Source of the DNA: Bacillales bacterium | Lineage (GTDB): Bacteria; Bacillota_I; Bacilli_A; RF39; UBA660 | DNA length: 64,000 nucleotides | Direction of reading: 5' to 3' | NCBI GenBank assembly: GCA_016282375.1 | Contig: JAEEKI010000016.1 | Coordinates: 39,219 to 103,218 of the forward strand | Part shown: positions 1 to 64,000 of the stretch, in pieces | How the letters are laid out: each line of letters starts with the position of its first letter | Position numbering within the stretch: position 1 is the stretch's first letter | Notes under the pieces: model-generated | What the model saw: the letters and a program-made list of their open reading frames with translations, nothing else | Database searches by the model: none | What the model was told of the DNA's origin: nothing | Translations under genes and position numbers: made by a program

Positions 1-881
1 TAGATATTGTCTTTGAGATATAAATGATAATTGTCATCTTCTACCTCAAAACTTATGGTATTATTTATTGAGCATTTTTCTTGACTATTTTGTTCATTTT
101 CTAAAACAAAACAGACATCATTAGCATCTTCATTATTAAAATTAATAGTTAAAGTAAAAGGTTTAATAATAACATGCATATAATACGGATTTGTCGGCGT
201 CTTTTGTAAAGTAGCTAGTTGATTAACACCATCGGTAAAAAGATAACTATCATCTACATTATTATCTTTGATTTGAAAAGTGAGCTGATATTCTCCTGGA
301 GGACCAGAAACAGTTAGTTTATCTTTAACTAATGAGACCTCTAAACCATCATTATCAATTAAAGAATATAATGGTAAATAATGATGTTCATAGGTTTTAA
401 CTTCCTTCATTGTTTGATAGTGTGTTTCGCTAAACAAATCAATACCCTGCACAATTTCCTCTGCTCTTTGCTTAACATCTTGATATTCTCTTTCTTTTTG
501 TACTAGGATACTATCTTCTTCATGGCAAAAAGAAAATGTTTTTTCTGGATACATTTTTTCCCAGAGAAATCTTGTAGCAAACTGTTGATGATAATTATAG
601 AATGTTTGGTAATTGATAACAGGATAAATCCAAAGATACTTTTGAGCTAGTTCTTTATAATAATCATCATTTAATTCATGATAATCATCAAAATGGTAAT
701 TATAGTTGGAATTATAATTAAAATAATATGCTATATGATAATTATATCTCACGAAATTTACTTTATACGCTTCCCCTTCTTCATCACAAATAGTGTAAGG
801 CATTTCAGTTACTTGAAAAATATTAAGGGCCAATACTTTCGTAGGTAGTAGTAACATTAAGAATAATAATAATTTTTTCAT
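1..881 (-). CDS. secreted hypothetical protein, partial (3' part runs off the window start)
   Basis: The frame is open from the ATG (complement of 879-881) to position 1. It is missing from the ORF track because no stop lies in the window. GGAAAGGA sits just upstream. The N-terminus MKKLLLFLMLLLLPTKVLA looks like a Sec signal peptide. The mature part is Tyr/Asn/His-rich and I recognise no family. Confidence 0.55.
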   Translation of the reverse strand, partial: MKKLLLFLMLLLPTKVLALNIFQVTEMPYTICDEEGEAYKVNFVRYNYHIAYYFNYNSNYNYHFDDYHELNDDYYKELAQKYLWIYPVINYQTFYNYHQQFATRFLWEKMYPEKTFSFCHEEDSILVQKEREYQDVKQRAEEIVQGIDLFSETHYQTMKEVKTYEHHYLPLYSLIDNDGLEVSLVKDKLTVSGPPGEYQLTFQIKDNNVDDSYLFTDGVNQLATLQKTPTNPYYMHVIIKPFTLTINFNNEDANDVCFVLENEQNSQEKCSINNTISFEVEDDNYHLYLKDNI

Positions 882-987
882 GGTTCCTTTCCATATGTAA
901 CTTTTTTTACGAGCATTTATAATATACTAAATGTTCATCTGACAGTAAAGAAAAGTGACAATATTCGACACCCTTTTGGTTTGATAT

Positions 988-1016
988 TTGCACTTATGAA
1001 AAATTAATATTATAAT
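988..1016 (+). promoter_or_regulatory. sigma-A type promoter upstream of murC
   Basis: TTGCAC, 17-nt spacer, TATAAT, about 28 nt upstream of the murC start. Confidence 0.45.
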
Positions 1017-1043
1017 AAGGTTATCAGAGGTGAATAAAAAACA

Positions 1044-2408
1044 ATGTTTCATAACAAAAGAATACATATGATTGGCATTGGTGGAATCTCCATGAGTGGG
1101 ATTGCTAAAATTCTTTTATCCTTTGATTGTCAGATTACTGGCTATGATGCCAAAGAATCGGATCTTACAAAAGAATTGAATAAGGTGAGTATCGAAGTCA
1201 ACTATGAACCATGCTTAGAAAATATCGAAAAAGCTGATATCGTCGTTTATACAGCAGCCATTCCCAAAGACAATGAAGAACTGCTTTATGCTAAAAAACT
1301 TAATAAAGAAGTCTATGAACGAAGTACCTTTTTAGGCTTAATGATGAGAGACTATAAAAATGTTTTATGTATTAGTGGTACCCATGGTAAAAGCACGACA
1401 ACAGGTATGGTTTCATCCATCTTTATGGCCGCTGATAAAAACCCTACTATTCAAATTGGAGCAATGCTTCCCTTAATTGGAGGTAATGAACGTGTTGGTA
1501 GTAAGGAATTTTTTATCGCAGAATCATGTGAATACGTTGATAGTTTCTTAGAATTTTTTCCTACAGCAGCCATTATTCTCGATATTGATAATGATCATTT
1601 AGATTATTTTAAAAATCTGGATAATATCATTCATTCATTTACCCGTTTTACTAGATTATTACCAAATGATGGTATTTTAGTAATTAATAATGATGATGAA
1701 AATACTTTAATGGCCGCAAAAGACTACGACAAAAAGAAAATCACTTATGGAATAGATAATCAAGCGATGTATATGGCCAAAGATATTACATATGATAAAT
1801 ATGGTCATCCTAAATACAAGTTATATATTAATAATGAGTATAAAATAGATATTCAATTATCCGTAAGTGGTCATCATAATGTACTTAATTCGCTAGCGGC
1901 TATTGCCCTATCTCATCAATATATAGATGATTTAAACGTTATCAAAGAAGCTTTATTTAATTATCATGGTGTTGGCCGAAGATTTGAGTTCTTAGGAAAT
2001 TGTAATGGTGCTCTCGTTTATGACGATTATGCACATCATCCAAGTGAAATTCTAACAACTTATGAGTCGGTTCAAAAGACACCGCATAAAGATGAATATG
2101 CTGTTTTCCAAGGTCATACCTTCTCACGTACGAAGGATCACCTGGAGGAATTTGGCAAAGTACTATCGAAGTTTCAAAATGTTGTTATTGCAAAAATATA
2201 CCCTGCTCGGGAAGAAAACATTTATAATGTTCATGAAGAAGATTTAGTAGAATTAATTAAAAAGAATGGAAATCAAAATGTTTGTTATATTGATTCCTTC
2301 GAAGAAATCGAAAAATATTTGAAAAAAAGGATTAAAAAAGATGATTTAGTAATTACTATCGGTGCCGGTCCAATCAATGAAGTTGCTAATCATATAGTTA
2401 AGGAGTAA
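1044..2408 (+). CDS. murC: UDP-N-acetylmuramate--L-alanine ligase
   Basis: The N-terminal IHMIGIGGISMSGIA Rossmann motif, the GTHGKSTTT P-loop and the length (454 aa) are typical of MurC. AGAGGTGA Shine-Dalgarno upstream. Confidence 0.95.
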   Translation: MFHNKRIHMIGIGGISMSGIAKILLSFDCQITGYDAKESDLTKELNKVSIEVNYEPCLENIEKADIVVYTAAIPKDNEELLYAKKLNKEVYERSTFLGLMMRDYKNVLCISGTHGKSTTTGMVSSIFMAADKNPTIQIGAMLPLIGGNERVGSKEFFIAESCEYVDSFLEFFPTAAIILDIDNDHLDYFKNLDNIIHSFTRFTRLLPNDGILVINNDDENTLMAAKDYDKKKITYGIDNQAMYMAKDITYDKYGHPKYKLYINNEYKIDIQLSVSGHHNVLNSLAAIALSHQYIDDLNVIKEALFNYHGVGRRFEFLGNCNGALVYDDYAHHPSEILTTYESVQKTPHKDEYAVFQGHTFSRTKDHLEEFGKVLSKFQNVVIAKIYPAREENIYNVHEEDLVELIKKNGNQNVCYIDSFEEIEKYLKKRIKKDDLVITIGAGPINEVANHIVKE

Positions 2409-2411
2409 AAA

Positions 2412-2993
2412 ATGGAAAGAAGAAAAGATGGGTTGTTTGTATTAATTATTGGTTTTTGTGTCGTTCTAGTTGGTGTAGGTTTATTCTTTGTTCAACGTAG
2501 TGAAAAAAGAAAAGATTTTGAAGCACTATTAAAAAGTGATATGTATCTTGAGGCTGACTTAGGCATTATTCCTCGTAAAAGAGTTTTAATGGAAAAAAAT
2601 GCCCTATTAAAAAAGATGAATAAAGAAAATGAATCTTTTCTATATATTACGAAAAAGAATGTCTTATTTACCTTTTATTATGATTGGTATTACTTAATTG
2701 ATCCATTGCAAGGAGTACATAAAGATTATCAAGAAACACTTTCAAGTGAGACTGTTCAAAAAATATTGGATGCTGTTAATGAAAAAGCAATTGATGATTT
2801 AACATATAAAATCGAAGATGATTATGCCCGTATTACGATTGATGGTAAACTACGTTATATTGAAAAAATTCAATTACAATATATAATGCAAGATAATGAT
2901 CTCGATTTACCAGTTTATAGTGTAGACACTGAGGAAGAAGAAGTTACTAATAAGATTACAGGTAAGAAAGAAAAAAAGAAGACTTATCAATAA
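2412..2993 (+). CDS. membrane-anchored hypothetical protein
   Basis: Starts 3 nt after the murC stop. One N-terminal TM segment (LFVLIIGFCVVLVGVGLFFV) and a Lys/Glu-rich tail. No family recognised. Confidence 0.6.
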   Translation: MERRKDGLFVLIIGFCVVLVGVGLFFVQRSEKRKDFEALLKSDMYLEADLGIIPRKRVLMEKNALLKKMNKENESFLYITKKNVLFTFYYDWYYLIDPLQGVHKDYQETLSSETVQKILDAVNEKAIDDLTYKIEDDYARITIDGKLRYIEKIQLQYIMQDNDLDLPVYSVDTEEEEVTNKITGKKEKKKTYQ

Positions 2994-3004
2994 GTCTTTT
3001 TTTA
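2979..3004 (+). terminator. intrinsic terminator after the murC operon
   Basis: AAGACTT/AAGTCTT stem with a 6-nt loop, followed by a T-run; overlaps the stop codon. Confidence 0.6.
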
Positions 3005-3033
3005 TTGAATTAAATAATAAATAAGTTATTATA

Positions 3034-3417
3034 CTAATTGAATGCTAATTCTACATCTAAATCTTCATCATAAATCGCTACGAGTAAAAAGATAATCCCA
3101 CTGATAAAGATTAACAATGATCCCAAAAAGGAAGCATATACTAAGATTTTCTTTTTTTCACTGTCATGGATTGATAATCTTTGCATATCACTAAAAGAAC
3201 TCTTTAAAAAATAACCATAAACAATGATTAAAATACTAAAAATAAAAATCATAATCTGACGATAATGCTTCTTACTGGTAACTGATTGATGAAGATAATA
3301 ATCACTTTCTAAATAATTAGCATACCAACTTAAAAAGATAATCCCGATATAGATAAACCAAATAATATCCTCTGTTCTAATTTGTTTTAGTTTATCTCCA
3401 AGATTATCCTTCTTCAT
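3034..3417 (-). CDS. small integral membrane protein (about 3 TM), hypothetical
   Basis: 127-aa ORF with three hydrophobic segments, lying 13 nt downstream of mgtE on the same strand. Confidence 0.55.
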   Translation of the reverse strand: MKKDNLGDKLKQIRTEDIIWFIYIGIIFLSWYANYLESDYYLHQSVTSKKHYRQIMIFIFSILIIVYGYFLKSSFSDMQRLSIHDSEKKKILVYASFLGSLLIFISGIIFLLVAIYDEDLDVELAFN

Positions 3418-3432
3418 ATTAAAATATATGCT

Positions 3433-4767
3433 TTATAAACCAAGAATAAGTGTCGCAATATTAAAATAAATAATCAATGATACAGCATCGACAATTGTAG
3501 TAATAAAGGGACTAGCCATAACGGCTGGATCAAATCCCAATTTTTTTGCCACAAGGGGTAATGATGACCCTATCATCTTTGCAAAAATAATTGTTATAAA
3601 TAAAGTCAAACAAACAACGCTAGCAACTTTAAATGGTATTTTATCAATAACTATTAGTTTACCAAGATTAGCTAAGGATAAGGTTAATCCACATAAAATG
3701 GCTACACGGAATTCTTTCCATACTACCCTTAAAAAGTCACTAAACTCAATTTCATTAATGGCTAAACTCCGAATAATGGTAACTGATGATTGACTACCAG
3801 CATTACCAGCTGAATCCATAAACATAGGAATGTAAGATGTTAAAATGACCATTGCGGCTAAAGCGGCTTCGTATTTTTGAATAATTAAACTCGTAAAAGT
3901 TGCCGAAATCATTAACAACATTAACCAAGGTATTCTTTTTTTAAACAATTCCCAAATACTTAAACTTAAATATGGTTTATCTGACGGAGTTATGGCCGCC
4001 ATCTTCGCAATATCCTCGCTCGTTTCTTGTTCAAGAATATCGACAATATCATCGATAGTAATAATACCAACCATCTTTTTTTCACTATCTACAACTGGCA
4101 TTGCTAAGAGGTCATATTTTTTAAACATTTCGGCAGCAATTTCTTGGTCGACTAAGGTTTCAATAGAAATAACATCCTCATCCATTATGGTTGTTATATT
4201 ACGATCAATATCTGCTAAGAGTAAATCTTTTATTTCTACACTACCTAAAAGGGTTCGATTCTCATCTAGAACATAACAGTTAGTAATTGTTTCTTTATCA
4301 TTACCCTCACGCCGTATTTTTTCAAGACACATGCCAATAGTCATATTTCTCTTAAAATCAAGATATTCTAAAGTCATAATACTACCAGCACTATCTTCGG
4401 GATATTTTAAAAGTTCATTAATATCACGTCTAGTTTCTTTCGTAGTATTAGCTAAAATCTTGGTAACGACATTTGCCGGCATCTCATCTAATAAGTCAGT
4501 AGCATCATCTGAGGCAAGCATATCAACAAAGGCACCGGCATCTTTAATACTCATTAAGGAAATAATTTCATGTTGAACATCTAAAGGTAAATAAACAAAA
4601 ACATCGGCGGCTTTATTTTTAGGAAGTAATCGAAAAACTTTAATTACAACATCGGAATCTACTTCCTCTAAAATATCCGCAATATCTTGTTCATTTAATT
4701 CTTCTAAATCATTTTTTAATTTTTGATATTCCTCATGTTCAATCAAAGATAATACTCTTTCTTGCAT
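3433..4767 (-). CDS. mgtE: magnesium transporter MgtE
   Basis: Has the MgtE N-domain, a CBS pair, and a C-terminal membrane domain with the PMFMDSAGNAGSQS and PFITTIVD motifs. Confidence 0.92.
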   Translation of the reverse strand: MQERVLSLIEHEEYQKLKNDLEELNEQDIADILEEVDSDVVIKVFRLLPKNKAADVFVYLPLDVQHEIISLMSIKDAGAFVDMLASDDATDLLDEMPANVVTKILANTTKETRRDINELLKYPEDSAGSIMTLEYLDFKRNMTIGMCLEKIRREGNDKETITNCYVLDENRTLLGSVEIKDLLLADIDRNITTIMDEDVISIETLVDQEIAAEMFKKYDLLAMPVVDSEKKMVGIITIDDIVDILEQETSEDIAKMAAITPSDKPYLSLSIWELFKKRIPWLMLLMISATFTSLIIQKYEAALAAMVILTSYIPMFMDSAGNAGSQSSVTIIRSLAINEIEFSDFLRVVWKEFRVAILCGLTLSLANLGKLIVIDKIPFKVASVVCLTLFITIIFAKMIGSSLPLVAKKLGFDPAVMASPFITTIVDAVSLIIYFNIATLILGL

Positions 4768-4805
4768 AGAATCACCGCCCTATTCTGTGCTCATTATAAC
4801 ACTAA

Positions 4806-7367
4806 TTAAACACCCAAAGGAATATTTTTTTGCTTAAGATATTTTTTACGTAAATAATCTGTTAGCAATAGACTTAAAGACAGTAAGATAACAATGCTTA
4901 ATTCCTTGATTGTTAGACCATAAGTTCTAAATAATTTACCGCCATGATAAATAATGTATAATTGTACAGTAACAATTAAACCGTTGATCAAAATAAATAC
5001 TTTATTTTGCCAAAGATTAGCTAAGATATTTAGACGATGTGTTCTTGCTAAAAAGGAATTAATAATACCTAAAAAAACAAAGAGGGCAAAAAAGGCTGTT
5101 AAAAAATAATTCTCATGAACATCTAAACGAAATAAAGATTTAAGATATGGAAGTTTTAAAAAGATTAAACACAAAATACTCGTATATAAACCATTAATGG
5201 TAATTTGATTTAACATGTAAGGGTTAATAATAGTTTCATCTTTTCTTTTAGGTGGCTCTAACATATATTCCTTTAAAGGAGGTTCATAAGAAAACGCTAA
5301 ACCCGCGAAAGTATCCATAATCATATTGAGCCATAACATTTGTAAGATAGTTATCGGCGAAGCATAACCAATTAGCGTTCCCACGATAGATAATAGCAAT
5401 GCACAAATATTCACCGTTAATTGATAAATAATAAATTTACGAATACTTTTAAAAATTGTTCGACCATATAAAATGGCTTTACATATCGAGGAAATATTAT
5501 CATCTAAGATAACAATATCGGCAGCTTCTTTAGCTACTTCTGTTCCACTTCCTAAAGCAAAACCAACATCACTTTTTTTAAGAGCAATAGCATCATTAAT
5601 GCCATCACCTGTCATCCCTACAATAAATCCTTCATGTTGATAAACACTTACTAAGCGACCTTTATCTTCGGGTAATGCCCGAGCAATAATAGCAATCTTA
5701 TGAGATATTTCACTTAATTCGGTATTACTTAATTGATTAAATTCGTCATGACTTAAAATAAGACTATCATTATTTACTAAACCCAGTTCTTTGCCAATAC
5801 TAACTGCTGTTTCTTTACTATCTCCCGTAATCATGACGGTTTTAATGCCAGCCATTTTGATAGTCTCAAGTGATGACTTTGCTTCCCTACGAAGAGAATC
5901 ACTAATGATGACTAAACTTAGAAAAATAAGATTATGCAAATCTTGGCCATAAGCATGAGCTATAACACGGTATCCTTGTTGCGTATACTTATTAATCTCT
6001 TCGATTATTCTTTGTTTATTATCAAGGTCTAATACCTTGCCTTCCATAGTTAGATATTTTTGACATCTAGATAGAATTACTTCACTTGCTCCCTTGATGT
6101 AATAATAATGGTCACTAGCATAAATATAACTATATTTGGTAGTACTGTCAAAAGGCTCAGTATTAATGACTTGTAAAGGACTCTGATAATCTTTTACCCA
6201 CTTTTTAATGGCTTGATCCGTGGGATTACCTCCGATAATATGATGTTCAGAAATAATAGTTTCATTATTCAAAAGTAAAGAATTAAGTAATATTTCAAAA
6301 TAACGAGGATATTTATTTAACTGTTTGATATTTGTAAAAGATTTTCCATCAATGGTAACAATCTTTTGAACATTTAATTTGCCTTCGGTTAAAGTACCTG
6401 TTTTATCACATAATAAAACATTTAAGGAGCCACTGGTTTCAATTCCTACCATCTTTCTTACTAAAACGTGATCCTTTAACATTTTACGCATATTCGAAGA
6501 TAAAACTAAGGCAGTCATCATCGGTAATCCTTCAGGTACAGCCATAATAATAATGGTAACGGATAATGTTAAGCAATAGATTAAATAATTAATCATTAAA
6601 GGTCCGTTTTTTAGAGTATCAAGAATTAATGGTAACTGAAAATGATTATTAACAAACACTTGTAAAAAGAAATATGATAAGCTTGCTAGAAAAGCTCCTA
6701 GGTAACCTATTTTACTAATCTGTTCGGCTAAGACTTTGAGTTTGGTGCGAAGAGGACTGTCTTCGTTTTTTATTTGCATTTGCTCGGATATCTTACCAAT
6801 AAAAGTTTTTAAACCTACAGTATCAATCTTCAAAAGAGCTTGTCCTTTATAAACAATGCTTCCCCCATAGACTAAACTATCAACTTGTTTATGGATTTCC
6901 TTAGTCTCTCCAGTTAAAAAAGATTCATCAACATCAAGATGTCCTTGAATTAAATGACCATCGGCAGGGACTTTATCACCACTAGTAAGTTTAACAACAT
7001 CCCCTACGACAATATCATTAGACTTAATGACTCTTATTTTGCCATTACGATACACTTTATTATCAATTTCTTCATTTTCTTTCTGAAGACGTTCAAAAGC
7101 TTTATTAGAACCATACTCAGATATCGTCGAAATAAAAGAGGCTAAAAAAATGGCTATTAATATACCAAGTGTTTCATAAATATCAAAACTTTTAAATAAA
7201 AAGATAATTTTAATGGCTAAGGCAATCAAAAGGATTTTAATAATAGGATCACCGAAGGATTCTAAAAGTAGTTTAAAGAAAGTATTGGAATTTTTATTTT
7301 CTAAGATATTACTACCATATTTACTTCTTGCTTTTTTAACTTCTTCATCATTCAAACCAAAAGTCAT
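4806..7367 (-). CDS. cation-transporting P-type ATPase (Ca2+-ATPase-like, type IIA/IIB)
   Basis: TGE loop, CDKTGTLT phosphorylation site, TGDGINDAIALKKSDVG hinge, about 10 TM segments, 853 aa. Ion specificity is inferred from overall resemblance only. Confidence 0.88.
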   Translation of the reverse strand: MTFGLNDEEVKKARSKYGSNILENKNSNTFFKLLLESFGDPIIKILLIALAIKIIFLFKSFDIYETLGILIAIFLASFISTISEYGSNKAFERLQKENEEIDNKVYRNGKIRVIKSNDIVVGDVVKLTSGDKVPADGHLIQGHLDVDESFLTGETKEIHKQVDSLVYGGSIVYKGQALLKIDTVGLKTFIGKISEQMQIKNEDSPLRTKLKVLAEQISKIGYLGAFLASLSYFFLQVFVNNHFQLPLILDTLKNGPLMINYLIYCLTLSVTIIIMAVPEGLPMMTALVLSSNMRKMLKDHVLVRKMVGIETSGSLNVLLCDKTGTLTEGKLNVQKIVTIDGKSFTNIKQLNKYPRYFEILLNSLLLNNETIISEHHIIGGNPTDQAIKKWVKDYQSPLQVINTEPFDSTTKYSYIYASDHYYYIKGASEVILSRCQKYLTMEGKVLDLDNKQRIIEEINKYTQQGYRVIAHAYGQDLHNLIFLSLVIISDSLRREAKSSLETIKMAGIKTVMITGDSKETAVSIGKELGLVNNDSLILSHDEFNQLSNTELSEISHKIAIIARALPEDKGRLVSVYQHEGFIVGMTGDGINDAIALKKSDVGFALGSGTEVAKEAADIVILDDNISSICKAILYGRTIFKSIRKFIIYQLTVNICALLLSIVGTLIGYASPITILQMLWLNMIMDTFAGLAFSYEPPLKEYMLEPPKRKDETIINPYMLNQITINGLYTSILCLIFLKLPYLKSLFRLDVHENYFLTAFFALFVFLGIINSFLARTHRLNILANLWQNKVFILINGLIVTVQLYIIYHGGKLFRTYGLTIKELSIVILLSLSLLLTDYLRKKYLKQKNIPLGV

Positions 7368-7482
7368 TTTTCCTCCAGTAAATTATATTTAAGAAGTTAA
7401 ATAATATGTGAAATGATAATTTATTAATGATTTTATTCAACTTTTATAATATAATTACTTTAGATAGTAAGAAGGTGTTTAA

Positions 7483-8370
7483 ATGAAATACATTATTGAT
7501 ACCGATCCAGGAATTGATGATGCGATTGCCATAATGCTGGCTATTCAAAATAAACTAAATGTCATTGGTTTTACCATCGCCAGTGGTAATATACCTTTAG
7601 AAAAAACGGAAAACAATATTAAAGTAATCGAAGACTTCTTAGGAACTAATATTCCCATTTATCGAGGTAGAAAAATTAATAAATGTAATCAAAATTTTGC
7701 CGAGTTTGCTCATGGAAAAGACGGACTTGGATATGCGGTCTTCCCTTTTAATAAGCATCGAAGAATTGAAAGAACTTTTGCCGAAAATTTTATTATTAAA
7801 GCAGCAAAAAAATATAAAGATAATTTAACAATCATTTGTTTAGGGCCTTTGACTAATATAGCTAACGCCCTTAAAAAGGACAAACATTTAGCCGAAAGAA
7901 TTAACAAAATTGTTGTCATGGGGGCCTCTTATAATCCTTATGCTAAGAACAAATATATTGAATTCAATGTCAAAGTTGACCCTGATGCAGCTCGTATGAT
8001 TTTTAATGCCCCATTTAAAAAAATCGAAGTGGTTACTCATGAAGTTGGCGTTAAATCCTTTATTGAAAAAGATTATATTCAATCACTTTATCATTCTGAT
8101 GACTTAGTAAGTCGTTTTGTAGCTAACATTGCACAAAAGTATGTTGAATTTAGTTTTGAACATTATAAAACCATCGGTTTAGGTACTCCTGATCCAACAA
8201 CAATTGCTTCGGTGATTGATCCATCAATTATTGACTATATGCCTGCAAAAATCGAAATTAATAAAGATTGTGAATGTATTGTTACGAAAGATGAAACTAG
8301 CAACATTTTAATATCTAAAGACTTTGACTTAGAGAAGTTTAGGACATTATTTAAAAATACTTTCAAATAA
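7483..8370 (+). CDS. nucleoside hydrolase (IUNH family)
   Basis: The N-terminal IIDTDPGIDDAIAI aspartate cluster is diagnostic of inosine-uridine preferring nucleoside hydrolases. Confidence 0.88.
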   Translation: MKYIIDTDPGIDDAIAIMLAIQNKLNVIGFTIASGNIPLEKTENNIKVIEDFLGTNIPIYRGRKINKCNQNFAEFAHGKDGLGYAVFPFNKHRRIERTFAENFIIKAAKKYKDNLTIICLGPLTNIANALKKDKHLAERINKIVVMGASYNPYAKNKYIEFNVKVDPDAARMIFNAPFKKIEVVTHEVGVKSFIEKDYIQSLYHSDDLVSRFVANIAQKYVEFSFEHYKTIGLGTPDPTTIASVIDPSIIDYMPAKIEINKDCECIVTKDETSNILISKDFDLEKFRTLFKNTFK

Positions 8371-8397
8371 AAATGTAACTTAAAGTTACATTTTTTT
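8371..8397. terminator. bidirectional intrinsic terminator between convergent genes
   Basis: AAATGTAAC/GTTACATTT stem with a 5-nt loop and flanking A/T runs. Confidence 0.6.
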
Positions 8398-8404
8398 AAT
8401 ATTA

Positions 8405-10207
8405 TTAATGAGTATCAGTAAATTCGAGCATTTCATCATAATAAAAAGGAGCATTTTTTTGAGCATTAAATCCCACTTTATGATTAACAGCGTTTATTAA
8501 AATGATAGCATGATTAAAATTAAGATATTCATCATTATATTCTACTAAATGATCACAATATATTTTTTTAACTAGTTCTTGAATACTAAATGAAGCACTT
8601 TCATCAATCATGATAATCGTACTAGGATAATACTTAATTGTTTTATACATTTTATCAATACTTTTCTCACTATTTACTTTGATAAATTGATAGTTTAACA
8701 TTTTAGCTAAATTTTTGCCAAAATCGCTCGGAGCATTGACTAAATAAAAACTCTTAAGACCAATCCCTTTTAAAGAATGATTAATAATATTTATAAATTT
8801 TTTATCATAATGCCACTCACTAAGAGATATTCTTTTATTTTTAATAATATGATTTTTAAATTCTAATACATCCATAATGTCTTCCGAAGTAACTGATACT
8901 CTTTTAGCATTTCTTAAATTATTAATTTCTTTTTTTAATTTATTTTCTTGAATATTATTTTGTAAGGCTTCTTTAAAATGGCCATTTTCTATTTCTTTGA
9001 TTTTTAAAATTTCTATTTTTTGTAATTCATCTTCTTTTTGCTTAATTAGTGTATTATTGGTTTTTAATTTAACATATGACATGACCGAATCTAATAATTC
9101 AATTGATTTATCAGGATTATACTTATTAGGAAAATAGATATTAGTTAAATGAACTAATGAACTTAATAAGTCATCTTTAATGTTAATCTTATGATAATTA
9201 GTGTATTCTTCCTTGATATTTCTAAGAATATTAATGGTCTCTTCTTCGGTAGGTTCCTTTACTAAAATTGTTTCAAATCTTCTAGATAAAGCCTTATCTT
9301 TAGCAAAATACTTTTCGTACTCTTCTTTCGTCGTAGCGCCAATGCATTTTATTTCTCCCCTAGCTAAATATGGTTTTAAAATGTCGGCTGCCGATATCGC
9401 TCCCTCCGCGGAACCTGCCGAAGATAATGTATGTATTTCATCGATAAAAAGAATGATTTGTTTATGAGGAAGTATTTCTGATATTATCTTAGTAATTTTT
9501 TCTTCGAATTCACCACGATATTTCGTACCAGCCACTAGAGTACCCATCTCGAGGTTAACAATTTTAGTATTTAATAATGCTTCAGGTACCTGACCCTTAA
9601 CGATTCTTCTGGCTAATTCCTCGACAATGGCACTTTTACCTACCCCAGCATCTCCGACTAATAACGGATTATTTTTCTTTTTTCTTAAAAGTGTTTCCAT
9701 GATCAAATTTATCTCTTTATCACGGCCAATAACCTTTTCATTTAAGTCAACGCTTTCATTTAATAGTTTACCCATTTTATATATTTGTAAATCTTCATTC
9801 GGAATAATACGATTTTTTAAACTATGATATAAATCATCGATATCAATGCCCATACTTAGTAAAATTCTAATTGCTACCCCTTCTCCTTCATCTAAAATAT
9901 GAAAGAAAAGGCTGTTGCTATCGATAATTTCGTCCTTCGAAGCTTCATAAATAACTTTTTTTAATAAAGGTGTATAAATATTGTTAGTTATTTTTCTTCG
10001 AACAGGACTAAGAATCGACTTTACCTCTTGATAAAAGTCATCATAATTAATATTGTATTTTTGAAATATGCTACCTAACTCATCATCTTGTTTTAAAATA
10101 GCTAAAACTAAATGCTCAGTTCCAACATATTCATGATGTAATAAAACTCTTTGCTTTTCTGCTTCCTTAAATAATTTTAAACAATTAATATTATATTTTT
10201 CAAACAT
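8405..10207 (-). CDS. Clp/Hsp100-family AAA+ ATPase with one intact AAA module and a degenerate second module
   Basis: Clp_N repeats (YVGTEHLVLAIL). D1 Walker A is LLVGDAGVGKSAIV and Walker B is ILFIDEIH. The C-terminal ~130 aa keep only a decayed P-loop (NAPSDFGKN) and MIDES. Total length is 600 aa, against about 810 for ClpC. Confidence 0.8.
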   Translation of the reverse strand: MFEKYNINCLKLFKEAEKQRVLLHHEYVGTEHLVLAILKQDDELGSIFQKYNINYDDFYQEVKSILSPVRRKITNNIYTPLLKKVIYEASKDEIIDSNSLFFHILDEGEGVAIRILLSMGIDIDDLYHSLKNRIIPNEDLQIYKMGKLLNESVDLNEKVIGRDKEINLIMETLLRKKKNNPLLVGDAGVGKSAIVEELARRIVKGQVPEALLNTKIVNLEMGTLVAGTKYRGEFEEKITKIISEILPHKQIILFIDEIHTLSSAGSAEGAISAADILKPYLARGEIKCIGATTKEEYEKYFAKDKALSRRFETILVKEPTEEETINILRNIKEEYTNYHKINIKDDLLSSLVHLTNIYFPNKYNPDKSIELLDSVMSYVKLKTNNTLIKQKEDELQKIEILKIKEIENGHFKEALQNNIQENKLKKEINNLRNAKRVSVTSEDIMDVLEFKNHIIKNKRISLSEWHYDKKFINIINHSLKGIGLKSFYLVNAPSDFGKNLAKMLNYQFIKVNSEKSIDKMYKTIKYYPSTIIMIDESASFSIQELVKKIYCDHLVEYNDEYLNFNHAIILINAVNHKVGFNAQKNAPFYYDEMLEFTDTH

Positions 10208-10267
10208 ATAATCATTCCTTTATAATAATTATGTTTAAATATATAATTAAATATGCAAATTAAAGCA

Positions 10268-10296
10268 TAAAAAAAGTCAACCTTACGTTGACTTTC
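10268..10296 (-). terminator. intrinsic terminator after the thioredoxin-like gene
   Basis: AGTCAAC/GTTGACT stem followed by a T-run on the minus strand. Confidence 0.6.
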
Positions 10297-10303
10297 CTAA
10301 AAA

Positions 10304-10882
10304 TTACTTTCTTCTAGATTCAATAATAGTCTTAGTATCAATTGATGATTTAACTAAATAAATAACTGTCATTACTAGTGAACAAACAATGATTGTTGCA
10401 ATTACGCCACCGTTATCAGCGGAAGTATCTTCGTTTAAGTGATCTAAACAATCAGTTTTGCCATCAGCATAACATTTAACGATATCTTTATCGCCATTTT
10501 CATATACTTCGTTAATGATTGTTTCAAGACTAGCATTATATCCAGCACTAGCATAAACATCACTAACAACAATAAATGGAGTCGCTTGATATGTAGCATC
10601 TTTAAACTTAACTGGATCAGCACTTAAGAATGCTTCAGCAACTTTTTTTCCTAAAGCATAGTCTTTACCTTGTTCCCAATCAACATGGTCAACATAAAGT
10701 TCTTTTTCTACAATTGTAAATTTTTCATTATATGAATCAAGTCCTTTAAGATATTCCATTTGTGCTTCACAAGCAGGACATCCACCAGCTTCGAAAATGT
10801 AAACTTTAACCTTTCCTTTAGCATTTACGGCAAGTGGTAATAAACACATTACTGCCATAATAGTAACCAATAATTTCTTCAT
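10304..10882 (-). CDS. exported thioredoxin-fold protein with CxxC motif and C-terminal membrane anchor
   Basis: Signal peptide MKKLLVTIMAVMCLLPLAVNA, the motif FEAGGCPACEAQ, and a C-terminal TM segment VIATIIVCSLVMTVIYLV. Confidence 0.7.
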   Translation of the reverse strand: MKKLLVTIMAVMCLLPLAVNAKGKVKVYIFEAGGCPACEAQMEYLKGLDSYNEKFTIVEKELYVDHVDWEQGKDYALGKKVAEAFLSADPVKFKDATYQATPFIVVSDVYASAGYNASLETIINEVYENGDKDIVKCYADGKTDCLDHLNEDTSADNGGVIATIIVCSLVMTVIYLVKSSIDTKTIIESRRK

Positions 10883-11054
10883 CGTATTCCTCCTTAATAT
10901 AAGTATAACATGATAATACTAATTTGTTAAGTTATTTACATGTAAATATAGTTACTATTTTACAAAAATAGCACCTCAAAATATAACTATGGTGTTTTCT
11001 ATATGTACTACAATACATAATAAGTACTCCCTATATTCTAAAATCATTATAACA

Positions 11055-11081
11055 TAAAAAAAGCAAGAACAATATCTTGCC
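11055..11081 (-). terminator. intrinsic terminator after pheT
   Basis: GCAAGA/TCTTGC stem followed by a T-run on the minus strand. Confidence 0.55.
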
Positions 11082-11091
11082 TTTAACTATT

Positions 11092-13512
11092 TTACTCTAA
11101 ACGAAGTTCTGCTCCACATTTTTTATTTAAAACATTTAAGATATCTGTCATTTTTTCATTAATTTGTTCAGCATTCATGGATACATCTTCATTGATAAAT
11201 CTTACCTTTAAAGTAAGTGATTTTTTACCTTCAGGAATATGATTGCCATAGTATTCATCGACAAATTCAACTTCATATGCTAAATTCTTAATACTTTTGT
11301 AAATATCTTCCCATTTAGTATCTGTATTAATAATAATCGATAAATCTTTTTCAATAAGAGGAAGTTCAGGAAGTTTTTTATACTTATTAGTTCTTGATGC
11401 AAACGAAGTAAACTTACTGGCATCAATTTCCATTAGAGCAACATTTGTTCTTTTGATCTTGGTTTGGGACATAACTCTTGTTGATAATAATCCCAAATTA
11501 CCAATTACTTCCCCATCTTTTGTGATATTTAAATAAGCATTAATATCAGCCCAAGATGGTTTTTCTTTTTGTTCTAACCGGATATTATCCATATGGGTAT
11601 AAGTAGCCATTTGTTCAATAACACCTTTTAGTTCATAAAAGATTTTCTTTGCATCTTTGCCTGTAATAGAGGCTACTAAACTCTTAGTCTGAATTGGCAA
11701 TACTTCATCTTCGCTCGAAGGACTATATGCTCCTTTTTGATATACTTCATCATATTCAAACATTTTAAATTCATCATAATAACGAAGATTTTTAGAAATA
11801 GCTTCAATCATACCTGGAATTAAAGATGCTTTCAAATTTTTTAGTTCAGGTGCCGGCGGTGTAGCTAGTTTTACACAATTATCTTTATTAATACCTACAG
11901 CATCAAGATATTTTTCCTCAATCCAAGGATAAGTAAAGATTTCATAAAAACCACATCTAAAAGCTAAGTACTCTTTAATTCTTCTTTCTAAAAGATAATC
12001 ATTTTGCTTAATTGAGTGATCAAGATTAATTGTTAATGGTTTTCTTTCAAAACTATCAAAACTTAATATTCTTGCAATATCTCCCATTACATCGTCTTTG
12101 ATAGTTACATCACCTGTAGAACGATATGTTGGTACTGTTACTTCATAAATACCTTTACTATATTTAACTTCATAACCAAGATATGTTAATAGTTCTTTTA
12201 CTGTTTTAGAATCAATTTCTTTACCTAATCTTTCAGTTAACCAACTTTCAGATACTTCGATAATATTCTTTTCTGTTGGATGTAAATAGACATCATTGTA
12301 TTTAATAATTTTACTATCTGGGAATATTTCTTTTATTAAAGATAATGATAAATTAATTCCCTCATCTACTCTTTGCGTATCAAGACCTTTTTCAAAACGA
12401 ATAGCGGAATCCGTTTTTTCAGCAAAACGTTTGTCAGTCTTACGAATAGTACCAGCATCAAAATTAGCAACTTCTAAAACAATACCAGTTGTATCTGGTA
12501 AGATAGAATCATCTTTACCACCACGAATACCTGCTAAACACATTGGCTTTTTAGCATCACAAATAACTAAATCATCTTTTGTTAGTGTAATAGTATTATC
12601 ATCAAGTAATAATAATTCTTCGCCTTCTTTGGCATTACGAACAACAATCTTTTCATCAATTACATGCGTTTTATCAAAGGCATGTAATGGTTGACCAGTA
12701 ACTAACATAACATAATTTGTTATATCAACAATAGCATTAATTGGCCGCATACCACCTTTTACTAAAGTAGATTGCATCCAAATTGGTGATGATATATCTT
12801 TAATACCATCTATTTCAGCAGCTATATATCTATGACATTTATCTTCATCTTGAATAGTTACATCATACTTAGGTAAACTACTATCTACTTCATAAGTATC
12901 TAATGGTTTTAATGGTACTCGATAAATAGTGGATAATTCTCTAGCCAAGCCATAATAACCCCATAAATCTGGACGATTAGATAAAGACTTATTATCAATT
13001 TCTAAAACCGTATCATTTAAATCCATAACATCAGCAATGTTATCACCAGGATTGCAATCTATACCTTTTAAATCAATAATTTCGGTTTCACTTTGTGCAG
13101 GAAAGAAACTGTCTAAGAAGACCTCGGATGAAGCACAAATCATACCATAAGAATCTTCACCACGCATCTTTGTTTCTTTGATGGTAACAGGTTCCCCTTC
13201 CCCGTGCCATACTACTACAGCACCTGGTAAAGCTACGACAACTGACTCACCTTCATAAAGGTTAGATCCCCCACAGACAATTTGTACTGTTTTACTACCA
13301 ACATCAACTTTACAAATCCGTAATTTATCAGCATTTGGATGGGCTTTAACTTCTAAGATTTTACCAACACAAATATTTTGATATTTCTCGGCAAGATTTT
13401 CAACATTTTCAACTTCAACAGTTCGAAGTGTTAAATCATAAGCCATTTGTTTTTCATCAATATCTTTGGGAATATTAACATATTTTTTAATTAAATTTAA
13501 TGAAACTCTCAT
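11092..13512 (-). CDS. pheT: phenylalanine--tRNA ligase beta subunit
   Basis: 806 aa with an N-terminal tRNA-binding domain, B3/4 and B5 domains and a C-terminal FDX-ACB domain. Lies immediately downstream of pheS. Confidence 0.95.
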   Translation of the reverse strand: MRVSLNLIKKYVNIPKDIDEKQMAYDLTLRTVEVENVENLAEKYQNICVGKILEVKAHPNADKLRICKVDVGSKTVQIVCGGSNLYEGESVVVALPGAVVVWHGEGEPVTIKETKMRGEDSYGMICASSEVFLDSFFPAQSETEIIDLKGIDCNPGDNIADVMDLNDTVLEIDNKSLSNRPDLWGYYGLARELSTIYRVPLKPLDTYEVDSSLPKYDVTIQDEDKCHRYIAAEIDGIKDISSPIWMQSTLVKGGMRPINAIVDITNYVMLVTGQPLHAFDKTHVIDEKIVVRNAKEGEELLLLDDNTITLTKDDLVICDAKKPMCLAGIRGGKDDSILPDTTGIVLEVANFDAGTIRKTDKRFAEKTDSAIRFEKGLDTQRVDEGINLSLSLIKEIFPDSKIIKYNDVYLHPTEKNIIEVSESWLTERLGKEIDSKTVKELLTYLGYEVKYSKGIYEVTVPTYRSTGDVTIKDDVMGDIARILSFDSFERKPLTINLDHSIKQNDYLLERRIKEYLAFRCGFYEIFTYPWIEEKYLDAVGINKDNCVKLATPPAPELKNLKASLIPGMIEAISKNLRYYDEFKMFEYDEVYQKGAYSPSSEDEVLPIQTKSLVASITGKDAKKIFYELKGVIEQMATYTHMDNIRLEQKEKPSWADINAYLNITKDGEVIGNLGLLSTRVMSQTKIKRTNVALMEIDASKFTSFASRTNKYKKLPELPLIEKDLSIIINTDTKWEDIYKSIKNLAYEVEFVDEYYGNHIPEGKKSLTLKVRFINEDVSMNAEQINEKMTDILNVLNKKCGAELRLE

Positions 13513-13523
13513 ATTAGCCCTCC

Positions 13524-14561
13524 TTACTTAAATTCCTTTAAAAATCTTAAATCAGCACTATGGAATAATCTGACATCATCAACGCCATAGCGCATCATTA
13601 CTAAACGATCTAAACCAATATTAATATAGAAACCTGTCCATTCTTCTGGGTCAAGATTTGCTGATTTTAATACATTTGGATGAATTACACCACCTGGCAT
13701 AACTTCAATCCACCCATTGTGATTGCATACCTTACAGCCTTTTCCACCACAAACTAGACACTCCATATCTATTTCATAACCTGGTTCAGTAAATGGGAAG
13801 AAACCTTCACGCATTCTTGTATTTATTTTACGACCAAAAACTTTTTCTAAAATAGTTTGAATCATAACCATTCCAGAAGAAAAAGATATGTTTTTATCAA
13901 CAATTAAAGCCTCATATTGATAGAAAGCTCTTTCATGACGAGCATCAGTTGTTTCATTTCTAAATACTGGACCAGGATAAACAAACCGAGCTGGAGCACC
14001 ATGCTTTAATAAGTAACGAACTGAACCACCCGTTAAATGAGGACGCAAACAAAGTCTTTCTGCTCCTTCTTTATCTTCAGTTCCTTCAAGCCAGTATGTA
14101 TCCATTGATTGTCTTGCCGGATGATCTTTTGCAAAATTCAAATTATCAAAAGCATATTTTTCACTACTAATATCATCTTCGCTATATACTTCAAAACCTA
14201 AAGAAAGAAAAGCATCATTTAAATCATACTTCATTTGGGTAATCGGATGTAATGCTCCTTCACTTACCTTTTTACCAGGTATACTTAAATCAATTGGTCC
14301 ATCTAAAACACTTTTTTGATCAATTAACTCTTGTTCTTTTTGATCCAATTTTTCTGCAAATACGTTTTTAATTTCCGTTGTAAGCATTCCTACTTGCTTT
14401 TTTTCTTCAGGAGCTAAATTACGCATATTTTGCATAACTTCTGCTAACTTACTCTTCTTACCCGTTAAATCTTTACGAACTACTTCCAGTTCTTCAAGCG
14501 TTTTAACATTACTGATTGTTTCTAAACCTTCTTCTTTTACTTTTTTTAGTGTTTCTTCCAT
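13524..14561 (-). CDS. pheS: phenylalanine--tRNA ligase alpha subunit
   Basis: Class II core motifs (FRNETTDARHERAFYQYEALIVD, FPFTEPGYEIDM). I place the start at MEETLKK (14561), 7 nt after AAAGGA. The track's longer N-terminus (to 14597) runs into the T-box terminator. Confidence 0.93.
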   Translation of the reverse strand: MEETLKKVKEEGLETISNVKTLEELEVVRKDLTGKKSKLAEVMQNMRNLAPEEKKQVGMLTTEIKNVFAEKLDQKEQELIDQKSVLDGPIDLSIPGKKVSEGALHPITQMKYDLNDAFLSLGFEVYSEDDISSEKYAFDNLNFAKDHPARQSMDTYWLEGTEDKEGAERLCLRPHLTGGSVRYLLKHGAPARFVYPGPVFRNETTDARHERAFYQYEALIVDKNISFSSGMVMIQTILEKVFGRKINTRMREGFFPFTEPGYEIDMECLVCGGKGCKVCNHNGWIEVMPGGVIHPNVLKSANLDPEEWTGFYINIGLDRLVMMRYGVDDVRLFHSADLRFLKEFK

Positions 14562-14569
14562 ATCCATTT

Positions 14570-14800
14570 CCTTTCTAAAAAAAACGAGTAATAACATCCT
14601 AAAAGGACGAAATTACTCGTGGTACCACCTTTTTTTATAGTATAAATACTACCTTAAAACGATTAACGCTCGCTAAACGCTTTGATTCAGTTATTTGAAT
14701 TTCATTAATTACTTTATCTATTACAACTTTCAGTCAATGATTGTAATTCCCTTTTTAAGAAATGTAATTAATTACTTGATATAACATCTCCATCAAAATC
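14570..14800 (-). promoter_or_regulatory. T-box leader (tRNA-sensing riboswitch) controlling pheST
   Basis: The conserved T-box sequence GGTGGTACCACG is the complement of 14618-14629. It overlaps a terminator hairpin (ACGAGTAAT...ATTACTCGT, 14584-14620) that is followed by U8. UUC triplets are present in the stem I region, but the specifier was not resolved by hand. Confidence 0.85.
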
Positions 14801-14807
14801 TATTGAT

Positions 14808-14836
14808 ATTATAGTATTATTGCTAATTTTTGTCAA
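14808..14836 (-). promoter_or_regulatory. consensus sigma-A promoter of the pheST leader
   Basis: On the minus strand: TTGACA (14831-14836), exactly 17 nt, then TATAAT (14808-14813). Confidence 0.7.
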
Positions 14837-14873
14837 ACATGCCTTTTGAAATTATTTCGTGTTCCTACATTTC

Positions 14874-14902
14874 ATTCGGCACGCATTCGGCCTATTCGGC
14901 CT
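14874..14902. repeat. three closely spaced ATTCGGC repeats (the last two form a perfect 9-bp tandem, ATTCGGCCT x2)
   Basis: ATTCGGC occurs at 14874-14880, 14885-14891 and 14894-14900, inside a GC-rich patch between the family-A gene and the pheS -35 box. Confidence 0.7.
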
Positions 14903-14904
14903 TC

Positions 14905-14946
14905 AATTTTGCCTATCGGCAAAATTAGATTCAAGATATTAAGATG
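14905..14946 (-). repeat. conserved 42-nt 3' element with hairpin (copy A)
   Basis: Minus strand reads CATCTTAATATCTTGAATCT + AATTTTGCC-GATA-GGCAAAATT. At 59699-59740 it is identical apart from two positions in the hairpin: one stem position becomes a G-U pair and the loop is GACA instead of GATA. No U-tract follows this copy. Confidence 0.8.
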
Positions 14947-14975
14947 CCCGGAAGGCCCAAGACCCCCGAACACGA

Positions 14976-16109
14976 CTAACCTCCACCCCACGATCCACAA
15001 TAGGCATGACCAGAGGCATCAACTCCACAGCCTTCGTACATAGAGTCATCGCTACAGTTGACATAACCAAGGATGTTCACTCCACAGTTGAGGCCGCCCA
15101 CAGTGCAGCCAGCACCGTCGGCGCTAGCGGCAACGGTGCTTATATTGATCGTTATTCCAGCATCGATAAACGCTTGATATAGTGCTTGTTTGACACTTGC
15201 TTGTTGCTCTGATGTTAAAGTACTATTTAATGTATGTCCACTTAATCCGTATTGGGTATATGGTTGGGATAAACATATTTCATGTCCTTGTATTGTTGCA
15301 CATGCATAATATTTACTACTATCTTGGCCTATATATACGTTATGTCCTGTTGCACTTCCACTACTTTGTAGTGTTCCACCATAATTAGGAAAAGTACATG
15401 GGTTTGAATATGTACATGTCGTGGTATCAAACCAATAACTGGTTAGGCTTGATGGGCTTGCTGTTCCTGCTACACATGAGACATTTGCTACCCTAAACTT
15501 TCCTGCATATGTTTTTCCTGATAATGTACTTTGATCTGATGGCGTATTTACAAATGCACTTTCTAGATACCATACAGCTGTTTCAGTTGTACTGCCAATA
15601 CCAGATATTTTAGCACCGCTTACCACAACTGCACTATTCTGATTACCAACAATATCGGCTAGATCAGCTCCTGTTGAAATATAGTTATTACCTTCAGTTG
15701 CGGTTGTAGTACCAGATTCCAAATATGCTATGATACCTAATTCGATATTAGTCTCTCCCGTGGAATGGGTAGTGTATCGATCAGTACTTGTCCATTCATA
15801 AATAATATCATACGTACATACCATACTATAATCAGTGTTGGCTGTGAAATTAACCGTTAAGGTTGTGTTATTATATGCGGCAACATTTCCAATCTTTGCC
15901 TCTACCATATTAGCTGCTGTTATATTAAGAGACATATCGCCCCCGATAACGTCAAACACCATATTATTTCTCTCTGTTACTGTATTAGCATTTGCTACAT
16001 TCGTTATATTCATATTACCTGTTGCAAAGTATGCAAATGTTGCGCCAATTATTGTTACTAATAATGTTACGATAGCTATTATTAATAAGATTATATTATT
16101 CTTTTTCAT
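14976..16109 (-). CDS. secreted protein with SipW/TasA-type signal peptide and Cys-rich variable C-terminal module (family member A)
   Basis: The N-terminus MKKNNIILLIIAIVTLLVTIIGATFAYFATGN matches the SipW-cognate signal class (hydrophobic core then G-[AT]-[FY]-A-Y-F). It is paralogous to 59784-60917 and 61051-62172. It has its own promoter-like TATAAT, and a terminator lies upstream of it. Confidence 0.8.
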   Translation of the reverse strand: MKKNNIILLIIAIVTLLVTIIGATFAYFATGNMNITNVANANTVTERNNMVFDVIGGDMSLNITAANMVEAKIGNVAAYNNTTLTVNFTANTDYSMVCTYDIIYEWTSTDRYTTHSTGETNIELGIIAYLESGTTTATEGNNYISTGADLADIVGNQNSAVVVSGAKISGIGSTTETAVWYLESAFVNTPSDQSTLSGKTYAGKFRVANVSCVAGTASPSSLTSYWFDTTTCTYSNPCTFPNYGGTLQSSGSATGHNVYIGQDSSKYYACATIQGHEICLSQPYTQYGLSGHTLNSTLTSEQQASVKQALYQAFIDAGITINISTVAASADGAGCTVGGLNCGVNILGYVNCSDDSMYEGCGVDASGHAYCGSWGGG

Positions 16110-16148
16110 ATGGACTCCTATCTTATAAATTTATTATAATATAAACCA

Positions 16149-16187
16149 TAAAAAAAGTATAGTTTTCACTGAAGTTGTAACTATACT
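16149..16187 (-). terminator. intrinsic terminator after the 312-aa gene
   Basis: AGTATAGTT/AACTATACT stem followed by a T-run on the minus strand. Confidence 0.6.
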
Positions 16188-16193
16188 ATTTCT

Positions 16194-17132
16194 CTATCCT
16201 TGATAATAAATGGTAGGGCATTCACCAGCTAGATAAACCATTTGGTTATTGGACTCAACTTGAAACATTTCAAAGTCATATACAAAGATAAAATTGCCAC
16301 TTACATAATAAGTTGTTTCTACTCCATCGACAATAATAGTATTTTGTTTTAAAACAACTATAACATCACTATAAGAGCCATCCATATTTTGCATTGTTCC
16401 TGTATAGGTACCTAATAATAACGTGTGACCTGCAACAGTAATTGATCCTTGTGAAGTACTTTGCTTACTTTCTTCATTAGTTTGTTTATTTTCAACTGGT
16501 TCTTGAGTAGTTTGTCCATTATCATCATATAATGGGCTTTGAACGGTAGATTGTTGTTCACCCGGTAATGGAGCATTTTCTATTAAATCTTTTAAATTGG
16601 CTTTGAAATTATCTTGATTGGCATAAATAGTTGTAACATCACCATCCATTTTAGCAAACCAATTTAAAGATAAATGAGTTGGATTAGTATACTTTGTAGG
16701 ACTTTCCTTTTCCTTAACAATATCATCTAGTAAGGTATATATTTCATCATTATCAATTAATTCCCAAACATAGTATTCATATTCATCCTTTTCAGTATTA
16801 TTAGCCAGTAAAATCATTGCTTCATGATTATACACCTTTTCATTAAGTTTACCATTTTTTGTATAGTAAATAGTTAAAAAACCAGATGCATCATTCAATG
16901 CCACAATAACGTCATCTACACCATTAATTTTATATGCTCGAACTTTAACATCGCCATCGGCATTTTCATATTTTTTAAGAACTTCATAAAACTTGTTAAA
17001 CTCTTTAGATGTTCCTAACCCAAAATTATTCATAACTAATTTTACAATAATAAGAATTAATAATATAACTACAAGTAGAATAGTACCCATAATGACTTTT
17101 TTACTATTCTTTGAATTTTCTTTCTCTTTCAT
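16194..17132 (-). CDS. membrane-anchored extracytoplasmic hypothetical protein
   Basis: N-terminal TM segment (GTILLVVILLILIIVKLV), a Gln/Thr/Glu-rich linker and a C-terminal beta-rich part. It lies one nucleotide downstream of the preceding gene (17134-17943). Confidence 0.6.
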   Translation of the reverse strand: MKEKENSKNSKKVIMGTILLVVILLILIIVKLVMNNFGLGTSKEFNKFYEVLKKYENADGDVKVRAYKINGVDDVIVALNDASGFLTIYYTKNGKLNEKVYNHEAMILLANNTEKDEYEYYVWELIDNDEIYTLLDDIVKEKESPTKYTNPTHLSLNWFAKMDGDVTTIYANQDNFKANLKDLIENAPLPGEQQSTVQSPLYDDNGQTTQEPVENKQTNEESKQSTSQGSITVAGHTLLLGTYTGTMQNMDGSYSDVIVVLKQNTIIVDGVETTYYVSGNFIFVYDFEMFQVESNNQMVYLAGECPTIYYQG

Positions 17133-17133
17133 C

Positions 17134-17943
17134 TTAACTATTACTCCTTTTTATAAATCGATAAACTACAAGCATAACAATACCTAATATTAATTCTAAA
17201 ATTGCCGTATATAATAAAACATTAATATTAATATTTTTAATGACTGTCATCAGTGTTTCACTTAAGTTTAATTTATTTCGAAGAACTAATCCAAGAATAT
17301 AAAGAGTTACAAAGAATACTCCACTGATAACTAAATCAGCACCAGTTACACTCATCCATTTAAATAAATCCCAATTAATAAGTGAGATAAGTAGAATAAT
17401 AACTATCATAGATACGATGATAACTATTTTTATATTTATAGAAGTAATTTTTTTATATATACTGACAGCTTTGTTAGCATCTTTCGAAGATACATCACCA
17501 TCGATATCATCAAAAGATTCTTTAACAATATCATTTACTTCATCATAAGATAGAACATCTCTAATTTCATCTTCAGTATAATCGCTATCACCAAGGATAT
17601 TCATTTCATCCTTAAATTTTATAATATACTCCATGATAGAATCATAATCTTCATTCGATAAATTGTAATTATCATCCGTAACAGAAGCAAAAAAGTTATC
17701 AAAAGTTTTTTTAATCATTGATGCTGTATCTTTATCTTTCGTAATACTTGTCAAAGCATCTTTTTCTTCTTCAGATAAACCACTACTATTTGCTATTCCT
17801 TCAATGATAGCCTCTCTGGCAGCAGATACCAAAAGTTCTTTTTCAGCAAAAGATTTGGCAATAACCATAAATGACAACGAAATGATAAGTAACAAAAGAA
17901 GCGATCCTAAATTATGTGTTATAAATCCCTTAATACCTTTCAT
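17134..17943 (-). CDS. polytopic membrane protein, hypothetical
   Basis: N-terminal TM segment, an acidic ~130-aa loop, then about 3 C-terminal TM segments. No family recognised. Confidence 0.6.
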   Translation of the reverse strand: MKGIKGFITHNLGSLLLLLIISLSFMVIAKSFAEKELLVSAAREAIIEGIANSSGLSEEEKDALTSITKDKDTASMIKKTFDNFFASVTDDNYNLSNEDYDSIMEYIIKFKDEMNILGDSDYTEDEIRDVLSYDEVNDIVKESFDDIDGDVSSKDANKAVSIYKKITSINIKIVIIVSMIVIILLISLINWDLFKWMSVTGADLVISGVFFVTLYILGLVLRNKLNLSETLMTVIKNININVLLYTAILELILGIVMLVVYRFIKRSNS

Positions 17944-18084
17944 ATATTATACCTTCCTTCCCTCTTATTATAATGCGCATCGATATAACAGTAAATATTT
18001 TGTCAAAGCAAAGATAGCATTATTGTAAAGTAATTTAATTATAAAAAAAAGATAGTAACCTTAGTTATCTATCCTTTTATTGAT

Positions 18085-18453
18085 TTATTCATTACTTAAA
18101 TAATAACGATTTTCTCCAATTTCAACTGTATCGCATTCAATTTTTAATTCTACTTGAGTGTCATCTTTGAGCGTAAAAATGTAGGTTGTAATATTATCAT
18201 CACATGACAAGTTGGTCCGTGGACCAATTACTTTTTTCTGTAAATCTTTGTAGACACTTTGAGTTTCCTCTTTGTCAAGTATTTCTGACTCTGAACCATC
18301 GATAGTCTCCTTGACAATCTCAAGTTTCTTAATATTCTTTTTGGTTATTACAGCGTAATCTTCAAAGTTCATTAAATGAATAGGCTCATAATCTTTATGA
18401 CAACCGGTTAAGAATAAAACAACTGTTATTAATAATACTACTTTTCTTTTCAT
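18085..18453 (-). CDS. small lipoprotein, hypothetical
   Basis: Lipobox VVLFLTGC at residues 11-18; 122 aa. Confidence 0.6.
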   Translation of the reverse strand: MKRKVVLLITVVLFLTGCHKDYEPIHLMNFEDYAVITKKNIKKLEIVKETIDGSESEILDKEETQSVYKDLQKKVIGPRTNLSCDDNITTYIFTLKDDTQVELKIECDTVEIGENRYYLSNE

Positions 18454-18458
18454 AATCT

Positions 18459-19607
18459 TTATTTTTCAATGTATCCACTTATAGCGGACGTATACATATC
18501 ATCAGTTATTGTTTGATATCTCTCCCCATGATAATCGTCTGTAAACCCATTATAGGCTTTATAGATGTCCCCTGTTTCTGTATCATATACTCTTTCATAT
18601 CCTAAAGTTGCATCACTTTGTTTTTGACTAATAATATCATAAGAATTATTTCTTTTTTCCCATGAATCCATTATCATATCTGACATTTGATCATAAATTT
18701 TTTGATTAGCTTGGATAGTAGAAAGAATACTTGATTCTTCTTTATTAAACGCATTAACAAATGTATCACTAAACTCTAAAGTAGCAATACAATTGTCTAA
18801 AATACTTTGCCAGTTTACAAATTCAGCATCAAGTGCTGTCATTAAAATTGTATTATAAACGATAAGTGGCCAAACATCAATCTTATCACTAAAGATGTTA
18901 AAAGGATTACTATTAACATAATAAGGTCCTATATCTTTAACACTAGCCGTAAATAAACCTTGCATTAATTCACCATTGCTGTTTTTAAAAGTGGCTCTTA
19001 AGATGTCACCTCCAACATATGTATTTGTTCCTAAATTTTCAATAATCGTAAACTCATTCATCGTAGATAAATAATTATAGCCAACGTCATTGGCATTAAC
19101 ATACTCTGCAGTTTCATTCCATGCATTGTAGAATCCTTCGGTGGTGTGTGGATCAATAACAGGTAATTTAGCAAATACAGCATCTGGATAATAAGTTTGT
19201 TGCCAATTTTTCGCAGCTTGTGATTTATTAAATCCCTCTAGTTTCATCATGAAAGTTACCATATAATTAGGATTTTCTGGATTATATACTTTAAAAGAAT
19301 AATGGATATAATCTAAAGCCGGAACATCGACTTTCCAACCCTTGGGTATTTTCATTGATATTAAACCATTACTATAATCTTCGTATTCAATAGTTTTAGT
19401 AATGCTTTTTGAAATCTTGACTTTACCATTTTGAGTTACAATAGTTTTATTGCCACTTTTCAAAGAGGTATTCTCCCCCATTACCATGGCAATGACAATA
19501 ATTACTAAAACGGCAGCCACTATGCTCACTATCGTTTTTTTATTCATATTGATTTTTGGTTTTTTTTCAATCTTCTTTTCTTCTTTTGCTTCAACTTTAT
19601 TCTTCAT
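18459..19607 (-). CDS. membrane-anchored extracytoplasmic hypothetical protein
   Basis: Lys-rich N-terminus and a single TM segment (IVSIVAAVLVIIVIAMVM), followed by a ~330-aa ectodomain. No family recognised. Confidence 0.6.
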   Translation of the reverse strand: MKNKVEAKEEKKIEKKPKINMNKKTIVSIVAAVLVIIVIAMVMGENTSLKSGNKTIVTQNGKVKISKSITKTIEYEDYSNGLISMKIPKGWKVDVPALDYIHYSFKVYNPENPNYMVTFMMKLEGFNKSQAAKNWQQTYYPDAVFAKLPVIDPHTTEGFYNAWNETAEYVNANDVGYNYLSTMNEFTIIENLGTNTYVGGDILRATFKNSNGELMQGLFTASVKDIGPYYVNSNPFNIFSDKIDVWPLIVYNTILMTALDAEFVNWQSILDNCIATLEFSDTFVNAFNKEESSILSTIQANQKIYDQMSDMIMDSWEKRNNSYDIISQKQSDATLGYERVYDTETGDIYKAYNGFTDDYHGERYQTITDDMYTSAISGYIEK

Positions 19608-19618
19608 TTTTATACCTC

Positions 19619-20788
19619 CTAATCGATTGTAAATTCAGCGTATATATAGAACATAAGTGCTTCTTCATCAACACTGTCTATTCTTCGTAGAATAATATCT
19701 ACTAGTCTATACTTACCTGGTTTTAATTCACCATAGTCATCAACCCAGTTAATACTTGCTTCTTGTTTATCATTACCAAGTAAGATAGATGAATAATGGA
19801 GGTTTTGTACTGACAATCCTGTAACAGTAGGTAGTTCACTCCAAGAACCATCTTTTTCAGTTTCTATAGATACAGTTTCATAAAGATATTCCCTATGACT
19901 AGAATTTTCTAATATAAGAGTTGCTCCCTTATTAGTTATTGTGTTGTCTTTGAAACTAATAGACAAATTAGCATCAGGTGGTTCAGGATTCAATTCACAA
20001 TTATATACTTTCCAATATTGAAAGAAATTACGTGGCCCTGTATCACGAATATTATATTTTTTTTGATAATCACATTTTGTTATGTCTATAACCAAAAATT
20101 TAGCAACTATAGCATCTATTCCATCTTCAGATAATTCACCATTTTCATACATTTCTATCAGTATTGGAACAACTTGAGTACCTAAACCAACGATATTATC
20201 GTAATATGAGTTGTTAATATAATCATATGTACTTGAGGAAGAAGCGTTTTCTTCCAAGATTTTGTCAAGATTAGTTTGGATAAGACTTTTTATTTCTTCT
20301 TCCGGAATGTACTCTTTAACATATCCACAAACATTTTCAAAAGAACATGTAGATAGTCTTAACTTTGGATGCTTTTTATTACCACAGTGATAAGTTTCAA
20401 TAATGATTCCCGCTTTACTACCACAATTTGTTTTCCATCCTATTATAGGGTCATTATTAAGTAATATAGCTTGTCCAGTATCAATACCAATAACTATAAC
20501 TGCGAGTATTATAATAATAAATATACATTTGATAATTCTTTTGAAAAAACTCTTTTTCTTAACTGGTCCATCGCCATTAACTTTTTTATCAATCATTTGC
20601 TTCTTAGTATTTTCGCTTTCTTCAATAATAAAAGGTGTATCCGAAGATTCACTAGTATTATCTTGGATTTCCGCTAAAACTATTGATGAATCAAGTATAT
20701 TCTTCTTGTTTTTTTCACTTTCATTATTCATAAAATAACCCGACTCCTTTTTATAACCATCTTTTGTCTTTAAGATGATATTATTCAT
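19619..20788 (-). CDS. membrane-anchored hypothetical protein with Cys-containing ectodomain and C-terminal beta-sandwich-like region
   Basis: ~85-aa cytoplasmic N-terminus, TM segment (CIFIIIILAVIVIGI), then an ectodomain. The start could instead be the internal Met 20. Confidence 0.55.
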   Translation of the reverse strand: MNNIILKTKDGYKKESGYFMNNESEKNKKNILDSSIVLAEIQDNTSESSDTPFIIEESENTKKQMIDKKVNGDGPVKKKSFFKRIIKCIFIIIILAVIVIGIDTGQAILLNNDPIIGWKTNCGSKAGIIIETYHCGNKKHPKLRLSTCSFENVCGYVKEYIPEEEIKSLIQTNLDKILEENASSSSTYDYINNSYYDNIVGLGTQVVPILIEMYENGELSEDGIDAIVAKFLVIDITKCDYQKKYNIRDTGPRNFFQYWKVYNCELNPEPPDANLSISFKDNTITNKGATLILENSSHREYLYETVSIETEKDGSWSELPTVTGLSVQNLHYSSILLGNDKQEASINWVDDYGELKPGKYRLVDIILRRIDSVDEEALMFYIYAEFTID

Positions 20789-20823
20789 ATGATATATTAT
20801 ATCATGATTTTAATAATGTCACA

Positions 20824-21276
20824 TTATCTTTTTTTATAGATAATCAATTCAGGATTAATACCATTTTCCCCATATTCACTAACTAATAAAAAGGACATAT
20901 TAGCAAGGATGCCAAAACATCTTTTAACATCGCCATCATTAAATAAGCACTCTACTTGATTACCAAGATATGCTTCATTATCCTTTAATAGTTTAGTTTT
21001 GAAACCATTAGGTAATGGATATTCCAAATTAACAAATTCGCCATGTAACGGATATAATTCTTTAATCTCTGGCATGCCTTCGATATGTAAAGCATTAAAT
21101 TCTTCAATCAACTCTTTTTTCAGAGCCTTAAAACTATCTTTTCCCCCTACTTCAATGTATTTAGCTATCCAACATTTTTTTCCAAATGGACAACCATTAG
21201 TGTTCGGACATCCTTGACACTTTTTACTTTTTAAAAATTCACATTCATCACAATTAGCTCCACATATAGCTTTCAT
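20824..21276 (-). CDS. DUF3795-like Cys-rich protein
   Basis: The N-terminal CGANCDECEFLKSKKCQGCPNTNGCPFGKKC pattern is characteristic of DUF3795 proteins. Confidence 0.65.
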   Translation of the reverse strand: MKAICGANCDECEFLKSKKCQGCPNTNGCPFGKKCWIAKYIEVGGKDSFKALKKELIEEFNALHIEGMPEIKELYPLHGEFVNLEYPLPNGFKTKLLKDNEAYLGNQVECLFNDGDVKRCFGILANMSFLLVSEYGENGINPELIIYKKR

Positions 21277-21355
21277 AAAATTACCTCCATATATTTAATA
21301 CTGCAAATAAAGGGAAAAGACAAGCATTGAAAAAAAAGCATTTTTGTGCTGCCTT

Positions 21356-22036
21356 TTATTTAATCTTAAGACTTTTTAAATAATTCTTTTGTTCCTCAGT
21401 AATTCGATAACTCTCCACTGCCTTTTGAATCGTTTTGTTATGAACCCAATATTCTAATTTTTTATTCTCTAGGTATGGCAATGTAGATGAATACTGTTTA
21501 GCTAAAGCCGTAGCAAAATACCAAGCTATCATCATATTTACATAATATTCTGAAGATTTAATATTAGAAACTGTTTCTAAATACTCTGGTTTAAAATAAT
21601 CATCTAAATAATATTGCATTAGAGCACATATACCAAAACGAATGGTATATGTTTTCTTCGATTTAATCCATTTATGAATTTCTTTTAATAAATCATCTAG
21701 ATGTTTTTTAAATACTTTTGGTGACATTTGATCACACGTTGCCCAATTATCCACAAATGGTAAAAATTTATTAATATATTCTATACATACATCATAATCT
21801 TTTAATTCGGAAATAATAAAAGCATGTAATTGGTTTTCATCAAAATACTTGTGAGGTAAATCATCTAAAAATGAAATATAGTTACTTTCTTTGACTATTT
21901 TTTTAGCATAACTTCTTAATTCTGGAGTCCGAACCCCAATAATTGAATCGGGATTAATATTAGGAATTAGTTTAATTTGAAAATCACGATACTTAGTGTC
22001 TTGTAATTTAAATAATTCTTCTTGGATATTACTCAT
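21356..22036 (-). CDS. DNA alkylation repair protein (AlkD/AlkC-like HEAT-repeat family)
   Basis: 226 aa. The motifs GVRTPELRSYAKKI, YVNMMIAWYFATALAKQ and HNKTIQKAVESYRI resemble the DNA_alkylation family. Confidence 0.65.
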   Translation of the reverse strand: MSNIQEELFKLQDTKYRDFQIKLIPNINPDSIIGVRTPELRSYAKKIVKESNYISFLDDLPHKYFDENQLHAFIISELKDYDVCIEYINKFLPFVDNWATCDQMSPKVFKKHLDDLLKEIHKWIKSKKTYTIRFGICALMQYYLDDYFKPEYLETVSNIKSSEYYVNMMIAWYFATALAKQYSSTLPYLENKKLEYWVHNKTIQKAVESYRITEEQKNYLKSLKIK

Positions 22037-22721
22037 TTTTATCTCCTTCGATTACTTTAACAAAATATCTAGCAATAAATAAATCATCATACGTTGTTAT
22101 TTTTATATTTGTATAATCTCCTTCGATAACTTTTATCTTATAATGATCTTTTTCAAGCAATTCACAATCATCAGTTACTATTTCATTTTGATATTTTTCA
22201 TGCATTTTTAACAGTATTTCTTTTTTAAAACATTGAGGTGTTTGGATATTCCATGTTACATCTCTTATAGGAGTATTAACTACTAAATTATTATCATCTA
22301 ATATTTTGATGGTATCTTTAGATTTTACTCCCATAGTTACACCATCATAATCATGAATATTTTTAAGACATTCATCAATATATTTTTGTTTAATAAGGGG
22401 TCTTGCTCCATCATGAATGATTACGATATCAGCATTAGTTAATCTAAGACAATTGTATACTGATTCTCTTCGGGAATTACCACCATATACTAATTGAATA
22501 CTTTTATTAAAATGTTCATTATCAATAATACTTTTAATACTATTAAAATCCTCTTTTCTAATAGCAACTATGATATTATCAATATTTTTATTTTGATCAA
22601 AGGCATGTAAACTATATGCTAAAATTGGTTTCTTATTTATAAGAGATAAGTTTTTATTTCTTTTTGTACCAAATCTAGTACTATTACCCGCAGCTAAGAT
22701 AATTGCTATTACTTTATTCAT
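22029..22721 (-). CDS. IspD/TarI-family cytidylyltransferase
   Basis: The N-terminal AIILAAGNSTRFG nucleotide-binding motif and the 230-aa length fit this family. The substrate (MEP or ribitol-5-P) is not resolvable. Confidence 0.75.
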   Translation of the reverse strand: MNKVIAIILAAGNSTRFGTKRNKNLSLINKKPILAYSLHAFDQNKNIDNIIVAIRKEDFNSIKSIIDNEHFNKSIQLVYGGNSRRESVYNCLRLTNADIVIIHDGARPLIKQKYIDECLKNIHDYDGVTMGVKSKDTIKILDDNNLVVNTPIRDVTWNIQTPQCFKKEILLKMHEKYQNEIVTDDCELLEKDHYKIKVIEGDYTNIKITTYDDLFIARYFVKVIEGDKNE

Positions 22722-23295
22722 TTTTCTTCACTAATTTTCGTTGATAAGGAACTTCACGATTTAATTCAACTTCATTTTCATCAATATTTGTTGGTTTATA
22801 AAAATTTAATTCTAGCATATTAGCTAGATAAATATAAGAATGTTTAATCATCATTCCAAAACGCGTTTGCTCTAAACTATAATCTACTTCTTTAAAATTC
22901 ATTTCGGGGTATTGACCTATTCCAACGGTACCAAGTGATTTTTTTAATGGTTTATCCTTTGCTTCAACATTTTCTAAATCAAGTGGTTGTAATATTAAAG
23001 AAAACAGTTGTCTTTCAACACCGTTAATATTTTGTATTTTAATCATATATAAATCATGACACATATAATAAAAACGATAATAAATGCTTGGATCTACATC
23101 ACTAGGAATATTAAAGAAATCATAATCTCTTTCTTGAGAAAAAGAATTGTTCTCTATCTGTTCATTATATGTTTGAATATTTTCTATAAATTGTTCAGGT
23201 AATTCCTTAATAAAACCATTAATTTTATTTCGATAAACATTTTTAACTCTTAAAATATACCATAATGATGAATCATACTTATTTCCAAATACCAT
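22714..23295 (-). CDS. hypothetical protein
   Basis: 193-aa ORF overlapping the next gene by 8 nt. No family recognised. Confidence 0.5.
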   Translation of the reverse strand: MVFGNKYDSSLWYILRVKNVYRNKINGFIKELPEQFIENIQTYNEQIENNSFSQERDYDFFNIPSDVDPSIYYRFYYMCHDLYMIKIQNINGVERQLFSLILQPLDLENVEAKDKPLKKSLGTVGIGQYPEMNFKEVDYSLEQTRFGMMIKHSYIYLANMLELNFYKPTNIDENEVELNREVPYQRKLVKKNE

Positions 23296-23355
23296 AAACC
23301 CTCCACTAAATAATTATTCTAAAATAATATTATCATTTTCTTATGATAAAGTATA

Positions 23356-23718
23356 TTATTTTACACGTTTTTTTATATAATCTAAATCCTCGATAATCCC
23401 ATAATCTTTTAGAAAATTTATTGTTTCTTCGGTAATAAAACTTTTGACATTAAAATACATTTCTTTAATAAATGCTTTTTGATTTTCAGAAAGCATTGGC
23501 CAATTAGCTTGAATTGTATACCCATGACTTAAAAAGGAACTGAAACCGATTCTACACCAACCAAAGTCAATTAACATATCATCACAAACTAGTGCTTTCA
23601 TACCCTCGGTATTAATATTATAAAAATCTTTTAACAACTTAATTGCTAGTTCTCCATGACCATACCTATTACAAGGAAAGTGGGTACCATCATGTGCTAG
23701 CCAACCTATATAGTCCAT
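23356..23718 (-). CDS. hypothetical protein
   Basis: 120-aa ORF, 2 nt downstream of the acetyltransferase gene. No family recognised. Confidence 0.5.
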   Translation of the reverse strand: MDYIGWLAHDGTHFPCNRYGHGELAIKLLKDFYNINTEGMKALVCDDMLIDFGWCRIGFSSFLSHGYTIQANWPMLSENQKAFIKEMYFNVKSFITEETINFLKDYGIIEDLDYIKKRVK

Positions 23719-23720
23719 TT

Positions 23721-24155
23721 TTAAATATCTTTCTTAAAACAAATAATGCGATTGACTTCTTGAAATCCCATTCCTTCATGAAAATGTAAACTCTCAATAT
23801 TAGCAAGTTCGCAATCACTAGCAAATTCGGTGCAGCCCTTTTCTTTAGCCCATTTTTCACATTCTTTTAAGAGGTTCTTTCCATAACCATTATTACGATA
23901 TTCTTTAAGAACAAAAATACCTTCGAGATATCCAACCGGCGAAGTATTAGTACCCTCGACATAATCATGTCTTAACTGGCACTCTGCAAAAGCAATTGGC
24001 TTATCATCAAGATATTGGATAAAGCAAACTGCTTCTTCATTTTTGATTAAACCCAAAAATTCATTTTTTAACTCATTATAGTCATTATCAGGCCATAGTT
24101 GCAATGCTAAAGTGCCAAGGATATCAATATCTTTTACATTAACTTTTTTAATCAT
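23721..24155 (-). CDS. aac(6'): GNAT acetyltransferase, aminoglycoside 6'-N-acetyltransferase AAC(6')-I-like
   Basis: QLWP, LRHDYVEGTNTSPVGYLEGIFVLKEYRNNGYGKNLL, KGCTEFASD and GFQEVNRIICFKK closely parallel AAC(6')-Iy/-Ic type enzymes. 144 aa. Confidence 0.75.
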   Translation of the reverse strand: MIKKVNVKDIDILGTLALQLWPDNDYNELKNEFLGLIKNEEAVCFIQYLDDKPIAFAECQLRHDYVEGTNTSPVGYLEGIFVLKEYRNNGYGKNLLKECEKWAKEKGCTEFASDCELANIESLHFHEGMGFQEVNRIICFKKDI

Positions 24156-24157
24156 AT

Positions 24158-24871
24158 CTACTTACCACACAATCGATCTTTACAATTATGACATTGTAAC
24201 GCACTATTGGTTTTTTCTAAAAATCTTTCAGGATGAATAGCACAACTTACTTCCCAAACAGTTAAAACGATTAAAGCCATAAGTATTAAACTATAAGTCC
24301 ATATTCCAGGAATAAAAATTAATGGCGTAAACATCATGGCATGGTCCCAATTAAATATACGACAAGTTGTACAACATTTATTATGCATATAGAAAGTTTT
24401 AAATGGACACCAACCAACAACACAAATGATGTCACAAACATAAAAGGCAGCAGAACATAAGATAACAACCTGATAGGAAATAACATCTGTTAAATATAAA
24501 CATCCAATAAGAGCAATAACTAAGATCCAAGTAATGGCTACAGCCACTATATCTTTATTCAAAGTTTGCATATACTTTTTAATTATTTTATTGTCAATTT
24601 CTTTAATGCTTGGTAAATATCGATGACCCCAATATTTTTGAGATCCTAATGGCCAATAATCAGGTACCTTACATAATTGAAGTATCATATCTATCATCCA
24701 TATTAACCATATAATATGTAATGGTGAAAACATTCTAAAAAAATTAAAGCCTTTTGTGACTCTATAAGTATCTGGATAAAAAACGTATATAGCAATCATA
24801 ATTATAAAAACGATGATGCGAAATATTAAACGATTGATATAATCTTTACGAAACTTTGATTTTCTTTTCAT
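24158..24871 (-). CDS. Cys-rich polytopic membrane protein, hypothetical
   Basis: About 5 TM segments, with the motifs CCTTCRIFNWDH and CHNCKDRLCGK. No family recognised. Confidence 0.55.
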   Translation of the reverse strand: MKRKSKFRKDYINRLIFRIIVFIIMIAIYVFYPDTYRVTKGFNFFRMFSPLHIIWLIWMIDMILQLCKVPDYWPLGSQKYWGHRYLPSIKEIDNKIIKKYMQTLNKDIVAVAITWILVIALIGCLYLTDVISYQVVILCSAAFYVCDIICVVGWCPFKTFYMHNKCCTTCRIFNWDHAMMFTPLIFIPGIWTYSLILMALIVLTVWEVSCAIHPERFLEKTNSALQCHNCKDRLCGK

Positions 24872-24910
24872 GCTTACTACCTTTCAAGTCTATTAACACT
24901 TACACTTGTA

Positions 24911-24946
24911 ATTATAACATATAAAAAGCAGATTTTTCATCTGCTT
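24911..24946 (-). promoter_or_regulatory. terminator plus extended -10 promoter module (copy 1)
   Basis: On the minus strand, AAGCAGAT-loop-ATCTGCTT with a T-run, followed directly by TGTTATAAT. It is a near-duplicate of 26558-26592. Confidence 0.55.
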
Positions 24947-25052
24947 AATAATTTAATCTAATTGTTCTTGTAATTCAGCAACTTTTAATTGTAGTTCTTC
25001 ATTTTGATCTTCGAGCTCATCGATTCTTTTCTCATAATATCTTCTTAATTCG

Positions 25053-26462
25053 TCATTGCTTTTTTATTCTTTCTAGATGAATAGACCAGTTATTTTTTAA
25101 CTTATCTATGTTTTCTTGCGTTGTATACACAGTAATTTTCTCAATTTCATTGCTTATGAGTACAATTTTCTTATCATTAGCCAATTTGATAACTTCTCTA
25201 ACTATCTTCGTTGGATTTTCACAATTTACCCAAGCTATTAAGTTATTATCGTCATAAGAATCTTCTAACTTACAATATTTACTGATTGAATAATCTATTT
25301 TTACGTTACTATTATCTGAACTTACATATTCAATTTCATAACCACTATGTAAATCTAATAATAAATCATCTTTCATTTCATATTCCTTAGTTACTGTCTT
25401 TAAGTAAGAATCATTGTCTTCGATGACATTAAAGGAAACGGCCCCAGTGGTAATTAGTCCACAGCCAATTCCAAAAGTGATTAATGAAATTATTCCACTC
25501 CATATCATCTTTTTCTTATCGCTTTTTCTATTGAAGACAAAGTTTAATATTGATAACAAAAGAATTATTGCAATTACTGATGAAGATAGAATTGTTACTA
25601 ATAACCCTATAAAGAAAACTCCTGTACTACGAAGCATAAAAGTAATAACAAAGGCTGCGAATAAGCCAATTAGTGCAACAGCTATTAATAAACCAAACCA
25701 TAATGAGAATAGTTTTATTATACCGATAATACATTTAAATAAGAAATGGATAAATTTATATTCACTATCTTTAGGATCTCTTATAATAATTTTATTATCG
25801 TTCTTTTTAAGTTGAATTTTTTCATTATCATTATCTACATTATTAATTGGCGTTTCTTTATTTTTAGAATCATTAGACACAGTATCTAAACTATTATCTT
25901 CTTTTATTTTTTCATAATAATCTAAATATCTTGTTTTAAATATATGTGCAATAACTATAATAGAAACTATTAGTAATGCTATTATGATAATAGCCTCAAA
26001 AAAGTTAGTAACAACGAAATATGCTCTATCAGGTAAGAATCCAAATATTTTTCCAAATAAACTTTCAAAAATCAAAAATATAAACATAGCTATTAAATAT
26101 AATAAACCTGCAATAACAAATTGTTCAAATAAGCATTTAATTTTACTTTTAAAATTCATATTACTAAATAAATTAATGGTGTTTGTAATATATTTTAAAA
26201 AGTCATCTACAATACTGTTTATTTTCTTCTTACTCTCTTCCTCCCCTTTAACTTCTTTTATATCTTTATGTAATAAATCATCAATATTTAAATTAAATAT
26301 ATTACATAAAGCAATTATTTTATCCATTTCTGGATAGGCGACAGCTGATTCCCATTTTGAAATAGCTTGTCTTGATACACCAAGTTCATCAGCAAGTTGT
26401 TCTTGTGAAAGGTTATTCTCCTTTCTAATCTTTTTTAAATTTTCAGCAAATTGATTATTCAT
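25053..26462 (-). CDS. membrane-tethered XRE-family HTH regulator (HTH + about 6 TM + extracytoplasmic C-domain)
   Basis: The N-terminal LSQEQLADELGVSRQAISKWES is an HTH_3/XRE motif, followed by several hydrophobic segments. AAGGAG Shine-Dalgarno upstream. Confidence 0.75.
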   Translation of the reverse strand: MNNQFAENLKKIRKENNLSQEQLADELGVSRQAISKWESAVAYPEMDKIIALCNIFNLNIDDLLHKDIKEVKGEEESKKKINSIVDDFLKYITNTINLFSNMNFKSKIKCLFEQFVIAGLLYLIAMFIFLIFESLFGKIFGFLPDRAYFVVTNFFEAIIIIALLIVSIIVIAHIFKTRYLDYYEKIKEDNSLDTVSNDSKNKETPINNVDNDNEKIQLKKNDNKIIIRDPKDSEYKFIHFLFKCIIGIIKLFSLWFGLLIAVALIGLFAAFVITFMLRSTGVFFIGLLVTILSSSVIAIILLLSILNFVFNRKSDKKKMIWSGIISLITFGIGCGLITTGAVSFNVIEDNDSYLKTVTKEYEMKDDLLLDLHSGYEIEYVSSDNSNVKIDYSISKYCKLEDSYDDNNLIAWVNCENPTKIVREVIKLANDKKIVLISNEIEKITVYTTQENIDKLKNNWSIHLERIKKQ

Positions 26463-26557
26463 ATTTTTCTCCTTTTTCTACAAACATTGTATGATTTCTA
26501 CTGGTTGCGTTCTACCATCTTTAGGTTGTTTTTTGTAGAAAGTTGGTTGCATTTACT

Positions 26558-26592
26558 ATTATAACATAAAAAAAGCAGATTATTTATCTGCT
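26558..26592 (-). promoter_or_regulatory. terminator plus extended -10 promoter module (copy 2)
   Basis: On the minus strand, AGCAGAT-loop-ATCTGCT with a T-run, followed directly by TGTTATAAT. It lies 2 nt after the stop of the upstream XRE gene. Confidence 0.55.
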
Positions 26593-26594
26593 AA

Positions 26595-27188
26595 TTATTT
26601 ATCTTTTACTGGTATAGGTTCTGTTCTAGTGCAAGTACCACCATTATTTTTAACATAAGCATCAATAACATCTAATGCTTGATAGGCATCACTATAATTT
26701 TCAATACCAGTTATATTAACTAAATAACCATCGCCGCCAGCTTCTTTAATTTCTCCAGTTGTTTCATAATAATTGAATTCATATCCATATGTTTCATCAT
26801 GAAGATTACATTTAATAGAAACATTCATTAATCTTCCTGAATTATGTTCATGAATATTCTTAAAAATAATGCGTAAAGAAACTAGGAGAACCGGTGCAAC
26901 TATTATAAAGACGACCATAAATTTAATTAGTTTTAAGATTAAACCCGCTAGTTTTTCTGTATTAGAAGTTTTTTCCACTAAAACATCCTTAATATCATTA
27001 TCAGTTAATTCATCTAAGCTTACATTAAATATGCTAGATAATTCTTTTGCTTGTTTCAAATCTGGTGATGTTTCGCCTAACTCCCATTTGGAGATAGTTT
27101 GTCTTGCAACACCTATTTTTTCTGCAAGTTCTTCTTGAGAAAAACCATTCTTCTTTCTTAAATCCATAATCTTTTTTCCAATTTCCAT
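26595..27188 (-). CDS. membrane-tethered XRE-family HTH regulator (HTH + 1 TM + small ectodomain)
   Basis: FSQEELAEKIGVARQTISKWELGE is the HTH motif; TM segment LILKLIKFMVVFIIVAPVLLV. I place the start at MEIGKK (27188), 6 nt after GAAGGG, rather than at the track's 27212. Confidence 0.72.
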   Translation of the reverse strand: MEIGKKIMDLRKKNGFSQEELAEKIGVARQTISKWELGETSPDLKQAKELSSIFNVSLDELTDNDIKDVLVEKTSNTEKLAGLILKLIKFMVVFIIVAPVLLVSLRIIFKNIHEHNSGRLMNVSIKCNLHDETYGYEFNYYETTGEIKEAGGDGYLVNITGIENYSDAYQALDVIDAYVKNNGGTCTRTEPIPVKDK

Positions 27189-27338
27189 AATTATCCCTTC
27201 TTTCAAATACAATCATATAAAAATTGAATATTATTCTCTACCAATTTTAACTGGAAAAATCGCCCGTTTTGATAACATTTAATAATATATAACTTATTTT
27301 ACCACAAAAAAACGGATTTTTATCCGTCTTATATTTAT

Positions 27339-28217
27339 TTAATAATGATGGTGTTCTACACTTTTAAAATGAACATGACAATCTTTTTCATCACACACTT
27401 CATCTTCGGTTTCCAATATTGCATGACAGATATTATGTTCTTCTAGTTCTTCTCTAATCTCCTTTTTAATTTTATTTACATCCTTAGATTTAGATACTAT
27501 ATGCATCGTAGCATAATTATTATATCCATCTATACTCCAAACATGAATGTGATGAATATCATCTACGCCTTGAATTTTTAATAAGTGTTCTTTTAATTGT
27601 TCAATATCTATATCATCAGGTGTTTTTTCTAAAAATAAGTCTAATACTTTTTTAATATTCTTCAGAGAATTAATTAATATAAAGATTGCAACGCCAATAC
27701 TCATAATAGAATCTAAAATCTTAATATCCGTAAAGTTCATTACAATAGCCCCGATTAACACAACTATCCAACCAAATACATCTTCAAGCATATGTAAATT
27801 AACTGCTTTTTGATTAATAGAATCCCCTTCTCTAGTAACATAAGCCGCAATAAAATTCAATATAACACCTATAACAGCAAAGACAATCATACCGCTATAA
27901 TTTACTTCAACTGGGTTAATAATTCTTTTTATAGCTCCTATTATTACTAATATCGATCCTACTAATAAAATAGTAGTGGTAATTACTCCTCCTAATACAG
28001 AATATCTAATATATCCATAGGTATATTTATTATCTGCATGCTTTTTGCTTTTCTTTTCCATAAAGTATGATATCCCTATTGATATAGCATCACCTAAATC
28101 GTGTATGGAATCAGACAATATTGAGATTGAATTAGTAAAAAAACCACCAAAGAACTCAAATATAGAAAATGTAATATTTAAAATGAAAGCAATTAATATG
28201 TTTTTTTCTGTTTTCAT
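27339..28217 (-). CDS. czcD: cation diffusion facilitator (Zn/Co/Cd efflux) transporter
   Basis: Six TM segments with the HDLGDA and HMLEDVFGW metal-site motifs, a cytoplasmic C-domain and a His-rich tail (VEHHHY). Confidence 0.85.
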   Translation of the reverse strand: MKTEKNILIAFILNITFSIFEFFGGFFTNSISILSDSIHDLGDAISIGISYFMEKKSKKHADNKYTYGYIRYSVLGGVITTTILLVGSILVIIGAIKRIINPVEVNYSGMIVFAVIGVILNFIAAYVTREGDSINQKAVNLHMLEDVFGWIVVLIGAIVMNFTDIKILDSIMSIGVAIFILINSLKNIKKVLDLFLEKTPDDIDIEQLKEHLLKIQGVDDIHHIHVWSIDGYNNYATMHIVSKSKDVNKIKKEIREELEEHNICHAILETEDEVCDEKDCHVHFKSVEHHHY

Positions 28218-28268
28218 CTATGACACCTCTTTTATTATTATAACACCACTATACATTTTCCCATAACC

Positions 28269-28904
28269 TTATTTCTTTTTAATTGGATGCCTTATTACCG
28301 TCTTTAGTTTGCTTACATCACATTTTCTTGGATCACTTAAATATATTTCATGATGGTATCTTTTATCTGTTATATCTAATACATAACCACTTTCTTCCAT
28401 ATATTGGTGCATTAGCTCTATTGTAGCTGGTTCATCATCATAGGAACCTATGTGCATACATTGAACACATAATCCTTCATCATAAGTTAAGAATTCTACT
28501 CTTGAAAAATCTTGTTTTTTCTTTTTGGTAGTTTCCTCTATTGCCCAATCAAAATCTTTTTTAGTAACAAAATCTGGAAGTCTAATAATTGATATAAAAT
28601 GCATAGCACCTTTATTATTATAATCAATAGTACCTTTTAGTCCATCTTGCCACCAAAAACCTTCAAGTGGTGGGACAACATATTCAAAGAATCCATCTAT
28701 TTTATGTGCCCCTTTATAACTCATCTTTATTGTATAAGCAATGCCATATAGTAATCCAATAGTATTTTGATAATCACCATTTTCTTCATTTGGATTACCA
28801 TTACCTCTTATAGCAATATAATTCATTTTAGGTATTTCAACTATACTTGGTTTATTCTTAGGCATATAAAATTCCTTATATTCTTTTTTATAATCAAAAG
28901 CCAT
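28269..28904 (-). CDS. GyrI-like small-molecule-binding domain protein
   Basis: MAFDYKKEYKEFYMPKNKPSIVEIPKMNYIAIRGNGNPNEE... is the typical N-terminus of the GyrI-like/SOUL-type family; 211 aa. Confidence 0.65.
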   Translation of the reverse strand: MAFDYKKEYKEFYMPKNKPSIVEIPKMNYIAIRGNGNPNEENGDYQNTIGLLYGIAYTIKMSYKGAHKIDGFFEYVVPPLEGFWWQDGLKGTIDYNNKGAMHFISIIRLPDFVTKKDFDWAIEETTKKKKQDFSRVEFLTYDEGLCVQCMHIGSYDDEPATIELMHQYMEESGYVLDITDKRYHHEIYLSDPRKCDVSKLKTVIRHPIKKK

Positions 28905-28909
28905 AATTC

Positions 28910-28945
28910 TTATCTCCTTTCAAGAATCGTGACACTTTCGCAATG
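28910..28945 (-). repeat. direct repeat of the rlmD 3' end (att-like copy 2)
   Basis: The minus strand reads CATTGCGAAAGTGTCACGATTCTTGAAAGGAGATAA (HCESVTILERR*), against the true gene end CATTGCGAGAGTGTCTGTGTATTAGAAAGGAGATAA. Confidence 0.8.
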
Positions 28946-29008
28946 GCTAGACCGTGGGTTTTTGACATATCAAAAATGTTATACTAAATACTTTTAATTG
29001 CAAATATA

Positions 29009-29893
29009 TTATACCATTATACTTAAGATGTTTTCCAATATCTTTTCAACTTCTTCTTTGTTTTCTATTTCATTTATAGCGAAACATTTCTTTCCAAGAT
29101 CTTTAAATGAAGCTCCTGAATGGAATACTTTTTTTCTATCGGTAATAATAAATCTATCGTGATAAGAATTATTATTTACAAAAGTTACATTATTATATTG
29201 TTTTAAATACTTGTTTTTCAAATTATCATTTATATTTGATGAAATAATTATTACTTTCTTATTAATAGTCTTTAATTCATCAAGTATTTCTTTTCCAGCA
29301 TAATTATCAATTATTATTATTTCATCTTTTGATAAATTAAATATTTCTAATAGTACTGAATAAGCATCATATATATCTCCTTTAAAGAAGATAGAATCTC
29401 TAGTTATTTCTTTTGGGTTAAATTTATCAAATAATTCATCTATTCTTTTAGTATTTTCATCTACTTTATCTTCAAGAAGTAAAAATCTTCTTGGCAATAC
29501 GTTCTTATTATAGTTTATATAATGCCTCATTTTAACAAAAGTATCCATTATTCTTATGCTAACCTCTGTTGCAACTTTAGACTTTAATATTGTTGCAAGC
29601 ATATAAACACCTTGTTCGGTAAATACTCTAGCGCCATATTTAATGTTTGAACCTCGCTTAATATTCAAGGTCGAAATTTTCGACCTTGAAACTTTTGCAG
29701 TTTCATCTATAGTCAACATCCAACTAAATCTAAAAGGGAATTTATCAGGATTATTCTTAACTGCTTCATTAATTCTTTTTGTTTCAACTTGATATAATTT
29801 TGCTAAATCAGAATCTAGCATTACCTCATTCCCATCAATTTCATAAATCATCTCTTCAATATTAATAATATTTTTTTCTATTATTTCGTTCAT
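29009..29893 (-). CDS. ORF6N (KilA-N-like) domain protein with a C-terminal HxR..D..GAS (PLD-like?) region
   Basis: VMLDSDLAKLYQVETKRINEAVKNNPDKFPFRFSWMLT matches the ORF6N DNA-binding domain. The C-terminus carries YHDRFIITDRKKVFHSGASFKD. Confidence 0.7.
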   Translation of the reverse strand: MNEIIEKNIINIEEMIYEIDGNEVMLDSDLAKLYQVETKRINEAVKNNPDKFPFRFSWMLTIDETAKVSRSKISTLNIKRGSNIKYGARVFTEQGVYMLATILKSKVATEVSIRIMDTFVKMRHYINYNKNVLPRRFLLLEDKVDENTKRIDELFDKFNPKEITRDSIFFKGDIYDAYSVLLEIFNLSKDEIIIIDNYAGKEILDELKTINKKVIIISSNINDNLKNKYLKQYNNVTFVNNNSYHDRFIITDRKKVFHSGASFKDLGKKCFAINEIENKEEVEKILENILSIMV

Positions 29894-30100
29894 ATAATCA
29901 ACCTCCCTTTAAACGAAAAAGGAGATGACTAGAAAGTCATCTCCGAATAGATATAATTTTACTTGCCCCAATTATAAATTATCGAATAAATTGTCCACAC
30001 CAACACTTGGCAAGTAATTGATGTATCATAAATATAACATAATGATTCTATAAAATCAATCAGACAAATCAATTCATTCGATTAATTTGTTGGTTATTTG

Positions 30101-30238
30101 CTATCTCAATTGTTTTGTATTTATATGTCTTGCACTTGTTACTACTTTTTTACATTCATCATTAAATGAATAGGCATCGTCTAATTGATGATATAAGGTA
30201 CCACTTGGAAATTCACTTATCTTCCTAAATTCTATCAT
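30101..30238 (-). pseudogene. 45-codon ORF, probably the N-terminal stub of a larger gene (GNAT-like beginning?)
   Basis: MIEFRKISEFPSGTLYHQLDDAYSFNDECKK... starts in a TAATG overlap with att-like copy 1 and stops after 45 codons. It resembles the start of ~180-aa acetyltransferases, which is a weak recollection. Confidence 0.3.
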
Positions 30239-30276
30239 TATTTTCTCTTCTCAAGAATTGTTACTACCTCGCAATG
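30238..30276 (-). repeat. direct repeat of the rlmD 3' end (att-like copy 1, more diverged)
   Basis: The minus strand reads CATTGCGAGGTAGTAACAATTCTTGAGAAGAGAAAATAA (HCEVVTILEKRK*). Confidence 0.75.
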
Positions 30277-30382
30277 GGTTGTATCAGTGTCAGTGCTAAG
30301 TGCTCTATCCTTGTTTCAGTATCAGGAATATTTCCTAGTTATGAAACTCCCCTAGTTGTTTGCATATTAGTGCTAAGTCATA

Positions 30383-30805
30383 TTATTTAATTAGTTCTAA
30401 ATTACCATCAATAATAATTGGACCAAAGCCTTCTATCTCATCATATAACATTCCTTCCGGAATATCATTATATAAATATATTTCCTTTCCTAATCTAAAC
30501 GCATCATACATTTCTAAAAACGTTGCTCCACCTATATAATTTTTAAGAATTTTTCCATCTTTTTCTTTATCTAAGTTTAATACTAAAACTGCATCCATTT
30601 TTGATATTGTATTCTCACTCTGTTTATACATTTTAGCTTTAAATTTTTGATGTTCTTTTACACCTAAATCCCATGCTTTTTGTTCAGCTGTTGGATCATC
30701 ATAACAATTTGGTAAAAATATTCTATTACCTCTTTTTTCTAATTCTTGTTTTACCTCTTCTATTTTTGAATAAAACTTTTTACTACATATTACTAATATT
30801 TTCAT
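30383..30805 (-). CDS. nucleoside 2-deoxyribosyltransferase-like fold protein (tentative)
   Basis: 140 aa. MKILVICS..., DAVLVLN and GGATFLEMYDAFRLGKEIYLY resemble the Rossmann-like NDT/DUF4406 pattern. The start lies 3 nt after the rlmD stop and uses the AAGGAG inside the rlmD end. Confidence 0.4.
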   Translation of the reverse strand: MKILVICSKKFYSKIEEVKQELEKRGNRIFLPNCYDDPTAEQKAWDLGVKEHQKFKAKMYKQSENTISKMDAVLVLNLDKEKDGKILKNYIGGATFLEMYDAFRLGKEIYLYNDIPEGMLYDEIEGFGPIIIDGNLELIK

Positions 30806-30808
30806 ATA

Positions 30809-32005
30809 TTATCTCCTTTCTAATACACAGACACTCTCGCAATGGTATGTATAACTAAACATATCTAAAATATAAATCTTTTTTACATCATAATTTGTAT
30901 TTAAAGATTTTAAATCTTCAGAAAGTTTTTGAGTTTCACAAGAAATATAAATAATATTACTAGGTTTAATTTCTAAAATTTTATTAATTGTTTTTTGATC
31001 TAATCCTTTTCTTGGAGGATCTATAATAACAGTATCAATCTCGTCCTTGATAAGATTTATTTTGTCTTCAACTTTACCTAAAATAAAATCAACATTATCA
31101 CATTTATTCATCTTAGCATTTTTTAAAGCATTAACTACTGCATTAGGAATAATTTCAATACCGTATACTTTCTTCGCATTTTGACTAGCGACAATAGAAA
31201 GTGTTCCTACACCACAGTATAAATCTAAAACATTTTTACCTTTAACATTATCTTTGATTATTTCAAATAACTTACTGTTTATAAAGGGATTAACTTGAAA
31301 AAAAGCATCATAAGTTACTTCGAAAAAAGTATTGTTAATAATATCAATAAACTTATTATCACCGTAAATACATTTATCATTTAAAATAATTCCAGCTACT
31401 TTTTTATCTGGATAATCTTCTTTATTTAAATTAATATTATCATCTGTTTTGATTGATACAAGTAATTCATCATTATAATTACACCTGATTGTTACCTCAC
31501 CATTCCTAATATTCATATTTTTTAAATCAGGAAGAAAGTTATTAATGCATTCTTTAGTAATTCGACAATTATCTATTTCAATAATGTCATGAGTTCCTTC
31601 TTCATAAAAGCCAATTAAACTATCTTTAATTTTTAATTCTATTTTATTGCGATAGTTTTTAGGATTATCATTAGAAATAACTTCAATATCTTCATCAATA
31701 CCAGCTCTATTTAGAATATTTTTTACACGATCAACTTTATAATTGAGAGTATCTTCATAAATCATGTTTTGTAAATGACAACCACCACATTGATAATAAT
31801 ATGGGCAAAAAGCTGATAAGGCTTCATGATTTCTTGAAACAAACTTCTTAGGTTTAGCCTTAACAAAAGAATTGGTCTCTTTAACTATGTCAAAAATAAC
31901 AGTATCACCAGGAATAGACTTGCTAACAAAAATAGTTTTACCATCTATAAAACCAATACCATTACCCATATGATCCATTTTTTCAATTTCTACAACGTTT
32001 TTCAT
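30809..32005 (-). CDS. rlmD: 23S rRNA (uracil-C5)-methyltransferase, RlmD/RumA family
   Basis: N-terminal TRAM domain, a CPYYYQCGGCHLQ Fe-S cysteine cluster, the SAM-binding motif VLDLYCGVGT, and the C-terminal IYISCET...HCESVCVLERR. Confidence 0.9.
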   Translation of the reverse strand: MKNVVEIEKMDHMGNGIGFIDGKTIFVSKSIPGDTVIFDIVKETNSFVKAKPKKFVSRNHEALSAFCPYYYQCGGCHLQNMIYEDTLNYKVDRVKNILNRAGIDEDIEVISNDNPKNYRNKIELKIKDSLIGFYEEGTHDIIEIDNCRITKECINNFLPDLKNMNIRNGEVTIRCNYNDELLVSIKTDDNINLNKEDYPDKKVAGIILNDKCIYGDNKFIDIINNTFFEVTYDAFFQVNPFINSKLFEIIKDNVKGKNVLDLYCGVGTLSIVASQNAKKVYGIEIIPNAVVNALKNAKMNKCDNVDFILGKVEDKINLIKDEIDTVIIDPPRKGLDQKTINKILEIKPSNIIYISCETQKLSEDLKSLNTNYDVKKIYILDMFSYTYHCESVCVLERR

Positions 32006-32041
32006 AAGAATATTATACTAAATAACATAAATAATTAGCAA

Positions 32042-33451
32042 ATGTTAAATACTATGAATATGAATAGTTATATCAAAAGAATCAAAAAAGAATTTAAAGA
32101 AAATCCAGATTTAATAGTTAAAGAATTAAAAATAAATCTTTTAAAGAAAGTATATGTCATATTTTTAGATACCTTATGCAGCCAAGATAAAATAAATAAT
32201 TATATCTTAAAAAGACTAACAAGTATTAAAAAAAGTTTTCAAGTAGAAAATACTATCCCTGGAAGTAATATCGTTAAATTAACAAATCATGATGAAATTG
32301 AATGCTATTTATATAACGGCTTTACAATTATTATCCAAGAAAAAGAAATATATGCTATTGAAACTAAAGTAGATATTAATCGTAGTGTATCGACCAATGA
32401 AACAGAAACTTCTTTAAAAGGTCCTAAGGAAGCATTTACCGAAAATTATCAAACAAATATTGGTTTAATCAAAAAAAGAATTAAGAATCATCATTTAAAG
32501 ATTAAGAATGTCAATTTAGGAAGATTAAGTAATACCAATATTGGTCTATTATATATCGATAACATTACTAAAGAAAAGATAGTTAATGATACTTACCATA
32601 GACTTAGTAAAATAGATATTGACCTAATTAATGATTCTTTTGATTTATACCCCTTTTTATCTAAGAAAAGTATTTTTCCAACGATTATTTCAACAGAAAG
32701 ACCAGATCGCTGTGCAGATGCTCTTAGTAATGGAAAGATAGTCATCATTTGTGATGGTTCCCCGAATGCGCTAATCATTCCTGGTTTTCTTGTCGATTTT
32801 CTTCATCCATACGTAGATAAATATAATAAAAGTAGCAATATAAATTTCACCAAAGTAATTCGTTTATTATGTTTCTTTTTGTCAATTATCGTTCCAGCTT
32901 TTTACATCGCGATTATTAATTACAATCAGGAAGCTATTCCATCAAGTTTAATCATTAATTTTGCCATTCAACGAAATAACATTCCCTTTCCCGCGGTTAT
33001 TGAATGTCTTGTGATGCTTATCATCTGTGAAATATTAAGAGAAAGTGATTTGCGATTTCCAACAAAATATGGTTCGGCTGTTTCTGTTTTAGGAGCGCTT
33101 TTAATTGGTGAAGCCTCCGTTAGTGCGGGCCTAGTTACTCCCATTATGATTATTATTACGGCATTCACTTATATATCTTCCCTATTATTTACCGAAATTG
33201 AACTTGGAAATGCCATTCGAACATATCGCTTTATTTTTCTTTTGTTAAGTGCCTTTTTTGGGTTATATGGACTCATGATAGCATTTATCTTTTTTATTTT
33301 TAATTTATGTGACACGCAAAGTTTTCACTATTCTTACACCTTCCCAGTTTCCCCTTTTGATAAGAATTACTTTGATAGTGTATTTTTCAAAATCCATAAT
33401 CGCTTTCGAAGCAAACGTTTAACAAAAAATATTGTAAAGGAAAAAGTATGA
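32042..33451 (+). CDS. spore germination receptor A subunit (GerA/GerK family)
   Basis: IPFPAVIECLVMLIICEILRESDLRFPTKYGSAVSVLGALLIGEASVSAGLVTP is the conserved GerA-family membrane core. The operon order A-C-B matches gerK. Confidence 0.88.
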   Translation: MLNTMNMNSYIKRIKKEFKENPDLIVKELKINLLKKVYVIFLDTLCSQDKINNYILKRLTSIKKSFQVENTIPGSNIVKLTNHDEIECYLYNGFTIIIQEKEIYAIETKVDINRSVSTNETETSLKGPKEAFTENYQTNIGLIKKRIKNHHLKIKNVNLGRLSNTNIGLLYIDNITKEKIVNDTYHRLSKIDIDLINDSFDLYPFLSKKSIFPTIISTERPDRCADALSNGKIVIICDGSPNALIIPGFLVDFLHPYVDKYNKSSNINFTKVIRLLCFFLSIIVPAFYIAIINYNQEAIPSSLIINFAIQRNNIPFPAVIECLVMLIICEILRESDLRFPTKYGSAVSVLGALLIGEASVSAGLVTPIMIIITAFTYISSLLFTEIELGNAIRTYRFIFLLLSAFFGLYGLMIAFIFFIFNLCDTQSFHYSYTFPVSPFDKNYFDSVFFKIHNRFRSKRLTKNIVKEKV

Positions 33452-34491
33452 AAAAATATTTTTTAATAGTAATTCTTTTGTTATTAACAGGCTGTTATGA
33501 CTACGTTGAAATCAATGACTTAGGCTTTATTTCTGCCGTGGGAATTGACTATCAAGATGGGTTTTATAATGGTGTTTTTGAATTAATAAAAACCGAAGAA
33601 ATCCAAGACAGCCAATCAATAATGATTAATGCTACAGGTCAAACAATCAATGATTTGTTTGAAAATCTTACTTTAAAAATAACAAAAAGCCCTTATTATC
33701 ATCATTTAAAAACAGTTGTCATATCAAAAGAAGTTGCCCAAAATCATTTAAAAGAACTAGCAGACTATCTTATACGAAGTCCCAAAATTAGAAATGAGTT
33801 TTATTTAGTTATTCTCGAAGATAGTAATCTACCCGACGTATTCCAAGAGGAAGTTGGACAAAAAATAGTTAGTTTAATCAAAACAAGTAATAAGCAAATT
33901 AACGTTGTTTTTAATAAATCATTCGAAGATATTTTAGAAAAGTTATTAAATGATAAAATAGAGGCTACCGCTACCGTAATTGGTTTTCAAGATGACCATT
34001 TCATTTTAAAAGGTATTGGTTTATTCAAAAATTATCAGTATATAACTTATCTTGATACAAGTAAATCATCATTACTTAATATTTTGAATAATGAAGATGC
34101 TAAGTATCCTATTAAACTAGAATATGATAAAAAATTAATCGAACTAGAATTATATAATACCAAAGTTAAATATTTATTTAATCATAATCAAACAACAATT
34201 CATATTAATGCTGAAGCTAAAATATTGGAAAATACAACAAATCTGGATTTAAGAGACCATCAAATATATGAGCAATTAGAAAATGATGCCATTAATATCT
34301 TAAATAAAGACATGAATGATTTATTAAACTACTTAAAAAAAGAAAATATAGATGTAATAGGTTTAAATGATAAACAATTTAAGAAATCAAGGAAGAATAA
34401 CCCTCAGTATTTAATTAATACAAATATTAAAATTGATATTACTATAAAAATAAATTGGAAAGGAACAATATTTCAAATAGACAATGAATAA
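33448..34491 (+). CDS. spore germination receptor C subunit lipoprotein (Ger(x)C family)
   Basis: The lipobox LLLTGCYDYVEINDLGFISAVGID is typical of Ger(x)C. Overlaps the upstream gene by 4 nt. Confidence 0.85.
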   Translation: MKKYFLIVILLLLTGCYDYVEINDLGFISAVGIDYQDGFYNGVFELIKTEEIQDSQSIMINATGQTINDLFENLTLKITKSPYYHHLKTVVISKEVAQNHLKELADYLIRSPKIRNEFYLVILEDSNLPDVFQEEVGQKIVSLIKTSNKQINVVFNKSFEDILEKLLNDKIEATATVIGFQDDHFILKGIGLFKNYQYITYLDTSKSSLLNILNNEDAKYPIKLEYDKKLIELELYNTKVKYLFNHNQTTIHINAEAKILENTTNLDLRDHQIYEQLENDAINILNKDMNDLLNYLKKENIDVIGLNDKQFKKSRKNNPQYLINTNIKIDITIKINWKGTIFQIDNE

Positions 34492-35437
34492 AGAACACTT
34501 AAGCTTAACTTATTTTATATCGAGACCTTTTTTCTTTGGTATTATTTATTCACAGTTATTTAACCTATCTGGTAATGATAGTCTAATATCTTGTGTAATA
34601 GGTACTCTACTTGGATTCATCATATTATATTTAATATCCAAGATGAATTTTGATAATCATCAAACTATTCAATTGCTTTTTTATCTTTTTTTGTTAATAC
34701 TAGCATTATGCTCTATCGAAACTTATGTATCATCTTTTCTATTAGTCAAAACGCCCAAAATTATTATCATTATACCGGCCATCATGTTGGTTAGTTATGT
34801 CAGTTTTAAAGATACTAATTCTCTTAAAAAATGTGCTTTTATCTTTTTTATAATAAGCACTTTTTCATTATTAATTGTTTCCTTACTATTAAGTAGTTAT
34901 CTAAATATTAGTAATGTTCTACCCTTCTTTACGACCGAATCTTTGGGGATTTTAAAAGGATCAGTTATTTTTGCTATCATGTCTTGTGTACCTAATATTC
35001 TTTTGAAAGAGGAAAATATGCCATTAAAAAAACAAATAATATATTACTTAATGGTTTCATTAATTAATACCTTAATCTGCTTTTTAACCCTAGCTGCTTT
35101 AACACCAAATGTAGCCAAGATATATAGTTATCCTGAATATATGGTTTTAAAAAGAATTAAACTATTATCATTTATCGAAAATGTTGAAAACATCAGTGTC
35201 TTAATATGGTATTTTGATTTTTTTTTCTTACTAGTTTTTATCTTTAAAAGATTGTTTAATCTTATCAAAAAAAGAGTTGTCTTTGGCATAATTATTGCCC
35301 TAACAACTCTTTTGACAACTTTTTATATTGCTAACAATTACTATTTAACCATTTGGCTATATACTTATTGTCCTTTGATAATGTTGGTATTTTTCCTACT
35401 ATTCTTAACGACTATATCCAGCGAGAAACATAAATAA
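34484..35437 (+). CDS. spore germination receptor B subunit (APC-type permease-like), short
   Basis: About 9-10 TM segments, in the third position of the operon, overlapping the C-subunit gene by 8 nt. Confidence 0.65.
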   Translation: MNKEHLSLTYFISRPFFFGIIYSQLFNLSGNDSLISCVIGTLLGFIILYLISKMNFDNHQTIQLLFYLFLLILALCSIETYVSSFLLVKTPKIIIIIPAIMLVSYVSFKDTNSLKKCAFIFFIISTFSLLIVSLLLSSYLNISNVLPFFTTESLGILKGSVIFAIMSCVPNILLKEENMPLKKQIIYYLMVSLINTLICFLTLAALTPNVAKIYSYPEYMVLKRIKLLSFIENVENISVLIWYFDFFFLLVFIFKRLFNLIKKRVVFGIIIALTTLLTTFYIANNYYLTIWLYTYCPLIMLVFFLLFLTTISSEKHK

Positions 35438-35780
35438 CCCTAGTTGTAAAATCTTCATAATTAGCAAATACTTTAATAATTAAATCAATAAAAAACTTAA
35501 TAATATCAGGACAATCATTTTTGACCTCAGTATTATTGATTTGTCTTTGTACTTCCTTCCTAAACAAATAATCATTAATATATTTATTAACGGCAGCATC
35601 TAACTCTTTTACTTCGTTAACTTCTTCTTCATTATAGATATCTATTTTAAAAATATATTCATGATACATTTTAATAATCTTTTGGGTTATTTCATCATCC
35701 GCCAGAGGATTAAAACCAATTATTTGATAGTAATTAGGACAATACTTTAATATTTGTTTATTTTCACTCATTTTAACCAC
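35412..35780 (-). CDS. hypothetical protein
   Basis: 122-aa ORF convergent with the ger operon. No family recognised. Confidence 0.45.
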   Translation of the reverse strand: MVKMSENKQILKYCPNYYQIIGFNPLADDEITQKIIKMYHEYIFKIDIYNEEEVNEVKELDAAVNKYINDYLFRKEVQRQINNTEVKNDCPDIIKFFIDLIIKVFANYEDFTTRVIYVSRWI

Positions 35781-35886
35781 TATCCTGAATAAATAATATA
35801 ATACTTTAGCAATTTTGTAAAGATTTTTACTTAATTATTGCAGTTAATCATAAATAAAGATACAATTATCATAAGGAGCTATTTAA

Positions 35887-36840
35887 ATGAAAAAAAAGCA
35901 TTTAAAGTTAAAGAAAAAAGCTTGGTTTATTCTTTCTCTCATTATCTTTATCCCTATTGCTATTATATCTTTTATAAAAATAAAGCAAGACTATGAATAT
36001 AAAAAAACTTATGAATATCGTTTTTTAGAGCAAGATTATACTAAAGAAGAATATAATCTTTTAGCTAAATACTTTGATGACAATAAACTTGAAGATTTAT
36101 TAAACAAAGATAAAGATACATTATTACTTGATTTTCTTAAAAATGATAAATTTATAATTGACAATTTAGATCGCTATCTTAATTTTTATAATAAATATCG
36201 AGTTGGTGTCGATGAAGTTATTTTAAATGTTAACCTTAATCTTGATTATGATTGGTATGATGAAATAAGCGAAGTTGATACAAGCAAAGATATTTTAATG
36301 CTTGTTAATAAATATAATATTTTACCTGAAGATTATGAACCTGATGATTTGGTTAGTATTTCTGTGAAATATGCCTGGGGTTCTGGTAATACTATTCGTA
36401 AAGAAGCCTATGAGGCCTTTGTTAAAATGTGGGATGATGCTTATGATAAAGGAATATATTTAATTATTAATCTTGGTTATCGTTCGTATCAAGAACAAGA
36501 AGCCGTTTATAATCGGTTACTAAATGCTCGTAATCGTAAATATGCTGACAGTATTTCAGCCCGTCCTGGACATTCAGAACATCAAACAGGGCTTGCCCTC
36601 GATATTTTTGAAAAAAGCAATTCTAATACAGAAACTTTTAAGGATAGCGAGGCTTATGCATGGTTAAAAGATAATGCTTATAAATATGGATTTATTTTAA
36701 GATATACAAAAGAAAATGAAGGTATTACTGGTTTTAATGCTGAAGATTGGCATTATCGCTATGTTGGCATCAAAGCAGCCAAAGAAATTACTGAACAAAA
36801 CCTAACCTTTGAAGAATATTACTTTTATAACGTTAAATAG
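35887..36840 (+). CDS. membrane-anchored D-alanyl-D-alanine carboxypeptidase, VanY/M15B family
   Basis: N-terminal TM segment; the motifs GYRSYQEQ, SARPGHSEHQTGLALDI and EDWHYRYVG are the M15B zinc and active-site motifs. Confidence 0.85.
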   Translation: MKKKHLKLKKKAWFILSLIIFIPIAIISFIKIKQDYEYKKTYEYRFLEQDYTKEEYNLLAKYFDDNKLEDLLNKDKDTLLLDFLKNDKFIIDNLDRYLNFYNKYRVGVDEVILNVNLNLDYDWYDEISEVDTSKDILMLVNKYNILPEDYEPDDLVSISVKYAWGSGNTIRKEAYEAFVKMWDDAYDKGIYLIINLGYRSYQEQEAVYNRLLNARNRKYADSISARPGHSEHQTGLALDIFEKSNSNTETFKDSEAYAWLKDNAYKYGFILRYTKENEGITGFNAEDWHYRYVGIKAAKEITEQNLTFEEYYFYNVK

Positions 36841-36842
36841 TT

Positions 36843-37154
36843 TTATTTAACGTTTTTTGTTACCTCTAAAATCATGTCAAAATCATCATCTTGGGCCATG
36901 ATATTACGATGTATTTGACCACATTTATCACATTTATAAACGATTTTAAAAGTATCCTTATATTTATCTACTCCAATTGGTCTTAAGATACCGTGACAAG
37001 AATTTTGACGATCACCAGGATTAATATCGACATGTTTACTGCAAAGACAATATGGACAATGATCTCTGGCACTTACCTTTAAAGGCTGAACTTCTTTTTT
37101 ACAAACATCACAAATAAAGGGCTCATCAATCATTTTAAACTTTTTTAAATCCAT
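36843..37154 (-). CDS. RNHCP domain zinc-ribbon protein
   Basis: FICDVCKKEV...ARDHCPYCLCSKHVD...CHGILRPIG...YKCDKCGQ matches the RNHCP domain. The start is chosen at MDLKKFKM (37154). The track start at 37235 would overlap the sigK start. Confidence 0.65.
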   Translation of the reverse strand: MDLKKFKMIDEPFICDVCKKEVQPLKVSARDHCPYCLCSKHVDINPGDRQNSCHGILRPIGVDKYKDTFKIVYKCDKCGQIHRNIMAQDDDFDMILEVTKNVK

Positions 37155-37214
37155 ATTAATCACTTCTTTTAGTTTATCATAAAAATAGAAATAAGCGATA
37201 TATTTTATTAGGAT

Positions 37215-37925
37215 GTGATTAGTATTTTTATTCATTTTATTACTCTTTTAAAAAGTATGATGTTTTTAACAGGGAGTTATTCTAATAATGTTTTTTTAGA
37301 ACCTCTTAGTCCTCAGGAAGAAGAAAAATATGTGAAGTTAATGTTTATGGGCGATAAAGATGCACGTAATAAACTTATTGAGCATAATTTAAGACTTGTG
37401 GCGCATATTGTAAAAAAGTTTGATGTGAAAGAAAATATGACTGATGATTTAATATCGATTGGGACAATTGGCTTAATCAAAGGAATTGATACCTATAAAG
37501 ACAATAAAAAGACAAAGATTACTACCTATGCAGCCCGTTGTATTCAAAATGAGATATTAATGTATTTTCGAGCTAATAAGAAAAGTAATAATGATGTTTC
37601 TCTATCTGACTCAATTGGTTTTGATAAAGAAGGAAATGAAATAAACTTAATTGATGTCATCGAAGATACTACACCCGATTTAATTGAAACCATTACATTA
37701 AATGACAATATTGATGCTTTAAAAAAGTATTTACATCTTCTTAATAAAAGAGAACAAGAAATAATTGTCAAAAGATATGGCTTAAATAATGAAGCAGAAA
37801 AAACTCAAAAACAAATTGCGAAAGAATTTCATATTTCAAGAAGTTATGTATCTCGGATTGAAAAAAGAGCCTTAACTAAACTTTTAAAAGAATTTATTAA
37901 AAACAAAAAAACTAATATTAATTAA
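37215..37925 (+). CDS. sigK: sporulation sigma factor SigK (pro-sigma-K), uninterrupted
   Basis: ARNKLIEHNLRLVAHIVKKF, DLISIGTIGLIKGI, TYAARCIQNEILMYFR and ISRSYVSRIEKRAL are close to B. subtilis SigK. The GTG start gives a 21-aa hydrophobic pro-sequence before YSNNVF, comparable with the pro-sigma-K leader. Confidence 0.88.
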   Translation: MISIFIHFITLLKSMMFLTGSYSNNVFLEPLSPQEEEKYVKLMFMGDKDARNKLIEHNLRLVAHIVKKFDVKENMTDDLISIGTIGLIKGIDTYKDNKKTKITTYAARCIQNEILMYFRANKKSNNDVSLSDSIGFDKEGNEINLIDVIEDTTPDLIETITLNDNIDALKKYLHLLNKREQEIIVKRYGLNNEAEKTQKQIAKEFHISRSYVSRIEKRALTKLLKEFIKNKKTNIN

Positions 37926-37989
37926 ATGATTCTTTATTGAAATATATCTTATTTATATGATAAAATAAATTATAGTAAGGTGATATACA

Positions 37990-39096
37990 ATGAGTGAAAA
38001 AAATAATTATTATGATACAAAGACAGGTGAACCAATTGACTTAGAAGAATTAGAAGCATTCTTTAAACGTGGTGTAAAACCTGGAGATCATTTTGCTACA
38101 GGACTTGGGATTAGGCCAAGTGGCTATGATAATCAAAATGCTCCTGAAGCGACTGCTAAAGTTCCAAGTCAAAAACCTTTACCTGGCAATAATGACCCTA
38201 TTATTCGTGCTGTTCATCTACATTCTGAAGCTTATCGAAGAGCTATGGCTGAAGCTGCTAGACAACAAACTATGAATGAAGCGGCCTATCGAAATAATCC
38301 AGGTACTGTTAATGCACAAAGGATTTCTAATGCTATTCCTACACAAGAAGCGCCTTCGAGACCTCCAGTAAGTCATACACAACCTGCCGAAACACAAAAA
38401 AAGAAAATACCTACTAATGCTTCAAAAGAAAGATGCTATCAAGAAGCTTTAAACAACAGTTGTGCAAAGTCTGAACCTATCAAGAGAAATAAAAATAATA
38501 GAACTAAAGTAGCCAAAACGGTCGTTGCATTGGCTATTGTTATGGCTATGTCAATCGCTAGTTATAAAATAGTTGAAAAAGGCGTTACGAATATTACAGA
38601 TGATATTCATATGTCACAGGTATCTGAAGCATCTGGTCAAATTATTAATGGCCATAAAACACCAAACATTGTTTCAAAAAATACCTATCGAACTAGTGAC
38701 TATCAGAATTTCTATTTTGATAATCTAGGTATCGCTAAGGATTTATTGCAATTACCTGATCAAACTTTTCTTGCAGCGCTTACAACAGTATATATTCAAA
38801 TGGGTAATAATGCTGTTAATTCTTATATTGATAACTTTGGGCGTGTAATTCGAGAAGTTGGTTTATTAGCAGATCAAGAGCAGAATGCTTTTGCTTACGC
38901 TTATTGTCATGATACCACTGATTCAAACGATTTCCTTATCAAAAATAATTTTGTTAACGAAAATGGTGAACCATCATTTAAAAAGTTTGTTGAATTTGGT
39001 CAAAAAGAAATTAATCGTTGGTATCTATATCTAGAAGAATATGCAAGTCATCCAGAATTATATGAAGAAGAACAATCTTACGGAGGTAGAAAATGA
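37990..39096 (+). CDS. bitopic membrane protein with a ~170-aa disordered Pro/Gln/Asn-rich N-terminus, hypothetical
   Basis: Low-complexity N-terminal half, TM segment VVALAIVMAMSIASY, and a ~180-aa C-domain. No family recognised. Confidence 0.55.
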   Translation: MSEKNNYYDTKTGEPIDLEELEAFFKRGVKPGDHFATGLGIRPSGYDNQNAPEATAKVPSQKPLPGNNDPIIRAVHLHSEAYRRAMAEAARQQTMNEAAYRNNPGTVNAQRISNAIPTQEAPSRPPVSHTQPAETQKKKIPTNASKERCYQEALNNSCAKSEPIKRNKNNRTKVAKTVVALAIVMAMSIASYKIVEKGVTNITDDIHMSQVSEASGQIINGHKTPNIVSKNTYRTSDYQNFYFDNLGIAKDLLQLPDQTFLAALTTVYIQMGNNAVNSYIDNFGRVIREVGLLADQEQNAFAYAYCHDTTDSNDFLIKNNFVNENGEPSFKKFVEFGQKEINRWYLYLEEYASHPELYEEEQSYGGRK

Positions 39097-39311
39097 TTGA
39101 ATTAGAACAAATTACTTTAGAAAACGGCGTTACTTATGCTGTAGCTAAAGAAATTGACAATTATGTTTATTTAGTAAATCCTCAAAATGAATTAGACTTT
39201 TGTATAAGAAAGAATGTTGCTCGAGATGGTAACGAATACCTTGAATCATTAGATAATGAAGAAGAGTTTCAACGAGCTTTATTAATACTAAAAGAATCAG
39301 AAAAAGAATAA
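39093..39311 (+). CDS. small acidic hypothetical protein
   Basis: 72 aa, with an ATGA overlap with the upstream gene. Confidence 0.45.
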   Translation: MIELEQITLENGVTYAVAKEIDNYVYLVNPQNELDFCIRKNVARDGNEYLESLDNEEEFQRALLILKESEKE

Positions 39312-39332
39312 TCAAATGATTATTTTTTTTTA

Positions 39333-39366
39333 TAAAAAAAACAATCCATATGGATTGTAATTTTTA
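39333..39366. terminator. bidirectional intrinsic terminator
   Basis: ACAATCCATATGGATTGT palindrome flanked by an A-run and a T-run, between convergent genes. Confidence 0.6.
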
Positions 39367-39609
39367 AAATGAATCAATATTGATTTTTACTTTAGGCATA
39401 TTATTTAAAAAGGCATATGCTTGAACTAAAGTACGAATTGATGTAGCAATTTTACCACCCTTGCCAATTACTGCACCATAATCATCACTATGAACAATGA
39501 TTTCAATAATCGGAGATTCTTCATCACTTTCAAACATTTCGACTTTAACCATGTCTGGATTTTTGACAATACTTTTTACAATGAATTCAGTATATCCTTT
39601 AATATCCAT
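39364..39609 (-). CDS. khpA: KH-domain RNA-binding protein (YlqC/KhpA)
   Basis: 81 aa with the GAVIGKGGKIATSIRTL GXXG KH motif, directly downstream of rpsP as in other Bacillota. Confidence 0.85.
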   Translation of the reverse strand: MDIKGYTEFIVKSIVKNPDMVKVEMFESDEESPIIEIIVHSDDYGAVIGKGGKIATSIRTLVQAYAFLNNMPKVKINIDSF

Positions 39610-39611
39610 AA

Positions 39612-39896
39612 CTACGCCTTCTTACTTGCTTTAGTCTTGCTATCAGCAAATTTTTTCATAATACCTTGTGTACTTAAAATATTACGAACAGTATCAGTTG
39701 GTTCAGCACCATTAGCTAACCATTTTAAAGCCTTTTCTTCATCAATAGTTACTACTTCACTACCCTTTACTGGATTATAAGTACCAACTAGTTCAATAAA
39801 TTTGCCATCTCTTGGACTTCTGGAATCAGCAGCAACAATCCGATAATAAGGTTTTTGTCTGCCACCCATTCTTTTTAATCTTAATTTAACTGCCAT
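39612..39896 (-). CDS. rpsP: 30S ribosomal protein S16
   Basis: [35 protein letters not shown] is the canonical S16 N-terminus. Confidence 0.97.
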
Positions 39897-39924
39897 AACT
39901 CTTCCTCCTTTAATTTGTACAATA

Positions 39925-39953
39925 AATATAACATATTAGCATTTTACTGTCAA
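39925..39953 (-). promoter_or_regulatory. sigma-A type promoter of rpsP
   Basis: On the minus strand: TTGACA (39948-39953), 17 nt, then TATATT (39925-39930). Confidence 0.5.
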
Positions 39954-39956
39954 CCA

Positions 39957-40508
39957 TTATTTGTTGACTATACTATCATTAATAAAATCATCATTTAAAT
40001 CATCAATATTAATGTCTAATTCTTTTTCTTGTTCATTATCAAAGATTTCTTCATATTCATCATAATCATCCTCGACTGCTATTTTAACTGTTGTATTACC
40101 AATAACCTCCACGCCTAGTTCTTTTTCGACTTTAAGATTAACATGACCATTATTAATTTTAACATCCGTAACAGTTGGTTGTTTTAAACACTCAACAATA
40201 ATTTCACATTTATCATCTAGTTGATTATTATTTTTTAAATTAACCTTCATTGTATCTGTATAATCAAATTTTCGTGTAACAACCGATGTTTTAGTATCAT
40301 TATCATAAGAATACCAAACATTTATATCAAAAGAACCATTTAAATTAACCTTGTTAGCCTTAATACCTCCGTTGAAAGTATGATTAATAACCCAACATCC
40401 TAAGATAGTATTTGGTTTTTCATCACATTCAATCTCATATGTTGAATTACTTGTTTTTTTACATTTACCAATAATGGCTTTGGTTACGATTTCCCGATAA
40501 CTAGTCAA
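39957..40508 (-). CDS. cotE: outer spore coat morphogenetic protein CotE
   Basis: YREIVTKAIIGK..., ILGCWVINH and DINVWYSYDNDTKT, together with the acidic C-terminal tail, parallel B. subtilis CotE (181 aa; 183 aa here). Confidence 0.85.
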   Translation of the reverse strand: MTSYREIVTKAIIGKCKKTSNSTYEIECDEKPNTILGCWVINHTFNGGIKANKVNLNGSFDINVWYSYDNDTKTSVVTRKFDYTDTMKVNLKNNNQLDDKCEIIVECLKQPTVTDVKINNGHVNLKVEKELGVEVIGNTTVKIAVEDDYDEYEEIFDNEQEKELDINIDDLNDDFINDSIVNK

Positions 40509-40656
40509 TATATCACCTTCCTAATTTAATGTATGCAAATATGACTTAAAAAGTGTACAAATGCCCCTTTTTTATAGAAGTGATTCATTAATAAAAAGAC
40601 TAGTTTTAGATTCTTTTTTATGATAGAATTATTATATAGTAAAGGGTGACGTGTTA

Positions 40657-42408
40657 ATGCTAGGTAAAATTGAAAAGATTAGTGAAAACTGTATCTATAT
40701 TTCTCTAAATGTTGCTGCCGATAACATCCAAAGTTTAATGAATTTATACGTTTTAATGCAAGACAATGTCAGTAGTTATATCGGAGAAATAGTCGATGTA
40801 AGTCGTGAAAGTGCTATTATTAATCTTATCGGAGAATATAAAAATAATGAATTAATTTACGGTTTTATGAAAAAACCAGCATTCAATGCCAAAGTTGATT
40901 TAATTGCGCCGAATTTTATTTCTAATTTAATTGGTAATTTTTCTGATTTCAGAAATTCCTTATATATCGGTATGTCCCCTTTTTATGAAAATGTTAAGAT
41001 TCATGCCAACATTAATGCTCTTTTCGGATCACATATGGCTATTTTTGGTGTTACTGGTTCTGGTAAATCATGTGGTTTTGCTAGTATTATGCAAAGTCTT
41101 ATTAAAAAGAATAATCTTACTTCTAATATGAATATTGTTATTTTTGATGCCTACGGTGAATATCATGATGCTTTTAATATTACTGATACAACTGGTCGTT
41201 ATGCTTTTAAAGCCTTAACATCAAGTGATAATGGTCAAGATGAAAAATTATGTATTCCACCTTGGTTACTTGATATCGATGATTATGCCCTTTTATTAGA
41301 GGTAACTGATAAACATCAATTAACCATTATTGAAAAGGCTTTAAGAAACGTTAATCTTTTTAAGAGTCCTAACAATGAAGTTGTTAAATATAAGAATAGT
41401 ATTATTGCCAATGCTATATTGGATATTTTGTTAAGTGGTAGACCAGCTCCCCAAATAAGAGACCAAATTATATCTGCCCTATCTAAATTCTATACTGATG
41501 ATTTAAATCTTGAGAGTATTATTCCTCAACCGGGATATAATCGAACAATTAGACAATGTTTATTAATTGATGATAATAATAAAATTAATGCCATTGAAGT
41601 AGTAGCAGAATTTCTTCAACAATTTGTAGCTGATGATATGATAAGCACCCTACCAGATGGTTCTTATGAATACTCCTTAAAAGACTTTGCTGATGCTTTA
41701 GAGTTTGCTCTAATAAGCGAAGGTATTTGGAAAAGTGAAAAGATATTTGATAAAGCTAATATCTTAAAAGTACGTATTGATGCTTTATTAAATAGTGAAA
41801 ATAGTTTATTATTTACCTATCCTAAGATGGTTACCAAAGAAGAATATATTAAGGCTCTTTTTACTACTAAACTTGGTCAAAAAGCGCAAATTGTTAATAT
41901 AAGCATTGATTCACTTGATGATCGTTTTGCTAAGATACTTGTTAAAATATATTCTAAATTATTATTCAATTATGCTAAGAGTTTAAATCAAAGAGCTTCT
42001 GTTCCATTCAATATTATTTTAGAGGAAGCCCATCGTTATGTTCAAAACGATAGTGATGTTGAAATACTTGGTTATAATATTTTTGAAAGAATATCTAAAG
42101 AAGGTAGAAAATATGGTGTATTGTTGGGATTAATCTCACAAAGACCGAATGAATTATCTTCGACATGTTTAAGTCAATGTAATAATTTCTTATTATTTAA
42201 GATGACTCACCCTGTTGATGTTGAATATCTTTCTAAAGTTATTCCGAACATTACTAGTCAAATTATTAATCAAATGAAAACCGTTCCACCAGGACATGCT
42301 ATTGCCTTTGGAAATGCGTTCAAAATACCCGTCTTAGTGCACATGGATATCCCTAATCCACTACCTAATAGTACAAACACCAAAATTGATAATATCTGGT
42401 TTGAGTAA
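40657..42408 (+). CDS. HerA/DUF87-like P-loop ATPase
   Basis: N-terminal barrel-like segment, Walker A IFGVTGSGKS, Walker B NIILEEAHRYV, and LISQRPNELS. The start is set at ATG 40657, after AAGGGTGA. Confidence 0.75.
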   Translation: MLGKIEKISENCIYISLNVAADNIQSLMNLYVLMQDNVSSYIGEIVDVSRESAIINLIGEYKNNELIYGFMKKPAFNAKVDLIAPNFISNLIGNFSDFRNSLYIGMSPFYENVKIHANINALFGSHMAIFGVTGSGKSCGFASIMQSLIKKNNLTSNMNIVIFDAYGEYHDAFNITDTTGRYAFKALTSSDNGQDEKLCIPPWLLDIDDYALLLEVTDKHQLTIIEKALRNVNLFKSPNNEVVKYKNSIIANAILDILLSGRPAPQIRDQIISALSKFYTDDLNLESIIPQPGYNRTIRQCLLIDDNNKINAIEVVAEFLQQFVADDMISTLPDGSYEYSLKDFADALEFALISEGIWKSEKIFDKANILKVRIDALLNSENSLLFTYPKMVTKEEYIKALFTTKLGQKAQIVNISIDSLDDRFAKILVKIYSKLLFNYAKSLNQRASVPFNIILEEAHRYVQNDSDVEILGYNIFERISKEGRKYGVLLGLISQRPNELSSTCLSQCNNFLLFKMTHPVDVEYLSKVIPNITSQIINQMKTVPPGHAIAFGNAFKIPVLVHMDIPNPLPNSTNTKIDNIWFE

Positions 42409-42451
42409 TGATAATTAATCTGCTATAATATTGTTTATAGAGGTGGTAATT

Positions 42452-42820
42452 ATGGATTGTATTTTTTGTGAAATTGCCAAGAAGAATATTCCTGGCAGTT
42501 TTATTTATGAGGATGATTTAGTGATGGCCATTATGGATATTCATCCCCTTTGTGATGGTCATGTCATGATTATTCCGAAAGAACATTTTGAAACGATATT
42601 TGATGCACCAAAAGATGTTATTGCACATATGTACGATGTAGCTCATAAGTTAGTACCGGCGATTATGGATGCCACGAATGAAGATGGTATGACTTTATCA
42701 ATTAATTATGGATCAAAGCAAGAAATAAAACATCTTCATTTACACTTATTACCTGATTTTACAAAACCTGCTACGAAAACCATTGAAGAAGTACATAAAA
42801 ATATAATGGAGAAATTATAA
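42452..42820 (+). CDS. HIT-family nucleotide hydrolase
   Basis: CIFCEI...PGSFIYEDD, DGHVMIIPKEH and the histidine triad HLHLHLLP. The start is set at ATG 42452, after AGAGGTGG. Confidence 0.88.
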   Translation: MDCIFCEIAKKNIPGSFIYEDDLVMAIMDIHPLCDGHVMIIPKEHFETIFDAPKDVIAHMYDVAHKLVPAIMDATNEDGMTLSINYGSKQEIKHLHLHLLPDFTKPATKTIEEVHKNIMEKL

Positions 42821-44070
42821 TGGCTAAACGATTTAAAAAATCTGTTCGATTGTCTTTTGGATTCATTGTTTTTCTAATCGTCATAGGATTTGCCCTATTT
42901 AGTATCTTCGGTGATAAGAAAACTGAATTTAATGTTAAAAATAAAATAGCAGGTATCACTAAACCGAAGGAAGTTTGGCCAAAAGTATCCAAAATATCTT
43001 TACTAGCTACTGGTGATGGTTTATTACATAATGCTGTTTATTATGATGCTTATGATAAAGAAACTAAGACTTTTGACTTTTCGCCTCAGTTAACCATGAT
43101 TAAAGATATAACAGAAAAATATGATATTGTTTATTATAATCAAGAAACAACTTTTGGGGGAGCTAGAACAGAAAGATTTAATGGTAATCCTGATCAGATA
43201 CCTGGTTATGACTCCTACCCTTATTTCAATAGTCCTAGTGAATTTGGTGATGCCATGGTTGATGTAGGATTTAATATGGTATCTCTTGCTTCTAACCATA
43301 GTGCCGATTGTACTTGGGCTATTAAAGATTGTATTGTTAACTCTTATAAATATTGGCAAAGTAAAGATGTAATCTTTGACGGATTTAATATTAGTGAAGA
43401 TGAAACCAACAATTATATTATTAAAGAAAAAAATGGAATTAAATATACGATGTTAAATTATACAACATCCCTTAATGGTTTAAATGGTTATCTTAAAAAT
43501 GATCCTTACTTAATCGATGTTTATGATGAAGAAAAAGTTAAAGCTGACATCGAAGAAGTTCGTGATAAAGTTGATGTTTTAATTGTAGCAATGCACTGGC
43601 ATACTGGCCCCGAATATTCATTTAAAGTAACCGCAGAAAACAAAGAAATTGCTGAGTATCTTTCTTCTTTAGGTGTAGATATTATTTTAGGAACTTATTC
43701 CCATTGCCTTCAACCATTCGACATTATTAATGATGGTAAAACGGTAGTATTCTACTCTCTTGGTAATTTTATTTCTAATCAAGGTGATTTAATATCATCG
43801 ATTGGTTATAAAGGAATTGTCGGCGTTCTTGCTTCGATGGATATTACCAAGACGGAAGAAAAAGATGGTACAGTTAAGATTACAATTGATAATCTTGGTG
43901 CTGATTTAACCTACACCTATAATAAAAATCACAAAGGATACTTAGTTATTCCTTTTAGTAAAATGAGCGCTGAATATAATGCTAATTATAAAGAAATATA
44001 TGAAGACTATAAAGCCGTTTTAACCGAGTATAATCAAAATATCACTATTGCGGAACTTAGTAATAACTAA
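42820..44070 (+). CDS. CapA-family metallophosphoesterase-like protein, membrane-anchored
   Basis: N-terminal TM segment; LLATGDGLLH, VSLASNHSAD and VAMHWH resemble the CapA/PGA_cap family. ATAATG overlap with the HIT gene. Confidence 0.7.
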   Translation: MAKRFKKSVRLSFGFIVFLIVIGFALFSIFGDKKTEFNVKNKIAGITKPKEVWPKVSKISLLATGDGLLHNAVYYDAYDKETKTFDFSPQLTMIKDITEKYDIVYYNQETTFGGARTERFNGNPDQIPGYDSYPYFNSPSEFGDAMVDVGFNMVSLASNHSADCTWAIKDCIVNSYKYWQSKDVIFDGFNISEDETNNYIIKEKNGIKYTMLNYTTSLNGLNGYLKNDPYLIDVYDEEKVKADIEEVRDKVDVLIVAMHWHTGPEYSFKVTAENKEIAEYLSSLGVDIILGTYSHCLQPFDIINDGKTVVFYSLGNFISNQGDLISSIGYKGIVGVLASMDITKTEEKDGTVKITIDNLGADLTYTYNKNHKGYLVIPFSKMSAEYNANYKEIYEDYKAVLTEYNQNITIAELSNN

Positions 44071-44095
44071 AAAAGAAAGAGCAATCTTTCTTTTT

Positions 44096-44224
44096 TTAAT
44101 AGTATCTAGTTCCCCCTAGAACAATAGCCAATAAAATAAAAATTATTAATACAATAAAACCATAATTATTATTAATATTGGTTATTGGTTCAGAAGAGTT
44201 ATTTTTTTTGCAATTACAACTCAT
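44096..44224 (-). CDS. 42-aa YjcZ-like sporulation membrane micro-protein (tentative)
   Basis: Below the ORF-track cut-off. AGGAGA Shine-Dalgarno upstream. The product is MSCNCKKNNSSEPITNINNNYGFIVLIIFILLAIVLGGTRYY, a Gly-aromatic motif followed by a Leu/Ile/Val-rich TM segment, as in YjcZ-family peptides. Confidence 0.45.
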   Translation of the reverse strand: MSCNCKKNNSSEPITNINNNYGFIVLIIFILLAIVLGGTRYY

Positions 44225-44234
44225 AATTATTCTC

Positions 44235-44321
44235 CTAAATATAGGCTCCGACGATAATTATAAGTAGAATGAATAATACTAAGACAATGGCTGCTCCTAA
44301 ACCGTTTGAACAATTATTCAT
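44235..44321 (-). CDS. 28-aa YjcZ-like sporulation membrane micro-protein (tentative)
   Basis: Below the ORF-track cut-off. AGGAGG Shine-Dalgarno upstream. The product is MNNCSNGLGAAIVLVLFILLIIIVGAYI, in tandem with 44096-44224. Confidence 0.45.
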   Translation of the reverse strand: MNNCSNGLGAAIVLVLFILLIIIVGAYI

Positions 44322-44441
44322 AATTTTAATTCCTCCTTTTTGTCTTTTCATAATATTAAATGCTAAAACTTGATATTTGTTCTTGTTTTAATTGTTTTTT
44401 AAGTTTTTCGCTGCTATAATTATTGTTATGGAGGATTTAAC

Positions 44442-45455
44442 ATGAAGAAAAAAATATGTAGTTTATTACTAGTAATGATGCTTGCCACTGGTTGTGGTAA
44501 AATACCTAAACTTGAAAACGGAAAGGATGCTGTTGTGACATTTACCAATGGCGATAAAATAAGTGTTGATGACTTATACGAAGATATCAAAAATACCTAT
44601 GGCTTATCTAGTTTAGTGGTAATGATAGATTCTTATGTTTTAGAAAAGAATTTTGCTGATTATATTGACACTGCAAAAGAATATGCCAAGAGTTATATTG
44701 ATGCTGTTAGAGAGAATTTTGAAACTGAAGAAGAATTTGTAACAGCTCTAAGTGAAAGACTTGGTATTCAATCTGCTGAAATGTATGAAAAACAAGTTTA
44801 TCTAAGTTATATGCAAACCCATGCTGCTGAAGAATATGCTAAATTACAAATTTCTGATAAAGAAGTAGAAAATTACTATAATAACAATGTTGTTGGAGAT
44901 ATTGAAATTAGTCATATCTTAATTACCCCAGAGGTTACTGATGACATGAGTGATGAAGAAAAAACTGAAGCTGAAAATACAGCCAAAGCCGAAGCACAAG
45001 AAATCATTGATACTTTAAAGAATACTGCTAAAGATAGTCTTGAAGATGTTTTCGAAGAATTAGCCAAAGAACATTCTGATGATAATGCTACAAAGTCTAA
45101 AGGTGGTTCTTTAGGAAAAATTAATAAGAATACTTTAAGTAGTAAATATGATGAACTTGTTAATGCTGCCTATAATTTAAATGATGGCAACTTCTCTACT
45201 AGTGTTATTACGACTGAGCTTGGTTATCATATTATTTTAAAAACTAAATCATATGAAAAAGCATCACTTGAGGATTCTAAAGAAAGTATTCTTGAAACTC
45301 TAGGTCAAGAATATATGGATTCCGATTCATCAATTACTGTTAAAGCATTGCAACATTACCGTAAAGAACTTGGTATGGAAATTCAAGACAGTGAATTACA
45401 AAAACAATATTCTAACTATATTCAAAATCAATTAGCTAGTTCATTAACTGAATAA
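44442..45455 (+). CDS. prsA: foldase lipoprotein PrsA (parvulin-type PPIase)
   Basis: Lipobox LATGCG, and a parvulin domain with ISHILI, GGSLGKI and LGYHIILK. TGCTATAAT extended -10 upstream. Confidence 0.88.
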   Translation: MKKKICSLLLVMMLATGCGKIPKLENGKDAVVTFTNGDKISVDDLYEDIKNTYGLSSLVVMIDSYVLEKNFADYIDTAKEYAKSYIDAVRENFETEEEFVTALSERLGIQSAEMYEKQVYLSYMQTHAAEEYAKLQISDKEVENYYNNNVVGDIEISHILITPEVTDDMSDEEKTEAENTAKAEAQEIIDTLKNTAKDSLEDVFEELAKEHSDDNATKSKGGSLGKINKNTLSSKYDELVNAAYNLNDGNFSTSVITTELGYHIILKTKSYEKASLEDSKESILETLGQEYMDSDSSITVKALQHYRKELGMEIQDSELQKQYSNYIQNQLASSLTE

Positions 45456-45485
45456 TAAAAAAAGTTATCAATTACGATAACTTTT

Positions 45486-46232
45486 TTATATGTCATTAAC
45501 TTCGTATCCTAGTGAATATAACTTCTTTTTAACCATTAATTCAAGCTTATCACCACTATACTTTTTGGATAACTTATTCTTATACTTTATATAATCTTTT
45601 TGACGATTATCTTGATCTGATATATCAAGATTATTTAATTCATCTATGTAATATTTTTCTGGATAACCAAGATTATTTAATTCGGTTCTTATCTTCTGAA
45701 TTAAGCCTTTTCTAGATGAATGCTGATTAGTTTTTAATTTTTTATTAATAATGCTCTTTACTCGTGCATACCAAATGGTATCCTCGATTATATTTAAATG
45801 ACTTTCAATATCATTCTCATTTAAACCTAATTTAGATAGATTATATCTGATTTTAAAAGGACCATTGAGAGTAAGATTAATTTGATCATTAATATAACTA
45901 TCCAAGTAGTTATTTTCATTCAGTAATCCCTTTTCATATAACTTATCAATAATCTTATCAATATCCCTCTTATTAACAACAATCGTTTTAAGTTTATCTC
46001 TTACTTCTTTTGCAGTCCTTTTTTTATAATTAATATATGAAACTATTTTATGATAAGCCATGTAATAATTATTATCATTAATAATTTTCATATATGTAGT
46101 AGTATCTATTTCTGTAGGTCTAAAAATACCACAATCTAAAAGCACATCACCATAAATGATATGCTTTTCATTATCAATTAATAATTCATATTTATTATTA
46201 CTCTTTTGTTTAATCGAAGTAATTTTTTTCAT
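45486..46232 (-). CDS. recX: recombination regulator RecX
   Basis: 248 aa with a repeated three-helix RecX-like pattern (AKEVRDKL...IDKIIDKLYEKGLLNENNYLDSYI). The identification is moderate. Confidence 0.6.
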   Translation of the reverse strand: MKKITSIKQKSNNKYELLIDNEKHIIYGDVLLDCGIFRPTEIDTTTYMKIINDNNYYMAYHKIVSYINYKKRTAKEVRDKLKTIVVNKRDIDKIIDKLYEKGLLNENNYLDSYINDQINLTLNGPFKIRYNLSKLGLNENDIESHLNIIEDTIWYARVKSIINKKLKTNQHSSRKGLIQKIRTELNNLGYPEKYYIDELNNLDISDQDNRQKDYIKYKNKLSKKYSGDKLELMVKKKLYSLGYEVNDI

Positions 46233-47197
46233 TGTTGTTCCTTATCAATATACTTCTCACAAGCCTTATCTAATTCTTCGAATAATTTATCAACATCTTC
46301 CCTTTTGGCAATACGGGCTCCAGCCGCAAATTTATGGCCACCGCCATTAAAATGACTAGCTATTTCATTAATAATGGGACCACGACTGCGGATGTTCGCT
46401 TTGTATATTTCATTACGCTCATCATAAGTAACAAAACACCAAGCCACTAATTCTTTGATAAAATGGAAATTATTGACAATAATCGAAGCTGTTGAACTAT
46501 CAACTTCAAATTCTTCGATAGTCTTACTATCTATCAATATATAACCAAAGCCATTCTCTGTTAATGATAAATTATTAACGATATAGGCTTCGAATCGACA
46601 TTCTTTAAGACTTTTTTCATAAAGATTATCATATAAAGATGTAAAATCCATATTATATTTTTTGATTAATTTTAAAACGACTTCAAAAGTATGTGGTCGA
46701 GTATTCTTAAATAAAAATCTTTCACTATCAGAAATAATACCATAAAAAAGATTCTCAGCAATCGTTTTATCCAATTGTAGATGTGTATTAAAGATTAAAT
46801 CAGCTACCATTTCCGCAGTCGAAGAATACTCTGTTGAACTGAAATCGACAGTAGCTTCGATATCTTCGGATGGATGATGATCAATTCTTAATATAGCATC
46901 AAAAGTATAGTCTTCAATGCCATCAATTCTCGCCTTATTAGGAACATCTAAAACAATTAATAAAGCATCCGTAATACTATTACTATCTACTTTATCCAAA
47001 TTACCTAGATAACGAAATTTACTAACTCCTGCCCCTACCGCATAAACTTTTTTATTAGGAAAAGTTAAACGAATAGAATCTCTTAAAGCAATTTGACTCC
47101 CAATAGCATCAGGATCAGGGCTAATATGACGAGCAATAATTATTTGATCATAACTTTTTATAATTCTAAATACTTGTCTAAATATATCTTTATTTAT
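46229..47197 (-). CDS. nrnA: DHH/DHHA1 phosphoesterase NrnA (oligoribonuclease/pAp phosphatase), probable non-AUG start
   Basis: The track ORF starts at TTG 46999, but the same frame stays open upstream and encodes IINKDIFRQVFRIIKSYDQIIIARHISPDPDAIGSQIAL, the conserved NrnA N-terminus with DHH motif I. Also present are IDHHPS and the DHHA1 motif GGGHKFAAG. AAGGAG lies at 47204-47209, followed by ATT-ATC-ATA. Confidence 0.8.
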   Translation of the reverse strand: MNKDIFRQVFRIIKSYDQIIIARHISPDPDAIGSQIALRDSIRLTFPNKKVYAVGAGVSKFRYLGNLDKVDSNSITDALLIVLDVPNKARIDGIEDYTFDAILRIDHHPSEDIEATVDFSSTEYSSTAEMVADLIFNTHLQLDKTIAENLFYGIISDSERFLFKNTRPHTFEVVLKLIKKYNMDFTSLYDNLYEKSLKECRFEAYIVNNLSLTENGFGYILIDSKTIEEFEVDSSTASIIVNNFHFIKELVAWCFVTYDERNEIYKANIRSRGPIINEIASHFNGGGHKFAAGARIAKREDVDKLFEELDKACEKYIDKEQQ

Positions 47198-47219
47198 GAT
47201 AATCTCCTTCTTTCTAAGG

Positions 47220-48404
47220 TTATTTATTTAGTTTTATGTTGTATGTATCTTCCGCAATCATTAGTTCTTCATTAGTTGGAACAACATAAACAGGTATTGT
47301 ACTATCTTCAGTACTAATACATCTAAATTCACCACGGAAATCATTTTTTGATTTATCAAGTTTAACGCCTAAAGAGGCAATGCCTTCGATAATTTGTTCT
47401 CTAGTTAATGAGCTGTTTTCACCAATACCAGCAGTTAAAACAATCACATCAGCACCATTTAACATATTATTATACATAGCTATATAATTAGTAATCTTTT
47501 GAATATACATTTTTTGAGCAAGTAAAGCTCTTTCATTACCTTCGGCCATAGCATCTTCAATATCTCTCGAATCAGAAGATATGCCTGTTACCCCAAGATA
47601 TCCACTTTTTTTATTTAAATCGTTAGTTATTTCTCCAACAGTTTTTCCCGTTTTCTTAACCATGTATTCAATAATACTTGGGTCAATATCACCACTTCTA
47701 GTGCCCATCATTACACCAGCAAGCGGCGTAAATCCCATAGAGGTATCAACAACCTTACCAGCATCAATAGCGGTAATACTTGCTCCGTTTCCAATATGAC
47801 AAGTAATAACTTTTAAATCATCACGTTTTAAATAAGAAGAAATTTCACCATAAACAAAACGATGTGATGTTCCATGAAAGCCATATTTTCTGACACCATA
47901 TTTTTCATACCATTCATATGGTACGGGATATAAGAAATGATCCATATCCATTGATTGATGAAAGGCCGTATCAAAAACACCGACATTTAATACGCCAGGT
48001 AATTCCTTCATAAAAGCCTCTACGCCTAGTAAATTAGCAGGATTATGTAAAGGTCCTAGTTCATTATATTTAGAGATTCTCTTAACAACATCTTCATCTA
48101 AAACGACAGGAGCACTAAACTCTGCCCCACCATGTAAGATTCGATGACCTACACCTTCGATTTCATCTAATGAAGAAACAATTCCTAATTCGATTAATTC
48201 ATTCATTAAACATTCAACAGCAACGGAATGGTCTTTTAATTCATGTTCCTTTCTTATCTTATCACCATTGTATTTAATAGTATAAAAGCTTCCTTCCATA
48301 CCTATTTTTTCAAATAAGCCACTAGCAATTGACTTCTTTTCCGGTAGTTCAAATAAATTAAATTTCAAAGATGAACTTCCAGCATTAATTGATATAATTT
48401 TCAT
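47220..48404 (-). CDS. ackA: acetate kinase
   Basis: ILSINAGSSSLKF-type N-terminus (IISINAGSSSLKF here), HRILHGG, FDTAFHQSM and FHGTSH. Confidence 0.96.
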   Translation of the reverse strand: MKIISINAGSSSLKFNLFELPEKKSIASGLFEKIGMEGSFYTIKYNGDKIRKEHELKDHSVAVECLMNELIELGIVSSLDEIEGVGHRILHGGAEFSAPVVLDEDVVKRISKYNELGPLHNPANLLGVEAFMKELPGVLNVGVFDTAFHQSMDMDHFLYPVPYEWYEKYGVRKYGFHGTSHRFVYGEISSYLKRDDLKVITCHIGNGASITAIDAGKVVDTSMGFTPLAGVMMGTRSGDIDPSIIEYMVKKTGKTVGEITNDLNKKSGYLGVTGISSDSRDIEDAMAEGNERALLAQKMYIQKITNYIAMYNNMLNGADVIVLTAGIGENSSLTREQIIEGIASLGVKLDKSKNDFRGEFRCISTEDSTIPVYVVPTNEELMIAEDTYNIKLNK

Positions 48405-48451
48405 ATTTCCACCTCGACATATTTAATTATACAAAAAAAAAGCCAATTTGA

Positions 48452-48637
48452 CTATCTTTTTGGCTTTCCTTTTAGATTATTTTGCTTGGTGTAACAAAAG
48501 TCTTTATAATGACTCTCTGTATTCCTGGGATTAGCAGATAAGTTATATCCATAATCATTGAGAAATTCCTCTTTGATTTTTTGATAACCATCGACAATAA
48601 ATAAATCACAGGCTCGATAATATTTTTTCTTTATCAT
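48452..48637 (-). CDS. small basic hypothetical protein
   Basis: 61-aa ORF followed by a terminator hairpin (AAAGCCAA...TTGGCTTT with a T-run). No family recognised. Confidence 0.35.
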   Translation of the reverse strand: MIKKKYYRACDLFIVDGYQKIKEEFLNDYGYNLSANPRNTESHYKDFCYTKQNNLKGKPKR

Positions 48638-48672
48638 ATTATTATGATAAGCAATTTTAAAAAATATATTAC

Positions 48673-49860
48673 CTATAATAAGTCTTCATAAGGATTATTT
48701 GTTTCGTTTTCAGTAATAGTATATATTTGATGATTCTTAATTGCCTCGAAAATAAGAGTTTTAAAATCAACTAATTTTTCATATTCATATACCAAATTTA
48801 TATCTGGATAAATAACGGGATGATCTGGAACAAAGATGGTACAACAATCTTCGTAAGGTTCAATACTTTTCTCATATGTACCTATTTTTTTTGCTAAATC
48901 AATTATCTCTAGTTTATCATAAGTACATACAGGTCTAATAACTGGCATTCTAATTGCCTCATTAATAACTTGCATGCTTTTAAGCGTTTGACTGGCAACT
49001 TGCCCAATACTTTCACCATTGATAATAACATGGGCATTTATATTACTAGCTACTAGAGCACTAATTTGATACATCATACGACGCATAATTGTTATTAAAT
49101 AATAATTAGGTATATTTTTAATTATCTCTTCTTGAATCTTAGTAAAATTAATAACATGAAGTTTAATAGTTCCATTATATTTAGTAAGAATTCTAGCTAA
49201 ATCTTGTACTTTTTTAAGAGCCATTGGACTAGTATGTGGTGGTGAATCAAAGTATATAGCCTCGATTTTGACACCCCGCTTGATGGCTAAATATCCTGCG
49301 ACAGGAGAATCTATTCCTCCACTTAGCATTAATAAGCCTTTTCCTAAAGAAGATGCAGGATAGCCACCTAATCCTCTTTCTCCATTGAAATAAATTAATA
49401 CTTCACTTAATCTAATCTCAATATTAATTAGTAAATCAGGATTATGAACATCTACTTTTTTATTGTCCATATTTTTTAAAACATAAGCACCGACTTGTCT
49501 TGACACTTCAGGACTTTTAATAGGATAACTCTTATCACTGCGTTTAGTTTCAATCTTAAAAGTGGTAAATTCCCTATTTGCAATAAGGTCAACTGTATTA
49601 CGTTTGATATCCTCAATTTCTTTACTTTTATATAAGTATCCAACAATTATTTCATGAATACCAAAGACTTCTTTAACTTTATCCGTTACTTTTTCATAAT
49701 CATTGGTTCGAATAATCATCCGACCATAATCATATTTAATGTTATGATCAATACCAGCCAATTTTTGATCAATGTTATCTTTTAAAGTTTTTAAAAAGAA
49801 GTTAATATTATCACTCTTCGTTGATAATTCTCCATATTTGATAATGACTACTTTTTCCAT
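48673..49860 (-). CDS. thiI: tRNA 4-thiouridine(8) synthase ThiI
   Basis: N-terminal ferredoxin-like and THUMP domains, and the PP-loop LMLSGGIDSPVAGY. Confidence 0.93.
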   Translation of the reverse strand: MEKVVIIKYGELSTKSDNINFFLKTLKDNIDQKLAGIDHNIKYDYGRMIIRTNDYEKVTDKVKEVFGIHEIIVGYLYKSKEIEDIKRNTVDLIANREFTTFKIETKRSDKSYPIKSPEVSRQVGAYVLKNMDNKKVDVHNPDLLINIEIRLSEVLIYFNGERGLGGYPASSLGKGLLMLSGGIDSPVAGYLAIKRGVKIEAIYFDSPPHTSPMALKKVQDLARILTKYNGTIKLHVINFTKIQEEIIKNIPNYYLITIMRRMMYQISALVASNINAHVIINGESIGQVASQTLKSMQVINEAIRMPVIRPVCTYDKLEIIDLAKKIGTYEKSIEPYEDCCTIFVPDHPVIYPDINLVYEYEKLVDFKTLIFEAIKNHQIYTITENETNNPYEDLL

Positions 49861-49861
49861 C

Positions 49862-50998
49862 TTATTCCTTTACTAACAAACTGTTAAGCATATGGTAATT
49901 CTTTTCAAATACTTCGATAAAACGATTTATTTCTTCGGTAGTAGTAATACTTGCTAGACTAATCCGAATAGTATGTGTAGCTCTTTTGTAATCGTTATAA
50001 ATGGCCATGACACTACTTGAAAGTTCTCCTGAAGAGCATGCAGTATTTGTCGATAAATATACTTCATCGTTATCTAATGCTCTAATAAAGGTTTCAGGTT
50101 TAATATTCATGAGTGAGATATTTAAAATATGAGGAATGGAATATTTTGTTTTATTAATTAATATGCCATCCATCGTTTTAAACTTTTTACATAATCTTTC
50201 ATTTAAAAGACTAATATACTTTTCTTTCTTCTCAATGTCTTCAGTTGCAAGGCGTATTGCTTTGGAAAAGCCTACTATCAAAGGAAGCGGTGGTGTTCCT
50301 GGATTTAGTTCATTCGATTTGCCGCTGCCGTATAAAATAGGTTTTACATTAATCTGACTACTTTTATAGAATAGAGCTATACCCTTGGGACCAAATATCT
50401 TATGGGAAGAAATACTAGCCATATCGACATCATGAAGAGAAATACTGGTTTTACCAACAGCTTGTGTCATATCACTGTGTAATACGACATTATTATTCTC
50501 TTTTTTTATTATTTGCCGGATCATTTTAAGTGGTTGACGAATGCCTACTTCACTATTTACCGCGCAAATACTGACTAGTATTGTATCATCACGAATCAAT
50601 TTTTTCAAATGTTCAAAGTCAATTAATCCTTCACTATCATTATTTACATAACTTATTTCAAAACCTAAAGTAGTTAAATAATCACAAATGGCATAAATGG
50701 AAGGATGTTCTAGTTTAGAGGTAATAATATGTTTACCCTTTTTATAGTTAGCCAAAGCATAGCCTATCAAAGCAAAATTATTACTTTCTGTCGAAGATGA
50801 TGTATAAGTAATTTCACTTTCTAAAATACTAAAGATATTCGCAATTTGTTTGGTAGCACTAACCATTAATTCTTTTGATTTTTGTCCAAGTCCATTCAAA
50901 GAGTTAGCATTGCCAATATAATCTTTAGTCGTTTTATTCATGACGTCTAATACTTCAAGAGAAACAGGTGTTGTTGCCGAATAATCTAAATATACCAT
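49862..50998 (-). CDS. cysteine desulfurase (class V aminotransferase, NifS/IscS-like; ThiI partner)
   Basis: PLP-lysine motif SSHKIFGPKG and active-site loop TNTACSSG. Lies immediately upstream of thiI, like nifZ in B. subtilis. Confidence 0.88.
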   Translation of the reverse strand: MVYLDYSATTPVSLEVLDVMNKTTKDYIGNANSLNGLGQKSKELMVSATKQIANIFSILESEITYTSSSTESNNFALIGYALANYKKGKHIITSKLEHPSIYAICDYLTTLGFEISYVNNDSEGLIDFEHLKKLIRDDTILVSICAVNSEVGIRQPLKMIRQIIKKENNNVVLHSDMTQAVGKTSISLHDVDMASISSHKIFGPKGIALFYKSSQINVKPILYGSGKSNELNPGTPPLPLIVGFSKAIRLATEDIEKKEKYISLLNERLCKKFKTMDGILINKTKYSIPHILNISLMNIKPETFIRALDNDEVYLSTNTACSSGELSSSVMAIYNDYKRATHTIRISLASITTTEEINRFIEVFEKNYHMLNSLLVKE

Positions 50999-51000
50999 GT

Positions 51001-52728
51001 TTATTCCTCCCGAGTTTTGTATTCTTCGATTAATTTTTTATGAATACCTGGTTCAATAATATTAATAGCACTAATTGCTTGCTCTAAACTATTTTTATAA
51101 TTGCCTTTAACAAAGGCATTCTCAGCTTTAGCAAGACCAAAATCTACTTCTTTATTGACAACACGATAGCGATTACCATAAACGATAGCCATCTCAGCCA
51201 TTTTCGCGGTCTTTGTTGTTTCGTTAATCGTATTATATACTTTTAAAACTAAGTCTCGAGCTGTATCAACACGTGTATTTAAAGTTTTAATAGAAATAGG
51301 CCTTTTTTCTAGTTCATTAACCATTTCGGTAATAGCATCCCTAGCCTCGGATAACTCAACATAGTAGTTTTTAGGAATAATTGGTAATTTATATGTTCTA
51401 GCTTTTTCTTTGGTTTGCGATAATATTTCTTTAATTTCGTTTAATTGATCGTGAGCACGAAGTTCATCATCTTTAAGACTACCAAGATTCTTTAAAGTAC
51501 CACTTAACTTTGTCTCGGTATTAACTAATTTATTATTAACAATTTCCATGTCTCGAGCTAAATAAGAATATGCCATTTTTTTACCGCGGTAAGTTTCCAT
51601 AATCTTATCATATGAAGTTCTTTCATCGATTAATTCATCACGAATTTCACTAATAACGGCTAAATCATCATCGGTTAAATCATAACTATATTTTAATTCA
51701 CCAGTCTTTTTATATAACTCATTATTAATTTTTTCTAATTTAGATGATTTCAATAAAATAGATCTTGAATAATCATCAAATAGTTTTCGAGATACCTTTT
51801 CTTTATCAAAGTCACTATATAAAGAATCAAAATAATCAAACATCGTCTTTAGTTCAAAAGTAGAATCTACGACATCTAAAACATTTAGTCTTTGAAAAAT
51901 ATCTTGAATTTTCTTATTAGCTTCCTCAATATTATAGTCAATATTTAAGTATTCAAGATTATAACCATCATTAGTCATTCTTTTATAGATTAATTTAATA
52001 TCTTCGATTTTTTGAGGAATAAGTATTTCACCATATTGAATAATCGTCCGTGTTTCATCTACAACAACCCGTAAATTAGATATAATGGTATCTATGGCCT
52101 TAACAATTTTGCCTACTTCAGTGTAAGCATTCCTATCCATTGCATTTTCAAAAGATGAGAATAATTTATCAACATTCTCAAATTGTAATTCAATTGGTTT
52201 TTTTATTTTTTCGTACTCATTAATGTGATCATTATAAGTACTCATGATAGCCCGATACTCTGTCTTAAGTTTTGTAATCTTATCACGATTTTTCTCTTCA
52301 CTTAAGGTAATTTCGCGAATTTCATCAAGTAAAAAATCGGCTTTATTATGAAGATAATTAAGTTGCATTTCCGCCTTAATCATATCCTCTTTTAATTCTT
52401 TGTAATCCCCTTCTTCAAAATCTAGTTGAACTTCATTAATAATATCTGTAATTGTAGGAAGTTCTTTTTCCTTAATGTCATTAAAACGTTCCTTCCAATT
52501 CTCATATTTTTCTCTTAATTCATCATTATTAACTAAGGATTCTACTTTACTTAATTCACTAAGGATTGAAGCTGAAATGATTAGGTTTTTTTCTCTTTCT
52601 AGTTCATCAATTTGTTCACGATACTTCTTTTTGTTCCGACGTCCTAAGACAATTAAAACGACGACAATTACGATAATTGTAAAGATATAATAACCAAATG
52701 CAAATAACATAAATGTCGCTCTTGTCAT
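51001..52728 (-). CDS. ezrA: septation ring formation regulator EzrA
   Basis: N-terminal TM segment followed by ~540 aa of coiled coil. The 575-aa length and the position next to thiI/iscS are typical of ezrA. Confidence 0.85.
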   Translation of the reverse strand: MTRATFMLFAFGYYIFTIIVIVVVLIVLGRRNKKKYREQIDELEREKNLIISASILSELSKVESLVNNDELREKYENWKERFNDIKEKELPTITDIINEVQLDFEEGDYKELKEDMIKAEMQLNYLHNKADFLLDEIREITLSEEKNRDKITKLKTEYRAIMSTYNDHINEYEKIKKPIELQFENVDKLFSSFENAMDRNAYTEVGKIVKAIDTIISNLRVVVDETRTIIQYGEILIPQKIEDIKLIYKRMTNDGYNLEYLNIDYNIEEANKKIQDIFQRLNVLDVVDSTFELKTMFDYFDSLYSDFDKEKVSRKLFDDYSRSILLKSSKLEKINNELYKKTGELKYSYDLTDDDLAVISEIRDELIDERTSYDKIMETYRGKKMAYSYLARDMEIVNNKLVNTETKLSGTLKNLGSLKDDELRAHDQLNEIKEILSQTKEKARTYKLPIIPKNYYVELSEARDAITEMVNELEKRPISIKTLNTRVDTARDLVLKVYNTINETTKTAKMAEMAIVYGNRYRVVNKEVDFGLAKAENAFVKGNYKNSLEQAISAINIIEPGIHKKLIEEYKTREE

Positions 52729-52799
52729 CTCAGCACACCTTCCTAGTATAATTTTAACATAATTACAAGATTAAATGAATACTAAAAAGACTGTTTATG

Positions 52800-52828
52800 T
52801 TGATTTTTTACGTTATTTATAATATAAT
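52800..52828 (+). promoter_or_regulatory. sigma-A type promoter for tRNA-Arg
   Basis: TTGATT, 17 nt, TATAAT; the tRNA 5' end lies 24 nt downstream. Confidence 0.55.
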
Positions 52829-52852
52829 TAATTTGCTTTGAAAAAAGCACGT

Positions 52853-52929
52853 GCGCCCATAGCTCAACTGGATAGAGCGTTAGACTACGGATCTAAAGGT
52901 TGGGGGTTCGAATCCCTTTGGGCGTACCA
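52853..52929 (+). tRNA. tRNA-Arg (anticodon ACG)
   Basis: The cloverleaf was folded by hand. The acceptor stem is GCGCCCA/TGGGCGT (G1-U72 wobble), the anticodon loop is CTACGGA, the T-loop is TTCGAAT, and CCA is encoded. Confidence 0.88.
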
Positions 52930-53015
52930 CTTATTTTAGGTTGTATTTCAATTATTATTGATGTATAATGTTTTCTAGGTGTATCCCAAGACGGGTGCAC
53001 CAGATGATGCTTCTT

Positions 53016-53092
53016 CGAGAAGTAGCACAGCTTGGTAGTGCACCACGCTTGGGACGTGGGGGTCGCAGGTTCGAATCCTGTCTTCTCGACCA
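53016..53092 (+). tRNA. tRNA-Pro (anticodon TGG)
   Basis: Acceptor stem CGAGAAG/CTTCTCG, anticodon stem CCACG/CGTGG with loop CTTGGGA, T-loop TTCGAAT, and CCA encoded. A TGTATAAT extended -10 lies in the 86-nt spacer upstream. Confidence 0.9.
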
Positions 53093-53101
53093 TTTAAAAA
53101 T

Positions 53102-53130
53102 AACTAGATAGTTTAATATCTAGTTTTTTT
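53102..53130 (+). terminator. intrinsic terminator after the tRNA pair
   Basis: AACTAGATA/TATCTAGTT stem followed by a T-run. Confidence 0.65.
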
Positions 53131-53173
53131 ATGTTACAAGTGACCCCCACTTGCTCTATTAATTATAAAAATG

Positions 53174-54151
53174 TCACTTTTTGTCAATCGTTCTTTGGGC
53201 TTGAACGGCAGTGATGGCTACAGTACCGACGATATCCTCAACACTACATCCTCTAGATAAATCATTAACTGGTTTATTAAGGCCTTGGGTAATTGGACCA
53301 TAAGCGTTAGCCTTAGCTAGTCTTTGAACAAGTTTATAGGCACTATTACCAACGTCAAGATTAGGAAATACTAATACATTTGCCTTACCTGCCACTTGAG
53401 AATCAGGACATTTAATCTTAGCTACTTCTTTATCTAATGCCGCATCTACTTGCAATTCCCCATCGATTCGTAAATCAGGATAATTATTTTTAGCAATTTC
53501 GGTAGCATTTACTACTTTATCCACTAATTCATGTTTAGCAGACCCTTTTGTAGAATGAGATATCATGGCTACATATGCAGGACTTTTGGTTAAATACTCA
53601 AAACTATCCGCCGATGTCTTAGCAATAACAGCTAATTCTTCAGGATTAGGATCTTGAACCAAGCCACAGTCAGCAAAGACAAAAGTACCATTCAATCCGT
53701 ATTCACTATCAGGTACCTCCATTAAAAAGAAAGCTGATATTATTTTTTCACCCTTGATGATTTGTAAAGATGGTCTTAAAGTATCCGCAGTGGAATGACA
53801 TGCTCCAGAAACAATGCCATCCGCTTCACCTTTCTTTAAAAGCATACACGCATAATACATGTAATTATTTAAAAGCAAGTCTTTGGCTTCCTCCAAAGTC
53901 ATACCTTTTTCTTTACGAAGTTCATATAATTCATTTGCCAAATTATTTAATTTATCCATATCTTCGCTAGGATCAATAATATGAGGATATTTAACCTTCA
54001 ATGATTTATCACCAATCAAAATTACATCAGCAATACCTTCCTTGGAAACAATTTCCGCGGCCTTCAAGACTCTTTCATCCATTGTTTCGGGTAAAATAAT
54101 CCGCATTTTATTCTCTTTAGCTCTAGATATTATTTGCTCAATTATCTTCAT
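53174..54151 (-). CDS. pta: phosphate acetyltransferase
   Basis: 325-aa PTA_PTB domain with IVLPE-type N-terminus (IILPETMDERVLKAA here) and SRGCSVEDIVGTVAITAVQA. Confidence 0.95.
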   Translation of the reverse strand: MKIIEQIISRAKENKMRIILPETMDERVLKAAEIVSKEGIADVILIGDKSLKVKYPHIIDPSEDMDKLNNLANELYELRKEKGMTLEEAKDLLLNNYMYYACMLLKKGEADGIVSGACHSTADTLRPSLQIIKGEKIISAFFLMEVPDSEYGLNGTFVFADCGLVQDPNPEELAVIAKTSADSFEYLTKSPAYVAMISHSTKGSAKHELVDKVVNATEIAKNNYPDLRIDGELQVDAALDKEVAKIKCPDSQVAGKANVLVFPNLDVGNSAYKLVQRLAKANAYGPITQGLNKPVNDLSRGCSVEDIVGTVAITAVQAQRTIDKK

Positions 54152-54202
54152 CTTATCACCTACTTAATTATTGTCACAAACTTTGTTTTTTTGCAATCAT
54201 TT

Positions 54203-57200
54203 TTATTTAACTTCTTTTAATTCACCTGTCATGATGGAATATAAATAACATTTGATATCTTTATCCATTATTTTTTGTAAGTATTTTTTATAAACTTTTA
54301 GTTGTTTTTGATATGCTTCATCATCAATATTCTTTAGTTTATAGTCAACAATCTTCACTAAATCTTTTTCAATTAACAAGAGGTCAATAAAACCATGAAT
54401 GTTTTCTTCTTCATCCATAAATTCATATTCTTTATAAATCTTAGTATCTTCTGTTAAACTTAGTTTTTTCTTAAGATTTTCCAGTTCTTTTTGATAAGGA
54501 AAATCATTAGGATAATCAAAGAAATCTACCAGTTCAAAGGCTTCATGAACCTTTGTTCCATAAGCAAGTAATTCTTTTTCTTCCTTAGAGATTAATTCAT
54601 TAATCTTTTTCGATGCATGTCCTTGTTCAATGATTTCTCCTTGAACATTGATAGTTTTAAAATTAATCGTTTTATCATCCTTTGTTATTGTTAAATCTTG
54701 TTGATTCTTCGTAAGATATTTTTTACTTAAACCAATTTTACTTAAATCCACTACTTGTACATATCTCTCTAAATTACCATTAATGGATTTAATAATATCT
54801 AAAAAGGAATTATATCTTTTACGAAGGACATTATCTACTACACCTTTGACCGTTATCTTGGGTTCTTCTTCCTCTCGAGGAATGATAATAATCATCTTTT
54901 CCTTGGCTCTTGTCAAAGCGACATATAAAAGTCTTATCTTTTCTGATACATCATTAATTGTATACTTATCCGTCAATAAATCTTTCGTTATTAATGAACC
55001 TATTCCTTCCTTAAAATAAGGAGTAATAAGACCATATACATTATCAAAAAGGAACTTTTCTTTAATATCTCTTTTGTTGTATTCTTTATAAAACCCTGAA
55101 AAATAACAAACAGGAAATTCGAGACCTTTAGATTTATGAATATTCATTAGTTTAATACTATCCGTATCCGCACTACTCTCTTTATATTTTATTTCATAAT
55201 CACTATCAATCATTGTACATAAATAATCATAAAATTTAAGATAATCATAGCCATTGATACTAAGATTACTGGCTACTTTTAGTAAATTATCAACCCGAAT
55301 TAAAATATCATCAATATTTTGTAATTTAAGAATATTTTCATAAAAATTAAATTCTTTAAGGATTTGTTTTAATAAATCATAGGCATTCATATAATCCAGT
55401 TTATTAACAATGTTAAGACCCTTTTGATAAACGATTGTTTCTTGATAATTATGACTGTTGATTGTTTTTAAAATGTCATTATCATTAAGTTCAAATAAAC
55501 AAGAACGGCTAACGGCTACGAAAGCATATTTAAATGCTGTATCATAAATACCATCCTTTATTTTTAAAATTAAAGTATAAATATTTTTTAACAAAAGAAT
55601 ATCTACTTCATTGGTTAATTTACGGTCTTCATAAACATTCAATGGTAATTTTTTATATTCAAAAATCTTTTTATAGGTGGAAAAAGCACTGCCTCGATCC
55701 ATAATAATACAAAAATCACTATACTTGGCAGTTCTTAATTCCCCGGTTTTTTTATCCATTACTTGATAATTATTTTTTATCTTATTTAAAATATCATCCG
55801 CAATAATAAAGGCTTCCGTTTCTTCATTAGAAAGCGTTTCTTTTGCATAACAAAGAAGTTCTAAATCATAATCTTGTTTAGCCTCAGTATCATATGTATG
55901 ATTACCATATACCATTTGATGATCTTTGATATAATTAGCTCCGCCAAAGTCATCATCCATAATTAAATTAAATACTTCATTAATACCATTTAAAACATTA
56001 CTCCGAGAACGAAAGTTTTTTAATAAATCAATTTTAACTCCCCCATCGTTTTGTGCATATTTATCATATTTATTCTTAAAAATAATGGGATTAGCATTAC
56101 GAAAACCATAGATAGACTGTTTAATATCTCCGACCATATAAACATTATTATTCTCGATAAGGGAAACAAATTCTTCTTGAATATCATTTGTATCTTGATA
56201 TTCATCAATCATTATTTCCTTGTAATAATTTTTTAGTTCATTTTGAATTTCTTCGTTATCTTTTAAAAGTGTAATAGCCATGAGTTCAATGTCAATAAAT
56301 TCATATAAATCATTATCATGTTTATACTTATTCAATCTTTGATTAAATTCTTTAATAATATCAATAATTACTTCCACATAATTTTTAGAAATAATAAATG
56401 ATGCATATATATCTTCCAAGTTATTAAATCTTAAATAAGTTTTAATTTTACTAATTGAATTAATAATACTTTCTTTAAAAGACTTTATTTCTTCGCTATC
56501 TTTAGGAAGTCTCGGAAGAGTTATATCAATATTTTTCTTTAAATCATCATATTCTTTAGAACGAATAAGATTACCTAATTTTTGGGATAATTCATCAGCA
56601 AAGTCACTAAAACCACTGTCAGAAATAAGACAGATATTGGTTTCAATATTTTGCATTTCTTCATAAATAAGATTCATGTATTTTGATATTAAATCATTGC
56701 GATATTCTTCATTATAATAATTGTTAAGATAATTATCTAAGTATTCATCTTGATTTACTTTTTGACTTAGGGAATCAATGATACTTAAAATATCTTGCTT
56801 AATTTCTGTATCATTTTTAATACAAAAATCATCGATTAATTGACAAAATTTATCATCTTTTTTTAGATAGTATTCATCAAATATTTCATCTAGTATTTTT
56901 TCTTTATAAATACTAATAAAACCATCATCGACAATGCTTAGAGATGGTGAAACATTTAAAATATAACTATATTTTTTAACTAATGATAAACAGTAAGCAT
57001 CAAAAGTTGTGATATAACTACTTTCCAATAAATCAAGATTATCTTTTAAATCAGGATTATCGGCAATCTTAGAACGGATTCGATCTTGCATTTCTCCCGC
57101 CGCGGCGGTTGTAAAAGTTAAGATAAGTAACTCATTAATCTTAATTCCCTTTTTTAAGTGATGAATAACTCTTTCGGATAAAACGGCTGTCTTACCTGAA

Positions 57201-57286
57201 CCAGCACCCGCGGATACTATAATATTGCTTCCTGTTGTTTCAATCGCTGATAATTGTTCTTTCGTCCAACTAGGCATCTTCACCAC
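54203..57286 (-). CDS. addA: ATP-dependent helicase/nuclease subunit A (AddA/RexA), compact
   Basis: UvrD-type motifs VSAGAGSGKT and DEYQDTN, and a C-terminal RecB-like nuclease (GFIDLLLIEKD...IVDYK). 1027 aa, shorter than B. subtilis AddA. Confidence 0.88.
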   Translation of the reverse strand: MVKMPSWTKEQLSAIETTGSNIIVSAGAGSGKTAVLSERVIHHLKKGIKINELLILTFTTAAAGEMQDRIRSKIADNPDLKDNLDLLESSYITTFDAYCLSLVKKYSYILNVSPSLSIVDDGFISIYKEKILDEIFDEYYLKKDDKFCQLIDDFCIKNDTEIKQDILSIIDSLSQKVNQDEYLDNYLNNYYNEEYRNDLISKYMNLIYEEMQNIETNICLISDSGFSDFADELSQKLGNLIRSKEYDDLKKNIDITLPRLPKDSEEIKSFKESIINSISKIKTYLRFNNLEDIYASFIISKNYVEVIIDIIKEFNQRLNKYKHDNDLYEFIDIELMAITLLKDNEEIQNELKNYYKEIMIDEYQDTNDIQEEFVSLIENNNVYMVGDIKQSIYGFRNANPIIFKNKYDKYAQNDGGVKIDLLKNFRSRSNVLNGINEVFNLIMDDDFGGANYIKDHQMVYGNHTYDTEAKQDYDLELLCYAKETLSNEETEAFIIADDILNKIKNNYQVMDKKTGELRTAKYSDFCIIMDRGSAFSTYKKIFEYKKLPLNVYEDRKLTNEVDILLLKNIYTLILKIKDGIYDTAFKYAFVAVSRSCLFELNDNDILKTINSHNYQETIVYQKGLNIVNKLDYMNAYDLLKQILKEFNFYENILKLQNIDDILIRVDNLLKVASNLSINGYDYLKFYDYLCTMIDSDYEIKYKESSADTDSIKLMNIHKSKGLEFPVCYFSGFYKEYNKRDIKEKFLFDNVYGLITPYFKEGIGSLITKDLLTDKYTINDVSEKIRLLYVALTRAKEKMIIIIPREEEEPKITVKGVVDNVLRKRYNSFLDIIKSINGNLERYVQVVDLSKIGLSKKYLTKNQQDLTITKDDKTINFKTINVQGEIIEQGHASKKINELISKEEKELLAYGTKVHEAFELVDFFDYPNDFPYQKELENLKKKLSLTEDTKIYKEYEFMDEEENIHGFIDLLLIEKDLVKIVDYKLKNIDDEAYQKQLKVYKKYLQKIMDKDIKCYLYSIMTGELKEVK

Positions 57287-59633
57287 CTCCTAAAAAAGAT
57301 AAATCCTCTATTTCATCATAAATAATATAATCATCTTCGGTTTTATTGCAAATATCTTTAAACTTACAATATTTACAACCAATATCTTTGCTATATCCTA
57401 TTTTCTTAGGATTAATATCAAATTTACCTTTTAAAATATGCTCGATTGCTTCATCAATCTTTGCTTCCACAATTTCAATTATTTTATCCATTTGTTTATT
57501 GTTCAAAACTTTAGCATAATAATAAAAATTACCATCATTCTTCGTTTTCATTCCACTTATTACTTGGCTATTAGCATAGGTTAAATCAAATTTTTCTAAT
57601 AAATCACTATCACTCAAAGAATAACCCATCAATTTAAGATTATTCTCTTTTTGTTCTAAATAACTCTTTTTAGGATCAATATTAATGTTCTTATCTAAAA
57701 TATATTCTAAATAAAAACCCACAAAAACAGGATTAGTAAATAAATTAGCTTTCTTAACTAAATATAAATAAATTGGTAATTGCATCCCAAATCCATATGG
57801 TAAATATTTTAAATCAACATCAACCGTTCCCGTTTTATAATCAATAATCGCTAATAAAGTTTGTTTCTCATACTCTTTATAAAGGATTTTGTCAACATAA
57901 CCCATAAAACTAATAGGAATATCTTTGGTTTTATCAATAACTATTTTTTGTTCAAATAAATTCTTATCTAGACCAATATTCTCTTTTTGTTTATTAAGCG
58001 TATCAATAACAAACTCTATATCCTTAATAATCTTTTGAATAAAGAATTCTTCCTTAACCGTTAATTCTTTATTATTTTCTTTGATATATTTAGTTATTTC
58101 TTCTTGAACATCTAATTTTTCACTAAAACATTTTGATAAAACATCATGAAAAATCGAACCAATAAAAGCTTCGAAATTTTGGGAATACTCCTCAAGTTTT
58201 AAGACATTATTTAAGTAATACCGAAAAGCACATTTATTATAAATATCAAAAGATGAATAAGACAAAGTTAATTTATTATTTAATACTTTTAATAATTCTT
58301 CTTGATTAATTCCCTTAAATTGATTATCAAAACAATGATAATTAATATCCAAAGAATTTTGATATATCCCTAAATTAGAATCAATTTCGCCATATTTATA
58401 GAATAAATCTAAGCATCTAGCATAATTAATCTTACTGTATAAAGTTGAATAACTATCTAAAATATCATCTTTTTCTTTAATAATATTTAAACCAAGTTCA
58501 CTAACTAATGAAGATGGATAACATTCCATACCATTAACCTTTTTAGAGTAACTAATCCGTAAATTTTTAATACTTTTAATTTTTTTAAGCGTATATTCTT
58601 TAATATTTTGATTAATTTCATTGGTACTTTTTAAATGAACTTCATTTTTAATACTATCCGTTATATATTTTTCATCTTTTACATAGGCTGGTATACTACC
58701 TATAGCAAAGTTTAAAAGAAAAACATAGTCATCTTGATCAAAAGGATAATTAGTATCGACAACTTCCAAAGCATTTTGGATTTCTTCTTCATTAACATTA
58801 GTCTTTTTTAGATCATCAATAATTAATGGTTTTACTTTTAAATAATCATCAATATAAGAATATTTATTACATATGGTTATTATTTTATTAACTAGTTTAG
58901 CATCATATTTCTTAATACTTTCAATACTCTTGGTTATATCGCTATCATAATTATCAAGAAAATCACTAGTTATTCTTAAACTATATAAACTTCTTTTATA
59001 TAATGATTTAAGAGGAATATTATAAAAATAACATAGTCTATCTAAAGTATCATAATAATCTTTAGGTACATTAACAAGTTTAATTTTTTTAATATCTATT
59101 CCCTGTTCAATTAATTTACATATCTCTTTTAAAACATAGTTTATTTCATCTTCAATATTATCAAAAAATAATAAATTATCATGATGATACTCGTCACTAA
59201 ACTCTTCATAAAATGTTTTATAATTATCAAAAACATTCTTTTCTAAATTATCTAGATAACTATATCCCAAAACATATATATTTTTATCCTTTAAATAATC
59301 TTTAAAAAAAGAATTATATAAAAGAAAATCATGTTCTTTTAAATCAATTTTTAAATCCACTAATCTTTGTAATCTTTCATCAAAATAAGTATTATTCTTA
59401 TCAATATAGTAAAGATTATTTAAGTACATCTTAGCTATATCAACTTTATAACCATATTTATTAATTAAATAAGATAATGTTTCATCTTTATACTTAAAAT
59501 AGTATTCTTCGAAAAAAGATTCTTTAGTATAAAATTTAACATTTAAAAAAAGTTTATTTTGACTAAACTTTTTTAATAAACTTTCCTTATAAGTATTTTC
59601 ACAGATTATAATTGAATTATCCTTTATGTTCAT
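57270..59633 (-). CDS. addB: ATP-dependent helicase/nuclease subunit B (AddB/RexB), compact, Fe-S type
   Basis: Lies upstream of addA with a 17-nt overlap. It has a C-terminal nuclease (IIDYKTG) and a Cys cluster (C...CKYCKFKDIC) like the AddB iron-staple. 787 aa. Confidence 0.8.
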   Translation of the reverse strand: MNIKDNSIIICENTYKESLLKKFSQNKLFLNVKFYTKESFFEEYYFKYKDETLSYLINKYGYKVDIAKMYLNNLYYIDKNNTYFDERLQRLVDLKIDLKEHDFLLYNSFFKDYLKDKNIYVLGYSYLDNLEKNVFDNYKTFYEEFSDEYHHDNLLFFDNIEDEINYVLKEICKLIEQGIDIKKIKLVNVPKDYYDTLDRLCYFYNIPLKSLYKRSLYSLRITSDFLDNYDSDITKSIESIKKYDAKLVNKIITICNKYSYIDDYLKVKPLIIDDLKKTNVNEEEIQNALEVVDTNYPFDQDDYVFLLNFAIGSIPAYVKDEKYITDSIKNEVHLKSTNEINQNIKEYTLKKIKSIKNLRISYSKKVNGMECYPSSLVSELGLNIIKEKDDILDSYSTLYSKINYARCLDLFYKYGEIDSNLGIYQNSLDINYHCFDNQFKGINQEELLKVLNNKLTLSYSSFDIYNKCAFRYYLNNVLKLEEYSQNFEAFIGSIFHDVLSKCFSEKLDVQEEITKYIKENNKELTVKEEFFIQKIIKDIEFVIDTLNKQKENIGLDKNLFEQKIVIDKTKDIPISFMGYVDKILYKEYEKQTLLAIIDYKTGTVDVDLKYLPYGFGMQLPIYLYLVKKANLFTNPVFVGFYLEYILDKNINIDPKKSYLEQKENNLKLMGYSLSDSDLLEKFDLTYANSQVISGMKTKNDGNFYYYAKVLNNKQMDKIIEIVEAKIDEAIEHILKGKFDINPKKIGYSKDIGCKYCKFKDICNKTEDDYIIYDEIEDLSFLGGGEDA

Positions 59634-59698
59634 AAATACTTCCTACTTATATTTTAACAAATTCACATATAATTTGCATTATTTTACAAAAAAAAGCT

Positions 59699-59740
59699 AA
59701 TTTTGCCTGTCGACAAAATTAGATTCAAGATATTAAGATG
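59699..59740 (-). repeat. conserved 42-nt 3' element with hairpin (copy B); here it also looks like an intrinsic terminator
   Basis: Minus strand reads CATCTTAATATCTTGAATCT + AATTTTGTC-GACA-GGCAAAATT, then AGC and T8. Confidence 0.8.
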
Positions 59741-59783
59741 TTCAGAAGAATGCGAGGACGACCAGGCACCAATCTCAGTCACC

Positions 59784-60917
59784 CTACCATCCACAATAGG
59801 CATGACCAGAGGCATCTACCCCACAGCCCGCGTACGCAGAGTAATCGGTACAGTCGACAAAACCGTGGATGCTCACTTCACAGCTGAGGTCGCCCACACT
59901 GCAGCTAGCGTTGTCGTCGCGAGCGCCGCAATTATCTATATCGACTGTTATTCCGGCATCGATAAAGGCTTGATATATTGCCTCTAAGGCACTTGCTTGT
60001 TGTTCTGATGTTAAATTACTATTTAATGTATGTCCACTTAATCCATATTGGGTATATGGTTGACTTAAACATATTTCATGTCCTGTTATTGTTGCACATG
60101 CATAGTACTTACTACTATCTTGGCCTATATATACATTATGTCCAGTGTCTGTTCCACTACTTTGTAATGTTCCTCCGTAATTTGGATGTGTATATATAGG
60201 TTCATATTGTTCGGTATTATCATTCCATTCTGATAATGCAAACCAATATCCTGTTGGACCTGGTACTGGTACTGTTCCGGCTGTACATGACACATTAGCT
60301 ACTTTAAACCTACCACTATATGTTTTGCCTGATAAAGCACTTTGATCTTGGCTTACATTATAAAATTTACTTGATAGGGTCCATACGGCAGTACTCATGG
60401 TATTTCCCGTTCCATCGATTTGCGCTCCACTTACAACTGTTGCTGCATAATTTGTATATGTTAAACTTGAAAGGTCTGTTTCACTACTTATACTGTTTGT
60501 TCCTTGTGATACATGCGCATTATTTGCAAGTGTTCCTTGAATCGTAAATTCATTTGATGTTACTCCACTTGTATGTGCTGTATACTTATCACTTGAAGTC
60601 CATTCATAAATGATGTCATATGTACACACCATACTATAATCTGTATTGGCCGTGAAATTTACCGTTAGTGTCGTGGAATTATTGGCTGCTACTGTTCCAT
60701 TACTGGCTTGAACCATGTTGGCTGCCGTTATATTTAGACTCATTCCACCACCTATAGTATCAAAGACCATGTTATTTCGTTCTGTTATCGTATTAGCATT
60801 TGCTACATTGGTTATATTCATATTACCTGTTGAAAAATAAGCATATGTGGCTCCGATTACTAAGGCTAATAGCGTTGTTATGGCTATGGTTATTAAAATG
60901 ATATTATTCTTTTTCAT
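59784..60917 (-). CDS. secreted protein with SipW/TasA-type signal peptide and Cys-rich variable C-terminal module (family member B)
   Basis: MKKNNIILITIAITTLLALVIGATYAYFSTGN. The start is set at ATG 60917 after AGAGGT, rather than the track's TTG at 60947. The N-terminal two thirds resemble member C; the last third and the 3' UTR resemble member A. Confidence 0.8.
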   Translation of the reverse strand: MKKNNIILITIAITTLLALVIGATYAYFSTGNMNITNVANANTITERNNMVFDTIGGGMSLNITAANMVQASNGTVAANNSTTLTVNFTANTDYSMVCTYDIIYEWTSSDKYTAHTSGVTSNEFTIQGTLANNAHVSQGTNSISSETDLSSLTYTNYAATVVSGAQIDGTGNTMSTAVWTLSSKFYNVSQDQSALSGKTYSGRFKVANVSCTAGTVPVPGPTGYWFALSEWNDNTEQYEPIYTHPNYGGTLQSSGTDTGHNVYIGQDSSKYYACATITGHEICLSQPYTQYGLSGHTLNSNLTSEQQASALEAIYQAFIDAGITVDIDNCGARDDNASCSVGDLSCEVSIHGFVDCTDYSAYAGCGVDASGHAYCGW

Positions 60918-61050
60918 ACGAATACCTCTACTATAAAAAGTATACAATATATATTTCTTTTTTTAAATATAAAATCTAATTTCACTATTTATCAAAATTG
61001 GATTGCAATATTAATGTAACTCTTGGTGTAATTAATAAGATAAAATGCAA

Positions 61051-62172
61051 TTAATCATTATAACCGCTGTAAACATCGCCTTCGGGGGTAATGGCAACAC
61101 TTATCAAACCATTATCAACACAACCAACCCAGCCTCCTGCTGTAACATAGCATTGTTGACTATGATTGTTAAAATAGCACTTAACAGTGTCAGCGCCATA
61201 TCCGCAATCATTGATAGTAAGATTCATTCCCTCATTAATTAATGCTTCATAAAGAGCATTCTTCGCACTTGTTTGTTGAACACTTGTAAAATAACTATTA
61301 ATTGTATGTCCACTTAGCCCATATTGGGTATATGGTTGCGATAAACATACCTCATGACCATTACCATCGCTTGCACAGGCATAATACTTACTACTATCTT
61401 GACCAACGTAGACATCATGTCCTGTTGCACTTCCTGTTGTTTGTTGAACCCCTCCTACTGTTGGAAATGTATAATATGTTTCTATTGTCGATGGGTACCA
61501 ATAACTTGTTGGTCCTGATGCAGTTACAGTACCAGCGGTACATGAGACATTTGCCACCTTAAACTTTCCTGCATATGTTTTTCCTGACAACGCACTTTGA
61601 TCACCATCAACATTGTAAAATTTACTTGTTAGAGTCCATACCGCCGTACTCATTGTATTGCCTGTTCCATCTATTTGAGCACCTGATACAACCGTTGTAC
61701 TGTTGCTTGTATATGTAAATGTTGATAAATCTTTTTCACCATTAATACTATTTGTTCCTTTACTAACATGGGCATTTGAAGCTAGTGTTCCTTGAATCGT
61801 AAATTCATTTGATGATACTCCTGTTGAATGAGCCATATATTTATCTGATGATGTCCATTCATATACAATATCATACGTACATACCATACTATATTCGGTA
61901 TTAGCCGTGAAATTTACCGTTAGTGTTGTATTATTCTCCGCGGCGACATTTCCACTTAGACTCTCAGCCATATTCGCAGCTGTAATATTTAGTATCATTC
62001 CACCACCTAAGGTATCAAATACCATGTTGTTTCGTTCTGTTACCGTATTAGCATTAACAACATTTGTTATATTTAAATTACCTGTTGCAAAATATGCATA
62101 TGTTGCTCCGATTACTAAGGCTAATAATATTACTATAATAATTGTTATTAAAACAGCATTATTCTTTTTCAT
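61051..62172 (-). CDS. secreted protein with SipW/TasA-type signal peptide (family member C, AT-rich C-terminal module)
   Basis: MKKNNAVLITIIIVILLALVIGATYAYFATGN. The start is set at ATG 62172. It lies in tandem with member B, and the two share a near-identical 5' UTR. Confidence 0.8.
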   Translation of the reverse strand: MKKNNAVLITIIIVILLALVIGATYAYFATGNLNITNVVNANTVTERNNMVFDTLGGGMILNITAANMAESLSGNVAAENNTTLTVNFTANTEYSMVCTYDIVYEWTSSDKYMAHSTGVSSNEFTIQGTLASNAHVSKGTNSINGEKDLSTFTYTSNSTTVVSGAQIDGTGNTMSTAVWTLTSKFYNVDGDQSALSGKTYAGKFKVANVSCTAGTVTASGPTSYWYPSTIETYYTFPTVGGVQQTTGSATGHDVYVGQDSSKYYACASDGNGHEVCLSQPYTQYGLSGHTINSYFTSVQQTSAKNALYEALINEGMNLTINDCGYGADTVKCYFNNHSQQCYVTAGGWVGCVDNGLISVAITPEGDVYSGYND

Positions 62173-62233
62173 ACGAACACCTCTACTATAAAAAGTATAC
62201 AATATAAATTTCTTTTTTTAAATAAAAAACCAA

Positions 62234-63223
62234 CTATTTAATAGTGGATTTTATCTCTTCATAATAATTATCTAAAATATGAAAAATTTCTTCTTTGGAT
62301 TTAGCCATACATATTTTATTTTTGATTAGTGCATTGTGAGGCATTCCTTTTAAATAATAAAGAAAATGGGTTCTTATTTCTAATACAGCCGATTTTTCAC
62401 CTTTTTCTTCACAAAGATTATTAAGATGTCTTTTCATCATAGCAATCTTTTCTTCGAAGGAAACTTGTGTTGGTTCAATACCCTTTTCTAAATAATCTAT
62501 GCATTCTTTAATAAGCCATGGATTACCTAAAAGGCCTCTTCCTATCATAACACCAGCACATCCGGTTTCCTCAAGCATTTTTTGGGCATCATAACAGCTA
62601 GTTACATCACCATTACCTATAACCGGAATACTAACACTTTCCACAACCTTTTTAATAAGGGACCAATCCGCATGACCAGCATAACCTTGAGAACGAGTTC
62701 TTGCATGAAGAGTTATGGCACTAGCCCCAGCCTTTTCAATAATTTTAGCTACTTCAACACAATTAATACTATTTTCATCCCAACCCGAACGAATTTTAAC
62801 TGTTACTGGTATTGGTACAGCCTCAACAACGGCTTTGATAATTTCATAAATCTTTTCGGGACTTTTTAAAAGAGCACTACCTGCCTGATTTTTAATAGCT
62901 ACTTTGGGAACAGGACAACCCATATTAATATCAATAATATCGGGATGCATTATTTCGTACACTCTTTTAGCAGCCTCGACAAAACTATCGATATCACTAC
63001 CAAATATTTGTTGTGATATTGGTCGTTCTTTTTCATCCATTTCCAAAAGTTTAAAAGTTTTGTGATCACCAAAAACAATGGCTTTATCAGAAACCATTTC
63101 CCCTACGACTAAACCAGCCCCAAATTCTTTACAAATAATGCGAAATGATTTATTAGATATACCTGCCATGGGAGCCACAATAATGGGACTCTTAATCTCT
63201 ATATTACCTATTTTAAAACTCAT
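62234..63223 (-). CDS. dusB: tRNA-dihydrouridine synthase
   Basis: VAPMAGISNKSFR, the DINMGCP motif and the FMN-binding TIM-barrel pattern; 329 aa. Confidence 0.92.
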   Translation of the reverse strand: MSFKIGNIEIKSPIIVAPMAGISNKSFRIICKEFGAGLVVGEMVSDKAIVFGDHKTFKLLEMDEKERPISQQIFGSDIDSFVEAAKRVYEIMHPDIIDINMGCPVPKVAIKNQAGSALLKSPEKIYEIIKAVVEAVPIPVTVKIRSGWDENSINCVEVAKIIEKAGASAITLHARTRSQGYAGHADWSLIKKVVESVSIPVIGNGDVTSCYDAQKMLEETGCAGVMIGRGLLGNPWLIKECIDYLEKGIEPTQVSFEEKIAMMKRHLNNLCEEKGEKSAVLEIRTHFLYYLKGMPHNALIKNKICMAKSKEEIFHILDNYYEEIKSTIK

Positions 63224-63258
63224 TAATAAACACCCCTATAAATGGTAAAAAGATGTTA

Positions 63259-63876
63259 CTAAAAATCAATAACATCCATATTTACAATTCTTTTGTCTTC
63301 GAAAGTTATTTTAATAATATCCATGTCTTTCTCCGATTCATTATAAATGACTTTCTCATTAAACTCAACAATTAAATTATCATCTAAATTATATCCTGTA
63401 TCACCGTGTCTGATTAAATAACCTAAAATAGTTCTTTTATGGGTAAAGATAGCTACTTTGTTATTTACATTTAAACCAACAATTTTACCAATTACTTTTT
63501 CAATTCTTGTGGCTACTTCTTCGAGAGATTCTCCATTAGTTAGTTTAATGTTGAAATCATGATTTTGCATAAACTTAACCATCTTAAGATTCTTATTGCC
63601 TAACTCGCCAATCTTACAATCATTTAAATTTTCATCAACCATGATATTTTTATTGACTCTTTCAGCAAGATATTTAGCAGTACCTAATGATGATGATGCT
63701 AATGAAGAATAAATAGCTGATACATCATTTAAATATTCATTAAGGGATAAAGCTTTAGCTAAATTCTCTCCTTCGATGGAAAGAGGTCTGGTTAGTTTTT
63801 TTAACTCAATATCCTTTAAATCATTGTAACTCAAGTTATTTTCATATAAATTATTACTAATTAAATATACTTCCAT
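63259..63876 (-). CDS. histidine-phosphatase-superfamily-like protein lacking the catalytic RHG motif
   Basis: The layout resembles phosphoglycerate-mutase-family proteins (LSIEGENLAKAL, IYSSLASSSLGTA, GESLEEV, IFTHKRTILGYL), but the N-terminal motif reads YLISNN where YLVRHG is expected. Confidence 0.5.
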   Translation of the reverse strand: MEVYLISNNLYENNLSYNDLKDIELKKLTRPLSIEGENLAKALSLNEYLNDVSAIYSSLASSSLGTAKYLAERVNKNIMVDENLNDCKIGELGNKNLKMVKFMQNHDFNIKLTNGESLEEVATRIEKVIGKIVGLNVNNKVAIFTHKRTILGYLIRHGDTGYNLDDNLIVEFNEKVIYNESEKDMDIIKITFEDKRIVNMDVIDF

Positions 63877-63878
63877 TT

Positions 63879-64000
63879 TTACTCCTTCAAATACTTAAAA
63901 GATAAAATAAAACCAATTACGGCTAAAACTAAACCAATGATTATTTGGGTTGTACTACATGCATATGAAAATAAAGAAATAATAATGTTAATCGCGGAAG
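63879..64000 (-). CDS. membrane protein, partial (only the 3' end is in the window)
   Basis: Only one frame is open to the window edge, encoding ...QIIIGLVLAVIGFILSFKYLKE*. Its stop lies 2 nt before the next gene's ATG. Confidence 0.45.
   Translation of the reverse strand, partial: SAINIIISLFSYACSTTQIIIGLVLAVIGFILSFKYLKE

Follow-up and report, generated by a model that had tools for sequence, protein, structure and literature searches.

The window, the whole 64-kb stretch of Bacillales DNA analysed here, carries three related genes, all on the minus strand. Gene A (14976-16109; 377 aa, stop codon at 14976-14978) is supported by the open reading frame list, by homologues and by an AF2 model. 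Gene B (59784-60917), likewise 377 aa when read from the ATG at 60917, appears in the same list and is a paralogue of gene A by protein alignment, while a further paralogue, gene C (61051-62172), was delimited from the list and its composition. The A and B loci are 45 kb apart. According to the AF2 model, the product of gene A begins with a hydrophobic signal or anchor, continues with a beta-sandwich N-domain and finishes in a C-terminal domain whose end is a variable repeat (VR). It had been labelled a SipW-signal protein, a label that finds no support in NCBIfam; the protein matched nothing in NCBIfam or Pfam at E ≤ 0.1, the SipW-type models included. A profile of the family gave a weak, below-significance match among PDB sequences to the Sulfolobus thread subunit Saci_0406 (7PNB_A, E = 0.035) over the signal and N-domain. 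The N-terminal motif ...GAT(F/Y)AYF... is presumably similar to that of TasA/camelysin-type proteins and archaeal thread subunits (SipW-type signal peptides), and kinship with the TasA, camelysin and thread fibre subunits is offered from these sequences as a lead only.

The 3′ ends of genes A and B stand out in base composition. Overall, the window has 28.9% G+C, and 150-nt windows of at least 48% G+C occur in the 64 kb only at these two loci (maxima 0.57 and 0.59; mean 0.289, sd 0.057). Variable repeat A (14950-15133, minus strand), defined by composition and by alignment to template repeats (TRs) of two related metagenome contigs, L001 and L050, is 57% G+C and 14% A; the remainder of gene A is 36% G+C. 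Repeat B (59744-59931, minus strand), defined in the same way by composition and alignments, is 57% G+C and 15% A. The A content of 14-15% in the VRs compares with 37-39% in the remaining gene. Each VR covers roughly the final 52 codons of its protein-coding gene and runs past the stop codon into a GC-rich segment, which in copy A resembles an IMH (initiation of mutagenic homing) site. The original prediction had placed the GC-rich block of copy A at 15021-15150. The anomaly itself is confirmed, but its limits are not, since homology with the L001 and L050 templates sets the repeat boundaries at about 15133 and about 14950, past the stop codon.

When 15027-15128 is compared with 59823-59924 on the minus strand, 18 of the 34 codons are identical and 16 differ, every one of the 16 non-synonymously. 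The 21 nucleotide differences are spread 6/12/3 over codon positions 1/2/3, and an A is present in one copy at 15 of them. This recount agrees in full with the earlier count by hand (18 identical codons, 16 non-synonymous, 21 nucleotides, 15 with A), and the composition of the copy A block, put at about 56% G+C and 19% A, was computed as 55.9% and 18.6% (58.8% G+C and 17.6% A in copy B). The reported lack of silent differences holds within these 34 codons but not just 3′ of them, where GGA/GGG and GTT/GTA are silent and A is involved in both. The Cys codons show no A/B difference at all and the Val codons only the silent GTT/GTA. A VR at the gene 3′ end with adenine-free scaffold codons, as found here, is a feature of targets of diversity-generating retroelements (DGRs). 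Five adenines in a stretch of 28 nt common to both copies (14993-15020) are unchanged in each.

By the Nei-Gojobori method, dN/dS between repeats A and B is about 1 (dS 0.20, dN 0.20), against 0.26 in the 77 codons upstream of the repeat (dS 0.33, dN 0.087). The ratio of codons differing only synonymously to those differing non-synonymously is 2:16 in the repeat and 12:10 in the 80 upstream codons. Along the whole genes, dS exceeds 1 over residues 1-245, falls to 0.33 over residues 246-322 and is 0.20 in the VR, and this mosaic structure implies that some exchange of the C-terminal module has occurred.

The two repeats are not equivalent at their edges. Repeat A encodes five of the usual six ladder cysteines, as the first Cys codon is read out of frame through a +2/-2 indel pair at 15126-15140, at the 5′ VR edge. 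At the other end, both copies have a GC-rich post-stop segment (3′ ends: GTCGTGTTCGGGGGTCTTGGGCCTTCC in copy A, GGTGCCTGGTCGTCCTCGCATTCTTC in copy B), and past TGTGGAT they differ for about 48 nt, with changes that show no link to adenines. The 3′ segment of repeat A resembles an L050-type template near the stop codon; that of repeat B is of another type, found also in metagenome contigs L002, L043 and L048. In the related loci L001, L042 and L051 the corresponding segment is identical to the TR. Because the post-stop segments of A and B differ without adenine linkage, no single TR can fit both copies as far as the 3′ end, so that either the genome would hold two templates or just one copy would still be serviced.

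Paralogue C had been described as a copy in AT-rich codons with the same Cys spacing, a description that has to be amended: its final 150 nt are 42% G+C and the last two Cys are gone. A remnant of the downstream element described below is recognisable at 60978-61017, with 22 of 40 bases kept and without the hairpin. Gene C looks, from its sequence, like a decayed former target and can serve as a natural control, in that a copy lacking the hairpin has a C-terminus that appears to have drifted to 42% G+C.

Downstream of both repeats lies a conserved 40-nt element, TCTTAATATCTTGAATCTAATTTTGCC-NNNN-GGCAAAATT, with GATA as the four central bases in copy A. It was located by window scan and alignment across the family at 14905-14944 (element A) and 59699-59738 (element B), both on the minus strand. 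These are the only two matches in the window, one after each repeat, where none would be expected by chance. Across the family the element begins about 10 nt beyond the end of template homology and follows every repeat that was fetched except the degraded copy of homologue P0034, in which it is truncated. Part of the element is predicted to fold, as DNA and as RNA, into a hairpin with a stem of 7-9 bp and a 4-nt loop. Hairpin A (14905-14926) has a 9-bp stem and a GATA loop; hairpin B (59699-59720) has a GACA loop and one T:G position in the stem. The loops of A and B fit a GRNA consensus, and 10 of the 12 aligned family loci have such loops. A known mark of DGR targets is a hairpin or cruciform that lies about 4-34 bp past the VR and has a 4-nt loop of the GRNA type (Guo 2011, PMC3240598), and the predicted folds after A and B agree with it in both loop and distance.

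Scanning metagenome contigs (JGI and NCBI) for the element returned seven loci, all at 3′ ends of this gene family; viral contigs gave no match, in keeping with a system that is chromosomal rather than phage-borne. Alignments and folds show additional short stems, GGCC-GAATA-GGCC and GTGCC...GGAAC, at 14858-14904 (minus strand); they are common to several related loci and absent after copy B. The fold of 14850-14985 gave z = -3.3 as DNA and z = -2.2 as RNA. Rfam returned no family and no T-box at loci A and B. An ordinary intrinsic terminator was considered for the hairpin and rejected, as a terminator scan made no call and no T-run follows the copy A hairpin.

The protein belongs to a small family that carries no annotation. 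A homologue search gave 122 matches, for the most part uncultured Bacilli sequenced in rumen and gut metagenomes, none of them with a Pfam annotation over the gene A architecture. In a DGR, the reverse transcriptase (RT) and Avd copy a TR-containing RNA, and template adenines are copied unfaithfully. Several of the homologues lie beside the components of such a system. The 116.7-kb metagenome contig L001 carries, in order, a gene for a homologue 61% identical (P0029; VR at 10993-11181), an ORF of 127 aa that is MutS-like, a TR at 11728-11916, bAvd (PF22296) and an RT (RVT_1, with IGDQTSQ and YMDD motifs). VR and TR form a 189-nt direct repeat of which the TR copy is intergenic. All 26 mismatches between them have A in the TR (20 A to G, 5 A to T and 1 A to C), so that 26 of the 55 TR adenines are mismatched in the VR. 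By its sequence and arrangement, this cassette is a canonical DGR. A second template, identical in three samples, is found in L050-L052 (RT P0122), and L053 and L054 hold two further cassettes, each with its own Cys-ladder template; RT and bAvd are present in L050-L054 as in L001. The similarity of the small ORF to MutS is weak in L001 and clear in L054, and places it in the MSL accessory class of Wu et al. 2018 (PMC5758913).

The differences between repeats A and B mostly follow the adenines of a related template. When they are placed on the TR of L001, which is heterologous to the window, 17 of 23 fall on template adenines (Fisher p = 8.6e-6) and six fall off them. At the non-adenine positions of the same TR, A and B each match 82 of 92.

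Targets of this family are also found away from any cassette. The VRs of P0032 and P0049 come from the same sample as L001 and lie on other contigs, with no cassette near the repeats. Against the L001 TR, 24 of 25 mismatches in P0032 and 23 of 32 in P0049 are at adenines, most of the remaining P0049 mismatches lying past the point where homology stops. In P0032 the match to the TR extends through the whole GC-rich 3′ end, in P0049 up to GGTTGCC. Judged from these repeats, one template serves adjacent as well as remote copies in this family. Contigs L051 and L052, from different samples, overlap over 4001 nt with 42 mismatches. Six of these sit at one contig end; the VR contains the other 36, of which 35 are at TR adenines. 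The MutS-like ORF, TR, Avd, RT and next gene are identical in the two. Within the TR-homologous stretch, the VR/TR mismatches are at adenines in 28 of 28 cases in L051 and 26 of 27 in L052. At the sequence level, this pair is direct evidence for ongoing diversification of the Cys-ladder repeat.

The window holds none of the other components. As the original prediction had stated, it contains neither RT nor template: a YxDD / GxxxSQ motif scan and tblastn with the L001 RT found no RT, tblastn with the L001 proteins found no Avd or MutS-like ORF, and a repeat search of the 64 kb for the VR scaffold or the shared 28-mer (≤ 3 mismatches) returned A and B only, hence no TR there. A genome contig collection scanned with GATNCCTCTGGTCNTGCCNNNTGTG and metagenome contigs scanned with a 54-nt VR/TR scaffold pattern each gave no match; since the window's own copies are likewise absent from both collections, these scans are uninformative on whether a TR exists.

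Taken together, block A is very probably the VR of a DGR, and 59744-59931 a second VR of the same family. The adenine-directed, DGR-type target that had been proposed for block A thus gains support from the cassettes of relatives, from the A/B differences on TR adenines and from the downstream hairpin. A DGR would explain why the differences lie at template-adenine positions, why nearly all of them change the amino acid and why the signature continues past the stop codon. The Cys, Val and Gly scaffold codons would be constant, and GC-rich in an AT-rich genome, because adenine is avoided in them. Points against this reading are the lack of RT, Avd, MutS-like ORF and TR in the 64 kb, the post-stop divergence of A and B without adenine linkage, the first Cys lost from copy A, the five unchanged adenines at 14993-15020 and the six A/B differences off the L001 template adenines. 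With VRs but no RT, Avd or TR in the 64 kb, A and B would be remote targets of components encoded elsewhere, and the genome would still hold a cognate TR and RT. Two features would direct the cDNA to the VR that it replaces in the 3′ part of the target gene: the nearby hairpin and the VR/TR homology of the GC-rich 3′ end.

The strongest alternative accepts the retroelement and questions its present state: an ancestral DGR wrote A and B, the RT or TR, or the cognate template of one copy, has since been lost, and both are now ordinary genes. That no DGR component lies within 64 kb is what such relics would show, as are the dissimilar post-stop segments, the frameshift pair that cost copy A its first Cys, and the precedent for decay in the family set by paralogue C and by P0034 with its truncated element. 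Against this, A and B have kept 57% G+C and 14-15% A where the decayed C has 42% G+C, their reading frames are intact, the element and its hairpin with a GRNA loop are intact in both copies, and dS is no higher in the VR (0.20) than in the flank (0.33). Distance from the RT is also no anomaly, as targets far from it occur in the relatives and are documented in non-phage DGRs (PMC5758913). The relic reading is therefore possible but the less likely of the two, and, given a DGR origin, a still active system is judged roughly twice as probable as a relic.

Two explanations without a retroelement fare much worse. Gene conversion, either between A and B or with a third paralogue as donor, might have homogenised the 3′ module, the adenine pattern being a coincidence of codon usage, and the mosaic genes with their drop in dS toward the C-terminal module would fit; but conversion would erase differences rather than concentrate 18 non-synonymous ones in 44 codons at template-adenine positions, and it leaves composition and the hairpin element unexplained, so that it is very improbable. 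Slightly less probable still, and strongly disfavoured, is ordinary paralogue divergence with diversifying selection on a horizontally acquired GC-rich patch, which could draw on the window offering only two copies for comparison, on the dominance of A/G transitions and on a dN/dS of about 1 rather than far above it, but which is contradicted by the cognate TR and adenine-only mismatches of the same block in relatives, by the coincidence of the A/B differences with those TR adenines, and by a GC-rich signature that extends beyond the stop codon, with a conserved non-coding hairpin element after it, neither of which selection on a protein explains.

The domain that the DGR would diversify is unusual. 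The C-termini of the family follow the pattern C-x8-C-x6-C-x9-C-x8-C-x9-C, with conserved Cys, Val and Gly and with highly variable positions at which Tyr, Ser, Gly, Asn and Asp are frequent. Where the TR has AAC codons, column entropy is 3.0-3.7 bits; most Cys/Val/Gly scaffold columns have about 0-1.4 bits. AF2 gave a pLDDT of 79.8 for the full-length gene A protein, and 94.1 (pTM 0.89) for the C-terminal 165 residues modelled with 83 sequences. The latter model has four strands and two helices followed by six short strands, and it is the six that the VR encodes; from the sequence spacing, each strand pair is flanked by two cysteines 9-10 residues apart. The variable domain is thus confidently modelled as about 50 residues forming three Cys-flanked beta-hairpins, and the spacing suggests that each hairpin is probably stapled by a disulfide. 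The predicted Cys pairs are 326-335, which is missing in A, 342-352 and 361-371.

In line with the original prediction that this is not a recognised DGR variable fold, the C-terminal model at pLDDT 94 matched neither C-type lectins nor anything else. Foldseek against the PDB gave no significant match (best E = 0.23, TM ≤ 0.26), and among the top 50 PDB matches listed there was no Mtd, TvpA, FGE or other lectin chain. The search against BFVD gave nothing significant either (best E = 0.037), nor did Foldseek with the full-length model, and the C-terminal domain had no match in Pfam. The predicted VR domain therefore does not look like a C-type lectin fold, a very derived lectin variant being nonetheless compatible with the model. 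The product is probably a secreted or surface protein with some 20 hypervariable residues on three Cys-flanked hairpins, displayed presumably for ligand binding.

The N-domain is also found with another type of C-terminus. A group of paralogues (P0076-P0092; loci L019, L033 and L036) have the same N-terminal signal and beta-sandwich domain, joined to a DUF6273/DUF1566-like C-terminus (...WT.SP...VRPVLYLKA) that we take to resemble a classical lectin-type VR. At all three loci a direct repeat pair of 120-133 nt and an RT homologue adjoin the gene; at L019, two small ORFs lie upstream of the RT. It looks, therefore, as if one N-domain serves as chassis for two kinds of variable module. The possibility that the Cys-ladder module is homologous to the lectin-like one of these paralogues was considered and rejected (hhalign probability 0.3%).

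Established DGR biology already covers the mechanism, the target hairpin, remote targets and the MSL accessory (PMC3240598, PMC5758913); the variable scaffold, predicted to be non-lectin, is what differs, and the interest lies in this scaffold and in the conserved target element. Until now, nearly all DGR hypervariation has been linked to the C-type lectin fold. Annotated VR regions have been described as 'systematically' C-Lec (Roux et al. 2021, PMC8144416), and non-lectin cases were only suggested, from domain annotation, in a 2024 survey (PMC11661182). No description of the Cys-ladder family was found in the literature searched, and large target catalogues may contain it unnamed. Published VR classes comprise CLec1-3 and Ig1-2, with UVR1-6 described only for CPR bacteria, and the Cys-ladder VR is outside CLec1-3 and Ig1-2. 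The broader proposal is that, in uncultured Bacilli of rumen and gut, DGRs diversify a non-lectin, three-hairpin Cys ladder on a secreted, possibly fibre-forming protein, as a lectin-independent solution to massive variation, with the 40-nt element marking adjacent and remote VRs alike; we give this proposal an even chance of being right. If the fold is confirmed, it would widen the range of architectures that tolerate about 20 randomised positions, and would provide a very small natural scaffold for binder libraries. The 40-nt post-VR element is a simple annotation marker for DGR targets in these Bacilli, and it also flags remote targets, which escape searches centred on the RT. In the window, an odd compositional island becomes an explained feature.

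Compared with the DGR of Bordetella phage BPP-1 (mtd VR, avd, TR and brt), the present system has the VR in the same place, at the 3′ end of the target gene, and the cassettes of relatives share with it the adenine-specific VR/TR mismatches, Avd, a DGR-type RT and a GC-rich VR 3′ end common to VR and TR. The hairpin with a 4-nt GRNA loop a short distance downstream is likewise as in BPP-1 (PMC3240598), but here it forms part of a 40-nt element with a conserved sequence, and its stem is AT-rich (AATTTTGCC) where those of phage DGR hairpins are GC-rich (PMC3240598). Unlike BPP-1, the element is chromosomal and not phage-borne, the gene order in relatives is target, MutS-like ORF, TR, avd and RT, the window carries VRs only, and the variable domain, as predicted and searched with Foldseek, is not a C-type lectin. 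Relatives resemble the Treponema denticola TvpA and Legionella LdtA DGRs in having one TR with several scattered targets, and the non-phage MSL DGRs in having a small MutS-like ORF alongside Avd (PMC5758913). The targets, too, are probably secreted or surface proteins as in the TvpA and LdtA systems; but where TvpA and LdtA vary a C-type lectin fold of the FGE or DUF1566 type, the VR here would encode three Cys-flanked hairpins.

Judged by synonymous divergence, the paralogous genes A (14976-16109, minus strand) and B (59784-60917, minus strand) are mosaics. Between them dS is saturated (>1) across residues 1-245, and is just 0.33 across residues 246-322. Because the template repeat begins to cover these genes only downstream of the latter segment, the C-terminal module must have been exchanged or converted recently, independently of retrohoming. 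At the 5′ edge of the variable repeat, the repeat-start DNA motif TTGC is kept in copy A (15126-15140, minus strand), but it is read out of frame as Val-Ala because of a +2/-2 indel pair, and A therefore has five ladder cysteines compared to six in the family. Between the post-repeat element and pheS, on the minus strand at 14808-14836, a promoter matches the sigma-70 consensus perfectly (TTGACA, 17 nt, TATAAT); no T-box leader was detected by Rfam at its gathering threshold. Elsewhere in the window, two tRNA genes with identical scores (52853-52926 and 53016-53089) are spaced 163 nt apart.

Paralogue C, with the remnant of its downstream element, occupies 60978-62172 and looks like a decayed former target. 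Its C-terminus has a G+C content of 42% and is missing the last two Cys, and the downstream element is down to 22 matches in 40 bases and has no hairpin.

Among the relatives, the homologue P0032 has a remote target (contig L042) that shares both repeat and hairpin with the cassette-adjacent locus of contig L001. The next ~40 nt (GTGTAGGCACGCTTAAAAATTGTTGAATAGGTGTG...; L042, 11230-11265; L001, 11236-11270) are also common to both, which suggests that a larger target-site module has been duplicated. Four different cassettes (L001, 11917-12087; L050, about 740-955; also L053 and L054) share a conserved stretch of 150-200 nt that separates the template repeat from avd. This stretch, which includes ...GATATTCCTTGTGGAAACACAAAA...TGTAGCAAATG..., is probably the structured spacer of the DGR RNA. 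The relatives' cassettes also carry a separate, small MutS-like accessory ORF, and in P0177, an RT homologue of 519 aa, the RT is fused to MutS domain I (PF01624), a fusion that ties that ORF functionally to the RT.

The N-terminal domain of the family is also found in genes with a different, lectin-like C-terminus, at three loci (L019, L033 and L036) from Hadza gut Bacilli MAGs. These genes are adjoined by an RT homologue and by their own pair of direct repeats of 120-133 nt (L019, 11473-11598 and 12472-12597; L033, 10644-10776 and 11757-11889; L036, 11647-11766 and 12742-12861). Two small ORFs lie 5′ of the RT in L019. When a profile of the family was searched against PDB sequences, the N-domain (residues 1-130 of gene A) gave a weak match (E = 0.035) to the 'thread' filament subunit Saci_0406 of Sulfolobus acidocaldarius (7PNB_A), a hint of a possible role for the domain as a TasA/thread-type fibre subunit.

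Follow-up and report, generated by a model that had tools for sequence, protein, structure and literature searches.

The 3′ ends of two paralogous genes on the minus strand of the window (the whole stretch of 64,000 nucleotides analysed here) have diverged strongly through the stop codon and into the untranslated DNA behind it, and the question which these loci raise is what kind of process varies a tract of DNA across the end of a reading frame. We propose that the modules at both loci, here called A and B, are almost certainly target modules of a diversity-generating retroelement (DGR), a system in which a reverse transcriptase (RT) rewrites the end of a gene from a template repeat (TR) and errs at adenines, and that the variable repeat (VR) itself extends past the stop. 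The fuller account, in which the system was lost from this genome and left relic targets behind, is advanced as the probable one.

Layout of the modules at loci A and B

Target gene B (59784..60917, minus strand) and its paralogue, target gene A (14976..16109, minus strand), are open reading frames that each translate into 377 aa. Both end, as the preliminary description reported with correct coordinates, in a variable block, a 28-mer, a GC-rich spacer containing the stop codon at differing positions and a hairpin element, all read on the minus strand. The variable blocks are 57-59% GC and 16% A, and the gene body 35-36% GC and 37-39% A. These blocks had been drawn to begin at 59946 in B and 15150 in A; they exist, but homology to the TRs of sister genomes starts the tract at 59931 and 15135 respectively. 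The 28-mer GATGCCTCTGGTCATGCCTATTGTGGAT is exactly the same in A and B, but its description as invariant does not extend to the remaining copies in the genome, the one on C13 having one mismatch and others 3-6 or more, and it is no invariant element of the module but simply a piece of the coding VR in which adenines are few (4 A in 28). Identity between A and B is 83% in the gene body, 82% in the 133-nt VR block, 64% in the spacer (57% over its last 30 nt) and 89% in the hairpin element.

The whole VR of locus B spans 59741-59931 on the minus strand. Its coding part (59787..59931, 145 nt, 59% GC, 16% A), as aligned to the TRs of the sister genomes L047 and L051, is adenine-mutagenised and has NNC codons where these TRs read AAC; 21/41 TR-adenine columns are changed, and 2/97 non-adenine columns. 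The frame ends ...CGW before a TAG stop codon (59784..59786) which occupies the ancestral stop position, within the TR-templated tract, and the GC-rich post-stop spacer (59741..59783, 14% A), with the type 1 core gtgcctggtcgtcctcgc..., forms the non-coding, IMH-like 3′ end of the VR. An AT box, (c)ATCTTAATATCTTGAAT (59723..59740), lies between this end and the hairpin CTAATTTTGTC-GACA-GGCAAAATTAG (59697..59722), which folds as DNA into an 11-bp stem, one G-T pair included, with a 4-nt GRNA-type loop, GACA. A T8 run (59688..59695) follows 3′ of the hairpin, and together the two also look like an intrinsic terminator.

At locus A the whole VR lies at 14946-15135 (minus strand), and its coding part (14979..15135, from alignment to sister TRs) has 12 extra nt, four extra codons which are read since the ancestral stop has been lost. 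At that position (14988..14990) the TAG is now TGG, its adenine having become G, as also in copies C6, C7 and C10, and the frame runs on to a TAG at 14976-14978, ending ...CGSWGGG. The stop shifts because the adenines of the stop codon are themselves mutagenised, and in-frame back-up stops follow. Compared with the sister TRs, 22/41 TR-adenine columns and 9/97 non-adenine columns are changed, and the first Cys codon of the Cys ladder is gone, via non-adenine changes. The GC-rich, adenine-free spacer core, of type 3 (14946..14975; 70% GC, 0 A per 30 nt), matches that of copy C18:16000-16307 at 100% of its last 30 nt (at 32 when aligned by eye), whilst the gene bodies of the two are only 83% identical. 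Beyond an AT box (14927..14945) stands the hairpin AATTTTGCC-GATA-GGCAAAATT (14905..14926), with a 9-bp stem, a GRNA-type loop, GATA, and no T-run; folded as DNA, the region has z = -3.7. Locus A also keeps an intact GRNA-loop hairpin and an adenine-poor core. Further 3′ is a second element of two small hairpins (GGCC-GAATA-GGCC and GTGCC...GGAAC; 14859..14904), which is found 3′ of 8/18 modules in the genome and, in sister genomes, separates the VR hairpin from the MutS-like ORF with which the DGR cassette begins. A 357-aa ORF downstream of A was considered as an RT candidate and rejected, since it is PheS.

A third paralogue (61051..62202, minus strand) stands in tandem with B and has a Cys-ladder C-terminus like that of B, written in AT-rich codons; it is 41% GC and is without VR, spacer or hairpin. 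L048, in a sister genome, is a comparable non-VR paralogue.

The target protein

Judged from its sequence, protein B is an exported surface protein, with a signal or anchor at the N-terminus (IGATYAYFST), a body rich in beta structure and, at the C-terminus, a Cys-ladder domain. It belongs to a gene family with 48 matches in the genome, and searches of Pfam and NCBIfam gave no match for the target proteins. The AF2 model of B has a mean pLDDT of 83.9, with values above 90 over the C-terminal 80 residues, where a helix and a beta-hairpin meander with conserved Cys are predicted. DGR variable domains almost always have a C-type lectin fold. The modelled variable domain does not look like that fold, and a Foldseek comparison with the PDB returned no match at E <= 1e-3 and no CLec match.

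A complete and active cassette in sister genomes

In two sister species the cassette stands complete next to a gene of this family. One of them, L047, which has ~85% nucleotide identity to this genome, carries it in the order rpoA-rplQ, family gene, MutS-like ORF, TR, bAvd (PF22296), RT (PF00078) and parA, and DGR-clade RTs with the motifs IGDQTSQ and YMDD are present in L047 and L050-L053. The L047 TR (11728-11916, 189 nt, 55 A) and VR (10993-11181) have 26/26 mismatches at TR adenines, including the stop codon and four adenines beyond it; their homology stops 6 nt before ATCTTAATATC, and a second, remote VR in the L047 sample has the same spacer. Across the sisters TR/VR homology extends over 185-189 nt; it takes in the stop and all of the GC-rich spacer, and breaks off 5-6 nt short of the AT box. 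A GC-rich, IMH-like 3′ element common to TR and VR is present, the A-free cores of the sisters being identical and the sequences parting just after. The preliminary description had suggested, in preference to protein-level selection alone, a process acting on the DNA, such as retrohoming with an IMH-like boundary, and the sister TRs, homologous to the VR past the stop and through the spacer with mismatches at adenines, bear this out: divergence crosses the stop because the untranslated spacer is itself templated.

Four samples of the other sister (L050-L053) share one RT protein sequence and one TR sequence. The alignment of related genomes which had been proposed as a check found VRs that vary between identical flanks: the three of these samples with a VR have 0 flank differences over 2400 nt downstream and 131-140 nt upstream, and their VRs have 26-36 pairwise differences, 85/91 of them at TR adenines. 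Mismatches between TR and VR fall at TR adenines in 73/76 cases, and the stop TAA has become TGA, GGA or TTA among the VRs. Diversification is live in this sister lineage. Many same-genus genomes have DGR RTs; the DGR of G003, considered as a source of the VRs studied here, was rejected because it is of the classic CLec type and its TR is unrelated.

The adenine signature in this genome

Adenine columns in the MAG were defined from the sister TRs and from column statistics, the MAG itself having yielded no cognate TR, so that direct TR/VR pairs come from the sisters only. At columns with A in both sister TRs the genome's own copies are 32-71% changed, with base counts of A 346, G 147, T 134 and C 61. 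These TR-adenine columns have an entropy of 1.43 bits and the non-A columns one of 0.51 bits (Mann-Whitney p = 1e-14, for own-genome columns placed via the sister TRs), and between A and B 17/41 A columns differ versus 11/97 non-A columns (Fisher p = 1.4e-4). Non-A columns of the genome's copies are 2-26% off its own consensus, whilst sister VRs are 0-1% off their own TR, and in pairwise comparison the own copies have 3-32/97 non-A mismatches, never 0.

Eighteen modules and their spacer types

The preliminary description knew the module from two loci; BLAST of the modules against the 1.08-Mb MAG extended this to 18 VR-type copies on 14 contigs, with the VR at the 3′ end of a family ORF in 18/18. 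A near-TR-like copy common to C13, C16 and C17, tried as a TR, has the hairpin and non-A states at TR-adenine columns and is therefore a VR. The spacer cores of the genome, with 0-5 A per 30 nt and 53-70% GC, fall into at least four types (1-4), and copies of the same type, for types 2 and 3, agree at 93-100% over the last 30 nt, the gene bodies being 79-83% identical. The spacers of A and B differ because their IMH core types differ (A type 3, B type 1), and we infer that these are discrete replacements which must come from different templates. The alternative once entertained, that the spacers had simply drifted apart, does not agree with at least four discrete types. In the clade as a whole at least seven core types are seen, types 1-4 here and those of L047, L051 and L054. 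The loss of a single TR would not account for so many core types (four or more) in the same genome, which counts against the account favoured below.

The AT box is near-invariant in 18/18 copies and in the sister species, and is found only 3′ of family genes. The hairpins of A and B, with stems of 9-11 bp that are AT-rich with GCC/GGC at the top, lie about 20-25 nt beyond the end of homology; among all copies the loop is outside GRNA in 7/18, and the copies display conservation rather than informative double changes. In BPP-1-type DGRs the hairpin has a GRNA loop, a distance of 4-34 bp and a GC-rich stem of 7-10 bp (Guo et al., 2011, PMC3240598). A and B fit the loop and the distance and deviate in the GC-rich part of the stem, and by this analogy their hairpin is probably a DGR target-recognition hairpin; together with the AT box it may mark the recipient site. 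The terminator feature, a hairpin followed by a T-run, is present in B and the other T-run copies; A and seven others have the second element instead. Rfam searches found no family on the module, on the TR-avd spacer or on the second element.

Beyond this genome, a scan of genome contigs found a type 1 module in one other MAG, L046 (Bacillales bacterium Tb.RUG.7). A DNA search of 21 other genus-level representative genomes found none that bears the module, and 400 other family-level representatives gave no module match in a search which scored only two candidates per genome and was insensitive. In metagenomes the type 1 pattern was met in the MAG's own source assembly (JAEEGL) and in one contig from a sibling sample, and a metagenome scan gave no match to the type 3 core.

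Absence of the cassette from the assembly, and three static sites

A profile search of the MAG for PF00078 was negative, and a YxDD/GxxxSQ scan under three genetic codes gave one match, on C6, which is not convincing as an RT. The sister MutS-like, Avd and RT proteins had no tblastn match in the MAG, BLAST with both modules and the inferred TR returned VRs only, and hairpin and TR patterns were without a match in viral contigs. The site syntenic to the cassette of L051 (L051:1121-3488) is empty, at C22:2749/2774, although two sister species carry the cassette at just this position. A search of 5.8 billion proteins found no RT more than 71% identical to that of the sister. Three loci (C22, C9 and the start of C17) are 100% identical, with 0 differences, in contigs of other assemblies (JAEEGH, JAEEGJ), from samples that may share a strain; the comparison takes in the VR together with those parts of the spacer and hairpin which the contigs reach. 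The modules are therefore probably no longer rewritten in this genome, and those at A and B are most likely relic, or orphan, DGR targets, although B, with an intact GRNA hairpin, an adenine-poor core and 2% non-A deviation, could still be a competent target.

The principal alternative is that the targets are live and that a cassette, or several, maybe one per core type, acts on them in trans from the unassembled 15% of the genome or from a co-resident phage or plasmid. We regard this as possible, though rather unlikely. The MAG is 85% complete and a 2.4-kb repeat-flanked cassette could be unbinned, so the absence of an RT is no proof; remote targets are possible for DGRs (Wu et al., 2018), many same-genus genomes have a DGR RT, and A and B have kept GRNA-loop hairpins and adenine-poor cores. 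The conservation of the type 2 and type 3 cores, higher than that of the gene body, also suggests constraint or recent templating. Weighing against live targets are an assembly with no part of the 2.4-kb cassette and an empty syntenic site, the lack of any RT above 71% identity to the sister's among the 5.8 billion proteins searched, viral contigs that are likewise empty, the identity of three loci between samples and the fact that no VR pair agrees at all non-A positions.

Proposed origin of the modules

We favour an account in which the working system of the lineage would have reverse-transcribed a TR-bearing RNA by means of the DGR RT, with Avd and the MutS-like accessory protein, copying template adenines at random. 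The cDNA would then have replaced the 185-189 nt VR with which the target gene ends, in a tract which would start at the first Cys codon of the Cys-ladder domain, continue across the stop codon into some 40 nt of untranslated DNA and close in the adenine-poor, GC-rich core common to TR and VR, the presumptive IMH-like element. The AT box and GRNA-loop hairpin, just downstream and on the VR side only, would have marked the recipient. On loss of the cassette (MutS-like ORF, TR, Avd and RT) from this genome, the VRs would have drifted at non-adenine positions. The puzzle of the locus is settled by this reading, since variation crosses the stop because the rewritten DNA tract does. The reading accounts as well for a composition rich in GC and poor in A on either side of the stop.

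Different cores should need different TRs. A more speculative extension, which we consider doubtful, is that the spacer cores are addresses pairing each target with its own template, so that several parallel DGR circuits serve, or have served, one protein family; if this were true, several cassettes would have run here, or would run from outside the assembly, and C-terminal length would be varied as well, the stop lying in the mutagenised tract.

Segmental gene conversion or recombination among the ~48 paralogues, with the 28-mer, AT box and hairpin as anchors, would account for the mosaic combinations of spacer, hairpin-loop and downstream types, for one VR 5′ part common to two genes and two 3′ ends (at contig ends) and for the 5′ parts of family genes being mosaic between samples. 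As the main process it is very unlikely, because variation falls on exactly the TR-adenine columns, where A is the commonest base, the GC-rich, adenine-poor composition is left unexplained and the sisters display TR-templated, adenine-only change. In cassette antigenic variation (pilE/pilS, vlsE, MgPa) silent promoterless donors convert an expression site. Cassette replacement of this kind had been put forward in the preliminary description, but donor cassettes of the pilE/pilS type are absent here: no silent or promoterless cassette was found in the genome among the copies of the VR block and hairpin element, and the modules all end expressed-looking family genes. Recombination probably does shuffle the modules, in a secondary role.

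Ordinary divergence since an ancient duplication, with a binding surface under diversifying selection and a 3′ UTR in neutral drift, would suit the non-adenine differences between A and B (11%, about like the 17% of the gene body) and the static state of comparable VRs between samples, but is scarcely credible given the specificity for adenine columns, like variation continuing past the stop, beyond the reach of protein selection, and a spacer at random-level identity (57%) between neighbours at 83% and 89% which is yet identical to that of another paralogue.

Comparison with known systems

The modules resemble the mtd VR of the Bordetella phage BPP-1 (Guo et al., 2011), with its IMH and downstream hairpin or cruciform, in several respects. 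The VR closes the target gene at its 3′ end and has changed adenine-specifically relative to the TR, a GC-rich 3′ element is common to TR and VR, the VR but not the TR is followed at a short distance by a hairpin whose 4-nt loop is of GRNA type and, in the sister genomes, Avd and RT adjoin the TR. They depart from BPP-1 in the position of the stop, since its IMH is coding and its stop falls within the 4-bp spacer that leads up to the hairpin, whereas here the stop is ~40 nt inside the tract and is mutagenised. They depart from it also in the AT-rich stem and preceding AT box, in a chromosomal target of many copies, in the non-lectin domain and in the lack of TR and RT in this genome.

Remote targets are known from cellular DGRs such as that of Treponema denticola (Wu et al., 2018, PMC5758913), and the same survey describes a class of MutS-like (MSL) accessory genes found together with avd. 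The present case is similar in that one retroelement type has several non-adjacent chromosomal targets, and differs in that 1.08 Mb contain 18 modules of four or more core types while a cassette is lacking; the survey found at most seven non-adjacent targets. Thiohalocapsa PB-PSB1 has 15 targets for 9 DGRs in a much larger genome. In inactivated DGRs the VR retains the adenine signature and gains other substitutions once rewriting stops (Schillinger et al., 2012, PMC3521204), but there a broken RT, or the TR, stays in place, whilst here the whole cassette is gone from the syntenic site and a large target array persists.

Sister species which have the cassette, and whose VRs vary, can thus be compared naturally with this species, in which the site is empty and the checked targets are frozen. 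Such a species pair is useful for following the fate of a DGR target array after loss of the retroelement, the co-evolution of IMH core and TR, and whether the core decides which TR writes which target. The target site itself is unusual, with its stop in the mutagenised tract, an AT box of invariant type, an AT-rich stem and a non-lectin domain, and all of these features are open to test, since DGR assays have by now been reconstituted.

Layout of the two modules

Both modules lie on the minus strand and read, from 5' to 3', in the order given in the preliminary description, namely a variable block, a 28-nt stretch, a GC-rich spacer and a hairpin element, at the 3' ends of gene A (14976-16109) and gene B (59784-60917). 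The variable repeat (VR) begins at 15135 in A and 59931 in B, which corrects the starts first proposed, and its GC-rich block (57% GC, 16% A in A; 59% GC, 16% A in B) contrasts with gene bodies of 36% GC and 37% A (A) and 35% GC and 39% A (B). The stop codons (A, 14976-14978; B, 59784-59786) are followed by GC-rich untranslated spacers (14946-14975; 59741-59783), AT boxes (14927-14945; 59723-59740) and hairpins with a GATA loop in A (14905-14926) and a GACA loop in B (59697-59722), 3' of which lie two further small hairpins in A (14859-14904) and a T8 run in B. A and B share 83% identity over the gene body, 82% over the 133-nt VR block, 64% over the spacer (57% in its last 30 nt) and 89% over the hairpin element. 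The 28-mer is indeed free of mismatches between A and B, but exact copies occur only in these two, so that it is no invariant element of the module. A third tandem paralogue beside B (61051-62202) is without the module, and none of the three genes matched Pfam or NCBIfam. This paralogue and one at L048:2501-3598, in another assembly, have the same Cys-ladder C-terminus, there encoded by ordinary AT-rich codons and without VR, spacer or hairpin, and provide a natural non-diversified control for the domain.

A retroelement cassette in sister species

ENA scaffold L047, the DNA of which is ~85% identical to this genome, carries a homologue of B (P0022, 71% identical). Here the order is rpoA-rplQ, a family gene, a 127-aa ORF weakly matching MutS domain I, a template repeat (TR), bAvd, a reverse transcriptase (RT) and parA-parB, i.e. 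a diversity-generating retroelement (DGR). The 189-nt TR (11728-11916) and 189-nt VR (10993-11181) differ at 26 positions, all 26 at TR adenines, among them the second base of the stop (TAA to TGA) and four adenines downstream of it; homology stops 6 nt short of ATCTTAATATC, and the AT box and hairpin are found on the VR side only, not at the TR. A second VR from the same sample, on another scaffold, has an identical spacer. In a second sister lineage (L050-L053) neither the RT protein nor the 185-nt TR differs among four samples. Among the three samples that include the adjacent VR, the flanks show 0 differences over 2400 nt downstream and 131-140 nt upstream, whereas the VRs differ at 26-36 positions per pair, with 85/91 differences at TR adenines. 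The TR stop TAA has become TGA, GGA and TTA in these three VRs, with read-through to a back-up TAG in the latter two. These data are direct evidence that mutagenic retrohoming is live in this clade.

The sister sequences show that the VR extends past the coding region: its 3' part, untranslated and templated by the TR, is the GC-rich spacer. The adenine-free core of this spacer, which TR and VR share unchanged, is the IMH-like element, and the mutagenised tract takes in the stop codon. The ancestral TAG is now TGG in A and in copies C6, C7 and C10, and it is because of this change that A ends CGSWGGG* and B ends CGW*. The retrohoming interpretation first offered for the two loci is thus supported by TR/VR homology in the sisters, running through stop and spacer with mismatches at TR adenines, and the loci represent an unusual variant of DGR target site.

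Other elements accompany the cassette. A TR-avd stretch of ~170 nt (L047:11917-12087, L051:1769-1946, L054:30-214), strongly conserved in three sister lineages (e.g. ctatatttaatt..aaggttaattatca..attccttgtggaaacacaaaaaa.atgtagcaaatggaa) and with no match in Rfam, probably corresponds to the structured spacer within the DGR RNA that serves in priming. A second conserved element, made up of two small hairpins (GGCC-GAATA-GGCC plus GTGCC...GGCAC; window 14859-14904, L047:11216-11270, L051:1073-1125), for which Rfam has no family, lies 3' of the VR hairpin in 8/18 copies of this genome and directly upstream of the MutS-like ORF in the sisters. DUF1016/YhcG (PD-(D/E)XK nuclease-like) paralogues repeatedly adjoin family genes, both here (C22:2860-3760, C16:4174-5136, C16:1087-2014, C5:2655-3603, C1:37016-37986, C1:42962-43912) and in the sisters (L050:2583-3485, L049:4923-5945), with one directly 3' of the RT in L050-L053; they may be part of a duplicated unit or an accessory.

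Copies, adenine signature and spacer types

The module is no two-copy feature: BLAST found it 18 times, on 14 contigs and in several cases at a contig end, in this MAG (1.08 Mb, 29% GC, 24 contigs, 85% complete; the window is C21:39219-103218), which contains 48 matches to the protein family. The AT box and hairpin were found exclusively 3' of family genes; partial copies at C10:40568-40592 and C17:13814-13841 follow two more distant paralogues with no recognisable VR block. At C20:49579-50150 the VR-bearing C-terminal domain closes a 763-aa open frame, against the usual ~380 aa, and the diversified domain is so joined to a different N-terminal part. Four contig ends (C16:1-154, C17:1-153, C13:2-230, C17:19549-19831) carry one identical VR 5' part joining two different genes to two different spacer/hairpin ends, and in L063, a contig from a sibling sample, the C17-start gene has yet a third 3' end, with a T-box and valS behind it, that is absent from the MAG; this sharing is an assembly tangle due to the repeat.

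In 15 non-redundant copies, hypervariability falls on codon positions 1 and 2 with A as the plurality base; each of the four bases is found at these columns, with near-invariant C, G and T columns in between. Taking as adenine columns those with A in the TRs of both sister species, the copies are altered at 32-71% of them, their entropy reaches 1.43 bits, compared with 0.51 bits for non-A columns (p = 1e-14), and A and B differ at 17/41 adenine and 11/97 other columns (p = 1.4e-4). Judged from these alignments, variation in the copies has the adenine signature of a DGR.

The spacer cores fall into type 1 (B, C1a, C1b, C7, C17e, C22, loosely C9 and C20b, and L046 of another MAG), type 2 (C10, C13, C14), type 3 (A, C18a), type 4 (C5, C20s) and singles (C6, C16b, C18b); those of L047, L051 and L054 are different again. 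Simple drift after duplication does not account for these discrete types: copies of type 2, and likewise those of type 3, agree among themselves at 93-100% over the last 30 nt with gene bodies at 79-83%, whilst between types spacer identity is at random level with bodies and hairpin boxes at 83-89%. Since TR and VR agree within each sister genome, the simplest reading would be a separate template for each core type. Mosaic combinations of spacer, loop and downstream type indicate that the copies recombine as well.

State of the system in this genome

No RT, Avd, MutS-like (MSL) ORF, TR or TR-avd spacer was found in the assembly (85% complete), and a large protein collection held nothing nearer to the sister RT than 71% identity. 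The L051 segment 1121-3488 has no counterpart at C22:2749-2774; the VR module there runs straight into DUF1016 and then parA. In this genome the A/B type of target site is most likely orphaned. Copies deviate from the genome's own consensus at 2-26% of non-adenine columns (B 2%, A 9%), with no pair matching at every non-A position; sister VRs deviate from their own TR at 0-1%. Contigs of sibling assemblies JAEEGH and JAEEGJ carry orthologues of the C22, C9 and C17-start genes with 0 differences over the VR and the covered spacer/hairpin (extent varying by contig), and the 5' third of these genes is mosaic between assemblies. Present-day variation in this species seems to come from 5' paralogue recombination, not from the VR. 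The mosaic 5' 200-600 nt (C22:1421-1999 vs L065, C9:7288-7499 vs L066; 8-31 mismatches per 100 nt) comprise the signal peptide and N-terminal domain, and sibling samples show no difference over the 3' 700-1000 nt, in which the VR lies. In the sister sample L057 has lost its hairpin, and L058 and L059, like L060 and L061, are identical between samples; such decayed or static VRs imply that target decay is common in this clade. Given the missing cassette, the drift and the three other loci compared between samples, the modules are probably relic targets, with the caveats of 85% completeness and of intact hairpins at A and B.

The target protein

For B, an AF2 model built on an alignment of 72 sequences (mean pLDDT 83.9) places at residues 300-377 (pLDDT >90) a helix and, after it, a beta-hairpin meander in which cysteines are conserved; Foldseek against the PDB gave no match at E <= 1e-3 and no C-type lectin match. 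The N-terminus (IGATYAYFST) we take to resemble SipW-type signal peptides, a likeness that NCBIfam did not confirm. Family member P0070 (ENA, 510 aa) has precomputed Pfam matches to PT-HINT (PF07591) and intein splicing (PF14890), which suggests a polymorphic-toxin-like C-terminal extension on the family's N-terminal scaffold.

Comparison with known DGRs

A same-genus genome carries a textbook CLec-type DGR (L023, G003:C1, 3806-7958), with a target ORF bearing a VR (5398-5494), a TR (5641-5737), MSL-like and Avd-like ORFs and an RT; its TR is unrelated in sequence, so that this genus has at least two DGR target types. The variant described here is unusual in its stop inside the VR, its AT box and AT-rich hairpin, its non-lectin variable domain, its 18 copies and its at least four IMH core types. 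Wu et al. (2018; PMC5758913) described the IMH/IMH* arrangement, the MSL accessory class and seven non-adjacent targets at most. Thiohalocapsa has nine DGRs and 15 targets. BPP-1 requires a hairpin/cruciform just downstream of the VR, and phage DGR hairpins have GC-rich stems of 7-10 bp and 4-nt loops of consensus GRNA, 4-34 bp from the VR (Guo et al., 2011; PMC3240598). The hairpins of A (GATA) and B (GACA) agree with these in loop and distance, whilst their stems are AT-rich. In BPP-1 the stop lies in the 4-bp spacer after the IMH, whereas the stop of the A/B type lies ~40 nt inside the templated tract.
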